Positions 1 through 64,000 of a stretch of DNA of 64,000 nucleotides are shown in pieces. The stretch is from an uncultured Holophagales bacterium (GTDB lineage Bacteria; Acidobacteriota; Thermoanaerobaculia; Multivoradales; UBA5704). The stretch's first letter is position 1. Each line of letters begins with the position of its first letter. The position numbers were made by a program, and so were the translations under genes. The stretch covers positions 128,001 through 192,000 of the forward strand of contig CAWJGT010000025.1 of the NCBI GenBank assembly GCA_963842525.1. The letters are read 5' to 3'. The notes under the pieces were generated by a model. It was given only the letters and a program-made list of their open reading frames with translations. It did no database searches and had not been told where the DNA came from.

Positions 1-1142
1 AATGCAAGATCAATAGCAACAGAGCTGCTGGCGGGATTGCGGAAGCGGGTTTTCCGCGAAAGCTGGAATGCTCGAAGAAACAAAGAGAACTTAACTTCAA
101 CTCCTATTGTTAGAGCAGCCAAGAGCAGAGACTGGGCCCATTCGTCTCGTTGGTTCTGCCAGTGCTCTTTTATCCGTCTTCCTGCTTCCTTGCCCAGGGC
201 CGAGAATAAGCCGCCTAGCCCAAGCCCCCCAATCCACTCATCCTTGGTCTCGCTCTGAGCCTTCAGCCGAGCAGTTAAATCGTGTATCGTAATTGATCTG
301 CCATCAACCAGGGGACTCTCTCGGACGGCGAGCAAGGCGGAGTAAATCGCCCTATGGTCGGCTTGACCGCTTTCGGCACCTGCCAAGAGAAGGCTCTTGA
401 CCAGGTCTGCTCGATGGTTGCGGAACGCTAAGTCGAGAGGTCTCATGCCCGCCGAGTTTTGTACCGAAACATCGGCGCCGGCCGACAACAGGTCTGGAAC
501 TATGGAGGTCTCCTTTAGGCCGCAAGCCAGAATAAGCGCAGTGTTACCTTCATCGTCTTCTAAGTCTATATTGGCACCGGCTCGCAGGAGCTCACGGACA
601 ATCTCATCGTGGCCGTACTCGACCGCCAAGTGCAACGCCGCCTTCCCGTTGTAGCCTCTCTGGTCGACATCTCTGCCGGAGGCGAGGCACTCTCTCAGCG
701 TGGCGAGGTTGCCCCAGCGGGCAGCCCAGAGCAGAACGGTCCATCCGAGCTCAGGGTGTTCCTCGGGTGGCGGCTGTCGGGGATCCAGGAGCGGATCGGA
801 AGGAGGCTCTGTTATGAGAATTTCTCGGGCTGCCTCTATGTGATCAGAGTCTACCAACACCTCATACTTCGAGCCGAAGGGGGGAACGATGGACGGGTTT
901 TCCTCCAGCCGGCAGCTGAGTCCTCGTTTTTCAAGTTCAGCGTAAATCCGCAAAGCTTCCGACAACGCCCCAAAGCTGGCGAGATGGCTGTAGGTAGTCG
1001 GAGCCGCCGCTTCATCAAAATGGGGTTTCTGAGTGACGAGAAGCGCGCCACAATCTGCACAGTGCACGATGTTATCCATATACTCCGCAGTCCTGCTGTT
1101 ACTCTCGCGAAATGCGCACTTGGAGTTAGGGCAGTACTTCAT
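1..1142 (-). CDS. Ankyrin-repeat protein with N-terminal zinc ribbon; 3' end beyond window
   Basis: Not in the ORF track; translated by hand. ATG at 1142 after GGAGG. MKYCPNSKC...HCADCG, then ankyrin repeats (GWTVLLWAARWGN, GKAALHLAVEYGHDEIVRELLRAGANIDLEDDEGNTALILAC). Frame stays open to position 1. Confidence 0.8.
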   Translation of the reverse strand, partial: MKYCPNSKCAFRESNSRTAEYMDNIVHCADCGALLVTQKPHFDEAAAPTTYSHLASFGALSEALRIYAELEKRGLSCRLEENPSIVPPFGSKYEVLVDSDHIEAAREILITEPPSDPLLDPRQPPPEEHPELGWTVLLWAARWGNLATLRECLASGRDVDQRGYNGKAALHLAVEYGHDEIVRELLRAGANIDLEDDEGNTALILACGLKETSIVPDLLSAGADVSVQNSAGMRPLDLAFRNHRADLVKSLLLAGAESGQADHRAIYSALLAVRESPLVDGRSITIHDLTARLKAQSETKDEWIGGLGLGGLFSALGKEAGRRIKEHWQNQRDEWAQSLLLAALTIGVEVKFSLFLRAFQLSRKTRFRNPASSSVAIDLA

Positions 1143-1287
1143 GCAGCGACCTCCTGCTCAACTCGCCGGTCTCTCCGAGGCTGATGGGTACTGGCTAACT
1201 CCAGGACCTCAAGGCTTCCCCTCCTCAAACCTGCCGGTGGCACAGATGCTGGTGCTTCGACTCTCGCCAAGCTGGTACCTCCCCAGA

Positions 1288-2417
1288 TCAGCCTTCGAGA
1301 ATCGACAGAACCCCTCGCGCACAGAACACCCGGCCTCGCTTCGCGTCCGTCAACGGAGTGAGAATGCCCTCCGCTTCGAGCCGCTCCACTGCCCTCCTCA
1401 CGGTGGTGTAGGCGACGTTCAAACGGGCCGCGAGGCCTTGGATTGTCCAGTAGGGATTCTCCGCAAGCAGGTCGACAATGGCGCCGGGGACGCGCGAGGG
1501 AAGGACGGCGACGGTGGCACGCCAATCATCCAGCAATGCATTGATACGGCTGGCACGGTCCACGGCATCCTCGGCCTGCCGGGCGACACCGTTCAGGAAG
1601 TACTCGAGCCAAGCCTCCCAGTCTCCATCCCGGCTGACGGCGAGGAGACGGTCGTAGTAGTCACGGCGAGTCGCCTCAAAGAAGGCACTCAGGTAGAGGA
1701 GCGGCGCCGGGAGGAGGGCGCGGTCCAGGAAAAAGAGCGTGATGAGGAGGCGGCCTACCCGGCCGTTGCCGTCCAGGAAGGGATGGATGGCCTCGAACTG
1801 ATAGTGGAGGAGCCCGGCCTGCACCAGCGGAGGCAGGGAGGTGTCGTGGAAGAAGCCCTCCAAGGCATTCAGGCTCTCCATCATTTCGGCGGGAGGGGGA
1901 GGGATGTAGGTCGCGTTGGCGGGCGAGCTGCCCGGCGGACCGATCCAGTTTTGGGAGCGCCGGAATTCGCCCGGCACCGATTGGCCGCCGCGGACACCCG
2001 CCATGAGCCTCTCGTGGAGCTCACGGAGGAGGCGCAGGGAGAGAGGAAGGCTCTTCAGTCTCGCGACTCCGTATTCCAGTGCGACGACGTAGTTGGCGAC
2101 CTCCCGCAGGTCCGCCGGGCTCCGCTCGACGCTGGCGCCGGCCTCCGCGGCCAACAGCTCGCCCAGGGTGGCCTGGGTTCCCTCGATCCGGCTGGAGAGG
2201 ACGGCTTCGCGGCGGACGAAGGGCCGGATCAGGAGGTGCGGATTCGGCAGACGGGAACCCTCGCCCGCCAGCCGGCCCACGGCGCGGTCGGCATCGGAAA
2301 GGGCACGGACCAGTGCGGGGTTCCAGATGAGGGCAGGCGGGAGCGGGTCCGGCACGAAGGCGTCATAGCCTCGGGGGTCCGGACATACCGGCCAGCAGCT
2401 TGGCGTTCCTGGGCCAC
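1288..2417 (-). CDS. Fic family protein (1-nt frameshift near 2370)
   Basis: Catalytic HPFLDGNGRVGR, inhibitory-type SSRIEG motif, C-terminal HTH. N-terminus MAQERQAAGRYVRTPE is in ORF 2229..2417 and joins GYDAFVP if one G is restored (GAGGC to GAGGGC). Confidence 0.85.
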
Positions 2418-2495
2418 TGTTTTCGTCCGCGAAAAGAGCCGGAGCCGCTATTAGCGGAAACGGCCTGAAACGAAAATAGCACAGGTCGGCCCCCC

Positions 2496-4251
2496 TCACT
2501 TCACTTTCGGCGCGGTCTGCTCCTGGCCGTCCTGGGTCAGGACCATGTGCGTCACCTTGCCCTCCGGGCTCAGGACGAAGCGCAGGCGGCTCGTGGCGGC
2601 CTCGTAGAAAAATTCGGTCTCGGACTCCGGGCGGGCCAGCAGGACGGCGCCGCCGGTGCGTTGGGTGAAGAGCTGGTCGCCGACGAGGAAGACCTTGCGC
2701 TCGTTCTTGTCGTCGATCCGGTAGGTTCCAGACGTACCTCGCCAGAGTCTCGGGAGACACCTTCGCCACCTTCCGCGGCTTCGTAAAGTGCGGTGGGGGC
2801 AGCTCGATGCGGGCCACCGGGAGGGGTTGGCCCCGCAGGAAGGCCTGCATGGCTTCCAGGATCTTCGGCGAGGAGAGGAAGAGCGGGTCGCTGTGGCCGG
2901 CACCCTCGATCACCAGGTGGACGCCGTTCTTGAAGCCGCGGAGGATCTCCTCGGCGTTTTCGGGCGGAGTGCGGCCGTCCAGGGTGCCGCTGATGAAGAG
3001 GGTCGGGACGTCGGAGATCACCGGGGAGCGGAAGGCGTCGCCCAGGTCCGGCACGTTCCAGCCGACGCAGAGGCCCGGGAAGGGGAAGTTGATGGCATCG
3101 GCCAGGAGAGTGGTCTTCGCCTCGTCGGCGATCCGCTTGCGGCGGGCCGCTGTGGCGGCGGAGGCGCAGTCCATGGCGAAGGTCATGGCGGAGACCGGCA
3201 GGCTGCCGCTACGCTGAGGAACGACGTTGAGGGCCAGCGGGAGCCAGTCGCCGGCGGCCAGGCGGAAGTAGAGGTCCGGCAGGACTGCGAAGCTGTCCGG
3301 CCCGGTGAGGAGCTCGGCGGTGGCGACCTGGAGGTCGAGCTTCGAGAGCCCCACCCGGGTGGTTTGGCCGGTCCGCGGGTCGGTGACCGTCGCGAAGGCC
3401 GGCTCCTTCTCGAGCCGGGACAGGGTGGTGCGCATCAGGCCCAGGAGGTCGGGGACGAGGGGGCCCGCGTTCGGGTCTTTCTTGACCAGGGCGGCGATCG
3501 CTGCGAGCAGCTCCTGCTGCTGGTGCGGGGGCTTGTCGGTATGGTCCGGCCCTTCGATGCCCGCCAGGATGGCCCGGTGGATGTGGGGGCCGTGGCGTCG
3601 GATCGTGGCCAGGGAGAGGTGGGTGCCGTAGCTGATGCCCCAGAGGGAGATCTTTTCGGCGCCGAGGGACCGGCGCAGGTCGTCGAGGTCGTCGGCGTTT
3701 TCTTCGGTGTTGTAGGCGGCGAGGTCGATCCCCCGCTGGCGCATGACCTCCGCGCAGCGGCGGGACTGGGCAATCCAGGCGTCGAGGTATTCGTCCTTCG
3801 AAACCGGCCGGTCGAGCGGCAGGTTGCGCGCCGGGGTGTCGGAGCAGACCATGGGCGGGTCCGACTCCCCTGTGCCCCGCTGGTCGAAGGCGATCACATC
3901 GCCGAATTCACGCAGAGCCTGGAACAGGGGGAAGCGGGAGCCCCGGGCGGCCTGGATGCCGGAGCCTCCGGGTCCGCCGGCCAGGTAGACGATGGGCGGG
4001 CCGGGCTTCTCGCCGGTGGCCTTGAAGCGGACGAAGGCAAGCCTGATGGTGCGGCTCCCCGGCTTCTTCCGGTTCTCGGGGACCGTAAGCCACCCCTTCT
4101 CCGCGTCGACCGCCTGCCCGCCGGCGATTTCGAATTGGTAGGGCTGCAGCTCGACGCGGGGGATGGCGGGGGGCTCGGCCGCGCGCAGGGCACTCCCGGC
4201 GAGCAGCAAGGACCCGAGCAGGACTCCCATCTTGCAGGCTTTCGGAAGCAT
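2496..4251 (-). CDS. Secreted alpha/beta-hydrolase (TAP/S33-like peptidase) with small C-terminal domain; frameshift near 2730
   Basis: Signal peptide, GGPGGSG, DQRGTG, nucleophile GISYG, acid GTLDGRTP, GAGH. C-terminus GTYRIDDK...APKVK is in ORF 2496..2903 after one extra T. Confidence 0.85.
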
Positions 4252-4398
4252 TGAGGGACCCTCCAGAGAAAAGCTCTCTGCCGTCAAACGTTCCGGAGCG
4301 CCGCAGGTTTCATTATGCCAGTTGGCCCGTGAAGGCTGGAGGAACTATGCTGTTTCCCCATTTTCCTTTAGAATGGAGCCTGTCCCCAAGGAGACGCC

Positions 4399-7300
4399 AT
4401 GCCCGACCTCCTCCGTAGGGCTGTTCTTATCCTTCTCGTGTTCCCCGCTCTCGCCGGAGCCGCGCAACCGGTGCAGGTGGCCGACCTCAATACCCGGGCG
4501 GACAACGGCAGCGGCCTGGCGGCAACGGAGATGCTGGACATCGACGGCGTCCTCTATTTCGTCGCGCGGGATGCGGCCCATGGCCGGGAGCTGTGGCGCA
4601 GCCAGGGGACATCGGGGACGACACGCCTCGTCCGGGACATCTGTCCGGGCCCTTGCGACTCCAGCCCCGAAGCGCTCGCGGAGCTCGACGGGGATCTCTA
4701 CTTCTTTGCCAGCGATGGAATCACCGGCCGGGAGCTCTGGCGCAGCGACGGCACCGCTGCGGAGACCCTTCTCGTCCGGGACATCTGCCCGGGGGTGTGC
4801 GGCAGCACTTCGGAGCTGGCAGGCTTCGATCGAGTGCCGCCGAGCACGCCGCTCGTACAAATGGCCGGCAAGCTGCTCTTCAATGCCTATCCTGGTGGCC
4901 TCTGGCGTACGGACGGAACCCGCGCCGGGACTCAGCCGTTGCCGGATCAGCCCTTCGGCAAGATTTCCGACCTGATCTCGAACGGGTCCATGGTGTTTTT
5001 CCGCGCCGAGTCCAGCGGGCGTGGCGTGGAGCCCTGGAGGAGCGACGGCACCGTGGAAGGAACCTCGCTGATCCAGGATCTGTGCCCCGGCTCCTGCTGG
5101 TCCGGCGACCAGAACTCCGGCTGGATCACGACGTCCGGAAGCGATCTCCTGGCCTGGCGCATCGCGCCGCCTCCCCCCCAGGGTGGCTTTTGCCGCGAGC
5201 TTCTGAGGAGCGCCTCGAGCGTCTCCGCCCTCAGTCCGATCGGTGAAGTCTGCGGGAGGTCCGACGAGCCGCCGCCACGTCTGGTGGAGCATGACGGGGC
5301 CTGGTATTTCGGCTTCGACAAGCAGCTCTGGCGAGCGGATTCCTCCGGAATCACCCTGCTCGTCGTTTTTTCCGACACTCCCTCCGAGCTGACCCGCCTG
5401 GGCGCGAAGATCTACTTCGCCGCCAGCTCCGGCTCCTCCGGCCGCGAGCTCTGGGTGACCGACGGCACCGCTGTCGGCACGTACAGGGTCCGCGACATCC
5501 GGCTTGGCGCCGGCTCGTCGAGCCCGGAGAGCCTCACGGTGATGGAGGGCCGGCTGTACTTTGCCGCCGGCGGATCGGAGCTTCTGGGTGAGCGACGGCA
5601 CCGAGAGCGGCACGGTCCGCCTGATGGAAACCGCCGTCTCCGGCCCGGGTGACCACCAGCCCGCGAGCCTGACGGCTGTGAATCAGCGGCTCTTCTTCAC
5701 GGCCGAGCGGACCGGCACCGGGCGCGAGCTGTGGATCACCACCGGCACCCCCGGCGACACCTACCTGGTGCGGGACATCCACGCCGATCCCGGCTCCGCG
5801 GACCCGCGGGGGCTCCGCCCCTTCCGTGGCTCGGTCCTGTTCGGCGCCAGGGACGAGAACGCGGTCGGCGGCGTGACGCACAGCCTCCATCTCTCCGATG
5901 GAACGGCCGCCGGCACCATCCAGTTGGCGGAGCAGGCCGGGGTGCCCGAGCTCGGTGCGCGGATGGGCAACGACTACTTCGTGACCGACAGCACCGGTCT
6001 GTGGATCACCGACGGAACCGCCTCCGGCACGCGGCGGTTCGAGCCGCATCTTCAGGTGACAGGCCTGATCACCGCCGGCAACAGGCTGCTCCTCGGCGCC
6101 GAGCGGCAAGGCGTGGAGGAGGAGGCCGGCTTCGAGCTCTGGGCCTCCGATGGAACCTCCGCCGGCACTGCGCTGATGAAGGACATCCAACCGGGCCTGG
6201 GAACAGGGCCGTCGCCGAAGCCCCTTTCCTCGCGTCCGCGCTACTTCACCCCACTGGGCCTGCCAGGATCGACCGTGCTCTTCGCCGCGACCACCAGCAC
6301 CGAAGGGACCGAGCTGTGGCGGACAGACGGCACGGCGACCGGCACCATTCTGGTCAAGGATCTCTACCCAGGGCGCTTCGGCTCATCTCCCTCCAACCTC
6401 ATCTCCCGCGGGCCGGCGGCCCTGTTCACAACCTACGGCGAAGATTCCGGCGAGGAGCTTTGGCAGAGCGACGGCACCACAGGCGGCACCTTGCAGGTCG
6501 CCGACCTCGTCCCGGGAATCGACAGCTCTTCGCCCAGCGACCTGACCGTCTTCCAAGGTCAGATTTTCTTCTTCACGTACGACCGACAGGGCCGGGATCT
6601 GCTCTGGAAGAGCGACGGCACGCTCCCGGGCACGGTCCTGGTCCAGGAGGTCGCGGCGGCGGGGCTGCCCCGGACCGGCCACCAGCCGGTGGTCGCCGGT
6701 GACCAGCTCTTCTTCACCGCCTGGAGCGACGATGCCGGCCAGGAGCTGTGGGTGAGCGACGGCGCCGGCGCGCGCAGGGTCGCCGACATCCTGCCCGGTC
6801 CGGCCAGCTCGTACCCCCGGTGGCTCACCGCGGCCGGCCGCGTCGTGCTTTTCGCGGCCGACGACGGGTCGACGGGAGGCGAGCTGTGGGTGAGCGACGG
6901 GACCGCCGCCGGCACCTCCCGCGTGCAGGACCTCGCTCCGGGGCCCGACTCCTCGGCGCCGTCCGAGATCACGGTCGCGGACGGGCGCATCTTCTTTGCG
7001 GCGACCTCCCCGGAAGGCCGCGAGCTCTGGTCCCTCCCGAACATCGCCGTCATCACGCCTTGTGTCCCCGGGCCGGACCGCCTCTGCCTGGCCGGCGGCC
7101 GGTTCGAGGTCGCGGTCCGCTGGCGCGACCAGCACAACGGGGGTCTGAAAGGAGTGGGGCAGGCCGTGCCGGAGAGCCTCGAATCGGGGTTCTTCTGGTT
7201 CTTCGATCCGGCCAATCTGGAGCTGGTCGTCAAGGTGCTCGACGGCCGGGAGATCAACGGCCGCTGGTGGGTGTTCTTCGGCGCCCTCACGGACATCGAG

Positions 7301-7819
7301 TACGAGGTGACCGTTACCGACCACGAAACCGGGCAGGTCCGCACCTACCGGAACCCGGCCGGCACCTTCTGCGGCCAGGCGGACACGACAGGCTTCCCCG
7401 GAGAAGGCGGGAAGGTCGTCGAACCGGACTTCGAGCTGCTCAACGCTGCGGCCATGGAGCTGCCGCCGCCGCAGGAATCGACGGGCCCATGCCTTCCCGG
7501 AGCCGAGGGCCTCTGCCTGTTCGGCGGACGCTTCCACGTCGAGGCGCGCTGGAAGACGGGCACGGAAGAGGGGCAGGCCGGCGCGGTGCCGCGGACGGAT
7601 GCGACCGGCTCGTTCTGGTTCTTCGATCCGGCCAACGTCGAGCTGTTCGTCAAGGTCCTGGACGGCCGGCCCCTGGGCGGCAAGATCTGGTTCTTCTACG
7701 GCGCCCTCTCCGACGTGGAGTACTGGATCACCGTGACCGACATGCAGACCGGCGCGGTCAAGACCTACCACAACCCGCCGGGGACGTACTGCGGGAAGGC
7801 GGATACCAGGGCGTTCTGA
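4399..7819 (+). CDS. Secreted ELWxxDGT-repeat protein with two C-terminal Cys-flanked domains; frameshift near 5582
   Basis: Many ELWRSDGT/ELWVSDGT repeats across ORFs 4399..5652 and 5561..7819. Signal peptide. Removing one T (GAGCTTCTGG to GAGCTCTGG) restores ELWVSDG. Confidence 0.85.
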
Positions 7820-7885
7820 CCTCTCTCTTCCCCCCTCTCCCGGTTGGGGGGAGAGCGATGGGTCAGGGGGGCCAGGGGGGTGAGG
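7820..7885. repeat. Copy of dispersed palindromic repeat family CCCTCACCCCC(T)GGCCCCCTCTCCC
   Basis: Reverse-complement copy between convergent genes; related copies at 30454-30672, 43174-43230 and 52074-52125. Confidence 0.65.
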
Positions 7886-8636
7886 ATTCGAACCGCACGA
7901 CCACCGGCGCGTGATCGCTGGTGCCGACGCTGGCGAGGACCTTCGACTCCTGCGCGGTCGCGGCGAGGGACTCGCTGGCCAGGATGTAGTCGATCCGCCA
8001 GCCGATGTTGCGCTGGCGCATGTTCCGCCACGGCGCCCACCAGGTGAAGAGGTCGGCGTTGTCCGGATCGAGGGCGCGGCCGACGTCGACCAGCCCCTGG
8101 GCGAGGAGGTCGGCGAAGAGCTGGCGCTCCTCGGGGAGCTGGCCGATGATCTTGGGCTTGCGCTCCTTGGGATGGACGTCCTGGTCGGACCGCGTGACGT
8201 TCAGGTCGCCGCAGAGCAGAAGGCGCCGGCCCGAGCGGTGCACCTCGCCGGCCCAGTCCCTGAGGGATTCCAGGAACCGCATCTTGGCGGCGAAGTCCTT
8301 GCCCCCGTTCGGCACGTAGACCGAGGCCACCACCAGGTCGCCCGCCTCGGCCGTGACGATCCGCGTCTCGTGGTCGAAGGCGGGATGGCCATAGATGGGG
8401 ATCTGCGGGAAGGCGTCCCGTCGGAGGTTGAGGCTCACCCCGGAGTAGCCGCCGGCGCCATGCCAAAAGCACCAGTAGCCGTCCAGGCTGCAGATCGTCT
8501 CGTTGAGCTGGGCCGGGGCGGCCTTGATCTCCTGCAGGCAGATGACATCCGGCCGGTCGCGGCCAACCCACTCCAGGAACTGCTCCTGGCGGGCGCGGAT
8601 TCCATTGACGTTCCAGGTGGCGACAGTCAGGCTCAT
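7863..8636 (-). CDS. xth: Exodeoxyribonuclease III / AP endonuclease
   Basis: TWNVNGIRAR, DVICLQEIK, GYSGV, SVYVPNG, GDLNV, GWRIDY and SDHAPV motifs. Confidence 0.95.
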   Translation of the reverse strand: MSLTVATWNVNGIRARQEQFLEWVGRDRPDVICLQEIKAAPAQLNETICSLDGYWCFWHGAGGYSGVSLNLRRDAFPQIPIYGHPAFDHETRIVTAEAGDLVVASVYVPNGGKDFAAKMRFLESLRDWAGEVHRSGRRLLLCGDLNVTRSDQDVHPKERKPKIIGQLPEERQLFADLLAQGLVDVGRALDPDNADLFTWWAPWRNMRQRNIGWRIDYILASESLAATAQESKVLASVGTSDHAPVVVRFESSPPWPP

Positions 8637-8901
8637 GCCGGGATCATAGCGGAGGCGCGCCGCAACGGAAAACGGTGCCGGGAAAGCGGAACTGGTGCCC
8701 GGGAAACAGGGACCGGGTCCGCCGGAACACAGCAGACCCGTCCAGGCGGACGGCGGAGCCCTTGGACCCGGGGGCCGCCGTCCTTCTCTGTTGTCAAAGA
8801 GCCTGACGCTCCCGATCGTCTTACTCGGTCGATCGGTATCATCGCGCCTCCTTCAATATGCGGTAGACTGACACACTCGACGGGAAAATTCAACGAAGCC
8901 C

Positions 8902-8930
8902 TTGACATAGGGCAGCAAGCCGTGCAGTCT
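8902..8930 (+). promoter_or_regulatory. Possible sigma70 promoter for ORF 8998
   Basis: TTGACA-N17-CAGTCT; perfect -35, weak -10. Confidence 0.3.
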
Positions 8931-8997
8931 ATGCGCACGTCAGGCGCCGCTTCCGGCACCGGACGGTCGAGCCCTCGGGCTCAAGAAGGAGAAGCAA

Positions 8998-9372
8998 ATG
9001 TCTGAACGTACCTATGCAGGGAAACTGGGCGCTCTGGCACGGTTCATCGCCGCGCTGCTCGCCAACGCTGCCAACATCCCCCACCTGGACGGCATTCGGG
9101 TCCGGATCGAGGCGATCCTGGCCGAAGCGCAAGGAGTCGCGCGGGAGCAGGCCGCACTCACCGCCAGCAAACAGGAGGCGAGCCAGCGAATCAGGGCGCT
9201 GCTCACCGAAGGCGAGAGGCTGGCGACCGCGGCAGGCAAGGTCCTCCAGGAGCACTACGGCCTGCGATCGGAAAAGCTCGCGGAATTCCACCTGCAGCCC
9301 TTCCGCGGCCGCAAAGCCAAAACGCCGCCCGACCCCATCACTCCCGCGGCACTCGCGATCAATCCGCAGTAA
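8998..9372 (+). CDS. Hypothetical helical/coiled-coil protein, 124 aa
   Basis: AAGGAG RBS before ATG; helical sequence ending HYGLRSEKLAEFHLQPFRGRK plus a Pro-rich tail. Confidence 0.7.
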   Translation: MSERTYAGKLGALARFIAALLANAANIPHLDGIRVRIEAILAEAQGVAREQAALTASKQEASQRIRALLTEGERLATAAGKVLQEHYGLRSEKLAEFHLQPFRGRKAKTPPDPITPAALAINPQ

Positions 9373-9389
9373 GAGCGCCTAACAAAACC

Positions 9390-9490
9390 GGCCTAACGGG
9401 CCGGGAGATTCTAGCCCAGGGCATCTGAGGCCGAAGGCCGATGCCCTGGGTCAATAAGCCCCTACAACCCTGCGGTCTGAAAGACCGCGA
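9390..9490. repeat. REP-like cluster of short hairpins
   Basis: GGCCTAACGGGCC, CCCAGGGCATC...GATGCCCTGGG and GCGGTCTGAAAGACCGC stem-loops. Confidence 0.55.
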
Positions 9491-9545
9491 GAGCTCTCCA
9501 GTCCCAGACGTAGCGTTGGTCAAACTCGACCTCACGGGCCTTTCC

Positions 9546-9582
9546 CCGGGGAGCGTGCCCGCCACGCTCCCCCTTGTTCCGC
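9546..9582 (+). repeat. Leader hairpin shared with array 2; may act as a terminator
   Basis: CCGGGGAGCGTG-CCCGC-CACGCTCCCCC-TTGTTCCGC; near-identical reverse-complement copy at 39582-39619. Confidence 0.8.
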
Positions 9583-9610
9583 GCCCTTCTCCACAGGCAT
9601 CCACCGCTGT

Positions 9611-9951
9611 TTAAATTATCTGGCGCCGAGAACGTTATCCAGCTCAGTGTAAGCGTATCCGACACAGATAAGCATATCCAAGCCGGATAAGCGTATCTGG
9701 CGCGGATAACACTATCCGGCGCGGATAACGCTATCCACGCCAGTGTAAGCTTATCCAGCGCAGATAAGCTTATCTGGCCCAGATAACACTATCTGCCGCA
9801 GATACCGTTATCCAGCACGGATAAGCTTATCCGGCGCAGATAAGCTTATCCAAGCCAGTGTAAGCTTATCTGGCGTGAATAACACTATCTGGCGCAGATA
9901 CCGTTATCTGAGCCAGTGTAAGCTTATCCAGCACAGATAAGCTTACACTGG
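9611..9951 (+). repeat. Palindromic tandem array 1: about 17 units of GATA-N4-TATC (variant GTGTAAGCTTATC) with 7-bp linkers
   Basis: Parsed by hand; 19-20 bp period; ends in perfect inverted repeat CCAGTGTAAGCTTATC-N7-GATAAGCTTACACTGG (9913-9951). Confidence 0.95.
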
Positions 9952-10129
9952 GCAGATGGCAGTATCCCCAACCGATGCCTCCATCCCGTGAATACGCGCC
10001 TATGGACGATAGCAGCTCCACCCCGTCAGTTACATGGAACCGCAAGAACGATATGTAGACCCGTCTTCGCTGGGCTGCGTCAGAAGCCGCTTTTCACGCC
10101 TTCAGCCGCGATCCTCTGCGGCCGGCACG

Positions 10130-10200
10130 TCAGTCCTGAACGACGTAGATGGGCCTTCAGCTGCGGCGCCAGCCGTCCGCTGCAAGGCTCGGGCTGGGCG
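10130..10200 (-). other. Degenerate attC-like site after the HNH gene
   Basis: Minus strand GCCCAGC...CTTGCAGCGGACGGCTGGCGCCGCAGCTGA...GTTCAGG; resembles attC inner boxes, outer cores imperfect. Confidence 0.5.
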
Positions 10201-10801
10201 CAGAATTTGGCAGCCAGTTCTGATAGCGTAATAGCTCCATGATTAGACTGTAGATCTCCGGCCGGGCAAAACTCAGCTGCTTACGATACTCAATTGCGAA
10301 CTGCCTCTTCTCCTCCTGTTCACGTGGATCTGGAAGGCCACCTACGCTGATCCCACTTCTAGAAGGCATAGCTGTCAACTCGGCGATGCGCTTACAATAA
10401 AACTGTCCCATCTGAAGGTGGAAGACGAAATCGACCAGCTCTTGTGCTCTTCTTGCTAAGTCATCAATCCGCTCCGTTTCGGCAATATGGGCTAAGAATC
10501 TGAACCGGGAAAATAGAGGCTCGAACTGAGGAGAGAGTATCACCGGGTCTTTGTACTTACGAAAAAGGGCCAGCTTCTCGGGACTCGTTGGAACAGTCGG
10601 ATTGTGGTAATCAGTGAGATGGCAATTAGGACAAATTGGCAAGAGATTATCGAGAGTATTGTTGCTTGGGTCCTCATCGATGTGATGGATTTGCGGCCTA
10701 TCAGCTCCACAGATCGCGCAGCGATGATTGAACTCACGTAACACCGATTCCCTGACGGCCGGTGCAATCGGTATACGTCTTTTCTTTTCTGGCACAGTCA
10801 C
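10157..10801 (-). CDS. HNH endonuclease domain protein (cassette-like)
   Basis: CAICG...IHHID...N...NLLPICPNCH; AT-richer than flanks. Confidence 0.85.
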   Translation of the reverse strand: MTVPEKKRRIPIAPAVRESVLREFNHRCAICGADRPQIHHIDEDPSNNTLDNLLPICPNCHLTDYHNPTVPTSPEKLALFRKYKDPVILSPQFEPLFSRFRFLAHIAETERIDDLARRAQELVDFVFHLQMGQFYCKRIAELTAMPSRSGISVGGLPDPREQEEKRQFAIEYRKQLSFARPEIYSLIMELLRYQNWLPNSAPSPSLAADGWRRS

Positions 10802-10821
10802 GGCTTGAACGCTCCTCTTAT

Positions 10822-10885
10822 GCCGCCAACGTTGCCGGCGATGAGTGACGGCTTGCCGTCCGCTCGACCGCCTGGCACACCGGAG
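10822..10885 (-). other. Degenerate attC-like site
   Basis: Minus strand CCAGGCGGTCGAGCGGACGGCAAGCCGTCACTCATCGCC...CGTTGGCGG; imperfect hairpin ending in a GTT core. Confidence 0.55.
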
Positions 10886-10900
10886 TAGTTATCAAGACGG

Positions 10901-11203
10901 CTACTCCATGACGATCTGAATCACCAATAGAATCGTGTACACAAAAAAGACAGCAGCCGCAAGCAGCTTCACGGCCGCGCTGGTTGACGTTATGTTCGGT
11001 CCCTTAGCGGCAAGCAGGCCAAACAGAATTGCAATCGTTAAGTGCTTTGATACTCTAACCCAACTTTCTCCCTCTGAGAATGCTAGAAAGGCAAAAAATA
11101 GGGACGCCATCGAAACAAGAATAAAAGCAATACGAAGGCCGCCCCACCCTGGCCGAGAGCGCCTTTCCTTATCCTGGCCTTCTACTATCCACCAAGGGCT
11201 CAC
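10901..11203 (-). CDS. Small membrane protein (about 3 TM helices)
   Basis: Three hydrophobic segments; lies between attC-like sites. Confidence 0.55.
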   Translation of the reverse strand: MSPWWIVEGQDKERRSRPGWGGLRIAFILVSMASLFFAFLAFSEGESWVRVSKHLTIAILFGLLAAKGPNITSTSAAVKLLAAAVFFVYTILLVIQIVME

Positions 11204-11257
11204 CGCGTTTTATCCTTTGAGGGCGCTTCCAATCACCAAGTCCTGCTGAACCGTGTT

Positions 11258-11340
11258 CTCCCGCGAAGCGACGGCGGCCACGAAACGTGCCGACTACCGC
11301 GACGCCCCGCCGCCGTTCGCTGCAGCGCATAGTTAAGGCG
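11258..11340 (-). other. attC-like site, right end eroded
   Basis: GCCTTAAC (contains the stop of the upstream gene) then ATGCGCTGCAGCGAACGGCGGCG...CGTGGCCGCCGTCGCT; typical attC inverse core and stem. Confidence 0.65.
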
Positions 11341-11899
11341 TTTTCGGTTCATTGGATTTGTTGGGTGGTTGGGTAACCTTCTTTTGAGGTTGGACCTGCT
11401 TGACCTCGTCGCGAAAAATCGAAGGTTGAATCTTCTTGAGCTCGTAGTGAAAGACGCTATTGTCTTGAAAACCTGGGAATTCGCCAAAGGTTTTCGGCGG
11501 CTCTACGGCGCTGGCTTGGATCCCGACCAAGGTCAGTGTCCCATCCTCAATCTTGAAGATGGCGAAGACCACTTTACCGATGTCATCGCACGGTTGCGGA
11601 CAATCTTTGATTGTGGCGTGTAGCTGCTGTGGGTATGTGCCTGCAGGCAGTGTAAATGTCGTCTCAAACCAAAAGTTCGTGTCTCGGCTAAAGTGGAGTG
11701 AATTGCCGGTGATCGTCACGGTGATTTTGCCGTCCGACTCATTACCCACCATGACTCCCTCCCATGTTCCTTGGAGAGGTTGTAGTTCTGCAGCGATTGG
11801 TTGGTTGGTCGGGCCAGCGGCTTGCGCGCAAATAACCCCACAAGGCATGAGGATGGAAAGCATCGTGACGGCGAGTGTCATTTTGATGGTCATTCTCAT
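11333..11899 (-). CDS. Secreted beta-rich protein, TIGR03067-like
   Basis: Signal peptide, ELQPLQGTW and AIFKIEDGTLTL motifs; start taken at MRMTIK. Confidence 0.6.
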   Translation of the reverse strand: MRMTIKMTLAVTMLSILMPCGVICAQAAGPTNQPIAAELQPLQGTWEGVMVGNESDGKITVTITGNSLHFSRDTNFWFETTFTLPAGTYPQQLHATIKDCPQPCDDIGKVVFAIFKIEDGTLTLVGIQASAVEPPKTFGEFPGFQDNSVFHYELKKIQPSIFRDEVKQVQPQKKVTQPPNKSNEPKTP

Positions 11900-12099
11900 C
11901 GGACTCTCTTTTTTCGGTTGCTGTCGGATAAAGGATTCGTGCAGAAAGCTGCGGCGGGAAATCACGCATGAAGGTGTCCTGGAAGGAGGCTCAAGCCCTG
12001 GCAAGTCAATGGCGGCGGAAGAGTGGTCCCGGTTGTTGAAAAAGAGCCTCGGCGGCGAAGCCCGGCCGCTGCAAGCCTCGGATTCTCGCCAGTGTGTAA

Positions 12100-12312
12100 T
12101 CATGCCGACAGCGGAGTCAGTCGGTACACGCGCCCAATCTTGCTTGCTTCTCTGACATCGCCGTGGCGAAGGGCTTCACGGGCAGCGTCGAGCTTCTCAG
12201 CATCCTCAAGTGACAAATACGGGGACCACTCTTCCTCTGCCTCGATGAGATCGACCTCAACCTCCGCAGCGTACTCTCCTTCATGAACGAACTTCCTGTG
12301 ACGCCTGCTCAT
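12100..12312 (-). CDS. Putative antitoxin partner of the DUF4258 protein
   Basis: 70 aa acidic protein, ATGA-coupled to the upstream DUF4258 gene. Confidence 0.65.
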   Translation of the reverse strand: MSRRHRKFVHEGEYAAEVEVDLIEAEEEWSPYLSLEDAEKLDAAREALRHGDVREASKIGRVYRLTPLSA

Positions 12313-12635
12313 TGCCTTCTCCTACGTTTGTAGTCGTCGGTCCATTTCTCACGCTTTGGCCTATACGCCGTCACCACTACGGCTGGGGATGATTTGCCGC
12401 TCGGGATACCCCACACAACATGAATCGGCGTGCCGCCTTGATCCCTCTGCAACACCAGAACGCAAGGGCCTTTCCGATAGTCTGGGTAGTCTTCAATCAC
12501 CTCACCCTCGTGGACACCAGCGACAACATCACGGACGAGAATGCCATCGGCTGCGAGTTCGTCGTAGCCATGCTCCGAGACCCGCACATCACGGCTCGCA
12601 ACCAAGATGACGATCTGTTCAAAAGTTCGGCTCAT
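12309..12635 (-). CDS. DUF4258 domain protein (putative RNase toxin)
   Basis: SEHGYDEL...GEVIEDYPD...PIHVVW...VVVTAYRP...W pattern. Confidence 0.8.
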   Translation of the reverse strand: MSRTFEQIVILVASRDVRVSEHGYDELAADGILVRDVVAGVHEGEVIEDYPDYRKGPCVLVLQRDQGGTPIHVVWGIPSGKSSPAVVVTAYRPKREKWTDDYKRRRRQ

Positions 12636-12807
12636 GGAATGGTTTGGTCATTTGCGCTGCCGGGGTGCCTTTGGCGTAGAGACCTCTGCCTCACATATTC
12701 GCCGATACACTGCCCGCGGGCATATACGAAACAAGCTGCGGGTTGACTCCATGGCCGGTTGTAGGGTGTCGAGCGTACAAGATGCTTATCCTCTTCGACT
12801 TAGCGGC

Positions 12808-12836
12808 ACTCTACGCCTCTTCCTAACCTGCGTCAA
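12808..12836 (-). promoter_or_regulatory. sigma70-type promoter pointing into the cassette cluster
   Basis: Minus strand TTGACG-N17-TAGAGT. Confidence 0.45.
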
Positions 12837-12929
12837 GAGCGCCGAGGCACCTTGAGAAGGAGTTTGGCAGCCTTGGTGCCGCGAAAGTCGCAACTAGTAG
12901 GGGCGGCAGCAAGCCTGTGCCCTGCCGAT

Positions 12930-13040
12930 CTGCTGCCGCCCCTCTGGGGCTTTGGGAACATTTTTCATTTCCAGACCCGGGGCCGCCGCTCCTTCGTCGC
13001 TCTGGCCCCGGGCTACACGCCGTGGACCCCTCCGGGGCCT
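12930..13040. repeat. REP-like hairpin cluster
   Basis: GCCCCTCTGGGGCT...CCCGGGGCC..GGCCCCGGGCT...CCCCTCCGGGGC; related to 30520-30612 and 38760-38850. Confidence 0.6.
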
Positions 13041-13092
13041 TTCCCGCTGTACCCGCTGCCGTGGGTTGATCGATAAGTTAACGCCCGTGGGG

Positions 13093-13839
13093 TCAGGGGA
13101 TGAGGGCTCGGGCACGGATCGCGCGCAGCCACATCACCCGGATGAACGAGCTTCCTGGGTAGATGACGCGCCAGTAGGGCGCGAAGCGCCGGCCGGCCCT
13201 GGCGTCCGTTGCATAGACCCGGGTCTCGGTGGTCACGCGGGTCCAGCCGCCCCCTTCGTCCTCGATCCGGAAATTCATTGCGGCCTTGGCGTAGCCGGGC
13301 TGCTCGAGCGCGGCGAATTCGGCCGGGGTGAGCCGCGGCCTGCCTCCCGGAGCGACGACGATCGTGCCGACGACGAGCTCCCGGTTGGGCTCCTCAGCGA
13401 GCTCCAGGAAGGTCGTGGAAGTCGCGACCTCAAGGATCGGCAGCTTCTCCGGAGCATTGAGGATGGATATGTCGCCCCGGCGCGGCGCGCGGAGCCAGGT
13501 GAGGGTCCGGAAGAGCCAGATCTCCTCGGCCGTGACGTTCTTGATCGCATCCCAGACCTTGTCCGGCGGGGCCTGGACCCGGATCTCATGGAATTCCGCG
13601 AACTGCCAGGCCGGCACGAAATTGTCTATGAGCGCCTCCCGGCGCGCGGCCCGGCGCAGCGAGGCCGGCAGCGACATCCCGGCGACAATGGAGGCCAGAC
13701 CGAGCCCGAGCACGGCGGCGCCACGCCAGCGGCTTCGGATCCCCAGGAACCGGAGCGGTTTGATCAGCGAGACCGTTCCAAGAAAGGAGGCCGCGATCCC
13801 CGCGTCGATCAGGAGGACGCCGAGGATCTCCATGGTCAC
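13093..13839 (-). CDS. Membrane-anchored hypothetical protein (SRPBCC/DUF2867-like)
   Basis: Two N-terminal TM segments; FAEFHEIRV, TTETRV, FAPYWRVI motifs; ATGA-coupled to the deaminase. Confidence 0.6.
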   Translation of the reverse strand: MTMEILGVLLIDAGIAASFLGTVSLIKPLRFLGIRSRWRGAAVLGLGLASIVAGMSLPASLRRAARREALIDNFVPAWQFAEFHEIRVQAPPDKVWDAIKNVTAEEIWLFRTLTWLRAPRRGDISILNAPEKLPILEVATSTTFLELAEEPNRELVVGTIVVAPGGRPRLTPAEFAALEQPGYAKAAMNFRIEDEGGGWTRVTTETRVYATDARAGRRFAPYWRVIYPGSSFIRVMWLRAIRARALIP

Positions 13840-14282
13840 TCCTCTCCGATGTCTTCGTTCCAGATCTCGGGATGCGCGGCGATCCAGTCACCGAGGAGCT
13901 TGATGCACTCCTCGGACTGCAGGTCGATCACCTCGACGCCGTTTGCCCGCAGCCAGTCGACGCCGCCTTGAAAGTTGACGGACTCGCCGACGACCACGGT
14001 GCCGATCTGGAACTGGCGCACCAGGCCGCTGCAATACCAGCACGGCGCCAGGGTGGTGACCATGATCTTGTCGCGGTAGCTGCGCTGCCGGCCGGCTTTC
14101 CGAAAGGCGTCGGTTTCGCCGTGGACCGAAGGGTCGCCTTCCTGCACCCGCCTGTTGTGGCCGCGCCCGAGCAGGAGGCCCGTGCGGTCGAACAGCGCGG
14201 CGCCGATCGGAACACCCCCTTCGGCCAGACCCTGGCGGGCTTCCTCCAGGGCAACCTGCAACATCGCTTCGTAGTCGGTCAT
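13836..14282 (-). CDS. Zn-dependent nucleoside/cytosine deaminase
   Basis: HGE...PCWYC zinc motif; C-terminal WNEDIGE as in yeast-type cytosine deaminases. Confidence 0.9.
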   Translation of the reverse strand: MTDYEAMLQVALEEARQGLAEGGVPIGAALFDRTGLLLGRGHNRRVQEGDPSVHGETDAFRKAGRQRSYRDKIMVTTLAPCWYCSGLVRQFQIGTVVVGESVNFQGGVDWLRANGVEVIDLQSEECIKLLGDWIAAHPEIWNEDIGEE

Positions 14283-14339
14283 GGCGGAACGCTATACCAC
14301 TTCGCGCCGCGATATGTCCCCCGCGATAGAGTACGGACC

Positions 14340-15599
14340 ATGCTCCGGGCCCGCGCCTTCACCCTGCTCTGTCCCCTCCTGATCGCGCTCCTGCTCCCCC
14401 CGGCCAGCTTCGCCCAGGATGAGACTGGAAGCGCGACCTTCGATCCGATCTTCGTCGGCTATGAGACCGAGCCGGGGATGGACTTCGGCGGGCGCACCGT
14501 GGCCTCGCTGCACAGCGTTGTGAGCCGGGCCTTCGGGTCGATCCCGGGCCTCAAACGCCACCCGGGGGTGGCTCCGGCCTATGAGTTCCCGGTCGCCGCG
14601 GCCCTCCTGCTGGTCCAGCACGAAGTGGGCGGGCACGGCGGCCGGGGGCGGGAATTCGGGCTCGGGCCCAGCTATGTCTTCAACTACGACTTCTCCGGCG
14701 GCACCTCGGTGGACAGGGCCCCGCGGACCAACGAAGAGAACATGCTCCTCGCGGCCGGCGGCGCCGAGGCGGACGGGGTGCTTGCCCACCGGATCCTGCT
14801 CGACGCGCTCCGGCCGGACGGGGTCGACGGCGCCAAGATCCCCCTGGCCCTGATGACCAAGCTCGACCTGACGGCCTACATTCTGGAGACGGCGAAGCCG
14901 GACGACGAAGGAGAGGACGGCTTCGTCGACCAGTACCAGAAGGGGAACGATGTCGCCTTTTATCTCGTGGCGCGCCAGGCCCAGCGGCGCGGGACTGCCC
15001 CGGAGGACGTCTGGAACGGCGTCTATGCCGTCGACCTTTCGGAGCACCTGCTCCACGACATGTCGGATGACCTGCGGACCGCCGCGATCTGGAATGCCCT
15101 GGACCCGTCCCTGATCTCCGCCGTCTACGCCTACTTCCGCGACCACGTGATCGGCGGCCGGACCCGGGTCCATCCGCCGGTCCTGAGGCTCGGCGACGGC
15201 CTCGGCCTGACCCTCGGCACCCGCGCCGCCCTGGGTCCCCAGGAGGTCTCGCGTTTCCTCGACCTCCACGCCGCCACCCGCTGGGGGGTGCTGACCTTAT
15301 ATATAAGGGACCTCGACTCCTCGGTCGACCGGACCTACGGCTTCGGCGCCGCGATTCACGGTCTCAGGCTCGGCGAGCGGCTGGATCTCGCCGTCCAGGC
15401 GGACACCTGGGACGAGCCCGTGTCCCGGGAGGCTCTCTACGAAGGGACCGGCTGGAACGTGAACGCCGAAATCGACGCCCGTCTCGGCCCGCGCTGGGGC
15501 CTGGCCGCCAAGGTCGGCTCCAAGTCCGACGGCTTCTTCCCCGGCCGGCCCCGCGACGAAGGGGTCTACGCGGGGTTCGGCGTCACGGCTTTGTGGTGA
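14340..15599 (+). CDS. Secreted/outer-membrane hypothetical protein
   Basis: Signal peptide MLRARAFTLLC...SFA, HEVGGH motif, amphipathic C-terminal strands ending in W. Confidence 0.65.
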   Translation: MLRARAFTLLCPLLIALLLPPASFAQDETGSATFDPIFVGYETEPGMDFGGRTVASLHSVVSRAFGSIPGLKRHPGVAPAYEFPVAAALLLVQHEVGGHGGRGREFGLGPSYVFNYDFSGGTSVDRAPRTNEENMLLAAGGAEADGVLAHRILLDALRPDGVDGAKIPLALMTKLDLTAYILETAKPDDEGEDGFVDQYQKGNDVAFYLVARQAQRRGTAPEDVWNGVYAVDLSEHLLHDMSDDLRTAAIWNALDPSLISAVYAYFRDHVIGGRTRVHPPVLRLGDGLGLTLGTRAALGPQEVSRFLDLHAATRWGVLTLYIRDLDSSVDRTYGFGAAIHGLRLGERLDLAVQADTWDEPVSREALYEGTGWNVNAEIDARLGPRWGLAAKVGSKSDGFFPGRPRDEGVYAGFGVTALW

Positions 15600-16719
15600 G
15601 GGCTTCGAAGGGGTCTTCGATCCCCTTCTTCTCGCGCACCCGATCGCGCAGCTCGCGCAGGAACGGCGAGGCCATGTAGAAGCGGCCTCGCTTTTCGCCT
15701 TTCGACATGAGCAGTCCCTGGTCGACGAGGGTCTTGAGGTCGCGACCCGCAACCTGGTCCGACACATCCGCCGCCGACCGGTAGATGGAATTCCGGATGC
15801 GGTGGCCCAGCGCCCCATCGGCCAAGGCCGGGATCATTCTCTCGGGCAACCCCCGCCTCGCCACCTCCTGCTCGAGAAGGCTCCAAAGCCGTTCGAGCTC
15901 GCGGCTCCTCCGCAAGAGGGTCCCCGCCTGACGGTAGTGGGCCGTCAGGCAGAAGCGGATCCAGGGGCGCGCATCCCGTTCCGGCTGCCAGGAGCCTCCT
16001 CCCACGGCAGCGAGGATCTCGTAGTAGGCCTGTGTGTTGTGTCCGAGGTACTCCTCGATGCTGGCGAATTGCGGAGCCAGGGTCCCGCTACGGGCCAGGA
16101 CCAGGCTCTGGAGGCCGCGCGCCATGCGGCCGTTGCCGTCCGAGAAGGGATGGATCATGACCAGGTTGAGATGCGCCAGGGCCGCCCGGACCAGGTCGGG
16201 CTGCGTGTCGCGCGCGTTCAGCGACTCGACGAGCTCCTCCATCAGCGTGGGGACCACCCGCGCGTCCGGCCCCTCGTAGACCACCTCATCTCGATCCTGG
16301 TCGTGCACCAGGATCGGCCCCGGTCTCCAGCGGCCGGGGTGTTTCGTGAGCCGGTGCTGCAGCATCATGAAATGCAGGCTGCGGATCAGGTCCGTCGAGT
16401 AGCGGAAGTGCGGATCGTCCGCCAGTTGCAGGACGTAGGTCATGGCCGTGCGGTAGCCGAGGATCTCCTGCCACACCTCCTCGCTGGCCTCCAGCGGCTC
16501 CTCGCCTTCCGCCGCGGCGATCGCATCGTCCAAGGTGACGTTGTACCCCTCGATGCTGTTCGACCCGCGGATCACCCGGGCGAACGAGCTCCGCCGCAGG
16601 AGGCCGGACCACCTCCGGGGTCCGGTGGTCACGGCATAGCGAAGCGTCCGCTTCAGCTCTTCGATCTGATCGAGGGCCTCTTTTTCCTGGGGCTGGAGGG
16701 GAGGAATTCGGAAAAGCAT
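15583..16719 (-). CDS. Fic family protein
   Basis: HPFSDGNGRMAR, SNSIEG, C-terminal wHTH (RDLKTLVDQGLL..GEKRGRFY); start taken at MLFRIPP. Confidence 0.9.
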   Translation of the reverse strand: MLFRIPPLQPQEKEALDQIEELKRTLRYAVTTGPRRWSGLLRRSSFARVIRGSNSIEGYNVTLDDAIAAAEGEEPLEASEEVWQEILGYRTAMTYVLQLADDPHFRYSTDLIRSLHFMMLQHRLTKHPGRWRPGPILVHDQDRDEVVYEGPDARVVPTLMEELVESLNARDTQPDLVRAALAHLNLVMIHPFSDGNGRMARGLQSLVLARSGTLAPQFASIEEYLGHNTQAYYEILAAVGGGSWQPERDARPWIRFCLTAHYRQAGTLLRRSRELERLWSLLEQEVARRGLPERMIPALADGALGHRIRNSIYRSAADVSDQVAGRDLKTLVDQGLLMSKGEKRGRFYMASPFLRELRDRVREKKGIEDPFEALTTKP

Positions 16720-16861
16720 GATGGATATACGGTTAGTTAACCACTGGATGATAGATAACAACCGCCTGGAGGTCAATAGGAATACGTATAACCGTTCGAG
16801 AGATTCTGCTGGGATGGCCGTGCTACGATCCGGCCGTACGTTCCTCTTCCAAGGAATCGCC

Positions 16862-17260
16862 ATGGCACCGAAAGCCCTGTCCGCCCTCTGTGCCCTGCTG
16901 TGCGCCGCGCCGCTTTTCGCGGCTCCTGACCCCGTCACCGTCCTCCGCTGCGGCCGGCTGCTCAATCCGGTCGACGGCTCGATGGCGGGTAACACCATGG
17001 TCCTCATGCGCGGCGACCGGGTCGAACGGGTGGGGCCCGGCGCTTCGGTGCCGGCGGGGGCGCAGGTGGTCGACCTGTCGGCCTACACCTGCCTGCCGGG
17101 GCTGATCGACAGCCACACGCACGTCCTGCTCCAGCCCGAGGACGAGCGTGGCGCGCCGCCGGTGGTCACAAAGTCGCAGGCATTCCGGACCATTCAGGGA
17201 GTGGCGGCGGCGAAGAAGGATCTGGAAGCCGGGTTCACCACCATGCGCGATGTGGACAGA
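16862..17260 (+). pseudogene. Truncated amidohydrolase (N-terminal part only)
   Basis: Signal peptide, VDLSAYTCLPGLIDSHTH, AGFTTMRD; homology ends abruptly at the 3' end of the convergent gene. Confidence 0.75.
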
Positions 17261-17273
17261 GACCTCCCGCCCC

Positions 17274-18527
17274 CTAACTCATCTTGCGCACGAAGGCGGA
17301 GCGCTGGCGCAGCTCGTCGTCGGTGTCGAGGCTGAAGCTGCGGCCGTGGCCGAGGTCGTCGGTAATGAAGCCGGCGAGATCCTCGGCGGCGGACCGGATG
17401 CGGTTTTCGGTGTCCGTCGACACCGTGTCGAAAAAGCCGGTCGCGACCTCGCGGGCGTCGGGGTCGTACTCCCAGAAGCCGACGATCCGGCCGTCGGCGA
17501 CGATGGACCGCATCTGCATGTGGCGCGACTCGCCGAGGGTCGAGTCCTTGGACGACCCCCAGCTCGGCACCCGGGTGTCGTGATAGGCCGGGTCCACCAG
17601 GAGGCTTGCGCCGCCGTGCAGGGCCGTGATGTTGTCCTCGAACGGCAGGAGGGCCACCGCCTTGGCGGCCTCCTCGGCGATCTCGGGCAGGTCGCGCAGC
17701 TCTTCGAGGATCCAGTGCATGTCGCCGACCTCCTCGATGGCGACCGGCCGGAGCGGCAGCCGTTCCATGGCTTCCTTGGCGTCGCGCTGTGCGATCCCGG
17801 CCCAGGCCGCGAAGTCCTTCTGGGTGCCGAGGCCTGCGGTCCGGAAGAAGATCTCGGCCAGGCGGGTGTAGAGGTCGATCGGGTCGTCGGGCAGGTCGGC
17901 CTCCTCGAAGGGACTCTCCGCGAGGGGGCGCCAGAGATAGCGTTCGCTGTCGAGCCGCCTGCCTTCGAGCACGCGCTCGATCCGGCCGTCGAATTCGAGC
18001 AGCCGCAGGGCCGGCGGCAAAGGCGAGGAGATTCCGACCTTCTTGCCGGCCTCGCCGAGGCTGCGGACGACGCCGTCGGGAAGGGCCTTGCGCAGGGCGT
18101 CCGTGGTGAGGGAGCCGCGCTCTTCGAGCACCTGGAAAGCCGCCTCGGCGACCTCTTCGACCTCGCCGGGCCGGATGCCGGCCTTCTCGTGGTCGCGCTC
18201 CGACCGCGAGCGGGAGAGGAGCTCCGCGACGCGTAGCGCGAGGGGGACATCCCGCCGCGGCACCAGGTAGATGCAGCCGCGCACCGACGGGACCACCTGG
18301 GCTGCCTGCTCCGCCACCGCTGTATCGAGGTCCTCGCGCCGCAGGCCGGGCCGGCGTGCCCGCACGGCGATATAGACGTCCACTCCGCCCAGGGTGCGTA
18401 CGAAGCCTGTGTCCTCCAGGAGCCGGGCCGGCGGCCTGCCGCCGCGCGCGGGCAGTCCCTGCGCGGCGAGAAAGATCTTCCGGGCACGATCGAGCGGGAG
18501 TCGCAGGTCGGGTTTCGGCGCGGCCAT
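17274..18527 (-). CDS. YcaQ/AlkZ-like (HTH_42) winged-helix DNA glycosylase family protein
   Basis: SVRGCIYLV, DFAAWAG, LLPFEDN, IVADGRIVGFW motifs. Confidence 0.7.
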   Translation of the reverse strand: MAAPKPDLRLPLDRARKIFLAAQGLPARGGRPPARLLEDTGFVRTLGGVDVYIAVRARRPGLRREDLDTAVAEQAAQVVPSVRGCIYLVPRRDVPLALRVAELLSRSRSERDHEKAGIRPGEVEEVAEAAFQVLEERGSLTTDALRKALPDGVVRSLGEAGKKVGISSPLPPALRLLEFDGRIERVLEGRRLDSERYLWRPLAESPFEEADLPDDPIDLYTRLAEIFFRTAGLGTQKDFAAWAGIAQRDAKEAMERLPLRPVAIEEVGDMHWILEELRDLPEIAEEAAKAVALLPFEDNITALHGGASLLVDPAYHDTRVPSWGSSKDSTLGESRHMQMRSIVADGRIVGFWEYDPDAREVATGFFDTVSTDTENRIRSAAEDLAGFITDDLGHGRSFSLDTDDELRQRSAFVRKMS

Positions 18528-18581
18528 CGGGGGCTCCTTTTGGCGAGTGCTCGAAGGCTATCACGTTAGAATGCCGCTCCC

Positions 18582-19805
18582 ATGCCCTTCACCGAGACCG
18601 ACTGCCTCCGCTGCCGTCTTGGTTTCCCCGCGCTTGCCCGCACTGTCAACGGCCGCCCCGCCGCCTTCCTGGATGGACCGGCCGGGAGCCAGGTGCCGGA
18701 GGCCGTGATCGATGCGATCTCCCGCTATTACCGGACCTCGAACGCCAACACTCATGGCGAGTTCGCCACCAGCCGCGAGACCGACCGGATGCTCCTCGCG
18801 GCCCGCGAGGCGGCCGCCGCCTTCCTGGGCGCCCCGAGCTGGCGCGAGGTCTCCTTCGGCCAGAGCATGACGACGCTGACCTTCTTGCTGAGCCAGGCCC
18901 TGGCGCGAGAGATGCGTCCGGGCGACGAGATCGTCATCACCCAGCTCGACCACGAAGGTAACCGCGGCCCGTGGCTCTCTCTGGAAGAGCGCGGGATCGT
19001 GGTCCGCGAAGCGGCGATGCGGCGGGACGGCACGCTCGATCCCGAGGACCTGGAACGGCAGATCACGGAGCGCACCCGGCTGGTCGCGGTCGGCGCGGCG
19101 TCGAACGCCTTGGGCACGGTCAACGACCTGGCCCTGGCCCGCCGGCTCTCCGCGGCGGTCGGTGCCTGGCTCCTGGTCGACGCCGTCCACTACGCCGCCC
19201 ATTTTCCCGTGGACGTGATGGAGCTGGACTGCGACTTCCTCCTCTGCTCGGCCTACAAGTTCTATGGCCCGCACGTCGGCCTTCTGTACACCCGTCCCGG
19301 GCTGCTCGAGCGGCTGCGCACGGACCGGCTGCGCACCCAGGAGGTGACCGCACCCGACCGGATCGAGACCGGCACCCTGGACCATGCTGCGATCGCCGGG
19401 GTCCACGCCGCCATCGAGTACATCGCCTCCTGGGGGCAGGGAGAGACGCTGCGCGAGCGCGTGGTCTCGGCGATGACGGACATCGCCGCCTACGAGCACG
19501 GCGTGGCGGGCCACTATTTCGAGAACGTGCGGCAGATCCCAGGAGTCACCGTCTGGGGGCCTGATTTTTCCTTACCTTGCCGGGCGCCGACCGTCTCCAT
19601 CACACTGGAAGGGCATCGTCCGATCGAGGTCGCACGGCGGCTCGGCGACGAGGGCATCCAGGTCTGGGACGGCCATTTCTATGCCCTCCGGCCCGTCGAG
19701 GCCCTGGGGCTCGCCGAGCACGGCGGCCTCCTCCGCACCGGCATCTGCATGTACAACAGCCGCGAGGAGGTCGACCGCCTGCTCGCTGCGCTCACGGACA
19801 TGTAG
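18582..19805 (+). CDS. Cysteine desulfurase-like class V PLP enzyme
   Basis: FLDGPAGSQVP, LDHEGN, VDAVHY, CSAYKFYGPH (PLP lysine), ETGT. Confidence 0.9.
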   Translation: MPFTETDCLRCRLGFPALARTVNGRPAAFLDGPAGSQVPEAVIDAISRYYRTSNANTHGEFATSRETDRMLLAAREAAAAFLGAPSWREVSFGQSMTTLTFLLSQALAREMRPGDEIVITQLDHEGNRGPWLSLEERGIVVREAAMRRDGTLDPEDLERQITERTRLVAVGAASNALGTVNDLALARRLSAAVGAWLLVDAVHYAAHFPVDVMELDCDFLLCSAYKFYGPHVGLLYTRPGLLERLRTDRLRTQEVTAPDRIETGTLDHAAIAGVHAAIEYIASWGQGETLRERVVSAMTDIAAYEHGVAGHYFENVRQIPGVTVWGPDFSLPCRAPTVSITLEGHRPIEVARRLGDEGIQVWDGHFYALRPVEALGLAEHGGLLRTGICMYNSREEVDRLLAALTDM

Positions 19806-21123
19806 CGAACGCGCCCGTGTCCTGGACCGGCTGGAAGGCCCTGCCCTGGGGGTTTGTGTACTGCTTCACGGTCCCCCGGAGGGTGTCCGTGACCGTGATC
19901 TGGACCCGGGTATTGGTCAGCCCGCCGGCAAAGACCCAGTAGCGGTTGTTGAGCGCGCAGGCATTCAGCACCTTGACGATCAGCTCCACGTTGGAGTTGG
20001 AGAAGAACCAGAACCAGCCGGTATCCGAGGTCAGAGGCACGGCGCGGCCTGAGCCGGTGTCGCCGTCGGCCGTAGTCCAGCGGACTTCGATTTGAAAGCG
20101 GGAGCCGCCCAGGCAGAGCCGGGTGTTGCCGGGCGCGCACGGAGCGGTCGCGGACGGCTTCCAGCCGAGCTGCACCACCTCGAAGTCGGAGGCGCGCAGC
20201 GAGGCGAAGGCGGGGTTGAGCACGTCGTTGTCCCAGCGTGCGTCGTGGGACCCGGTGATGTACATGTCCGTGCCGTTGTCGGCGAGCAGGAGGCCGTAGG
20301 TCTTCATCGCCTGGAAGATCCTCCGCACCTCGGGCGGGTAGCCCGAGAGGTCCTTGCCCGCCTTGAGGCGCAGGCGGGTGCCCATGGGCGGCGCGCCGGA
20401 CGTGTTCCCGGCCGTGTGCGAGGCGGGCCAGACATGGCCGTTCGTCCGCCTCACGGTGAAGCGGAAGGCGTGACGGATCGGGTCCGGGCCAAAGGCCTCG
20501 TCGTGGCGGACGAGGCCGGGAAGGATCGCCAGGCCGGCGGCATCGGCGCTCGTCCACCCCTCCGGCCGGCGGGCGTTCGAATCCAGCGGGAAGACTGCGC
20601 CGGAGCCGGCCTCCCAGCGGTCGAGATCCTCGTTCCAGAAGGTGTGGTAGAGCTCGAAAAGGAGCCGGCGGTCGCGGTCGACGAGCAGCATGTGCCGGTC
20701 GCCGGAGACATCCACATTGCCCGGCAACCCACCTTCGATGTAGCCCGGCTGCGTCTTCGCCGCGGGAGGGATCGGATAGCCAGGCGGCCGGCCCGGCGCT
20801 CCATCGTCGCTCTCGTCGCCGAACTCGACGAACGTGACCGGCACCAGCGGCTGGCTCCCCGGTACGCTGACGTAGATCACCCCGTAGGTCAACGGGGGGG
20901 CCTCGAAGCCGCCGAAGTCGGGGTGAAGCCGGGTGTCCGCACCGATGAAGTCGATGTAGGAGTTGCTGTTCGGATCGACCGGCGCTGAGCTGATGTCCAC
21001 GTTCCACCAGTTGTCCGGCGGGAACAGAGGGAGCGGAAGAGGGCCGCCCGGCTGAGCGGCGGCCGGGGCGGCGGACAAAGAGACCGCGAGGAGTCCTGGG
21101 AGGACCATGTCTTTGAGATTCAT
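19792..21123 (-). CDS. Secreted hypothetical protein with C-terminal Cys-flanked domain
   Basis: Signal peptide, FPPDNWWN, GDRHMLLVD, WTSADAAGL; C-terminal domain homologous to those at 7060-7816. Start at 21123 or 21108. Confidence 0.75.
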   Translation of the reverse strand: MNLKDMVLPGLLAVSLSAAPAAAQPGGPLPLPLFPPDNWWNVDISSAPVDPNSNSYIDFIGADTRLHPDFGGFEAPPLTYGVIYVSVPGSQPLVPVTFVEFGDESDDGAPGRPPGYPIPPAAKTQPGYIEGGLPGNVDVSGDRHMLLVDRDRRLLFELYHTFWNEDLDRWEAGSGAVFPLDSNARRPEGWTSADAAGLAILPGLVRHDEAFGPDPIRHAFRFTVRRTNGHVWPASHTAGNTSGAPPMGTRLRLKAGKDLSGYPPEVRRIFQAMKTYGLLLADNGTDMYITGSHDARWDNDVLNPAFASLRASDFEVVQLGWKPSATAPCAPGNTRLCLGGSRFQIEVRWTTADGDTGSGRAVPLTSDTGWFWFFSNSNVELIVKVLNACALNNRYWVFAGGLTNTRVQITVTDTLRGTVKQYTNPQGRAFQPVQDTGAFATCP

Positions 21124-21175
21124 AGTTGACGATGAGCTTATCTCCGATTGGGTTAGATTGGAGCGGGAGGCACCT

Positions 21176-21949
21176 GTGGAGCTCCGTGACTTCGCCCAGA
21201 CCGTCCTGACGACCGAGGACCTTTCTATCAAGCTGGCTCCGCCGCGGGAGGAGCTGACGGACGAGCAGCCCGGGCCGGCCTTCCGGGCCGAGGGGCCGGG
21301 CCGGCTGCTGGGCCTCCGGTTCTCCAAAGTCGACGTCCCCTCGATCGAAGGGATGCCGGACCCGGCGCAACGGCCGCGCATCCTCCACGGCCTGGCCAAC
21401 CACGAGCTCCAGGCGGCCGAGCTGTTCGCCTGGGCGCTCCTGGCGTTTCCGGACACGCCGGCCGAATTCCGGCAGGGGCTCGCCCGCATCCTGCTGGACG
21501 AGCAGCGGCATACCCGCATGTACATCGCCCGCCTGGAGGACGCCGGGGCACGCTTCGGCGACTACCCGGTCAACGGCTATTTCTGGAAGAAGGCCGTCTC
21601 CATCCATTCGCCGCTGGACTTTATCTGCGCCATGTCGCTGACCTTCGAGAACGCCAACCTCGACCACACGGTCGACTACGCCGAGGCGGCACGGCGGGCC
21701 GGCGATCCCAAGACGGCGGCGGTGATCGACCAGGTCCACCGGGACGAGATCGAGCACGTCCGCTTCGGTTGGACCTGGCTCCAGGTCTTCAAGGGAGAGG
21801 AGGAGTCGGCCTGGGACGCCTGGCAAAGCCACCTCACCTGGCCGCTCCGCCCAGCCCGCGCCCGTGGGACCCGCTTCCACCGCGAAGGCCGCGAAGCCGC
21901 CGGGCTCGACCCCGAGTTCATCCGGCGGCTCGAGGAGAGCGAGTTGTAA
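21176..21949 (+). CDS. Ferritin-like DUF455 family protein
   Basis: HELQAAEL, DEQRH, FENANLD, DEIEHV di-iron motifs; GTG start after GGGAGG. Confidence 0.8.
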   Translation: MELRDFAQTVLTTEDLSIKLAPPREELTDEQPGPAFRAEGPGRLLGLRFSKVDVPSIEGMPDPAQRPRILHGLANHELQAAELFAWALLAFPDTPAEFRQGLARILLDEQRHTRMYIARLEDAGARFGDYPVNGYFWKKAVSIHSPLDFICAMSLTFENANLDHTVDYAEAARRAGDPKTAAVIDQVHRDEIEHVRFGWTWLQVFKGEEESAWDAWQSHLTWPLRPARARGTRFHREGREAAGLDPEFIRRLEESEL

Positions 21950-21952
21950 CCC

Positions 21953-22570
21953 TCACCTCGCGCTCTTCACGAGCCTCTCGAGACAACGGAGACAGCGCCG
22001 AAGGCTGTCCGCACTTTCGGCGCCGACCGCCGGCCGCCATCCCTTCTCCAGATTCCGAACGTACTCGATGATCCGTGACGTGTATGCGGGTCCCACAGTC
22101 CGCCCGCTTTCCGGTCTCGGCACCATGTCCTGCCTCACCTCTTTACGCCGGGAGATGCGGGCCAGATCCACGACGGCACGCTTGGGGTCGAGCAGCTCCT
22201 CCGGCCGCGCCGGTACCTTGGAGAGAGGAATACCGAAGAACGAGGAAAAGCGTTCCCTGTCGGCAAGCAGCCAGGCCTCGACCTCCCGGAAGGCAACCCG
22301 GAAACAGAGATGTGGGGCAGGGCTTTCCAGGTGCCGTTTGACGAAAGTCGGCGCGCAGTCGTCGTCGCGGTCAAGGTCGACCAGGATGACCCAGGGATGG
22401 TGGCGGGCTGCAAGGTTGTAACCCCCAATACGCTGCAGGAGGCGGCCCTTGCCATTCTTGCCGTAGACCGTGCCGGCCAAGCCGCCGCAGTCCTGCACCA
22501 GCCTCCGCAGGACGGCCTCGTCGGTCGGACCTTCCACAGCCCCGGAGATCAAGAGGTGGTCCGCCGGCAC
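21953..22570 (-). CDS. TOPRIM-like protein (DUF4276-like), partner of the AAA ATPase
   Basis: AVEGPTDE, VDLD, EVEAWLLAD motifs. Confidence 0.7.
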   Translation of the reverse strand: MPADHLLISGAVEGPTDEAVLRRLVQDCGGLAGTVYGKNGKGRLLQRIGGYNLAARHHPWVILVDLDRDDDCAPTFVKRHLESPAPHLCFRVAFREVEAWLLADRERFSSFFGIPLSKVPARPEELLDPKRAVVDLARISRRKEVRQDMVPRPESGRTVGPAYTSRIIEYVRNLEKGWRPAVGAESADSLRRCLRCLERLVKSAR

Positions 22571-22578
22571 AGGACAGC

Positions 22579-23745
22579 TCAGCTCTCGAACAGGGAGAGT
22601 TGTTCGGCCCTCTCGGGGCGGGTCCGCGGAATGACCACCTCCGCCAGAGTCAGGCCGCCTTCCAGGAGATCTCCGACCTCACGCAGAGAGCTGGCGGGCC
22701 GCACGACGGTCCCCTCGCTGCCCGGCTCGAGCAGTAGAACCTCATCGACGCCGATTCCTTCGTCCTCGAGAAGCTCTTTGGAATGTGTGCTGAGCAGTGC
22801 CTGGCGGCCCGATGCACGTTGCACCCTGTGGAGCAGCTGAGGAAGGAACCGCACGACTTCGGGGTGGAGCGACAGCTCGGGCTCTTCGAGCAGGAGCGGG
22901 CCCGAGCCATCCAGCACAGCCCACAGGAGCCCAATCAGCCGGAGGGTTCCGTCGGAGAACTCCTCCTCCGTCTGCCATGCTTCCTGCGGGCGCCAGTGCT
23001 TGTACTTGCCCCGCAGGTGAGGGGTCCCACGGACCGGATCGCGCCAGAGCTCGAGATCTTCCAACTGGGGGACCGCCACCTCGAGCGCCTCACGGATTCG
23101 GCGCAACCTCGCGTCCCGCGTCTGGGCCTGGCTGCTCGCGATCTGCTCCAGGAAGTCACCCCCGTAGGGATCGTCTTGGCGCCCCACTGAACGGTCTGGC
23201 TCGCGGATGAGCTGCGGAACAACGTGGAGGTACCGGACAGAGCCGAGAAACTCGGTGACGTCCCGAAATTCCCGGTTCATGTTCACCTGCTCAAGATAGG
23301 TCTGGGTCAGCCGCTCAGGGTCTTGCAAGTCCGCCTCGTCCGGACGGACGAAGAGATCCCGCTCATGGTGTGCTACGCGCTCATACTTCAGCAGGGGTCG
23401 TCGGGAGCTGTCCTGCGTGAACCGGATCTCGTATTCCCAGATCGAGTGATCCTCATCTGTACCGATCTGAACGCGGATTCCGACCTGGGTCTGCTGGCCG
23501 CGGGCGGCGAGAGACCGGAGCTTCGAGACACTTCCACGTCGGCCGACGGCGTCTCGAAATCCACCTCCTACCGAAACGATGTCCTGGAGAAAGCGGAAGG
23601 CGTCCAGGAAATTCGACTTCCCGGATGCATTGGGGCCGACCAGAAAGACCCGGTCCCGGAGGGAGACCTCCACCGAGGTGAAGTTCCTCCAGTTGAGCAA
23701 CCCGATCCACGTGAAGCGCAGGGACTGACCCTTCGCTCTCTTCAT
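22579..23745 (-). CDS. ABC-type AAA ATPase (AAA_21 family)
   Basis: Walker A GPNASGKS, signature FSDGT, Walker B LLLEEPELSLHP, STHS. Confidence 0.9.
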   Translation of the reverse strand: MKRAKGQSLRFTWIGLLNWRNFTSVEVSLRDRVFLVGPNASGKSNFLDAFRFLQDIVSVGGGFRDAVGRRGSVSKLRSLAARGQQTQVGIRVQIGTDEDHSIWEYEIRFTQDSSRRPLLKYERVAHHERDLFVRPDEADLQDPERLTQTYLEQVNMNREFRDVTEFLGSVRYLHVVPQLIREPDRSVGRQDDPYGGDFLEQIASSQAQTRDARLRRIREALEVAVPQLEDLELWRDPVRGTPHLRGKYKHWRPQEAWQTEEEFSDGTLRLIGLLWAVLDGSGPLLLEEPELSLHPEVVRFLPQLLHRVQRASGRQALLSTHSKELLEDEGIGVDEVLLLEPGSEGTVVRPASSLREVGDLLEGGLTLAEVVIPRTRPERAEQLSLFES

Positions 23746-23750
23746 CGGGT

Positions 23751-25769
23751 CTATCTCACCAACCCCTCGATCCGCTCCGCCACCTTGTCCGCGGTGAAGC
23801 CGAATTCGGTGGCCAGATCCTTGTAGGGGGAGGAGGCGCCGAAGCGCTCGATGCCGTGAATCTCGCCCTGGTCTCCCACGTACTTGTGCCAGCCGAAGGG
23901 GCTGGCCGCCTCGACGGCGAGGCGCTTGCGGATGGCGGGTGGCAGGACCGAGTCGCGGTACTCCTGCGGCTGGCGGTCGAAGAGCTCCCAGGACGGCATG
24001 CTCACGACCCGCGCCCGCACCTTGCCGGCGAGACTCTTCGCGGCTTCGAGGGCGACGTGGACCTCCGAGCCGGTGGCGAGCACGATCACCTCGGGGTCGC
24101 CGTCCGGCGGGTCGAGGAGGACGTAGGCGCCGCGCCGCACCCCCTCGCGCGCCTTGGCCGCGGTCTCTTCCAGGATGGGCACGGCCTGCCGCGTCAGGGC
24201 GAGGGCCGTAGGCGCGTGCCGGTTCTCGAGGGCCGCCCGCCAGGCCTCGGCCGTCTCGCAGGCGTCCGCCGGCCGGATGACGGTCAGGGTCGGGATGGCG
24301 CGCAGGGCCGCGAGCTGCTCGACGGGCTGGTGGGTGGGGCCGTCCTCGCCGAGGAAGATCGAGTCGTGGGTGTAGACGTAGATCACCTGGATCTTCATCA
24401 GGCAGGCCAGGCGGATCGGCGGACGCATGTAGTCCGAAAAAATGAGAAAAGTGCCGCCGTAGGGGATCCACAGCCGCGACAGAGACATGCCGTTGAGGAT
24501 CGATCCCATGCCGTGCTCGCGCACGCCGAAGCGGAGATAGCGGCCATCCGGGTGTTCGGCCGAGAGGCTCTCCGAGCCCCTGATGAGGGTGTCGTTGGAC
24601 GGCGTGAGGTCGGCCGAGCCGCCCACCAGCTCGGGCAGCCGGCCGCCGATGGCGTTGAGCACCTGTCCCGAGGCCGAGCGCGTGGCCATCGGCTTGTCGC
24701 CGGGCTCGAAGGTCGGCAGGGCCTCCTCCCAGCCTTCGGGAAGCTTCCCGGCCAGCCGGCGGTCGAGGTCGGCGGCGTCTCCGGGGTGCGCTTCGCGGTA
24801 GCGCCGCAGCAGGTCGTTCCATTCCGTTTCCAGCCGCCGGCCGCGCTCGCGGGCCTCCTCGAAGGGCTTTCGCCCCTCGTCCGGCACCAGGAAGGTGGGC
24901 TCGGTGGGCCAGCCGAGGGCCTGCTTGGTGGCGATCACCTCGTCAGGCCCGAGCGGCGAGCCGTGGGCCTCGGCGGTCCCGGCCTTCTTGGGGCTGCCGT
25001 AGCCGATGATGGTGCGGACGACCACCAGGGTCGGCCGCTCGGCCTCGGCCTCGGCTTCGGCGATCGCCTTTTCGAGCTGGTCGAGGTCGTTGCCGTCCGC
25101 CACCCGCAGGACGCGCCAGCCGTAGGCCTCGTAGCGCTTGCCCACGTCCTCGGAGAAGGCGAGGCTCGTCGGACCGTCGATCGAGACCTCGTTGTCGTCG
25201 TAGAAGACCTTGAGCTGCGAGAGCTTCAGGTGGCCGGCGATCGACGAGGCCTCGGAGGCCACGCCCTCCATCATGTCGCCGTCGCTGGCGATGACCCAGA
25301 CGCGGTGGTCGAAGAGGGGGAACCCGTCGCGGTTGAATCGCGCCGCGGCCATCTTGGCGGCGATGGCCATGCCGACAGCGTTGCCGAGGCCCTGGCCGAG
25401 TGGGCCGGTGGTGGTCTCGACGCCGCGGGTCAGCTCGTGCTCGGGATGGCCCGGGGTCTTGGAGCCGAGCTGGCGGAAGCGCTGCAGCTCTTCCATGGGC
25501 AGGCCGTAGCCCGCGAGGTGGAGCAGCGCGTAGAGCAGCGCCGACGCGTGGCCGGAGGACAGGACGAAGCGGTCCCGGTCGGGCCAGTCGGAGTTGTCCG
25601 GGTTGTGGCGCATGTGCCGTGTCCACAGGAGATAGGCGAGCGGCGCCTGTCCCAGGGGGGCTCCCGGATGGCCTGACTTCGCCTTCTCGACCATGTCCAC
25701 GGCCAGGAAGCGAATCGTGCTGACGGCGGTGAGATCGGTGTCTTTGCCCATGTCGCCCATGTCCCTCAT
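23751..25769 (-). CDS. tkt: Transketolase
   Basis: [40 protein letters not shown]. Start could be 25769, 25760 or 25751. Confidence 0.97.
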
Positions 25770-25885
25770 GTCTCCCTCAGGAATACCCGGCGGGAGGCTG
25801 TAGTTTATCCGTTCGTCCTTCCCCCGAGGTCTGTTTTGACTCGCGGGCGGGGGGTCTCTACAATGAGAGCCCCTGTTGGACCCGT

Positions 25886-25982
<97 letters not shown>

Positions 25983-26024
25983 CCGTTCGCCATTCGCAAT
26001 TACCCCTCCTGGGCCGGGTGTGTC

Positions 26025-27383
26025 ATGAAAGCAGTCAATCCCGCGACCGAAGAGCTGATCCGCGACTACCCCGAGCCGGACGCGCGCGAGGTCGCCGAGC
26101 GGCTGGCCGCCGCCGAGCGGGCCTTCGCCGCCTGGCGCAAGGTCCCCTTTGCCGAGCGCGGCCGGCTGATGCGCTCTGCCGCCGACCGGCTGCGCGAGCA
26201 CCGCGCCGACTACGCCCGGCTGATGACCGACGAGATGGGCAAGCCCATTTCCGCATCAGAGGCCGAGGTCGACAAGTGCGCCTGGGTCTGCGATTTCTAC
26301 GCCGAGCACGCCGAGGGCTTCCTCGCCACCGAGCCGGCGGCGACCGACGCCTCGCGGAGCTGCGTCCGCTACGACCCGCTGGGGCCGGTCCTCGCGATCA
26401 TGCCCTGGAACTTCCCGTTCTGGCAGGTCTTCCGCTTCGCCGCCCCGTCCCTGATGGCGGGCAACGTGGGGGTCCTGAAGCACGCGTCCAACGTCCCGGG
26501 CACCGCGCTGGCGATCGAGGAGGTCTTCCGCGAGGCAGGCTTCCCGGAGGGCGTGTTCACGACTCTGCTGGTCTCGTCGGACCGGGCCACGGAGCTGATC
26601 GGCCACCCGGTGATCCGGGCCGTGACCCTCACCGGCAGCGACCGCGCGGGTCGCGAGGTCGCCGCCGCGGCGGGCCGGCACCTCAAGAAGTCGGTCCTCG
26701 AGCTCGGCGGCTCCGACCCCTTCATCATCCTCGCCGACGCCGATCCCGCGGCCACTGCGCGCGAGGCCGCCCGGGCGCGCACCATCAATTCCGGGCAGAG
26801 CTGCATCGCCGCCAAGCGCTTCCTCGTGGACGAGAAGATCGCCGACCGCTTCGAGGAGGAATTCGTCGCCCGTATGGCGGAGCTGAAGGTGGGCGATCCG
26901 CTCGACCGCGCGAACGAGGTCGGCCCCCTGGCCCGCGCCGACCTGCTCGACGCTCTCGACGACCAGGTGAAGCGGTCGGTCGAGGCGGGCGCGCAGCTCC
27001 GCACCGGCGGCCACCGCCTGCCGGGCAAGGGCTGGTACTACGCGCCGACGGTGCTCACGGGCGTGCGGCCGGGCATGGCCGCCTTCGACGAAGAGACTTT
27101 CGGGCCGGTCGCGGCGGTGACCCGGGCGGACGGCCGGGACGAGGCCATCGAGCTGGCCAACCGGTCGCAGTTCGGCCTCGGCGCGAGCATCTGGACGGCC
27201 GATCCGGTCCTCGCCGAAGCGCTGACGTCCGAGATCGAGGCCGGCTGCGTCTTCGTCAACGGGATCGTCAAGTCCGATCCGCGGCTCCCCTTCGGAGGCA
27301 TCAAGTCCTCGGGCTACGGCCGCGAGCTGTCCGAGGTCGGGATCCGCGAGTTCGTGAACATCAAGACGGTCTGGGTCAAGTAG
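26025..27383 (+). CDS. NAD-dependent succinate-semialdehyde dehydrogenase (Sad/GabD-like ALDH)
   Basis: [35 protein letters not shown]. Confidence 0.9.
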
Positions 27384-28306
27384 GCCTCCGCACCGTCATC
27401 ACCGGACAGTTGGCGTGCTGCACCACCCGCTCGGCGGTGCTGCCCAGGAGCAGGTGCCGCAGGACGCCGTGACCGTGGGTGCCCATGGCGATCAGGTCGG
27501 CGCCGCGCGCCTGGGCCTCTTCCACGATGACCATGGCGGGATCACCTTCCCGGGCGACCGTCTCCACCGTCAAGCCCTCCCGTGCCAGTCCGTCCGCGGC
27601 CTCCTGGAGGAGCCTCTCGGCTTCGAGCCCGGCGTCCTGGAGGTAGTTGAACGAGGTCGGGATCGTGCCGTAGGCCGTGTACTCGATCGGCAGGTTGAAT
27701 GCGTGGATCAGGATCAGCCGCGCGTCCTGCTCGAGCGGGGCGAGGAGCTGGTGGGCGGTACGGATGGCGTTTCCGGCGTCCTCCGAGAAATCGGTCGGCA
27801 CCAGGATGGTCCGGATCGGCCGGTGCCGGCCGAGGTCGTCGGGGTGGACGGCGAGCACGGGACATGGGGCGCGCGTGGACGACCCGCTCGGTCGTACTGC
27901 CCAGGAGGAGATGGCGCCAGCCGGTCAGCCCGCGGGTCCCCATGACGATGGCGAGAGCCGAGGTCTCTTCCGCCCGGTCGAGGATCACCTGCGACGGGGT
28001 GCCCAGGCCCAGGTGGGTGTCGACCTCGACGCCTCTCTCGCGGAGCAGGGCCGCGGCCTGGCCGAGCCGGCCGAGGGCGGCGTCGCGCACCTCCTCGTCG
28101 AAGACGGGTCCGGGCGCGACATAGCCCGGCATCGACGGCGGGATCGAGACCGCATGGACGAGCTCGATGCGGGCGCCCTGCTGTCGCGCCAGCTCGACGG
28201 CCCAGTCGACGGCCGCTTCCGCGGTCGGGGAGAAATCGGTCCCCACCAGGATCGTGGGGCCGGCCGGAGGCTCTGGGGCTGTTGTGGGGGTTGTCTCGGG
28301 GGTCAT
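27376..28306 (-). CDS. Tandem-domain universal stress protein; frameshift near 27875
   Basis: Two USP domains (ILVGTDFS/ILVPTDFS; MGTRG..LLGSTTERVV and MGTHG..LLGSTAERVV) split over two ORFs. Confidence 0.85.
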
Positions 28307-28340
28307 GGCCTCAGTATAGAACCGGCGCCGCCGCCCCGAT

Positions 28341-31300
28341 TCATTTCGGGGGGGTGGCGACCAGCCGCAGGAGCTCGCGGCCGTACTTGGTGACGATCGA
28401 TGGGCCGATGCCGGAAACGTTCAGCAGCTCCACCTCGTCCTGGGGCCGGGTGGAGGCGAGGGCGTGGAGCGCCCGGTCGGTGAGGATGCGGAAGGCGGGC
28501 AGCCCGCGGCGCTGGGCTTCGTTCCTTCGCCACGCCTTGAGGGCTTCGACCAGGGCCGGCAGCGGCTGGTCGAGGAGTTCTTCGGCGCCGGGGAGCGCCG
28601 ACTGAACCGGCTTGCCGTCGCGGGAGCGGGCCGGCTGCGGCCCGGAGTCCTGCTCTTTCCGAGATCTGGCAGTCTTCTTCTCCCGTTTCCTCGACGGTGG
28701 ATCGGGCTCCAGGGTGAGGGGCACGAGCAGGGCGGCGTCCGGTCCGCCGTGGAGGCCTTCGTGCGTGAGCGCGGCGCGCTGGAACCGGATCAGCTTCCCC
28801 TCTTTTTCGAAGGAGTCCTCGCGGATCTCGACCAGGCTGGCGCGGGTGAGCCCACCCAAAAGGCGGTCGAAGGCCTTGCGGGCGGCGGCCAGGGCGGCGG
28901 GAGAAGCGCCGTCGCCATTGCCGTTTCCGGAAAGCTCGCGGAAGAGCTGGCCGGTGCTCTGGCCGTCCCGGCGGCGCAGCGCGCGCAGAATCCGCTCCAG
29001 GTCCCGCGCCTCGTCCGGCGTGGGGAGGTGGAAGTGGCGGACGGCGCAGGCGGCCGTGGCGCAGACGTCGCAGATGCCGCAGGCCTGCCCCGAGTCCTCC
29101 TGGTCGCCGAAGTGGCGGACCAGATGGAGCATGCGGCAGCCGTGGGAGGTGGCGAAACGCACGATCTGGTCGAGCTGGGCGAGCCTGTGGTCGCTCTGTG
29201 CCTGGTAGGGCCGCTGCCAGGCGGCCTCGCCGCGGCTGACGTTGCCGTCGGCGTCGACGCGGGCGCCGCGATGGATCCAGAGCTTTTCCAGCGCCTTTTC
29301 GAAGACCTCCCCGTCGAGGTCGAGCTTCCGGCGGATCTTGTCGCCCGGCAGGGGCTCGGGGCCCAGCATCCGGAAGATGCCGTCCAGGACGTGCTGCTCG
29401 GGATAGTCGCGAGTATGGAAGAACTCGTGGTTGCGGCGGTCGGCCCAGGAGAAGAGGAGGATGGCGCGGGACGGCTTGCCGTCGCGGCCGGCGCGGCCGA
29501 TTTCCTGGTAATAGCCCTCGACGCTCCCCGGCAGGCCGGTGTGGATCACGGTGCGGACGTCCGCCTTGTCGACCCCCATGCCGAAGGCAATCGTAGCGAC
29601 GATCACCTCCAGCCGGCCGGCGAGGAATGCGGTCTGGACGCGGTCGCGCTCGGCGCCGGTCATCCCGGCGTGGTACGCGGCGGCCCGCATCTCGGCCCGC
29701 AGCTCCTCGCCCAGAGCATCCGCCTCCTTGCGGGTCGGGGCATAGACGATAGCGGGCAGGCGCCCCTCCGCGGCGAGGACCTGGCGCACCATCGCCCGTC
29801 GCTCCGAGGGGCGCAGCTCGGCCACCTCGACGGCGATGTTGGTGCGGCGGAAGCCGTGGATGAAGCGGCCCGGGGTCTGCAGGCCGAGCTGGGTCGAGAT
29901 GTCGTCCTGCACGACCGGCGTGGCGGTCGCGGTCAATGCGATGACCGGCGATGGGCGGAGCAGCGGGAGGCGCTGGCCGAGCATCCGGTACTCGGGCCGG
30001 AAGTCGTGCCCCCACTGCGAGATGCAGTGCGCCTCGTCGACCGCGACCAGCGCCGGCTTGCGCTTGGCGAGCATCTCGGGGAAGCCGGGCACGGCGAGGC
30101 GCTCGGGCGCGATGAAGAGATAGTCGAGCCGGCCGGCCAGGTAGTCGACGCAGGCCTGGCGCGAGGACGCCCGGTCGCGGCCGGAGTGGATGCGCTCGGC
30201 CCGCAATCCCACCTCGCGCAGCTTGGCGACCTGGTCCTCCATGAGCGCGATGAGGGGCGAGACCACCAGCGTGACGCCGCCCCGCGCCAGACCCGGGAGC
30301 TGATAGCAGAGAGACTTGCCCGCCCCGGTAGGCATGACGAGGAGGACGTCACGCCCCTCGGTGACCGCGCGGCAGACGTCCTCCTGGAAGGGGCGGAAGG
30401 ACTGGAGGCGGAAGGCGTGGCGGAGGAGGTCGTGGAGGTCGCGGCTGCGTGGACCCTCACCCCCCTGGCCCCCCTCTCCCATCCGCACTCCCATTCCCCC
30501 GGGAGAAGGGGGAAGAGGCGTTCTGTCGCCCCTCCGGGGCTCGGAGATGTTTTGGCGGGCCTCCTCCCCGGGGCTTACGCCCCGGGCTACGTTCTGTCGC
30601 CCCTCCGGGGCTTTCTCCCCCTCTCCCGGAAGGGTGGGAGTGCGGATGGGAGAGGGGGCCGGGGGGTGAGGGCTACGGGTGGGGGCGCCCACGACTTCAC
30701 TGACATACGCCTCGATCTCCTGGAGGAAGCTCGCCAGCTCTCCCTGCCCGCGCTGGATGCGCTGGAGCTGCGCCTCCCACTGCCCGGTCATCGCCGGGCT
30801 CTTCACGTGCGGATGGACGATCTGGATCAGCCGGACCCCCTTGTCCGTGGCGTGCAGGGCCTTGCCCTGGCGCTCGATATAGCCACGGCGCAGCAGGGTC
30901 TCGATGATCTCCGCGCGGGTGGCCGGCGTCCCCAGGCCGCTCTCCTTCATCGCCGCGGAGAGCTCCTTGTCGTCCAGGGTCTTACCGGCCGTCTCCATGG
31001 CCGTCAGCAGCGTGGCCTCGGTGAAACGCTTCGGCGGGCGGGTCTGCTTGGACACGGCCTTCGCGTCGAGCACCCGTTGCGGCTGCCGGGCGGCGAGGCC
31101 GGGCGGCAGATCTTGGGATTCGTCGGCCTCACGATCCTCCACCTCCCCGTCCTCTTTCTTCTCCTTGTCCTTCGACCGGTCCTTCCTCTTGAGCTCGATG
31201 TCCAGGACCTTCCAGCCGGCCTGCTCCACCGCGGTCCCGCTGCTGTGGTAGCGATCCACAGGCCGGAATGGGATTCGTGCTCGTGATGGCCGTGATCACC

Positions 31301-32601
31301 GTGGTCACCGACCAGACGTGGTCATCGTGCCAGGCCATGAGCAGGCGCCGGCAGATCAGGTCGTAGACCTTCCGCTCGTCGTCGGTGAGATCGCTCCTGT
31401 CGGGCGATGTCGGGGTCGGCAGGATCGCGTGGTGGTCGGTGACCTTGGCGTCGTCCACGAACCGGCGGCCCAGCGGTTGCTCGCCGGTGCCGGGGGCGAG
31501 GAGGCCCTCGTACCGGCCGGCGACAGCGCGCACCACGTCGCTCAGGGTCGCGGCCACGTCCGTCGAGAGGTGCCGGCTGTCGGTCCGCGGATAGCTGATG
31601 AGTTTCTTCGCCTCGTAGAGCGATTGGGCGAGGCCGAGCGTCTTCTGGGCGCTGAACCCGTAGAGGCGGTTGGCATGCCGCTGCAGCTCGGTCAGGTCGT
31701 AGAGCAACGGCGGCGGCATGCGCTTCGTCTCGGCGCGGACCGACTCGATCTCGGCCTTGCCGGTGCGCGCCCGCTGGACGATCTGCATCGCCTCTTCGAG
31801 GTCCGCTCCCGGCCGCGCGGGGTCCGCCTTCAGGCGCTTCGCCTCGGACGTCGGGCTCTCGCCGCGGAACCAGGTGCCCCGATAGAGGGGTATCCCCTCG
31901 GCGGGTCCCTCCAGGACGGGCGTGAAGGTGGCGGCCACCTCCAGGTAGTCCTCGGGGACGAAGGCGCGGATGGCCAGTTCGCGCTCGGCGACGATCGCCA
32001 GGGTGGGAGTCTGGACCCGGCCGACCGACCAGAGCTCGTCGCTCTCCCGGGCATCGAGGGTGTAGAGCCGCGAGAGGTTCATGCCGACGAGCCAGTCGGC
32101 GCGGCTCCGTCCGCGGGCCGCGTCGGCCAGCGGGTCGAAGTCGCGGCCGTCGCGCAGCTTGGCGAACCCCTTGCGGATCGCATCCGGCGTGAGGGAGGAG
32201 ATCCAGAGGCGCTGCACCGGCTTGCGGCAGCCGGCGGCCTCGTAGATGTAGCGGAAGATCAGCTCCCCCTCGCGGCCGGCGTCCGTAGCGCACACCACTC
32301 GCTCGACGTCGCGGGCATTGATCACCTTCTTGACCGCCTCGAACTGATCCCGGGTGTCGTCCGGCACGACCAGAGGCCACTCCTGCGGCAGCATGGGGAG
32401 CTGCTCGCGGGCCCAGCGTTTCCATTCCGGCCGGATCTCATGCGGCTGCGCCAGCGTCACCAGATGGCCGACCGCCCAGGTCACCACGTAGCCGTTGCCC
32501 TGGAGACACCCCTCCCCACGCTGGCCCGCGCCCAGGACCTTGGCAATGTCCCGGGCGACGGACGGTTTCTCGGCCACGATGGCGATGATGGAGGGCGGCA
32601 T
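28341..32601 (-). CDS. topB: DNA topoisomerase III fused to RecQ helicase (with HRDC); frameshift near 31260
   Basis: [39 protein letters not shown], then [30 protein letters not shown], Zn-binding Cys cluster and HRDC. The topoisomerase C-terminal part and RecQ share one ORF (28341..31259). Confidence 0.9.
30454..30672. repeat. Composite palindromic element inserted in frame in the topB-recQ linker
   Basis: About 40-bp outer inverted repeats (CCCTCACCCCCC...ATCCGCACTCCCA / TGGGAGTGCGGAT...GGTGAGGG) enclosing two GTTCTGTCGCCCCTCCGGGGCT copies. Confidence 0.8.
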
Positions 32602-32726
32602 CTCGACGCAAAACTCCCGTTCCGGCGAGCCGGTTCGAATTATGCCAGACAGTGACGCGGAGGCGTGGGTCCGGCGGCGGTGCGAGCGAAGATCGTAGCA
32701 GGCCGGGATGCCGTAGGCTCCCGGTT

Positions 32727-32775
32727 TTGACGGAGGGAGGGCGAAGGAATAGACTTAGTCCGATCAGCTTAGTCC
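32727..32775 (+). promoter_or_regulatory. vapBC promoter with probable operator repeats
   Basis: TTGACG-N17-TAGACT, overlapped and followed by two CTTAGTCC repeats. Confidence 0.55.
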
Positions 32776-32787
32776 TTGGAGGTCGAT

Positions 32788-33027
32788 ATGGTCACCGTCA
32801 ACATCCACGAAGCCAAGACCCAGCTCTCGAAGCTGGTCGATCTGGCTGTCAAGGGCGAAGCGTTCGTGATTGCCAAGGCGGGCAAGCCGCTGGTGAAGGT
32901 GGCGGCGCTGGATGCCCCCTCGATGCCGCAACGGCTGGGCTTCCTCGCGGGCGAGATCGCCGTGCCCGAAGATTTCAACTGCATGGGCGAAGCCGAGATC
33001 GCGGCCCTGTTTGGGAGCGGCGCGTGA
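32788..33027 (+). CDS. Phd/YefM family antitoxin
   Basis: VNIHEAKTQLSKLV...GE..VIAKAGKP. Confidence 0.9.
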   Translation: MVTVNIHEAKTQLSKLVDLAVKGEAFVIAKAGKPLVKVAALDAPSMPQRLGFLAGEIAVPEDFNCMGEAEIAALFGSGA

Positions 33028-33410
33028 AGCTCCTGCTGGACACGCAGCTCCTGCTCTGGGCGGCCGGCCAGCCCGAGCGGCTCTCTAAGGCCGCGCGCAA
33101 GCTCCTGAACGACCCGCAGAACGAGCTTGTCTTCAGCGCCGCGAGCCTGTGGGAGGTCGCCATCAAGAGCTCCCTGGGCCGGGAAGACTTCCGTGTCGAG
33201 CCTCGCCTGCTGCGCCGGGGGTTGCTCGACAACGGCTATGTAGAGCTTCCCATCACCAGCCAGCACGCGGTGAACATTGATGGCTTGCCCCCCTTGCACA
33301 AGGATCCTTTCGACCGCCTGCTGCTGTCCCAGGCCCTCAGCGAGGGCATCACCCTTCTCACCACCGACTCGTCACTGGCCGGATACCCCGGGCCCGTGCG
33401 TAAGGTGTAG
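33024..33410 (+). CDS. vapC: VapC PIN-domain toxin
   Basis: KLLLDTQ, SLWEVAIK, HKDPFDRLL; GTGA overlap with the antitoxin. Confidence 0.9.
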   Translation: MKLLLDTQLLLWAAGQPERLSKAARKLLNDPQNELVFSAASLWEVAIKSSLGREDFRVEPRLLRRGLLDNGYVELPITSQHAVNIDGLPPLHKDPFDRLLLSQALSEGITLLTTDSSLAGYPGPVRKV

Positions 33411-33533
33411 ACGACCGTGGCGCAGTCACTCCTCTTGAGAGGACCTTCTACCAGATGGTCTCGACGTGAGGGTAGTCGCGAATCTTGGTGTCTTTCATGG
33501 TGACCATGGTCATCTTGCCGTGGCCATTATGGC

Positions 33534-34913
33534 TCACCGCAAAACGTCGAGCACCTGCCGCGACGTCACCACACGGTCGGCAGCCGGCCCGTCGACCGGC
33601 GCTTTGAGCCACAACGCCAGGACGACCTCTCGCCCGGCGGCGACGGGCAGCCGCCGTGCCTTGGCTTCGAGCTCTTCCAGAAGGCGCTCGGCGTCGCGCG
33701 GCGCCGCCCATTTCACTTCGCCGACCAGGACGCTGCCGCCATCGCTGCTGTGTGCCACCAGATCGACCTCGAGCGGTCGACGGTCGAGCCCGGGTCCCCA
33801 CCAGCGGCCGGCCGGCCCCCAGGTTCTCCCGCCTGGATGCAGCAACGGCACGCCGGCGCGCGCCAGCTCTTCCCAGATTTCGCCGACATGATGCCCCAGC
33901 CGTTGACCGATCTCCTGCTCCACCGCCGCCAACTGGCCGGCGCCGAGGCGTGAACGGTTGACGTCGACGTAGCGGAACCAGAACCGCAGAAAGGGGTCGG
34001 AGATCTTGTAGAGCGTGCGCTTGCTGCCGCGCGGCTCCTCCCCGAAAGGCTGCTCGCGGGTGACCAGGTCCATGTCCTGCAAACGCTGGAGGGGACGCGA
34101 AAGTGCCGTCACCGGCTTGCCCAACCGCGCCGCGATCTCGGAGATGCGATGGCAGCCCTGACCGATCAGGCTCAGGATGGATGCCGCCTGGGTGGTGTCG
34201 CGCATGTCGTCGAGCAGCAGGCGCGAGGGCTCCTCGTAGAGGACGCCCAGCGGGCTGAGGACGAGGGAACGGATGGCGGCCGGAAGATCCGGATGATCGC
34301 CTGCCAACTCCCAATACCGCGGTGTCCCACCCCAGACCGCGTAGGATTCGACGGCGCGTTCGGGAGAACGCAGGTCCAGCGCCCCCTCGATCCAGCCGGC
34401 CGGCAGGGGCGAGATCTTGAGGATCTCGCGGGCGCGACCGAAAAGAGGCGCCGTGCGGTCGAGGACGAGCCCCTGCATCATGCGCTGTGAGGAGCCGCTC
34501 AGGAGGAGGTGGATGCCGCTGTCGGCCTCGCGGTCCAGATATTTCTGCAGCAGGCTCGGCAGCTCCCGGGCGACCGCGACCAGGGAAGGGAATTCATCCA
34601 GCGCCAGCACCATCCCGGGCCGTGCCTCCTGCCAGCAGCGCGCGAAGAGGGCGTCCCAGTCGGGGTAGGTGACGCGCTCGAAGCCGGGTAGGAGGCGGCC
34701 GATCTCTGTTGCCAGGCTGGCGCGCTGGAGGCTGTCCTCGCGATCGTCGCCGACGTAGTAGACCGCTCTCCCAGGCGGCAGGATCTCCCGCAACAGCCGT
34801 GACTTGCCACACCGCCGGCGGCCATAGACGACCCCGAGCGAGCCTTCGGCACCGTCGACGAGACGCCGGAAACGGGCGGCTTCTTCATGTCGGTCGAGGA
34901 AGGGGAGCTTCAT
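33534..34913 (-). CDS. Archaeal-type ATPase with DUF234/PD-(D/E)xK C-terminus
   Basis: YGRRRCGKS, LALDEFP, GGTPRY, DPFLRFWF, EVDLV...GEVKW. Confidence 0.85.
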   Translation of the reverse strand: MKLPFLDRHEEAARFRRLVDGAEGSLGVVYGRRRCGKSRLLREILPPGRAVYYVGDDREDSLQRASLATEIGRLLPGFERVTYPDWDALFARCWQEARPGMVLALDEFPSLVAVARELPSLLQKYLDREADSGIHLLLSGSSQRMMQGLVLDRTAPLFGRAREILKISPLPAGWIEGALDLRSPERAVESYAVWGGTPRYWELAGDHPDLPAAIRSLVLSPLGVLYEEPSRLLLDDMRDTTQAASILSLIGQGCHRISEIAARLGKPVTALSRPLQRLQDMDLVTREQPFGEEPRGSKRTLYKISDPFLRFWFRYVDVNRSRLGAGQLAAVEQEIGQRLGHHVGEIWEELARAGVPLLHPGGRTWGPAGRWWGPGLDRRPLEVDLVAHSSDGGSVLVGEVKWAAPRDAERLLEELEAKARRLPVAAGREVVLALWLKAPVDGPAADRVVTSRQVLDVLR

Positions 34914-34934
34914 GTCTCAAGGTCGCTGCTGGAA

Positions 34935-34978
34935 CTATGTAGCAGAAACATTATGTACCTGCTGCATAGTCTCTGCAA
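34935..34978 (-). promoter_or_regulatory. Promoter overlapped by a palindromic operator
   Basis: Minus strand TTGCAG-N17-CATAAT; inverted repeat CTATGTAGCAG / CTGCTGCATAG flanks the -10. Confidence 0.45.
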
Positions 34979-34984
34979 GCGCGA

Positions 34985-36568
34985 TCAATCGGAGGGAGGA
35001 ATCAGCACCCGCCCCGCGCCCGCTCCGGTATGCCGGCCGCTGTCGATCACCGGCACGCCGTTGACCACGACGTACGGAATCCCCGCCGCCCAGGCGTGCG
35101 GCTTCTCGAAGGTGGACCCGTCCGCTACCTTCGACGGGTCGAAGACGACCAGGTCCGCGGCATAGCCCTCCTTGAGCAGACCGCGGTTGGCGAGCTTGAA
35201 GTGCGCGGCGGGGAGAGAGGTCATCTTGCGGATGGCTTCTTCCAGGGGAAGGACCTTCTTGTCGCGGACATAGAGGCCGAGGACCCTCGGGTTGTTGCCG
35301 TAGTTGCGCGGGTGCGGCGTGCCCTCGCCGAAGGTCCGGATGATGAAGCCGTCCGAGGCGACCGACACCCAGGGATGGCGCAGGATCAGCTCGACGTCTC
35401 CTTCAGACATGAAGTGGTAGACCATGCTGGCGTCGCCCGCCCGCACCATCTTGCGTGCGGCCTCGAATTGCGCCTCGGCCGTGTCGCTCCCGACGAGCCG
35501 CTTCGCGGCCTCTTTCATCGAGAGCCCTTGCAGGGACCGATCGGGCGGATAGTCGGAGACCACGGCGAAGGAGAGATCCTTGAGGCCGCGCTCGGCCAGG
35601 AGGCCTACCATTTCGGTCCGGATCTTCGTCCAAGTGGCCTCGTCGTCCAGCCGCTTGCGCACCTCCTCCTGCCCGCCTTCGAGGGCCCAGGACGGGAAGC
35701 GGATGGTCAGGCTCGACGCGGCGGCCGTATAGGCGTACTGGTCCGCTTCGACGTCCAGACCCCGGGCGCGGGCCGCCTCGAGGAGGGCCAGAGCCTTCTC
35801 GCTGGCGCCCCAATTCTTCGGGCTGTCCACCTTCAGATGGGAGATCTCGACCGGGCAGCCGGCCGCCTCGCCCACGGCGATCGTCTCGGCCACCGACTGT
35901 TCGAGCGCGGTCCCCTCGTTGCGCATGTGTGAGGCATAGAGGCCGCCGGCCCGGCAGGCGACCCGGGCGAGCTCGACGATCTCGGCCGGCTCCGCATAGG
36001 TGCCGGGCACGTACTGGAGGCCGGTCGAGAATCCGACGGCGCCGTCTTTCATCGCCTGCGCGACGAGCGCCTTCATCCTCTCCATCTCGGCGGGCGTTGG
36101 CGCGCGGTTCGCGTCGCCCATCACCTCGCGCCGCACCGAGCCATGACCGACGAGCGTTGCGAAGTTGATCGAGGGGTGCGCCTTCCGGATGCCGTCGAGG
36201 GCCTTGCCGATCTCCACCGCCGAGCTGCCGCAGTTGCCGGCCACGACGGTGGTCACGCCCATGCGGAGGAAGTTTTCGGCCCGCGGGCTTTCCGCAACGT
36301 CGTCGGAGTGGGTATGGACGTCGATGAACCCGGGCGCCACCACCAGGCCGGTGGCATCGATCTCCCGCGCCGCCCGTGCTCCCGCGAGGTCACCGATCTT
36401 CACGATCCGGCCATCCCGCACCGCCACGTCCGCCTGGAAGGCCTTGGCGCCCGAGCCGTCCAGCACGGTTCCATGACGGATCAGGAGGTCGTAGGCCGGT
36501 GGGGTGTCGGGCTTCGGTGCGCCGATCGTAAGGAGCAGGACCGCGAGGAGGGGACCGAAGAAGATCAT
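34985..36568 (-). CDS. N-acyl-D-amino-acid deacylase (D-aminoacylase)
   Basis: APGFIDVHTH, GNCG, SHMRNE, ISHLK, HPRNYG; signal peptide. Confidence 0.9.
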   Translation of the reverse strand: MIFFGPLLAVLLLTIGAPKPDTPPAYDLLIRHGTVLDGSGAKAFQADVAVRDGRIVKIGDLAGARAAREIDATGLVVAPGFIDVHTHSDDVAESPRAENFLRMGVTTVVAGNCGSSAVEIGKALDGIRKAHPSINFATLVGHGSVRREVMGDANRAPTPAEMERMKALVAQAMKDGAVGFSTGLQYVPGTYAEPAEIVELARVACRAGGLYASHMRNEGTALEQSVAETIAVGEAAGCPVEISHLKVDSPKNWGASEKALALLEAARARGLDVEADQYAYTAAASSLTIRFPSWALEGGQEEVRKRLDDEATWTKIRTEMVGLLAERGLKDLSFAVVSDYPPDRSLQGLSMKEAAKRLVGSDTAEAQFEAARKMVRAGDASMVYHFMSEGDVELILRHPWVSVASDGFIIRTFGEGTPHPRNYGNNPRVLGLYVRDKKVLPLEEAIRKMTSLPAAHFKLANRGLLKEGYAADLVVFDPSKVADGSTFEKPHAWAAGIPYVVVNGVPVIDSGRHTGAGAGRVLIPPSD

Positions 36569-36574
36569 CAGAGG

Positions 36575-38149
36575 CTACTGCGCTCCAGGCTCGCCCATGA
36601 GACTGTTGACCAGGGCCTTGCTCCCCTGGACGGCGACGCGTTGGAGATAAAGCCGGACACCGACCAGGCCGCCCAGCTCTTCGCCGCCGCCGGCGCGGCC
36701 CGGTCCGCCGTGCAGGGCCTGCGGCAGGGCGGCTCCTGAGCCCGGGGCCTCGGCGGCCGAGGCCTCGGAGCCGATGTAGACGCGGCCGGTGGCGCCGCCG
36801 CCATGGCCCAGGAAGTCGCCGACCCAGCCGGCGTCGTCGCTGTAGACGGAGGTCACCAGGGTGCCGCCTCCCATCGCGGAGATCTCGGCGGCGTCCTCGG
36901 CCCGGCTGTCGTAGGGAAGAAGAGTCGCCACCGGGCCGAAGACCTCGCGTTCGTGGACCGGCCCGGCGTTCCTCGCGTCTTCGGCCTGTAGCAGAGTCGG
37001 CGGCACGAAGTAACCCTTGCCCGCGGGGCTGCCGACACCGTCGATCCGCTCCCCCGTGCCGTGGACGAGCCGCGCAGCCCGGCCGAGCTCAGAGATGCCG
37101 GCAATGGCGTCCTTGAGCTGGCTCGCCGTGGCGACCGGACCCATGGTCACGGACGGGTCCGCGGGGTTGCCGACCACCACCTCGCCGAGCTTGCCGATCA
37201 AGGCGTCCTGGACGGCGTCGACCCGGTCCGCGGGAACCAGGATACGCCGCACGGCCGTGCATTTCTGGCCGGTCTTCTGGGTCATCTCGCGGACGACGTC
37301 CTTGAGGAACAGGCCGAACGTCGCGGATTCAGCGGAGACGTCCACGTCCGGGCCGAGGATGGCGGCGTTCAGGCTGTCCGCCTCGATGTTGACCCGGGTG
37401 TTGGCGGCCAGGAGGTTGTCCCGGCTGCGCAGCGACCGGGCCGTGTCGGCCGAACCGGTGAAGGCCATGACGTCCTGGGGACCGAGGCGGTCGAGGAGGT
37501 CGCCGGTGGAGCCGACGACGAGCTGCAGGGCGCCGTCGGGGAGGATACCCGCCTCGATGAGGATCTCGACGGCGCGCTCGGTCACCAGCGCGGTGGCGGT
37601 CGCCGGCTTGGTGATCACCGGCATGCCGGCGAGCAGGGCGCAGGCCGCCTTCTCCGCAAAGCCCCAGGCCGGGAAGTTGAACGCATTGATATGGACCGCC
37701 ACGCCCTGGCGAGGCACCAGGATGTGCTGCGCCCAGAACCCCTCGCCGCGGGAGAGCTGGATGCCCTCGCCCTCGACCAGGAATTGGCGGTCGCCGAGGC
37801 TCTTCGAGAGGGAGGCATACCAGGCCAGGGTGCCGCCCGCGCCGTCGATGTCAAAGGAGGCGTCCGACTTCGTGGTGCCGTTGTTCTGCCGGGAGAGGTC
37901 GAACAGCTCGTCGCGGTGGTCGCGCAGAGCCTTGGACATGTCCTTGAGCAGGGCTCCGCGCTGCGCGAACGTCATGGACCGTAGCGCCGGTCCGCCATGC
38001 TCCCGCGCATGGTCGAGCACAGCACCGAAGTCGATGCCTTCGCTCGACGCCTGCGCGACCACCTCTTCGGTCGACGGGTCCACCAGGGACGTGAAACCGG
38101 ATTTGCCTTCTTGCCAGCGCCCGCAGACATAGCTCTTCAGGGTCTTCAT
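36575..38149 (-). CDS. PaaZ/BoxD-like aldehyde dehydrogenase
   Basis: HINAFNFP, KPAT, FTGSA, EADSLN, GQKCTA, HGGPGRAGGGEELGG. Confidence 0.85.
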   Translation of the reverse strand: MKTLKSYVCGRWQEGKSGFTSLVDPSTEEVVAQASSEGIDFGAVLDHAREHGGPALRSMTFAQRGALLKDMSKALRDHRDELFDLSRQNNGTTKSDASFDIDGAGGTLAWYASLSKSLGDRQFLVEGEGIQLSRGEGFWAQHILVPRQGVAVHINAFNFPAWGFAEKAACALLAGMPVITKPATATALVTERAVEILIEAGILPDGALQLVVGSTGDLLDRLGPQDVMAFTGSADTARSLRSRDNLLAANTRVNIEADSLNAAILGPDVDVSAESATFGLFLKDVVREMTQKTGQKCTAVRRILVPADRVDAVQDALIGKLGEVVVGNPADPSVTMGPVATASQLKDAIAGISELGRAARLVHGTGERIDGVGSPAGKGYFVPPTLLQAEDARNAGPVHEREVFGPVATLLPYDSRAEDAAEISAMGGGTLVTSVYSDDAGWVGDFLGHGGGATGRVYIGSEASAAEAPGSGAALPQALHGGPGRAGGGEELGGLVGVRLYLQRVAVQGSKALVNSLMGEPGAQ

Positions 38150-38227
38150 CGGGTCGGTCTCTCCTGGCCGGGTGTCCGCCCCGGCCGGGAGATCCTACCT
38201 TACCCGAGGGGAGGAGAGCCGCCGATG

Positions 38228-38461
38228 CTAGTAAAGCGCGATGCAGGGGCCGCCGCAGTCGTCCCTGCAGATGTCCAGGCACTGCTTCGGGCGGCTGGCC
38301 GGGGCCGAGCCACCGCCGCCGCCCGGCCCATTGCAGGTCCAGTAGCAAATCCCATCGAAGTAGTTGGTCACTGCGCCGCCACCCGTGGCTTCGAGAAGAG
38401 CAGGACCTCCGAACGCCAGAGCGCAGACAAAGACAAGGGCGAAAAGTCGGCGATAGCTCAT
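38228..38461 (-). CDS. Small secreted Cys-rich peptide (77 aa)
   Basis: AAGGAGG RBS, signal peptide, six Cys in the mature part. Confidence 0.7.
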   Translation of the reverse strand: MSYRRLFALVFVCALAFGGPALLEATGGGAVTNYFDGICYWTCNGPGGGGGSAPASRPKQCLDICRDDCGGPCIALY

Positions 38462-38583
38462 GCACAACCTCCTTGCTGTTGAACGAGGTCACCGTGAATC
38501 CGAGGACCTCAATTCTTGATGCTACGACGACTAATAGCTTCTCGTCAATGTATCGATGAACTAAGTTGTCCCCGTTTCAAGCC

Positions 38584-38755
38584 TGTTCTGCCGGCAGGTC
38601 GAGCAACTCGTCGCGGTGGTCACGCAGAGCCTTGGACTGTCCTTGAGAAGGCGCCGCGCTGCACGAAGGTCATGGACCGCAGCGCCCGGCCTCGAGCACA
38701 GCGCTGAAGGCGATACCAGGGACGCAAAGCCGGGGCTGCCTTCGCGCCAGCCCGA
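38584..38755 (-). pseudogene. Decayed partial duplicate of the 5' end of the ALDH gene
   Basis: Aligns by eye with 37882-38124 (TGTTCTGCCGG, CTCGTCGCGGTGGTC, GTCCTTGAG, GTCATGGACCG, CGAGCACAGC, ACCAGGGACG), with deletions. Confidence 0.75.
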
Positions 38756-38759
38756 TGGT

Positions 38760-38850
38760 CTGCTGCCGCCCCTTCGGGGCTTTTTTGGCTTTGGGGTCTC
38801 CCCTTCCTGGGGCTTGCGCCCCAGGCTTTATGCTGCCGCCCTTTCAGGGC
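38760..38850. repeat. REP-like hairpin cluster
   Basis: GCCCCTTCGGGGCT...GGGGCTTGCGCCCCAGGCT...GCCCTTTCAGGGCT. Confidence 0.65.
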
Positions 38851-39061
38851 TGCTGCCGCCCGAAAGGAGGTCCGGGAAAGTGGCGGTCAAGGTGGGCTCA
38901 ATCTGACAAAGTAGTTTTCCACCGCCGTGTGGCCGCGATGGTAGAGGTGATCTCCTCAGACTTCGTCGGGAATGGCTTCGAAGTAGTACCGGACTTCATG
39001 CTTTCTTGTCTCCCGCAGGGACGTCTAGATCCTGCCGCACGCGCCAGAAAATCTCATGCCA

Positions 39062-39505
39062 GCCAGTGTAAGCTTATCCGCGCCAGATAAGCTTACACTG
39101 GCGGAGATAACGGTATCCGCGCCAGATAGTGTTATCCACGCCAGATAAGCTTACGCTGGCCTGGATAAGCTTATCTACGCCAGATAAGCTTATCTGCGCC
39201 GGATAGTGTTATCTGTGGCAGATAGCGTTATCCGCGTTGGATAGCGTTATCTGCGGCAGATAAGCTTACACTGGCCCGGATAACGCTATCTGCGCCGGAT
39301 AAGCTTATCTGCGGCAGATAGTGTTATCCACGCCGGATAGTGTTATCTGCGGCAGATAAGCTTACACTGGCCCGGATAACGCTATCTGCGCCGGATACGC
39401 TTATCTGCGGCAGATAGTGTTATCCACGCCGGATAGTGTTATCTGCGCCAGATAAGCTTACACTGGCTCGGATAACGCTATCTGCGGCGGATACGCTTAC
39501 GCTGG
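39062..39505 (-). repeat. Palindromic tandem array 2: 23 units, inverted relative to array 1
   Basis: GATA-N4-TATC / GATAAGCTTACAC cores with 7-bp linkers; 96-bp higher-order repeat; terminal 17-bp perfect inverted repeat at 39062-39102. Confidence 0.95.
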
Positions 39506-39581
39506 CGTGCGTGGACGATCCGCGGAGGATGCTGCGGATCTGTGCCGCCGGTCCGGCGCGGTGGGAACGTTCGGGAGGAGA

Positions 39582-39619
39582 GCGGAACAACCGGGGAGCG
39601 TGGTGCGCACGCTCCCCGG
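39582..39619 (-). repeat. Leader hairpin shared with array 1; probable terminator of the TonB-dependent receptor gene
   Basis: GCGGAACAA-CCGGGGAGCGTG-GTGCG-CACGCTCCCCGG, about 22 bp past the receptor stop codon. Confidence 0.8.
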
Positions 39620-39641
39620 AGTGCGTTTGCGGGTTTGAACG

Positions 39642-42357
39642 TCAGTACCGCACGATCGCCGACAGCACGTAGGACCGCGGCGAGGAGAAGGTTACGCCAC
39701 GGCCGAATTCCGGGTTGTTCGGCGCCGTGGCGCGGCCGAGGATCAGCCGGTCTTCGACCTCCGTGGCCACCTGGTCGTCCAGGACGTTCAGGATGCGGGC
39801 TTCGAGCTCCAGGCCGGCGGGGCCGAGAGGAAATTCGTAGGAGGTCAGCAGGTCGATGTTCAGCCAGTCTTCGGTCCGCCGCGAGCCGGCCGACTCCAGG
39901 TAGCGGACATAGGTTGCGCTGGAGACGTTGGCATCGGGCAATCCGCGGGCCTCCCAGGCGCCGCCGCTCTGGTAGCGGACGTAGGTGCCGAGCTGCACCC
40001 GCTCGAGCGGGCGCATCGCGGCGAAGATCTTGGCCACGTGTGTGCGGTCGCCACGCAGCAGGCCGTCCCGGTTCTCGTTGATCAGCACGCCGGGGCCGTC
40101 CTGGAGGAACGACGAGTTGTAGAACAGTGAGTTGGCGTAGTCGATGTCCCAGTTGCCTTCGAGCTGGCTCCAGGTGTAGCTGGCGCTGACCGACAGGCCG
40201 TAGAGGCGGTCGTTGGGCAGCCGGTTCACCTGCAGGGTGGCCGCCTTGTAGCGGCGGTAGGCGCCCGGGAGCTGGCCGACGCGGAACGGGCCGTTGCCCA
40301 GGCCGTCCCGGCTGATGTCTTCCATGATGTCGCCGACGTCGCGGTATTGCCCGTAGACCTCGGCCGACCAGACCGGGCCGAAGGGGCGGGCATAGCCGAC
40401 GAGGAATTCATCGGTGTACTGCGGATCGATCCCCTTGTCGACCGTCTTGGTCTGGGTGTTGGCGGCGGGGACGTCGCTGAGCAGGTTGCCGTTGGCGTCG
40501 AAGGTCGCCCGGGTGGTGAAGAGGCGGGTCGGCGAGCCGGCGCGCACCAGCGACTTGTTCTCGGTGTTGTAGTAGCGGCCCACGTAGGCGTAGAGCTTGT
40601 CTCCCAGGTCCAGACTGGGAACGAAGGCGACGCCCAGCCGGGGCTGGATCTGCTGGTCCCAGTCGAAGGTCAGGATTTTGACCTTGGTCTTGGTGCCCGG
40701 CGTGGCGCCCAGCCCTTCGCCGAAATAGTCGTCCTTGTTCAGCGCCAGGCCGGCCGTGATGGTGGTCCGGTTGCCGATGGTGAGCTGGTCCTGCAGGAAG
40801 ATGCCCCAGGTCTCGCTGCGGCCGGTGTGGGGCGGCTGCTGGGAGTTGTAGGTGGCGGTGAAAAGGCGCGTGGTAGGGTTCCAGGTGATGGTGCCCCAGC
40901 CGTTGGCCTGCCGCTCGAGCCGCTCCGAGCTCTCCTCGTAGCTTACGCCGAAGCGCAGGTCGTGGGTGTTGCCGAACCAGGTCTGGAAGGTCTGGTAGGA
41001 AGCCTTGGTCTGATCGCGCAGGAAGTCCTGGTCGTTGATCGCCAGGCTGGCGCCGCCCACGGTCTGGCCGGCGGCCGTGGCGCCGCCGACGATGCGGTCG
41101 GCCGTGGTGACGAACGCGCCGACCAGGTCGGGGCGCGCCGCGTTGAAGGCCGGCCGGTAGCCGAGGCCGGTCAACGGGTCGGTCGAGTTCTCTTCCTTGT
41201 CGTGGTGGTACTTCACCTCGACGAGGCTGTCGGCAGTGACGTTCCAGGTCCAGCTCGCGGTGCCCAGCAGGAACTTCGTCGAGTCGTCGCTCCCCACGCC
41301 CGGGTGGGCGTTCGCCCCGACGCCGGCGTTCTCGCTGGTCGACTCGCGGGAGCGGACGGCGGCCGACAGGTATTGGCTCGAGTGCGGGTTGGCCGTCAGC
41401 TTGAAGAAGTACTCATCCGTCTTGATGTCGAGGTCCGGGACGGTGCCGAGGTTGTTGCGCCGCTCGGTCGTGGTGGTCGAGGGGAAGCTCGCCGAGCCGT
41501 AGAACCAGAAGTGGTCGCGCACGATGGGTCCGCCCAGCGAGGCGGCGGGCCCCTCCCTGTCGATGGTGTTCTGGATGTTCTGGTTCTTGTTGTCCGACAC
41601 CCAGTCGGCCGGCTGGTACTCGAAACGGGCCTGGCCGTGGAACTGGTTGGTGCCCGACTTGGTCACCGCGTTGACCACCATGCCGCCGGTGCGGCCGAAC
41701 TCTGCGGTGATGCCTCCCCGCTTCAGGCTCACCTCGTCGATGTCGATCTCCGAGATGTTGGGGAGGATGTCGCCGTAGTGCGGATTGGTGATGTTGACGC
41801 CGTCGACCAGGTAGGTGTTGTCCATCCGCGAGCCGCCGGCATTGGGGGAGGTGCGGGTGGACGGGGCCTGCGCGACGCCGGGGGCGAAGCTCGAACAGGC
41901 CCTTGTAATCCCGGGCGAGCGGCAGCTCCTCAATGGCTTCCTGGGTGAAGTTGACCTGGGCCTCGGTCGACTTGACGTCGATGATGGGTACGGCCGCGGT
42001 GACGGTGATCTCCTCGGACATGGTGGCACTGAGGCTCAGATCGACCTGGGTATCCTTGTCGAGGGAGACGATGGCCGGCCTCTCCGCCATGCCCATGCCC
42101 GAGAGCTCGGCCGAAACCTGGTACGGGCCGGGGGGCAGGCGGGGGAACTGGAAGACACCGTCCGGGCCGGTGACAGCGGATTTACCGGCCGGGAGGAGCT
42201 CGCCGCTCACCTGGACGCTGACGCCGGGCAGCGGCTCGCCGTCGCCCGAACGGACGACGCCGGAGATGGAGCCGGTCTCCGCCGCGAAGACGGGGACGGC
42301 AAGGAGCGGGACCAGAAGCGGCCAGAGCCATGCAAAGCGTCGGGACCTGGGGTGCAT
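39642..42357 (-). CDS. TonB-dependent receptor (Oar-like, N-terminal carboxypeptidase-regulatory domain); frameshift near 41890
   Basis: Signal peptide, GSISGVV, EEITVTA, NTYLVDGVNIT, AEFGRTGG.VVNAVTKSGTN, C-terminal aromatic residue. Confidence 0.9.
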
Positions 42358-42516
42358 CACGATTCTCCTCTCATGGAAGAAGAAAGACAGGGACATGGGA
42401 ATCGTACCATGTGTGACGCCCCGGTGACGGGCCGGCGAGGACCATCCGCGGCCATCCGGTGATAGCCTTGGGGAACCTGGGAGACTGCGAGGCGTCATGA
42501 AATCCGGAGGTGAGAC

Positions 42517-43173
42517 ATGGAAGCTCTCGGCGAACGTCTGATCCAGGTCCTGGTCTTTGGGGGAGTCTGGATCGCTGCCGGTCTGCTGGTCCTTGCGCTC
42601 GCCGGGGTCTGGCGGCTCGGCCGGGCCTGGAAGCTCCGCCGCTGGCCGGGGCGCCTCGCCGCGGTGCTGCTCGTGCTCCTCTCCGTGATCTCCGTCCTGG
42701 GGCTCTACCTGCTGCTCGGCCCGCTCTCGTCGCAGTTGGCCGAAGGCAGGGCCGTCTACGCCAAGGTCGGCCAGGAAGCGCCGGACCTCGCCTTCCGCCA
42801 GGTGTCCGACGACGCGCCGCGGCGCCTGCACGACCTCCGCGGCAAGGTGGTGCTGCTCAACATGTGGGCGACCTGGTGCCCACCGTGCCGCGAGGAGATG
42901 CCCAGCCTGGACCGGCTGCAGAAGGAGCACGGGGACCGCGGCCTGGTCGTGGTGACGGTCTCGGACGAGGACCGGGAGACGCTCCGGAAGTACGCGGCGG
43001 ACCATCCGCTCTCGACCCTCTACGTCCACGACCCGGACATCGCGCAGAAGCTCGGGTTCTACGGCCGGCCGCTGTCGCTGGTGATCGACCGCGACGGGAC
43101 GGTCCGCGAGGCCGTCATCGGAAGCCGCAGCTACGAGGCGTTCGAGCGGAAGGTGAGCAAGCTGCTGGGGTGA
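42517..43173 (+). CDS. TlpA family thiol-disulfide reductase
   Basis: Two TM helices, then LLNMWATWCPPCREEMP. Confidence 0.9.
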   Translation: MEALGERLIQVLVFGGVWIAAGLLVLALAGVWRLGRAWKLRRWPGRLAAVLLVLLSVISVLGLYLLLGPLSSQLAEGRAVYAKVGQEAPDLAFRQVSDDAPRRLHDLRGKVVLLNMWATWCPPCREEMPSLDRLQKEHGDRGLVVVTVSDEDRETLRKYAADHPLSTLYVHDPDIAQKLGFYGRPLSLVIDRDGTVREAVIGSRSYEAFERKVSKLLG

Positions 43174-43230
43174 CCTCACCCCCTGTCCCCCTCTCCCATC
43201 GCCCCACCCCCGACCGGGAGAGGGGGGTGA
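43174..43230. repeat. Palindromic repeat family copy
   Basis: CCTCACCCCCTGTCCCCCTCTCCC...GGGAGAGGGGGTGA. Confidence 0.65.
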
Positions 43231-43383
43231 CCCGGTTAGACATGCCAGCGGTGTTCATGTGAGTTCACTGGTTCCGCCCTAGAGGGAAAAGCGTTTCATG
43301 GGTTGTCAGTTGTGGCCACTTTCAGCCAGTAAGCGCGGAGTTGTGTGACCCGGGCGTGACCCAGTTATGCTATACTTACGCCC

Positions 43384-44679
43384 ATGAGCTACAACATCAA
43401 ATTCGAGGATCGCACCCTGCGCGGTCTCCGCGTTCCCGATGGCAAGGACAGGCAGGAATGGAGTGACACTGTGGTCCCGGGGCTTCGCTTCCGCAAGAGC
43501 GACAAGGGGCATGGCTCCTTCTCCGTCGTCTATAGGGTCAAAGGCCAGGACAAGCAGGACCGCAGGACCATCGGACCCTTCCCTCGCGTCTCCATCGCTC
43601 AGGCCCGCGAGGAGGCGCGACAGGATCTTAACGCCGCCAGCTCGGGACGTGACCCGAAGAAGCTCCGGATGGTTCCTCCCGAGGCACCCGAGGTCCACCA
43701 GATGACCTTCGCGGAGCTCTTCGAGCTCTACATGGAGCGTCACGCTCGCGACCATCTCGCGACTTGGTACGACGTCCAGCGGCGGGTCCGCAAGGATGTG
43801 ATTCCCGTCATCGGCCAGATGCCCGCCGGCGAGGTGCGCAAGCGCCATCTCCATCTGGTCATCGACCGGCTCGTCACCGGGGGGCACGCCGTCAGCGCTC
43901 GCGGCCTGCTGTATGTGATCTCGGCCATCTTCACCTGGGCCGAGGGGCGCGAGCTCGTCGAGTACAACCCGGTCCGGCGCTTCCCTTACCCGAAGCCGGC
44001 CGCGCCTCCTCAGCGCAGGAGCCTCTCCGACGATCAGCTCCGGGCGCTGTGGTTCGCCCTTCTGGAGATCGCCGACCATTCGGTGCCCGATAAACAGGAG
44101 GAGCAGAGCAACGGCCGGTTCACCACGACCCGGGATCTCTTCGCCCTGGTGGTGCTGACGCGGCTTCTGCTGGGCCAACGCACCACCGAAACCGTCGGCA
44201 TGCGCCGCCAGGACCTAGAGGCTCAGTGGTGGAATCTGCCGGGCTACATCGGGCGGCGGCGGTATACGAAGACGGGACGGGATCACCGGGTGCCGCTGGT
44301 GCCGCTGTGGAGCGAGTATGTGCTGCCACGGGTGGAGAGGCTGAGTGCTGGGCGGCCGTATGTCTTCCCCAGCGACCGGCTGCAGGACCAGCACCTCCAC
44401 GCCGAGAGCATCACGTCGTTCTGTTCCCGGGTGTCGGCCAAGGTGGGCTTCCCCTTCGCGGCTCGCAACCTGCGGACGACGTTCCTGACCTCCATGGCTC
44501 GGCTTGGTGTGCCGCAGGAGGTCCGGCGACGGCTGGTCAACCACAGCGATGGGACCGTCGAGACGATCCACTACAACCTTTATGACTACGACGCTGAAAA
44601 GTGGGCGGCCGGGCTGCGTTGGGATGCCCATCTACGCAGCATCTTCGCCGGCGAGGCAGCCCAGGCTGGGCAGGCCTAG
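43384..44679 (+). CDS. Tyrosine integrase with N-terminal arm-binding domain
   Basis: WSDTVVPGLRFR...TIGPFPRVSIAQAR arm domain; LGQRTTE, TKTGRDHRVPL, RNLRTT, LVNH, HYNLY. Confidence 0.9.
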   Translation: MSYNIKFEDRTLRGLRVPDGKDRQEWSDTVVPGLRFRKSDKGHGSFSVVYRVKGQDKQDRRTIGPFPRVSIAQAREEARQDLNAASSGRDPKKLRMVPPEAPEVHQMTFAELFELYMERHARDHLATWYDVQRRVRKDVIPVIGQMPAGEVRKRHLHLVIDRLVTGGHAVSARGLLYVISAIFTWAEGRELVEYNPVRRFPYPKPAAPPQRRSLSDDQLRALWFALLEIADHSVPDKQEEQSNGRFTTTRDLFALVVLTRLLLGQRTTETVGMRRQDLEAQWWNLPGYIGRRRYTKTGRDHRVPLVPLWSEYVLPRVERLSAGRPYVFPSDRLQDQHLHAESITSFCSRVSAKVGFPFAARNLRTTFLTSMARLGVPQEVRRRLVNHSDGTVETIHYNLYDYDAEKWAAGLRWDAHLRSIFAGEAAQAGQA

Positions 44680-44927
44680 GCGGCCCAATCGCGCCGGCCC
44701 TCTTGCCATTCACGCAGCTTGTCCACGCGAAAGGCTTCCCTTCCGGGACTGAGAGTCTCGGGGGCAGGGAACCGGCCGGCCGCGATTTCCCGCCGCAACG
44801 TAGAGCGGGATAAGCTTGACCAACTGATCACCTCGGGCCAGGTCATGAACCGGGGGAGCACTTCACGGACGTTGGACAACGTGTACCGACTCGGCAGTGG
44901 CTGCTGCGGTCTGTGGACGTTTTTCAT
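44676..44927 (-). CDS. AlpA family regulator / excisionase
   Basis: EV....SLSRSTLRREIAAGRFPAP; convergent with the integrase. Confidence 0.8.
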   Translation of the reverse strand: MKNVHRPQQPLPSRYTLSNVREVLPRFMTWPEVISWSSLSRSTLRREIAAGRFPAPETLSPGREAFRVDKLREWQEGRRDWAA

Positions 44928-45021
44928 CGGTTTTACCTCGTATGAACTTGTATTGGCTGATGGCCCTGGCCGAGGGCGACACACAGAAAGCGCGCGAGCT
45001 GGCCGGCGTAGGTCGCGACTC

Positions 45022-45423
45022 TCACTTGCGTTTCCTGCGAGCCGGCGCGGGTTGGTGGTTGCGGTAGCGCTTGAGAACGGTGCGGATACCCTCGGCGGTT
45101 AACGGGCCTCGTGCCCCTGGAAACACGGGCTCGGGCACGGCCCAGAGCCGGCTTTCCATCAGCCAGGCGAGCAGCCGGGCTCCGAGGTCGGTGGGCAGAG
45201 GGGCGGACCAAGTGATGCCTTGGCGATGGACCGCAATGACGAGCTTGCTGTCGGCCATGGTGATGGCCGAGGCCTGGAGGGCTGCGATCTCGACGGCACT
45301 CAGGCCCGCCGCGATGAGAGCGAGGAGGGCGCCGTCACGTAGCCCCACGGCCTTGCCGGAATACACCCTGCCGGGATCGACGCGGGGAAGGAGCTTGTGA
45401 GCGTGGTTCGGATCGAGACGCAT
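45022..45423 (-). CDS. Short tyrosine-recombinase-like protein lacking catalytic residues
   Basis: GLRDGALLAL..AGLSAVEIAAL...VFPG...LT..GIR.VLKRY; catalytic Arg replaced by Ser, no HxxR/Y box. Confidence 0.55.
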   Translation of the reverse strand: MRLDPNHAHKLLPRVDPGRVYSGKAVGLRDGALLALIAAGLSAVEIAALQASAITMADSKLVIAVHRQGITWSAPLPTDLGARLLAWLMESRLWAVPEPVFPGARGPLTAEGIRTVLKRYRNHQPAPARRKRK

Positions 45424-45689
45424 CAGGATGGCTCCCGGTGTTGCACGGCGTGGCGGCCCTGAGATCGCTCAGCGAAGGCACAAGAGATTCCGGTACTTCG
45501 GGCGGTGCTTGCGCCTCTGCAGGTCGCATGGCCGCCCGGCCAAGGTGTGGAGGCGGCGATTGCTGCTCCGACCGGAGCGGGTGCACGGCGGGAGCCGCTC
45601 TCCTCTTTCCTCTTTCCCAGCCGGGCTGGGTGGGGGAAAGTTGAGCGGGCCACCGGTGCTTGTAGGTTCCAGGGTGATGGGTTGGTCAT
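45423..45689 (-). CDS. Possible small hypothetical protein
   Basis: GAGGAG RBS, stop abuts the next ATG, leader shared with 46575; no recognisable domain. Confidence 0.3.
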   Translation of the reverse strand: MTNPSPWNLQAPVARSTFPHPARLGKRKEESGSRRAPAPVGAAIAASTPWPGGHATCRGASTARSTGISCAFAERSQGRHAVQHREPS

Positions 45690-45900
45690 CTTGGCTCCTC
45701 TCTCTGTCGGAGAGCAGGTTCCTTCGAGGAGCGCAAGACTTCCAAACCGACAGGAGGGCGAAATTTTGCGTAAGTCATTCGTACTAAAGGCGATTGACGG
45801 CTGAGGGCACAGGCAAATTGTCGAGAATAATCTCGACAATTCGGAGTCTGGACGCCTTCCGCCGCCGCAGAGTCGCGCGGGATGTGCTCCCGATCCGTGT

Positions 45901-46575
45901 TCAGGGGGCCGCAAGGAACCTCCATACCCTGGCCTGTCGGCGGGCGCGGTCTTTCTCGCTGTAGGTCGCTGCTGGGGCGATGAGGCCCACCTTTTTCGCC
46001 CGGTGCAGGGACTGGTTGGCCGTCTGAGGGCTGACACCCAGGACATCCGCGGCGTCCCGGCAGGCGAGGAAGAACTCTCCTCCATGGCTCCGCTGCCCGA
46101 GCCAGTAGCAGAGCGATGCCAGGCTGCGGAGGGTTGCGTCGCCGGGGTGGCTGAAGCGCAGCCCCAAGTCGAGAGGGCTGGCCTCGGCCAGCCGGGCGGC
46201 TTCCTTCACGAAGGAACCCAGGAGGTACGGCGAGGTGACCGCGTCCCAGGCTGCGATAAAGTCGGTCCGGGGATCGCTGAGCTGGTTGCAGGAGTCGAAG
46301 TCTTGCAGGCCGAGGTCGAGCCAAGGATTGGGAGACTCGGGATACATCTCGGCCAACTCGGCATCGAGGCGAGCTGTCGCCGCTTCAGCATCGAGACCGG
46401 TCAGCTCGCCATGCTCTTTGAGGCATCTCGCGAACAGCCAGGCAGGGCTCCGGTAGTCTTTCGGCTGCCTGGAACCGAGGTGCTCCAGGAGCTCTCTCGT
46501 GCTCCGGCTCGCTGCCCTCGCAAGGAGCTTGCGAAGCTCGGAATTTCCTTTCGCGGACGGTGATCGGCTCGGCAT
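45901..46575 (-). CDS. Hypothetical protein with C-terminal winged HTH (replication-protein-like)
   Basis: FFLACRDAADVLGVSPQTANQSLHRAKKVGLI...ARVWRF; GGAGAG RBS. Confidence 0.6.
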   Translation of the reverse strand: MPSRSPSAKGNSELRKLLARAASRSTRELLEHLGSRQPKDYRSPAWLFARCLKEHGELTGLDAEAATARLDAELAEMYPESPNPWLDLGLQDFDSCNQLSDPRTDFIAAWDAVTSPYLLGSFVKEAARLAEASPLDLGLRFSHPGDATLRSLASLCYWLGQRSHGGEFFLACRDAADVLGVSPQTANQSLHRAKKVGLIAPAATYSEKDRARRQARVWRFLAAP

Positions 46576-46844
46576 CTTGCTCTCTCCTTCCCAGCGAGCA
46601 GATTGCTCCCCGGAGCGCAAGACCTCCAAACCGGCAGGAAGGCCAGATCTGGCGTAAACGACTCAATACACTGGGGATATATGGTTCACAGCGAGAGAAA
46701 AGTTGTCCTGTTGAACAGGACAACTTTGACGGCACTAGGAATTTCTTGTTGCTAACAGCCAGCTTGACACAGGAGGCTCAAGCTACTCAGGGAGATTCAA
46801 GAAACCCACAGAATCTTGTATTCAGGTAGGGAGGAAGGGAAGGT

Positions 46845-47402
46845 TCTTGGGCTTCTTGAGTTTCTTGGGTTTCTTTGCGCTTCTTGTGTCAGCTACCACG
46901 AGCTACTCCAGGTCAGGTATTGACTCAACTCAAACCAAGGTGCTCCGTCCGGCCCCGCAGGGGCCGAGACCGAAGGTCTCCGGCGCCGGTGTCAAAGGGC
47001 GCAGCCCGCTGCACCCTTTTCTGCCAAAAAGGGATGCACTCCGCTTCGCCCTTTTCCCACGAAAAGGTGGTCCATAGGCGTGGCGCTTTTCAGCGCAAGC
47101 GCCGGAGGCGCGACGGCAGACGGCAGGGGATGACACGGACGAGCACAGACGGGCACGAGGCCGGCTCCGAAAACCTGGCTGCCTGCTTCCGGTTTCTCAC
47201 CGGAAAACCGGCTGCGGGCAGCCGATTTTCCCCCGAAACTCGCTGTCGGCAGCCAGTTTTCCTTCCCGAGCGAGCAAAGATGGCAAGGACTGACACGGCC
47301 GGGCACGGCGACACGGCCGGCGGGGGAAACGGGTCAGGGAAAAAAGGGTGCGCTCGGCCGCACCCTTTTGCGCAGAAAGGGTGCGCTCCACCGCACCCTT
47401 TT
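46845..47402. repeat. Non-coding region of nested short palindrome clusters and 9-10 bp tandem repeats
   Basis: TTCTTG(G/A)G tandem repeats; AAAGGGTGCG-N6-CGCACCCTTT x4-5; AAAACCGGCTGC-N2-GCAGCCGATTTT-like x3; CACGG(A/C)C repeats. Confidence 0.7.
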
Positions 47403-47407
47403 CGACC

Positions 47408-48698
47408 TCACGCACGTGCCCGGGCGAGGGTGGCGGCGACATCGCGGGCAAGGTCGGCGGTGGCGGTTTCGCGGCGGGCGGCTTCTTGGAAGACGAGGAG
47501 GGCGGCCAGGGCTTCTCGGGGGAGATCCAGGTCTCGGAAGACGGTGACCATCTCGTCGGCCAGGCGGCGGACTTCGGCAGCACTTCCCTCCCCCATGTAT
47601 GAGATCGCCAGATCCAGGGCGGCGAGGGCGGCATCGAATGTGTTGCCGTCGTCGAGGAACTTCTGGCGGACCTCGGCCAGGAGATCGCGGGCCCGGGCCT
47701 AGTCTCCCAGGCCGGCGGCGATGCGGCCCTCCACCCATTCCAGGCGGACTCGGTCGAGGGTGCTCCCGTGGGCTGCGGCGACTGCCTTCAGCTCCGGGAG
47801 AAGGTCGGCTGCCTCGGAGTGGCGGCCGGCTTTCGAGAGGCTGTCCACGAGATTGTGGCGAACGCAGAGGACGAGGCGCGGCTCCCGGGCCGGGTCGATG
47901 AGTCCGTTTGCCTTCCTCAGGGCCTCGATGGCGGCCTCCGGTTCGCCCAGCTCGATGAGCGCGCCGGCTTTCAAGATGAGGCTTCGGCCGGCGAGGTGCG
48001 GATCCCGGTGCTCGGGTTGACCCTCCAGGAAGAGGGCCACGGCCTGGTCGAGCAGCTCGAAGGCTTCGGGAAAGCGGCGCTGCGCCACGCGAAGGGAGGC
48101 CTTCAGGTCCAGGAGGACAGGCTCATAGCCCAGGGCGTCTTCGGAGCCCTCGGTTCCCGCCTCCCACCAGGAGTCCGACATCTCGAAGCACCGCTCGCCT
48201 GCGGGCAGATCGCCCTGCACTCGGCGGGCGTTGCCGAGCCCGGCCCAGGCAAGGCTTCGGAGCTGGTAGACCCAGGGCTCCTCGAACAGCTCGCTGTCTG
48301 AGATCCTGTCGGCCACGTGGACGGCGAGGTCGGCGAGGTGGAGGGCCTCCGCCGGCTGCTCCGGCGCGGTCTGACAGCTCCTGCGGACCAGCAGCTCGCA
48401 GAGGGCCCCAGCTCACGAAGCGCGGGTCGGCGTGGAGGCGGGCGAGGCGCTCCTCCGGATCGAACGGCGCGAGCTCCTGCAGGAGCCGGGGGGCCTCGGC
48501 TCGTGACCGGGCGAGGGCGGCGTCGATTGACCGAAGACGGGAGGGAGGGCGTTGGCCTGGTGAAGCTCGAGGAGCCAGCCGCCGACCTCTCTACAGCGGG
48601 GACAGAGGTCCAGCAGGTGGAAGAGCTGCTCATTCTGCTCCGCGGTCCGTGGCGAGCAGACGCTCCAAAGCGGCGGTGTCGAGATGCTTGTGCTCCAT
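47408..48698 (-). pseudogene. TPR-like helical-repeat protein with N-terminal HxxxxCxxC; several frameshifts and an in-frame TAG at 47699
   Basis: ATG at 48698 after GAGGAG; fragments MEHKHLDTAALERLL, EQLFHLLDLCPRC, AWAGLGNARRVQGD, WVEGRIAAGLGD*ARARDLL...DAALAALDLA...REALAAL. Confidence 0.7.
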
Positions 48699-48812
48699 GC
48701 GATCTCTCCTCGGGTTGTTCCTGGCGGAGAAGAATAGCGTAGGTACGGAACATCGAGAAGGCTGATGGCGAAAATGCGGGCCGGAAATCTGCCGCCCGGC
48801 CCGCAAGCACGC

Positions 48813-49094
48813 TCAAGGACGGCCGTTGGGATCGAGGATGGAGCCGTTTTCGCTGCCGGGCTCGGAACTCGTGCTGGCGCCGTTCGGTTCGAGGGCGGAG
48901 CCGTTCTCGCTCCAGAAGGCGGAGAGGAAGCTCCAGAGCTGGGCGAAGAGGCCTGGGGTGACCTGCGGGTGCTCGGCGGCCGAGTGGATGGTGTGGCCCT
49001 GGGGTAGGGCCTTGGCGTGGACGGGGGCGAGGAGGATGAAGGCCAGCAGGGCCAGAGTGAGGAGGATGGGGGGGCGGGCGGGGTATCGGGGCAT
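48813..49094 (-). CDS. Small secreted peptide precursor with duplicated SENGSxL(D/E)PNG motif
   Basis: Signal peptide ending VHA, amphipathic LWSFLSAFW, motifs SENGSALEPNG and SENGSILDPNG; AGGAG RBS. Confidence 0.75.
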   Translation of the reverse strand: MPRYPARPPILLTLALLAFILLAPVHAKALPQGHTIHSAAEHPQVTPGLFAQLWSFLSAFWSENGSALEPNGASTSSEPGSENGSILDPNGRP

Positions 49095-49414
49095 GGGATC
49101 TCCTGAGGGCCGCCGCGGCTCGGGCCTTTATGGCCGGAGGGGGAGAGGCCTTCAGGATGAAGTGTGCACTGCCCTACCTGGAAAGAGCTGAGATGCTGGG
49201 ACTGGGACGGATACGGAGGGCTCTCGGGCAGAGCTGAGCGGGGCCGGGGCGTGGCAGTAGGGCCTCAACTGCCCGCCTGGATGCGGGGGTGGCCGAGGGG
49301 GCGAAGGGCCCTCTGGCGGGTGGGTGGGGGCCACGGTCGGTCAGAGAAACGGGTAGCACCTATCCGGGGTGGAACTGGGCCAGTGTTCCCAGAAGCGCGT
49401 CACTACCGCTAGGT

Positions 49415-51301
49415 TCAACGCCCGGGCTTCGGTCTCCAAGGGGCGAAGGTTCGATGCCAACGCCCGGGAGAAGCTTTTGGTTGGAGGAACTTCCTTCGTG
49501 CAAGTCGCGTGACAGTATGATTTGGCCCCAGGCCCAGCTCAAAGACCTCTACCATCCCCTGTAATGTTGGCCCGATCGTCGAATCGACCCCGCCTTCCAA
49601 GAAGACGCTCTTGTCCATCATCGAGGCCAGACGGAGCATTGGTTGCTCCGGAAAACGGATCGTTTCGTCAAGGTCCAGAGGAAAGAAAGAGTCGAGCAGT
49701 CGCAGACAGCGGCCTATCCATTCCTTACGGCGTATTTCAGGTGTCCTGGTTCTGAGGACCAATTGAACAACTCGGTGGACAAGAAATTTTTGATTCTAAC
49801 GAGTTATCATGGAATAGGAGGCCAGCTTAGCCAGAGCCTCTCGAACGGACTCCGCAGTCGGAGGCTGGCGAGTTTCCTTCCGAAAGGCTTTCGTCGCTTC
49901 TTCGACCAGAGCAGTGCTCTTCTCGAACATAGACTCGGGAATTGGATCTGGGGCGAGAAAGGCAGCTAGTCGCAGGATAGAAGCCGCCTTGGGCCGAAGT
50001 TGGCGAAAAGTTGTCTGCCAAGTTGTGGCCACAGAGAAGGGGTACTCCATAATACTATCGTCGTGCCACTCCAAAACTTCTTCGCGTTCTCTCTCCCATT
50101 CCTTCAGGTACTCGCGGAATGTAATCTGATGATGGACAATGTAAGCGGCTGCTTGCTGAAGAGCCAGCGGAAGGCCGCCAAGAGTCATTGCCAGACGCCT
50201 GGCTTGCTCGACCTGATCTTCGGCACGCCGCCTTTCTCCCTCTGTGCACTGGAGAAGGAATTGCGTCGCTTCTTCTGAGCTCAATTCCCCAATCGGCTGC
50301 TTCCGAACGGTCGGCGGCCATTCCCTTCGACGCGAAGTCAGAATGACGTGGCCATTTGTGAGTTTAGGAAGAATCTCACGCACCGCCTTGGCCGAGTCCT
50401 CCGTATCTACGTTGTCAAGGATCAACAGCCAATTGGTATGTTCCCGGAGCCAACGGATGACCGCCCCGACCGATTCGTAAATTTCCAGCTCCTCTCCACT
50501 GACCGCTAACCATTTTTCGCGATTTAACAAATCCTTCCTTGGGTCGAATTCGGGTAGATTGAGAAGGCCAGGGCTTGCAAGGTCTGCCAAACCAGATTGA
50601 AGCGCCGAAGGCGAGTCTGCAACTACAAAAAATATTGCGTCATATTGGTCCCCTGAACGCCAAGCATATTCTACCGCCAGCCGGGTCTTGCCGATGCCGC
50701 CCAAACCAGAAATCGCCTGAGCCTGCGTAAGTGCCGTCGCCTGGGCAGAAGTGTTGAGGTTCACAATAAGACGCCGCAGTTCATCTTCCCTTCCTTTGAA
50801 GAGATCACCAAGAGGAGAGAGGGGGAGATTGTGGAGGCTAGGAGCGGCGGCAGGTGTAAGTGGCGGATGGCTCGGAAATGGATCTGGCGGTAGGAGCCGA
50901 ACTGCTTGAGCGAGACGCTCCAATTCCGGCTGAGAGAGGCCCTTCCGTAGGTCAATTCGCAAGAAGCCCTTTAGAAACAAGATAACGTCAGTAGCATCTT
51001 CCTGCAAGCCGGGGAGCAGTAAGGGTATAACAGGTATTTTCCGCTCGACATTTTGAGCGATGCAGGCTTCGATCTCGGGGACCTGCCATCGCCCCAGGCC
51101 ATGAGGGCCCAGGAAGATAATCGCTCCCGTAGTCTGTGCGATGACATCCTGGATTTCCTGCATCCAGCGCTCTCCAGGACCGAGTTCACGCTCGTCCATC
51201 CACACATGAACGCCGAGATTCTCCAAGGCCATCCGAACCCGATGGACAACCTCTCGGTCCTTGCTATTATAGCTGAAGAATACGCCGACGCTGTTGGTCA
51301 T
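49415..51301 (-). pseudogene. TIR + NB-ARC (STAND) protein; in-frame TAG at 49796; C-terminal repeats largely absent
   Basis: VFFSYNSKD TIR domain, GLGGIGKT, WLLILDNVD, GGLPLAL; frame continues LASYSMITR*NQKFLVHRVVQ into ORF 49415..49762. Confidence 0.8.
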
Positions 51302-51306
51302 GTAAA

Positions 51307-51550
51307 CTATACCCAGCCCACCAATTCCCGGCGAATCGTCTCGCCAGCACTTTCGATACCAGAACCGATATCCACGTATACGATCCCCGAAAGGTCAGAT
51401 GGTAGCTCCAAAGGTCCAGTGTACAGCAGGATCACGCGACCCCGCTTGCGCTGGAACTTCCCCAAAAAATAGCCTAATTCAAACACTACATTTTGACGAG
51501 AGCGGCGTTTCTCCTCGTTTGAGGACTCCGGCCCCACCACCCTATCGTCT
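51307..51550 (-). pseudogene. C-terminal fragment of a CAP12/Pycsar-type TIR-like domain
   Basis: RSRQNVVFELGYFLG...ELPSDLSGIVY; the N-terminal half is missing. Confidence 0.75.
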
Positions 51551-51619
51551 GGTGCATCGTGCCGCCGGCCATAGACCAAGACGCTCGGCTACGATCTCAC
51601 CCCGGAAGAGTGGCGGCTC

Positions 51620-51866
51620 TATGACGTGGGTGGCACCCCGGACCTTGGTGAGGGCGCCAAGCTCTTCGAGGCTCAGGGGGCGGCGGACCTGGCGGCGTGT
51701 TGAGACGCCGATGCCCTCCACGAGGAACCGGCTGCCGAAGGGGGCGACTCTCTGGATCTCGACGAGCTCGCCCGGCTCGAGGCCAGAGACGATGTCGCCG
51801 GGCTGGAGGTCGGGGCTCGAGCTTGAGCTCGGAGCCGGCGGACGGGGGTGGGAGGCCTGGGGTCAT
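51620..51866 (-). pseudogene. Probable N-terminal remnant of an SNF2-type helicase gene
   Basis: Hand translation LQPGDIVSGLEPGELVEIQRVAPFGSRFLVEGIG...RRPLSLEELGALTKVRG resembles N-termini I recall from defence-island SNF2 helicases; not verified. Confidence 0.4.
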
Positions 51867-52073
51867 GGGTGGACCAAGAGGGGGTCAGGGCCTTCCGCCT
51901 CGGGCCGGCGGGGCGAGCGGTGGTGGCTGGAGCTGTCGGTCATTCGGTGGTTATTGTAATTCGTGGGGAGGGTGGGGCTCAAGGGTGGGGGGGAGGGAGT
52001 CGTGGAGGGACTCACGGACGGTCACGGACCCTCACAGACCCTTCGGAGCTTCGGAAGGGCGGCTGCGCCGGGA

Positions 52074-52125
52074 CCCTCACCCCCTGGCCCCCTCTCCCAC
52101 ACGCACTCCCGCCCGGGCGAGAGGG
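52074..52125. repeat. Palindromic repeat family copy
   Basis: CCCTCACCCCCTGGCCCCCTCTCCC..CGCACTCCC. Confidence 0.65.
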
Positions 52126-52325
52126 CGTCTTCCCTTCCAGGAGTCGTGGCGGGTAAAATGGTATTATGCGTTCAGGTGCGTGGCCCAACAGGTCTGAGGG
52201 AGAAGCCTAGAAGCGTCGGTGCGGGACTCTCTCGGCACCAAAGAAGGTATATACGATTGGCCATGTCGCAATGTTATCGATTATCGGTGGCCCAACTCGA
52301 CGCACGGCTTCACTGGTGAGTAGAT

Positions 52326-53087
52326 ATGGCGTCAATGGCGTCAACAGATTCTCTGCTACATGAAGCTGAGCGGTGCGTACGCGACCGTCGCTACGCTGCT
52401 GCTCGCAGACTGCTTTCACCTGCCATGGATTCGTTGAGAGAGAAGGAGGATCCTGCTTCACTCTGCCATGCTCTTCTACTCGTTGGCACCTGCCAATTTG
52501 AACTTGGGGTGATTCCAGAGGCCAAGAAGCTCTTTGCGGAGGGCCTAGAAGTCGCGACGCGGAACAGATGCGATCAATGGATTCCAACCTTCCTGCATGA
52601 ACTCTCATTAGTCGCCTACAAAGAAGGAGAACTGACGGATTCTATTTCCTTTTGTGAGCGATCCATTGATATGTCCATTGACATTGCATTTGTGGAAATC
52701 GGACAAGGGATCACCGACGGATATGTCGACTATGATCTTAATCAGCTCGGCGGCGCTCTAAATCATTTGTGCGTTCTATACCAGGAGGCTGGCAATTACG
52801 AGAAGGCATTGAGTATACTAAACATGCTTCGCGCTAACTGTGAGCGCACATCTAACATTGATCTTTTGGGGGTTGTCCTTCATGAACTCGCATTGGCCTC
52901 TTTTGCTGTCGGTCGATACACTGAGGGAGCGCAATTCTTCGTCGATTCAATTCGAGAAAAGAAGAAAGTGGGAAACTTTGCCGGCATCAACAATTCCCTT
53001 AGGAGTCTTCAGACCTGCCTCCTCAAGTATCCGGACTCGCTCAAGGATTCAGAGGTACTCAACTTCTTAAAGGCCTATACCTCATGA
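52326..53087 (+). CDS. TPR protein
   Basis: Repeated TPR-like helices (HELSLVAYKEG, NHLCVLYQEAGNYEKAL, HELALASFAVGRY). Confidence 0.8.
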   Translation: MASMASTDSLLHEAERCVRDRRYAAARRLLSPAMDSLREKEDPASLCHALLLVGTCQFELGVIPEAKKLFAEGLEVATRNRCDQWIPTFLHELSLVAYKEGELTDSISFCERSIDMSIDIAFVEIGQGITDGYVDYDLNQLGGALNHLCVLYQEAGNYEKALSILNMLRANCERTSNIDLLGVVLHELALASFAVGRYTEGAQFFVDSIREKKKVGNFAGINNSLRSLQTCLLKYPDSLKDSEVLNFLKAYTS

Positions 53088-54118
53088 TTCGACCGGTCTC
53101 AGAGTCGCTCGATGAGAAAATGCGCGAGCAGGAAAACTGCCCATTTGACAGTCGAGCGGCAAGAGCGGTACTTGAAGATACTCTCTCTTACCAGTTTCAG
53201 GGGCTTGCTGACCGCCTCCTTGCTAACTTAGCCCTACGGGGCCGCGCAAGCAGTGAAGTTTGGTGGCAGCATTATTTGACGAGAGCGAAACCCTCAGAAA
53301 GCTTCCCAGCGGATTCCCCGGCTATTCTAAGATTTGCTCGGGAGTTTTCGGCCGAGATAGTTGCTGGCCGCATCCGTCCAATGAGCATTCAGGAGCTTGC
53401 CGACGTGGAAATAAGAATTTTTAACGGTTATACAAAACTATGGGATGACTGTCGAATAAATCGTCAGCTTCGACGCCTAGGATCAGGCTACAGGATTGTA
53501 TTCGTGGGCGCAAACCGTCTTCTCGTGAATCAGCTTCGCACATTTCTCGGGAGGCAAGGAAGTCTTCCAATTGATGCGCGCTTTATCTTTGGCCGCGTTG
53601 CACCCATGAGCTCGTGGCCGCTGGGCCCGATTTTTAATTTCGAGAAGGAGATTGCCGTATCTCCTTTTGTCAATGCCCAAGGGGCAGGGTTCAACTACGA
53701 AAACCGTGTCGTTGTTCGGCTGCCCATACTGATGACGCTGCTAAACGACGAGAGGACGGCTAAGTTCCAGGCGCTAAGCACCGTGACCCATGAGATGTAC
53801 CATGTCACCGGCTTTCGGGCACCCTATCCGCGCAGCTATTTGGAGGCCTATTGGGAGGAAGAGACGGCAGGAGATATTTGCCGCTTTACCGAAACTACCA
53901 GGACGTTTGAAGAGATAGCCAGGGAATTTTTCCTTAATTTTGATAGCCCTGTTCTGGCCGAAGTCAACAAACACCTTGGGTATGAGCATTTTCCCGCTCC
54001 ACCATATTCGCTGGAACAGATGATGGAGAAAATGGCAAAGAATGGCGTGATCCAGAAGATAGGCGATGGGTCGTTCAGATGTAGTTCGTTCGAGGAGGGC
54101 AAGCAGTGGCTAGTCTAG
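53084..54118 (+). CDS. Hypothetical protein with HExxH (zincin-like) motif
   Basis: STVTHEMYHV followed by WEE; ATGA-coupled to the TPR gene. Confidence 0.65.
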   Translation: MIRPVSESLDEKMREQENCPFDSRAARAVLEDTLSYQFQGLADRLLANLALRGRASSEVWWQHYLTRAKPSESFPADSPAILRFAREFSAEIVAGRIRPMSIQELADVEIRIFNGYTKLWDDCRINRQLRRLGSGYRIVFVGANRLLVNQLRTFLGRQGSLPIDARFIFGRVAPMSSWPLGPIFNFEKEIAVSPFVNAQGAGFNYENRVVVRLPILMTLLNDERTAKFQALSTVTHEMYHVTGFRAPYPRSYLEAYWEEETAGDICRFTETTRTFEEIAREFFLNFDSPVLAEVNKHLGYEHFPAPPYSLEQMMEKMAKNGVIQKIGDGSFRCSSFEEGKQWLV

Positions 54119-55264
54119 AGAAAATAGAAATTCCAATCACCGAATTTATCTGCGTGAATTGCCGGAGCAAAGATGAGCCTGAGGTCGCAGAACTTCCTTC
54201 CCCTTATGTGATATTAAACGTACCTCTACCTGCTGCGGGTCAGGAGCCAGTATCGGTGACCGTGGACGTTGAAAGTATTGAATGGAAGAAGTTGGACCCT
54301 GAAGGACTGTATATAGCGCAGGCAAGAGTGAGAATTGTATGTCCCTGTTGCGAATCCGCAAGATCTGTTATGCATCACATCGGCGCATCTCGGCTTGTGC
54401 TCGTATCGGCCGATGTATGCGGGAGTTGCGGAGGGGAGCTGAGCCTTCATGATGAGGAAATTACTTATGATGGCATGGCTGGGAGTGGTCCTTCGGTCGT
54501 GATTAGAGGCACTCTTGCGTGCGCGACGTGTACAGCCGAGAAGATGAGCGTTGAGGCACATGTCCCTGTGCGAGGTATTTTGGATGAAAATTCAGATGTG
54601 CAAGTAGAGATTGGTTTCCAGGGGGCTAGAGTAAGCCCTGCCAAGGTTGAATCAAGGAGGACGCGTCGACTTCTTGTCGTTGTTGCAAGCCCGCGAGATT
54701 CGGATCAGTTGCGCCTGGCGAATGAGTGTCGCATTATTGAAAAGTGCATCGAGAGGGGCAAGGAAAGAGACTTTTTGGAGACTAAGATCATTCAGGCCGC
54801 GACAATTGATGATTGGGCTAGAACGCTTCTAGAGGATGAATACAATATTATCCACTTTTCTGGCCATGGCACGGGAGCTCGGCCTCGTGCTCGAAAAGGA
54901 GAGCGGCCCGTCGTTTGAGGATGATAGCTGCTTGTCGCAGATAGTGCCGCCGCAGGCACTTGGGAACATGCTTGCGGCACATAAAGCCGTTGAATGTGTA
55001 GTTTTAAATGCATGTTTTTCATCTACCCATGTGGAAAGCTCGCTAACAGATGTAGATTACTCAATACTAATGGATGGGCCAATTTCTGATGCTGGCGCTA
55101 TGGAGTTTTCAAGAGGATTTTATGATGCTGTCGCCGCTGGCAAGAGTATTGACTTCGCCTTCGGAGAAGGGTGTCGACGAATCGATTTGAAAGGTCACCT
55201 TGATGCAGAGTTACCGCTGCTTTATGCCAAAGGTGTAAAGGTAACTTCCAAGCCACCTGCATAA
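54106..55264 (+). CDS. 4xCxxC zinc-binding domain fused to a CHAT (caspase-like) protease; frameshift near 54875
   Basis: CVNC, CPCC, CGSC, CATC; LLVVVASP, LRLANE, HFSGHG and VVLNACFS, FSRGFY; removing one G joins the two ORFs. Confidence 0.8.
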
Positions 55265-55399
55265 TAGGTCGTAAGTTTTTGCCGTTTATCTGTCCGCTGT
55301 GCACCTGTCCCGAGTAGTCCCCGGCGACCACGGCGAGTCTCCGTTGAAGTCGAATCCCCCGGCCAGGGGGGGTGCGTCGGCGCGGAACTGGAGGGAGCG

Positions 55400-55987
55400 A
55401 AGAGGGGATCCAAGGTCCCAGACCTCAAGCTGCCGTCCCGCAGACCCGCGAGTGCACGAGAGCCGTCGTCCGAGAGGGCCACCAAGCGGACCGGATCGGC
55501 GGCGCGGAGCTGTCTGGGTTTCGGCTTTCGATGGGCCAGATTCCAGAGCCGCAGAGCACCGTCCATGGAACCTGTCAGCGCTAGGCTGCCATCCGGCGTC
55601 ACTGCGACTCCAAGAATTGAGCCGTCGTGCGCGGCCCAGCGGCGAAGACGCCCGGAACTGGGCTCCCAGAGCTGGGTAGCCGGGAGAAGTCGAGATCAGC
55701 GGTTCCCTTGACTGGTACTACGCACATCCCTCTTCCCTCGCCAGGCGCCACTCCCTTTCGACAGAAGCGGATTCGAGCGCGCCCGGGGTCGCTACGAGCA
55801 CCAGGTACTCGGAATGCCGAATCACTCTTTGGAGCTCCTCCCACCATCTCTCGCCTGCTTGGAGATCCGAGAGGTCCTGGCGCACTTTGAACCCCGCCTT
55901 TTTGAGGCACTTCCGAACCTTGTCCGCCAGCTTGAGATCGTCGCTCCGGGCGTAGGAGATGAAGATTCCTGAGCGGGACTGTCTCAT
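55400..55987 (-). pseudogene. TIR-WD40 protein remnant with internal deletion
   Basis: IFISYARSD...SVEREWRLA TIR domain, then WD40 fragments (TPDGSLALTGSMDGALRLWNL, LSDDGSRALAGLRDGSLR) in other frames. Confidence 0.7.
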
Positions 55988-57165
55988 GCCGTCCTCGCGC
56001 GCCGCGTCCACCCCGCGGACACGAGCTCTCCATGCAGCTCCTCCAGCGGCCGCAGGCAGAGCCTCCAGTCGTACTGCTCGGCCACCGTGCGGCGAGCTGT
56101 ATCGGCGATCCGCCAGCGCAGCGACTCGTCTTCGAGAAGCCGGCGGACGGCCACAGCGAAGTCCTCGGGCGGGCGAGCGATCAGGAGGTCGTTGCCATCC
56201 GCCACGTGCAGCCCCTCGGCGCCCTTGGGTGTGGCGACCACGGGCGTCCCCAGCGCCATGGCTTCCAGGATCTTGACCCGCGTGCCACCGCCGATCCGCA
56301 GAGGGATCACGCAGACGCGGCTCGTGGCCACACAGGGCCGCACGTCCTCAAGAGGACCGGTGAGGACCACTCCCGCGCCTCGCCGCGCGACCAGGCGGCG
56401 CCCGGCCCGGCCGGGCTCGCCGGTAATCCGCAATATCACCGCGGGGCGCCGGCTCCGGAGGAGCGGGAAGATCCGTTCCAGGAAGTACTCCATTGCGTCG
56501 AGGTTGGCGTGGTACGTCAGCGCGCCGGGATACACCAGGGAGTCCGGCTCGGGATCACCGAAATCGCCTCTCTGCCCCTGCACGTCCGCGCCGTTGGGGA
56601 CGACGCGGACCATCGCGCCCGCAGGGAGGATCGACTCCAGGCTTGTCTGTTCGCCGTCGGAAACCACAGTGCAGGCGTCGTGGCGGGCGGCCACACTGGC
56701 CGTGAAGCTCCCCTTGCGGCGCCACTCTCGCCGATAAAGGAGGCGGCGGAAGAGACGGGGATCGGCGCACCGCTGAAGGAAGACGCCCAGCTCGCAGTTG
56801 TCGAGGATGCGAGGGATGCCCTCGATCTCCGCGCCGTAATATCCCGCGAGGATCTCGGCGGACAGCACCAGGTCGAAGCGCTCGCGCCGAAGGGCCTCAC
56901 GAATCTGGGCCCGCATCTCCTCGCTTCTCCATCTCGCGTTCGTGCGCCCCAGCAGCCCCGGCGGCGGCAGGACGACCGGAGCGAGGACCCGTGCGTGCTC
57001 GGCCAACACGGCGAGTCTCTCGGGCGCAACGCTCCCGGAGCGGGCGAACGAAAGAAAAGTGACCTGATGCCGCTCTGCCAGGCAGCGCACCAGGTGGAAG
57101 ATGCGGAGCTTACCTCCGGTGTCGGCGGGCCAGGGGAAGCGCGAAGAGAGGACCAGGATCTTCAC
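55984..57165 (-). CDS. Glycosyltransferase family 4
   Basis: FPWPADTGGKLR, VVPNGAD, PLRIGGGTRVKILEAMALG; GTGA-coupled to the upstream gene. Confidence 0.9.
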   Translation of the reverse strand: MKILVLSSRFPWPADTGGKLRIFHLVRCLAERHQVTFLSFARSGSVAPERLAVLAEHARVLAPVVLPPPGLLGRTNARWRSEEMRAQIREALRRERFDLVLSAEILAGYYGAEIEGIPRILDNCELGVFLQRCADPRLFRRLLYRREWRRKGSFTASVAARHDACTVVSDGEQTSLESILPAGAMVRVVPNGADVQGQRGDFGDPEPDSLVYPGALTYHANLDAMEYFLERIFPLLRSRRPAVILRITGEPGRAGRRLVARRGAGVVLTGPLEDVRPCVATSRVCVIPLRIGGGTRVKILEAMALGTPVVATPKGAEGLHVADGNDLLIARPPEDFAVAVRRLLEDESLRWRIADTARRTVAEQYDWRLCLRPLEELHGELVSAGWTRRARTA

Positions 57166-58294
57166 GGCGCTCCCGGGCTTTCGGCAGCCGGCCGCGCGAC
57201 AAGGCAGCGCGGGTCGCCCCACGCGCAGTCCGCCGGTTTCCAAAGGCCGACCGGCGATCCGCGTTCAACCCCCAGCCGGCGCGCCACGCGGTCCGTTTTG
57301 GCGGCGAGGAGAAAGAGCGTCTCGACCTGCATTCCCGCCAGCGTTTCGAAATTGGCTACGCCTTTGGCGATGATGAGCCCGCGGCGTTCCCGGAGATCGG
57401 TCAGGGCCGTCGCGAGCTGGCGGCTGAACCTGTGGGGAGGATTCCCCTGAATCCGTGAGCCTCTCCGCACCAGTTCCGGCCGCAGGCCGGGAGCCCAGCG
57501 ACACAGGGCCCGTTCCACGGCCAACACATCCACGTCGCTCTCCACCGGACACTGCTTCGGGATCAGGAGCACTCTCGTTTCGTACTGGCGCTGGAGGCAA
57601 GCCAGGAACGCCACGTCCGCCGCGATCTCACCGTGGTTGTCGGTGAACAGCGCCAGAGGGGCACCGGCGCGGAGCCTCTCTTCGAGCCGCTCCGCCAGAG
57701 GCGCGAAGGCCGCCGCAAACGAAGGCCGGCGGAGGTCACGGGTGACGCTCTCCAGGATCGGCCGGAGGCGTGTCGCGGGCCAGATTTCGAACCGGTTCGT
57801 CGCGGCTGCCAGGAGCAGCCATTCCATCATCGTGGGCTCACCTCGCCGCACCAACCAGCCCGTGAGCCACCGGCCGCAGAGCGCGTCGACCCGCTCGTGC
57901 GGGCGGTGAACCGGGCGCTCAGCGCCGGGAATCCGAGGTCGCGGAAGATCCTTTCGAAAGCTGCCCGCAGATCCTCCCGCGACCAGTCGCTCAGGTCGGT
58001 CCCGGCGAGGATCGCGGCACGGCGGAGAGCCTCGCGGGTGAGCCCGGGACAAGGCCTGTCCAGACGGGTTTCGATCTCGTGAGCGAGCGTCTTCGCGATC
58101 CAGCGCAGGCTCTCTCCCGCTTCCCCGCTGCCTGGGCGGTAAACAGGCCCGGCCGGGCGGACGAGCCGAGCGAGGCTCCCTGACTCCGGCATCTCCACCA
58201 CCACCACCCCGTCGTGCGGTTCCGCGGACCCAGCCGGCGGCAGGTGCTGCCGCAGCTCGGTGAGGATCTCGTCAGGGTGGAGAAAGCGTCTCAT
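57162..58294 (-). CDS. DUF89/ARMT1-like metal-dependent phosphatase; frameshift near 57900
   Basis: FTDNHGEIAAD, IIAKGVANFETL, FLLAAK motifs. Confidence 0.7.
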
Positions 58295-60128
58295 CCCAGG
58301 GCCTTCTGCAGGGAGCGGAAGAGCCGGGGAAGCCCTCCCGGTCTTCGCTCCCGCGCGCGAAGAGGAAGCGGAGGACGGCGGCCCGAGAGCGGGAGATGGC
58401 GTCCATTCCCGACTCCATCCGCGCGCGGAATCGCCGGCCCGCTTGGAGGGCATCCTCCAGGATCAGCCGGCGCAGGCCGGCCCGGCGTTTTTGCCAGGCG
58501 GTTCGCCAGGGAGCGAACGCGTGGGGCATGTTCCGCTCCTCGCGTTCGAGGAAGGCGAAGAGCCGGTCCATCTCTCGGTAGAACGGTTTCTGAAAGCGGC
58601 CGGAGTCCCCGAGGACCCTCTCGAGACCCGCCTCCAGCCAAGGATCACGGCGGTACCAGAGCTCCCCTGCGACGCTCTCGAAGCTGCCGAGGTAATAGAG
58701 GACCAGTGCGGGCAGCAGGTCCGGGTTCCAGTCCGCGCGGCGGCGCAGGACCGGGAAGTCCTGCCAGGGCAAACGCTCGGTCAAGGCCGTCGCCAGCTTT
58801 CGGCGGAAACTCCGGATCTCTTCGGCACCGGCCCTGGGCTCGGCCTCACCAAGACGCTCCAGCTCCTCTGCGAGGGTCCGTCTCTCCCACCGGACCACCC
58901 GTCGCGCCAAGGCCCGGCCGCTGGGGAAACGGTGGGGGCGCACCGGCCGCACCTCGTTCCATTCCACCGGGACGAACAGGTGCGGCGACAGGAAAGGTAC
59001 GTCCTCCAGCGGTTTCAGAGTGAAGAAGCTGGCCGCGGCGATGTCGAGAAAGGAGGCGTGCGCCCACATTCCAACGATGCTGCCGAAGCTCCCCCGGAAC
59101 CTGGGGCGGAAGGCCCTTCCGAGGACCTCCAGGGTGACACAGGCACTGCCACAGACGGAGACCTCGTCGACGAAAAGCGCGTTGTCGGACCCAAAGAGCG
59201 CAGTGCCCGTGCGCGTGTCTGCCAGAAGGGAGTTGAGCAGGGGGCGCGCCGTGTGCGTGAGCGACCCGCGCAAGCCTTGCACTGATCGGTTCATGCCGTC
59301 GAGCAGCAACGGCAGGGAGACGGTGCCGTCCGGCAGCGTGGCCAAGCCGATCAACTCGTCGATGGCGCCGCTGGCGCCGTGCGCGAGGCGCAGGAGGGAC
59401 TCATCGACGTGGGCGCGTAGCGCGCCCGCGGTGAGGGGAGCGTGCCGCATTGCCTCGCCGGCCCGGAAGACCACAGACTTGAGCGCATTCGGGATACGGA
59501 CCCGATCGTCCAGCCCCAGATCGGACAGCTCGAGGAGGACAACCTCCAGAGGGGCATCCAGGAGATCGGCCGGATCGAGCCCCAGTTGCCGAGCCTCAAT
59601 TGCCACGGCCCGTGCCTCGGAATCGCCGGAGCGCAACCATGCAGCGAGGCGGGCTCGCAGGGGCGCTGCGGGAGGCTCTGCCAGGCGAGCGCTGTCCTCC
59701 GGATCGGTGGTGAGGAGGGAGAGCAGGTTGACCGCGAAGCTCTCCCGCGTGAGCCCTTTGATGCGCACCGGCTCGCACCGGATGCGCCTTTCCTCCACCA
59801 CCTCCTCCAGAATGCGGCGTGCCGCCTCCAAGTAGGGAAAGGTGCCGCGCTCCAGGAAGAACACACTCTCGGCGCGGCATCGCAGGGCGGCGCGCACCAC
59901 CGGCAGGACGAGGAAGGGGATCTCCTCGGGGAGGATGAGCCGGTTCGCCAACCAGCGGTCGTTGGTGCTGTAGTCCTCGGCGAGCCCTACGTCCGGCGGA
60001 TCGGTCTCTGATACATCTTCCCACCAGCGGGCGAAGAGAAACTCGCTGCCGCCGAACGACGCGACCACCTCCGGCTGCAGCTCGCGGAACCGGTCGACGA
60101 GCGAGACCTCGCCAGCCACGACGCTCAT
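58272..60128 (-). CDS. Hypothetical protein with PRTase-like motifs
   Basis: VFFLERG and ALFVDEVSVCGS (PRPP-loop-like); ATGA-coupled start; the true stop may be 58291 after a late frameshift. Confidence 0.55.
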   Translation of the reverse strand: MSVVAGEVSLVDRFRELQPEVVASFGGSEFLFARWWEDVSETDPPDVGLAEDYSTNDRWLANRLILPEEIPFLVLPVVRAALRCRAESVFFLERGTFPYLEAARRILEEVVEERRIRCEPVRIKGLTRESFAVNLLSLLTTDPEDSARLAEPPAAPLRARLAAWLRSGDSEARAVAIEARQLGLDPADLLDAPLEVVLLELSDLGLDDRVRIPNALKSVVFRAGEAMRHAPLTAGALRAHVDESLLRLAHGASGAIDELIGLATLPDGTVSLPLLLDGMNRSVQGLRGSLTHTARPLLNSLLADTRTGTALFGSDNALFVDEVSVCGSACVTLEVLGRAFRPRFRGSFGSIVGMWAHASFLDIAAASFFTLKPLEDVPFLSPHLFVPVEWNEVRPVRPHRFPSGRALARRVVRWERRTLAEELERLGEAEPRAGAEEIRSFRRKLATALTERLPWQDFPVLRRRADWNPDLLPALVLYYLGSFESVAGELWYRRDPWLEAGLERVLGDSGRFQKPFYREMDRLFAFLEREERNMPHAFAPWRTAWQKRRAGLRRLILEDALQAGRRFRARMESGMDAISRSRAAVLRFLFARGSEDREGFPGSSAPCRRPWDETLSPP

Positions 60129-62431
60129 GGAGTGGCCTCCACCAGGAGAAAGCTGCTCGCCCCGTACTCTATGCCGCCCTTGAACAGGAGACACTCCCCC
60201 CGCTGGTTTCTCTCCAGGGCCTGGAGAGAGCCGCCGCGACGGAGCAGGACCCGCGGATCCCCGGAGCTGGCGAGGAGAAGCGCATCCCTCGCGGGCGGGC
60301 CGAAAGAGGTTGCGACTTGCCGGACCAGGCGGGCGGTACCCTCCAGAGTGAGCCCCTTGCGCGTCGAATCGGTATAGGTGTTCACCAGCAGGAGCAGGTC
60401 GGGGTCCTCGGTCGAGGCCAGCACGGAGTGTCCCAGAGTGGCGCGGCGGCACGCGATGGCGAGGGCGCCTGCCTGGAGGGAGAACTCGCCGGGCAGGAGC
60501 GGCGCCTTCCATGGCCTCTCTTCGTAGCCCCACCTCCCTAAATTGGCGCGGACCTCCGCCGGGTCTTCGTCGTCTTCCAGCCGACAGGCCACCGGATGGC
60601 CGCTGACCGCATCCTTCAGGAATGGACCGGCGCTCTCCGCCCGTGTGATCCGTCCGGGCTCGCGCCCCGCCACGTGCTGGCTGGCCTCGGCGAAGAGGCG
60701 CCGCGAAAAGGTCCGGCTCAGAGAGAAACCGTGGAGGACATGCGTCAGGTCACCATAAAAGTCCAGGACTGGCGCCCGGCCGGTATCCGGGTCGGACTCG
60801 AGGAGGTCCACCGGTTGGCCGTAGCGCAGAATACGGCATCCGCTGACCGCGAAGACGGCACCGGACAGGTCTTCGATCCTGGCCACGGCCAGCCGTGTCC
60901 CGGCGTCCTGTACGAGCACAGTCTGCGGTCCGCGCAGCTCCTCACGGAAATGGCTCCAGAGCTTGCCCTGGGTCATGGCGAAGTGGCCCATGTTCCAGAA
61001 GAGATTCCCGTTCCCGTTCAGCACGGCCACTACAGAAGCCGCCCGTGGATCCTCCTCCAGAAACGAGGCAGGGCTCCGGCGCAACACCCGGTTCATTTCG
61101 ACCATGTGGCTGGGGTCCCAAGGCGACAGGCCGCGGACGATCCCGTCCTGCCATACCAAATTCTGGCCGGCTGTGTGGACGGCAAGCCGCAAGCGGAAGT
61201 GCTTCAGAGGGATCGGCACGGCATGGACGGTGAGATCGCGCCCGTCACAGCTTGCGATGGTTGTCTCCCAGACCGTCAGCGGGTGCCCCTGGCTCACCAC
61301 GGCCCATCGGAGCGCCGCCGGACGGCTCCGGGAGCCCCGGCGCACAGGGGTACCGAGGAAAGAAGCCTGCCAGCGGATCTCCCGCTGCCGTGCTCGCGTG
61401 TTCTCGCCAAGGAGCCGGACGGTACCGAGCCGCTGCGAAGCGACCAACGGCAGATCCGAGACCCGGAGCACCGCGCCCCATTGAAGCGATGGGTGGCGCG
61501 CCAGACAGGCGGCGAGCGGCCCCAGCTCGAGATCGACGGCGGCGGCTCCGTATCGCGCCAGCCGTTCCAGCTCCGGCCGGGTCTCGGACAGGATGCACGG
61601 CGCGGAGGCCACGTCGAGCACATGGGAGCGGTGGAGACCGGTCAGCCCGCGCGGCAGGCGAGCGGCGAGGGGGAGCAGCCGATTCCCTTCGCCAATCACC
61701 CGCCCGTCACCGGCGAGGACGTGGCGGACGAACAGGGAATCGTGAAGGGCCAGGTCCGGGGACAGGCCTCCGCAGGCGCCGAACAGCAGAAGGCTGTGCA
61801 GACCGAACTGCTGGCAGAGCACTTCGATGAGAGGGACGATCTGCGACCCGTACACCGAAGTCAGGTGGACGAAGAGCGTGCTCCCCCGCGGTCCGGACGC
61901 CAGCACCGCCCGCAGCAGAGGACTGGAGCAGCGCGTGATCTCCCATCGTCCGCGGCGGCGCGAGAGCCACGCCTCCAGCAGCCGCTCACCCTGGAAGCTA
62001 AAGACAGCCTGCTCGATATGCCCATCCGGAGCCAGGGAGGCCAGGATTCTTCGGTAGTCTTCCGCGAAATCCGAGGCCTCGTCGATCAACCGCAGCCGCT
62101 CGCGCGGCACCCCGAGAAGGCGAAGCAGCAGGAGGTTCTGCAGGCGGCGGGTGGCACCGACCACGTTGCTGATCAATGCGTCCTCTGCGATGGCGAAAAA
62201 CCGCTCCTGGAGGTTGGGATGCGGGCGCTCGATCTCGCGACGCGACCAGATGTTCGGGAGCACGGAGGCCAGCTTGTGCTCGCCGAACAACCCAGCGTGG
62301 ACGTGGATGCGGCCGGGAGCGCGCCAGACACGCTCGGGCACGGCAGTGAGCGCGTAGGCCATGGGATCGACGCAGACGCCGTCGAGGTCGAGGGCGTAGG
62401 CCTGAGCGACCGGGTCAGCGACTGGCGGCAT
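60125..62431 (-). CDS. Nucleoside phosphorylase/nucleosidase-like domain fused to a possible phosphodiester-glycosidase-like domain
   Basis: LFGACGGL, AAAVDLE, VLRVSDLP; C-terminal VVAVLNG and GLTLEGTARLV...DALLL. Confidence 0.6.
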   Translation of the reverse strand: MPPVADPVAQAYALDLDGVCVDPMAYALTAVPERVWRAPGRIHVHAGLFGEHKLASVLPNIWSRREIERPHPNLQERFFAIAEDALISNVVGATRRLQNLLLLRLLGVPRERLRLIDEASDFAEDYRRILASLAPDGHIEQAVFSFQGERLLEAWLSRRRGRWEITRCSSPLLRAVLASGPRGSTLFVHLTSVYGSQIVPLIEVLCQQFGLHSLLLFGACGGLSPDLALHDSLFVRHVLAGDGRVIGEGNRLLPLAARLPRGLTGLHRSHVLDVASAPCILSETRPELERLARYGAAAVDLELGPLAACLARHPSLQWGAVLRVSDLPLVASQRLGTVRLLGENTRARQREIRWQASFLGTPVRRGSRSRPAALRWAVVSQGHPLTVWETTIASCDGRDLTVHAVPIPLKHFRLRLAVHTAGQNLVWQDGIVRGLSPWDPSHMVEMNRVLRRSPASFLEEDPRAASVVAVLNGNGNLFWNMGHFAMTQGKLWSHFREELRGPQTVLVQDAGTRLAVARIEDLSGAVFAVSGCRILRYGQPVDLLESDPDTGRAPVLDFYGDLTHVLHGFSLSRTFSRRLFAEASQHVAGREPGRITRAESAGPFLKDAVSGHPVACRLEDDEDPAEVRANLGRWGYEERPWKAPLLPGEFSLQAGALAIACRRATLGHSVLASTEDPDLLLLVNTYTDSTRKGLTLEGTARLVRQVATSFGPPARDALLLASSGDPRVLLRRGGSLQALERNQRGECLLFKGGIEYGASSFLLVEATP

Positions 62432-64000
62432 CACGGTCGCCCCCGGCCGGCGACGCCGGGTACCAGAAAGAGCGCATCGCCTCGGCCGCACGCACGGCCT
62501 CGGCGATCTCGGTCAGGTCCGCCAAGGCACGCTCACGCTCCGCTTTGATCACTCCAGAAACCGCCGGCAGCTCTCGGAGGATCGCCTGGAGGAGGTGGAG
62601 CGACCACAGGGCGACCGACAGATGGGGAGTCCCTCGCACGCGCTGCTCGGCGACCAGGATACGCCCCAGGCGCCGACGGACCCGCAGTCGCAGCTCGTCC
62701 ATTTCCGGCGAGAGATGGAGGGTCAGGAGATCCAAGGAGCTCCGCATGCCGGGGAACCGGCACACCTCGCGGCGGAAGTAGCCGCGGCTGATGAGGCTCT
62801 CAATGTGGGGAGTCACGCGCAGGTCACCCATCTCGAGCTCCGGCACGAGATTCAGGTAAGCACCGCGTCGCAGGTAGGGGATCACCGTCCGAGCGAGCTC
62901 CCAGGTCGACTCCGGATCGATCGCGGGGACCAGCCAGATCGCGTTGATCCCGGGCTTGAGGCCTGCCTGCAACGCCAGCTCGAGAGCACGGTGGTTCTGT
63001 TCGACCGTGGTCCCCTTGCCCAGGAGATCCAGCGATTCCTGGGAAAAGGACTCCACACCGAACGCCACGATCCGGACTCCCATCTCCCGCAGGAAGGCGG
63101 CCCTCTCCGCGGTCATCCGATCGGTGGTGGTCTTGACGAGGCCCGGCTTGCTGTTCAGACCACGCGCCACGAGCAGACGGCCGATCCGCCGGAAGTTGTC
63201 CGGCGCGAACCATATCTCGTTGTCCTCGAAGTGCAGGCTGTCGCACTCGGAAAAATGAGCGGCGATTTCGGCCACTACGTCCACGGGCACGCGAGGCGCC
63301 AGGGCCTTGGGCGAGCGGCACCAGTAGCAGGGTTTGCCGCACCGCTGGCTGGTGAGCACCCGCCATGGCCGCAGCCCGACCATATCGTAGGGGAGGGCGG
63401 TCGCCGCGCTCGGCCCCAGTACACCGGCCCGGCTCTCGTAGGTGGCGAGCCGCCAGATGCTCGGGAACGGGAGGCGCTTCTCTGGAGCTCGCGGCATAGG
63501 GGACGCCGCCGGGACCGGCCGGCGTTCCGCGCCGGGCCGGAGGAGCCCCGGGACATCCGGAACCGGCCCGCTCCGGCAACTCCTCACAAGCTCTCGCAGC
63601 GGCTCCTCGCCGTCGCCCGCGATCACGGCGTGAATCGGTAGAGCGCGAAACCAAGCCGCTAGGTCCACGGTGCGCAGGTGGGGTCCTCCCAGGACGAGCC
63701 GCGCGCCGGGAGCGCGCTGTCCGATCTCGGCGAGCAAGTGGAGGTCGGGGTCGACGGAATAGACCGCCTGCACAATGAAATCGAAGTGTTCCTCGGCCAA
63801 GACATTCCAGAGGCGCAGCCCCGCCGCGGGAAACTGCCGGATCCTGCGCTTCGGCTCGAGATTGGGATCGTAGACCAGGGCGTCGCAGGCCATGTCGCCG
63901 CGCCGTAGGAGAGCCGCCAGCCGCTCCGTAGGGCCATACGGCCGGACGAACCGCAGGGAGGGTGCGAAGGAGTTGACGAACAGCACACGGACGAACTGCT
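62415..64000 (-). CDS. Radical SAM protein with B12-binding-like N-terminus; 5' end probably outside window
   Basis: LVLGGPH, IAGDGE, CGKPCYWC, FEDNE, FGVESFSQESL..LGKG; frame open to the window edge. Confidence 0.85.
   Translation of the reverse strand, partial: QFVRVLFVNSFAPSLRFVRPYGPTERLAALLRRGDMACDALVYDPNLEPKRRIRQFPAAGLRLWNVLAEEHFDFIVQAVYSVDPDLHLLAEIGQRAPGARLVLGGPHLRTVDLAAWFRALPIHAVIAGDGEEPLRELVRSCRSGPVPDVPGLLRPGAERRPVPAASPMPRAPEKRLPFPSIWRLATYESRAGVLGPSAATALPYDMVGLRPWRVLTSQRCGKPCYWCRSPKALAPRVPVDVVAEIAAHFSECDSLHFEDNEIWFAPDNFRRIGRLLVARGLNSKPGLVKTTTDRMTAERAAFLREMGVRIVAFGVESFSQESLDLLGKGTTVEQNHRALELALQAGLKPGINAIWLVPAIDPESTWELARTVIPYLRRGAYLNLVPELEMGDLRVTPHIESLISRGYFRREVCRFPGMRSSLDLLTLHLSPEMDELRLRVRRRLGRILVAEQRVRGTPHLSVALWSLHLLQAILRELPAVSGVIKAERERALADLTEIAEAVRAAEAMRSFWYPASPAGGDRDAASR

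Follow-up and report, generated by a model that had tools for sequence, protein, structure and literature searches.

What do the two long tracts of short, regularly spaced palindromic units in this piece of bacterial chromosome belong to, and do they serve a purpose of their own or are they simply tolerated repeats? The window considered here, i.e. the whole analysed stretch of 64,000 nucleotides, covers positions 128001-192000 of contig C25 in a genome of 9.95 Mb (34 contigs, 67.5% GC). The tracts are part of an undescribed module of soil Acidobacteriota, which consists of a small helical-protein gene, a terminator-like hairpin and an array with a period of about 20 bases. An earlier note on this DNA had not recognised the element as a described family, and our literature searches on the motif, on tandem repeats in Thermoanaerobaculia and on broader topics likewise returned no description of it.

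Run on the window, Tandem Repeats Finder detected 17.2 copies of a 19-bp period at 9616-9945 and 22.4 copies at 39069-39499. The exact core GATA-N4-TATC occurs 26 times in the window, 10 times in the first copy and 16 times in the second, against 0.05 occurrences expected, and none of 100 shuffled sequences contained as many; the two tracts pointed out in the earlier note are thus real. Array 1 (9616-9951) runs on the plus strand and comprises about 17 units of 19 bp, or of 20 bp in the GTGTAAGC variants, while array 2 (39063-39499, about 22 units) lies on the minus strand and is an orphan, having neither the small gene nor the tail described below. Both end in a 39-bp palindrome, CCAGTGTAAGCTTATC-N7-GATAAGCTTACACTGG, located at 9913-9951 and 39063-39101, respectively. 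The invariable 19-bp spacing claimed at first holds for the canonical units and does not hold for the GTGTAAGC variants, whose length of 20 bp accounts for the spacings of 39 seen in the arrays. The unit matrix obtained from 206 units of 14 arrays reads C-G-Y-R-GATA-A-S-N-N-TATC-Y-R-S, with GATA and TATC at least 92% invariant.

The element had been regarded as a twofold repeat, but the genome carries a total of 209 GATA-N4-TATC cores in 34 clusters, 16 of which are arrays when an array is defined as a cluster with three or more cores. Asymmetric ACACTATC cores are present in 12 arrays, and all 40 of them are co-oriented within their own array. Three landmarks had been proposed for the element, namely a hairpin, the GCATCC motif and the distal palindrome, and each is found at both loci of the window. 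As defining features, however, the flipped terminal unit and GCATCC do not extend to the genome, where the former occurs in only 5 of the 16 GATA arrays, the other 11 having no terminal palindrome, and an exact GCATCC in the leaders of only 8. The five arrays with the flipped unit are close relatives, so they reflect shared descent and do not count as independent evidence; the terminal inverted repeat is a property of these closely related copies rather than a general one.

The 7-bp linkers, formerly taken for variable bases, nearly all derive from CG(G/C)CGCG through a CpG-to-TpG or CpA change; at positions 17-18 of the GATA unit we counted CG 78 times, CA and TG 60 times each, and TA twice. 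The order of units differs between array copies, and higher-order periods of 58, 77, 96 and 115 bp were detected within the GATA arrays by Tandem Repeats Finder. Conservation of GATA and TATC is about threefold that of the cassette tail, whose copies share 82-88% identity; since both tetranucleotides are devoid of CpG and variation is nearly all CpG decay, their constancy is weaker evidence of selection and may be partly mutational. The description of the tract as non-coding, polar, dispersed and distinct from CRISPR is supported. An open-frame test for coding was uninformative at 67% GC, where even arrays of 20-bp period stay open.

Comparison of the flanks of the 16 arrays, combined with BLAST against the genome, delimited a repeated cassette of about 1.4 kb (window 8694-10077). 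Its order is an upstream part of about 300 bp, a 124-aa ORF, a hairpin, a leader, the array and a tail of about 125 nt. When window positions 7001-12500 were compared by BLAST with the genome, homology with other cassette copies began at about 8694-8780. The upstream part (8694-8997, plus strand), delineated by this search and an alignment of eight copies, contains two GC hairpins, a conserved TTGACA box, a 5' leader and a ribosome-binding site; a sigma-70 scan called no promoter within 8600-10200. It is followed by the small gene (8998-9372, plus strand), which was defined from the ORF list, its homologues, AlphaFold2 modelling and dN/dS. Inserted between the stop codon and the hairpin is an unrelated dispersed repeat of 168 nt (9373-9540), present by BLAST in about 50 copies and lying outside the module. 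Short soil-metagenome contigs, none of which extends across the array, join 9372/3 to 9542/6 without the inserted repeat, and the same repeat also flanks Y1_Tnp genes on contig C34. Behind the array lies the conserved tail (9952-10077, plus strand), with 82-88% identity to three or four other copies.

It had been stated that the flanking genes are unrelated, which is wrong for copy 1: the small ORF or its broken copy is found directly upstream of 9 of the 16 GATA arrays, and it is the sole ORF family conserved around them. No other conserved neighbour gene was found around the 16 arrays, and no recurrent neighbour among 97 loci. Copy 2 consists of hairpin, leader and array, the small gene having been lost. 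Around half of the gene copies of the GATA subfamily are truncated or frameshifted, and their arrays are intact. The dN/dS of the window gene versus its paralogues amounts to 0.33-0.53; among GATA-subfamily copies it ranges from 0.33 to 0.95, and for one copy it reaches 0.9.

The hairpin of the small gene (9548-9572, plus strand) has a GC-rich 10-bp stem and a 5-nt loop, GGGGAGCGTG-N5-CACGCTCCCC, followed by CTTGTTCC. In copy 2 the counterpart (39593-39617, minus strand) lies behind an unrelated minus-strand gene of TonB-dependent-receptor-like type (39642-42029), 25 nt past its stop. The leader between hairpin and array covers 9573-9615 on the plus strand in copy 1, with GCATCC at 9597-9602, and 39500-39592 on the minus strand in copy 2, with GCATCC at 39527-39532. 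A fuzzy search found 30 hairpin-like loci genome-wide, 13 of them after a family ORF, 9 beside GATA arrays and 8 in both situations, and in 12 of the 13 gene-linked copies the hairpin is situated 10-21 nt past the stop. Five paralogues that have no GATA array also possess the hairpin 3' of the gene. The hairpin, called leader hairpin at first, thus belongs to the gene as a terminator-like element, and the earlier note had itself listed hairpins standing apart from arrays as evidence against its view. The hairpin copies of the window were not called by a simple terminator scan because their T tail (CTTGTTCC) is too weak; at the equivalent place other subfamilies carry GC stems with clear T runs.

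The AlphaFold2 model of the 124-aa protein, built with 81 homologues (pLDDT 93.5), is a three-helix bundle with antiparallel long helices at residues 6-22, 28-53 and 58-87, a short helix at 92-97 and an extended Pro-rich tail. In the alignment, the best-conserved stretch is HYGxRSEKLxEFxxQPFRGR. The protein is predicted to form a homodimer, with ipSAE of 0.61 compared with 0.00 for the best control, contacts agreeing by at least 94% over three runs and partner pLDDT of at least 80. These values express model confidence; in calibration, 20 of 30 known homo-pairs and 1 of 23 single chains attained this ipSAE mark. Such a predicted dimer would suit the dyad-symmetric core of the array unit.

The protein gave no match above cut-off in Pfam, NCBIfam, PHROGs or PADLOC. 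A sequence profile search of the PDB returned coiled-coil noise and no relative, Foldseek versus PDB nothing at E<=1e-3, and ESM Atlas unnamed Acidobacteriota clusters only. The best VIA-align match (Z 9.8) was a designed 3-helix bundle and the others were generic three-helix bundles; overall, no DNA-binding fold was recognised by structure and domain searches. Longer or fused forms are limited to three proteins, all of them free of domains. We gave up interpreting the RGR motif as an AT-hook, as the units of several subfamilies contain no run of four A/T.

With a protein profile, about 43 family ORF matches were found in this genome, a few frameshifted loci being counted twice. An array lies 3' of 26 of the 43 matches (60%), its start falling at -21 to +457 nt relative to the stop, while the chance expectation, calculated from 169 arrays in 9.95 Mb for an array within 750 nt downstream of a given gene, is about 1.3%. 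Because gene and array duplicate together, the linkage within a subfamily is not independent evidence. The linked arrays are 200-500 bp long, and without exception they have a period of 19-21 bp or of a multiple thereof. Their units, on the other hand, change completely in sequence between subfamilies: GATAAGCTTATC, GCAAGCTTCCCTGG, GAAGTACTTC..AGAAATTTT, CCAAATTTTCTGG and others. One subfamily has the unit GCAAGCTTC(C/G)CTGGCCCGTC in about 20 copies at two loci, further ones have CGCTGGCCCATGTAAGCTC, TTTTCGAAGTACTTCAGAACT or CCAAATTTTCTGGACCGGTC, and one has 42-bp units with a GGGCAG-N3-CTGCCC hairpin. The position of the array 3' of the terminator, its period and its length are all kept despite this turnover of the units.

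Homologues of the protein numbered 660 at E<=1e-3 among near-length proteins, or 490 clusters at 50% identity. None of the 660 has a name beyond 'hypothetical' or a spurious coiled-coil label, and those that are named belong to MAGs of Thermoanaerobaculia or Acidobacteria. Among 301 genomes sampled from the class the gene family occurs in 8, all belonging to one bacterial family. In a survey of one Thermoanaerobaculia-type family, profile matches were obtained in 51 of 61 genomes and 10 of 11 genera, genus g10 giving none in 10 genomes; matches number 4-50 per genome, and many are at contig ends. As far as searched, the arrays are confined to one bacterial family.

At 54 loci of relatives, all in other genomes, an array was located downstream of the gene in 32 cases, upstream in 12, on neither side in 11 and on both in 1. 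Upstream arrays belong mostly to genus g9, in which they end about 130 nt before the start codon and are built of two inverted half-arrays. The g9 array is upstream and yet adjacent, an arrangement easier to reconcile with a cis-acting DNA site than with a 3' UTR. The strict triple-core N7 pattern was absent from all 40 relatives because a same-genus genome (locus L069) carries the GATAAGCTTATC core at a 20-bp period.

Our leading reading, a tentative one that agrees with the protein-loading array suggested in the earlier note, is that the arrays may be protein-binding DNA for the small dimer, resembling centromeres or iterons, in a system with no motor gene and with dozens of diverged chromosomal copies. 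The module runs in the order putative promoter region, 124-aa gene, terminator-like GC hairpin, leader of 40-70 nt and 15-22 head-to-tail units of 19-21 bp, each unit of the GATA subfamily carrying one GATA-N4-TATC, the putative site. Dimers would occupy neighbouring units along the whole array, and the coated array would form a defined nucleoprotein block adjoining the gene, as with plasmid centromere- or iteron-binding proteins. Each paralogous protein would match its own unit sequence, whereas orphan arrays such as copy 2 might be bound in trans. Candidate roles of such a block include a roadblock or insulator, locus pairing and titration. Dyad symmetry of the units is enriched but not universal: perfect palindromes with arms of at least 5 bp are present in 9 of 24 distinct unit consensus sequences, compared with 10% of shuffles, and absent from the other 15.

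A bolder version, which we consider doubtful, would see here a new class of chromosomal protein-DNA module with dozens of dimeric paralogues per genome, each recognising its own array of units with a period of about 20 bp and polymerising on it by means of a new DNA-array-binding fold. The arrays would then be orthogonal nucleoprotein landmarks, which might be used in locus pairing or positioning, in insulation of convergent genes, or as replication or transcription roadblocks.

The alternative that survives best, although we still find it rather unlikely, is that the arrays are tolerated or selfish satellite DNA of gene ends, in which short units bearing palindromes multiply by slippage or unequal exchange behind terminators and have no sequence-specific partner; the link to the gene would then come from co-duplication and from a habit of this lineage to fill 3' gaps with repeats. 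The genome has 249 tandem-repeat regions of at least 150 bp, 169 of which have a period near multiples of 20.5 bp, and most of the latter have no family gene nearby, only about 26 of the roughly 169 being next to one. The two largest array classes (31 loci of 63-bp period and 19 loci of 62-bp period) include none beside a family gene, and 13 arrays follow an unrelated TPR-like gene family, only 1 of them being shared with a family gene. Rapid block duplication, visible in the higher-order periods of 58-115 bp and in the differing unit order, the plain CpG decay spectrum of unit variation and the persistence of arrays next to broken gene copies also agree with satellite DNA.

What this explanation leaves aside is the presence of an array at 60% of family genes instead of the expected 1.3% or so, the maintenance of the link across unrelated unit sequences and 10 genera, the g9 array, which moved upstream and is still adjacent to the gene, and the period of 19-21 bp shared by all classes. 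Counts of arrays of this class are small: two g10 genomes devoid of the gene yielded 1 in 660 kb and a carrier yielded 3 in 400 kb, whereas the present genome has 17 per Mb. A scheme with one array class per cognate gene is not supported, the largest classes having no family gene.

We regard it as improbable that the array, transcribed either past the hairpin or from a start in the leader, acts as a multi-unit RNA that is bound or processed by the small protein, like the repeat antitoxin of type III toxin-antitoxin systems, or that serves as a sponge. The strict polarity of the units, the terminator placed between protein gene and repeats in a manner recalling type III systems, and the Arg-rich conserved motif followed by a disordered tail in the protein would all be compatible with it, but the polarity is inherited with the gene and so is not independent evidence. 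Against it, the helix would have only 4 A-U-rich pairs, and the flanking positions are non-complementary, A4-C17 being the commonest pair (92 of 206); Fisher's test yields an odds ratio of 0.46, which speaks against pairing. Folding energy was better for the sense strand in 21 and for the antisense strand in 25 of 46 arrays drawn from many subfamilies, and this lack of strand bias reveals no strand-specific RNA constraint. The whole-array fold z-score of about -13.5 is obtained on both strands and follows from the self-complementarity of the repeats, so it is not evidence of function. The gene order is opposite to that of ToxIN, the units are of 19-21 and not 34-36 nt, and there is no ToxN, AbiQ or PADLOC match. 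When 8500-10800 was compared with Rfam at E<=1, nothing beyond miRNA and snoRNA noise below the threshold appeared. The multi-hairpin RNA once suggested for these tracts therefore finds neither stem-flank complementarity nor strand bias on its side.

Least probable of all, in our estimate, is a non-autonomous mobile element with defined ends, extending from the hairpin to the terminal palindrome and inserting behind genes: copies 1 and 2 do share exactly this stretch and copy 2 stands behind an unrelated gene, but the mobile-element reading, also raised earlier, finds neither target-site duplications nor terminal inverted repeats that match at the cassette ends, what is normally repeated is the entire 1.4-kb cassette with its promoter, gene and tail, 11 of the 16 arrays have no terminal palindrome, no transposase is linked (Y1 transposases being flanked by the 9373-9540 repeat instead) and no neighbour gene is conserved. 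In its favour, the xth orthologue has no family gene within 1.5 kb in any of the four same-genus genomes with a full-length match, which indicates that the module comes and goes; at these four loci only xth aligns and the flanks are not syntenic, so that no empty site is definable.

Should binding of the small dimer to the arrays be true, a large, diversified and uncharacterised family of sequence-specific array binders, with 490 clusters at 50% identity and 15-50 copies per genome, would exist in abundant soil bacteria; orthogonal protein-array pairs would be naturally available by the dozen, and chromosome marking and insulation could be approached in a new way. Should the arrays be satellites only, they would be tandem repeats of 19-21 bp in a class that is unusual, specific to this lineage and disruptive to short-read assembly. 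In both cases, the link between gene and array means that a single purified protein and a single DNA fragment suffice for testing what was an anonymous repeat.

Compared with known systems, the tracts lack the defining features of CRISPR, type III toxin-antitoxin, REP/RAYT and Rep/iteron systems. A CRISPR locus alternates repeats of about 23-50 bp with unique spacers of much the same length and has cas genes linked to it. The present arrays are similar in having a leader followed by a polar series of partly palindromic repeats, but their period is 19 bp, their 7-bp linkers are variants of one sequence and not spacers, and no cas gene is linked to any of the 16 arrays or 97 loci. In an iteron/Rep origin, direct repeats of 17-22 bp stand next to the gene of a Rep initiator and to an AT-rich region of unwinding; the period would fit, but there is no Rep-like gene and the chromosome carries 16 copies.

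In type III toxin-antitoxin systems units of about 34-36 nt are present in 2-6 copies, and the array is upstream of the toxin gene. ToxIN, CptIN and TenpIN loci (see PMC3401426) have a comparable plan, with tandem repeats and a protein gene split by an intrinsic terminator, in a family that diversifies. Our module differs by its units of 19-21 nt in 15-22 copies, by the downstream position of the array in 26 of 26 linked loci of this genome, by the lack of any ToxN, AbiQ, CptN or TenpN match in Pfam and PADLOC, and by its fold, a helical bundle.

REP/BIME elements recur in extragenic 3' regions as short, imperfect palindromes (about 20-40 bp) that are sometimes clustered, and the REP/RAYT criteria comprise an imperfect palindrome with a GTAG or CGTC tag and a Y1 (RAYT) transposase flanked by repeats, as set out in PMC3733652. 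Short palindromes are common to both, and this genome has Y1 transposases with flanking repeats of their own. The head-to-head dimers of BIME contrast with the direct polar tandem of GATA units, and the logo of 206 GATA units shows a palindrome but no GTAG or CGTC tag. The 20 Y1_Tnp matches all lie away from GATA arrays, that on contig C7 belonging to the other repeat (the one inserted at 9373-9540), and the conserved gene linked to the module is not a transposase. Simple gene-end repeats have units of 5-11 nt, unlike the module unit of 19-21 bp with its internal dyad and linked gene family.

The remaining comparison is with plasmid centromeres. Arrays served by small dimeric binders include parC/ParR of R1 and pSK41, sopC/SopB of F, parH/ParG of TP228 and tubC/TubR, and the centromere of pSK41 is made of 20-bp tandem repeats. 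In contrast to plasmid partition, no ParA, ParM or TubZ gene and no other conserved neighbour accompany the module locus, there are dozens of modules per chromosome, and the protein, a candidate binder, is a long three-helix bundle in which no RHH or winged-helix fold was recognised. The module array also usually stands behind the terminator of the gene, unlike a plasmid centromere. In common with plasmid centromeres, the gene of a small, predicted dimeric protein adjoins 10-20 short repeats whose period is about two helical turns, and the unit sequences diverge between paralogous systems.

Tandem arrays of at least 150 bp whose period lies close to a multiple of 20.5 bp were found at 169 places in the genome under study, for instance at C3:18697-19100, C3:776096-776684 and C32:133130-133422 (C denotes its contigs). 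The top sequence classes among them have a 63-bp unit (31 loci) and a 62-bp unit (19 loci), the latter containing palindromes with an 8-bp stem. One 62-bp array adjoins a Y1 transposase gene (C32:133626-133973). Thirteen arrays of this period class begin 4-420 nt past the stop codon of TPR-like genes that form one family and encode 350-580 aa (for example at C11:140736-142415, C6:176971-178653 and C9:238300-239959); their C-terminal motif is similar to ...ALLLFQEAARRE..T. One of these arrays, at C9:239702, sits between the TPR-like gene and a convergent paralogue of the small gene, the 124-aa ORF of the cassette. In genus g9 of the same family the small gene is preceded by its array, as in locus L027 of the relative G236 (contig C61; locus coordinates ~800-1310); this array is built of two half-arrays, inverted relative to each other, which form a large composite palindrome.

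In all arrays of GATA-N4-TATC units, including the two in the window (9616-9951 on the forward and 39063-39499 on the reverse strand), units differ from each other nearly exclusively by CpG to TpG or CpA changes. Unit positions 17-18 read CG 78 times, CA and TG 60 times each and TA twice; CCGG occurs 45 times, CCAG 38 times and CTGG 30 times. Such a pattern of CpG decay hints at hypermutability of the cytosine-methylation type in the organism.

The first copy of the cassette carries a 168-nt insertion (9373-9540) of a dispersed repeat, present in ~50 copies and frequently in inverted pairs; the junction without it (9372/3 joined to 9542/6) occurs in soil-metagenome contigs. Copies of this repeat also border three Y1_Tnp (PF01797) genes (C34:527792-531498), and it therefore looks like either a solo end of a Y1-transposase element or a miniature form derived from one. 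The cassette tail is followed immediately by an HNH-motif ORF (10157-10801, reverse strand; weak Pfam matches, E 0.002-0.03). BLAST against the genome revealed two duplicated segments further on: 11432-11949, with 95.6% identity to C34:602189-602706, and 12050-12635, of which 12050-12500 is 92% identical to C9:1074861-1075310. This composition suggests an island-like, patchwork stretch behind the cassette.

Just 3' of a large repeat-protein ORF (5561-7819) we noticed a ~57-nt repeat (7828-7885), which in BLAST searches of the genome has well over 200 copies, on all contigs, with 80-95% identity; this repeat looks REP-like. Elsewhere in the genome, TRF detected long arrays of constant repeats whose period is 65-67 or 75-79 bp (C3:1741273-1745385 and C14:160507-167348), which, from the TRF output alone, look like CRISPR arrays.
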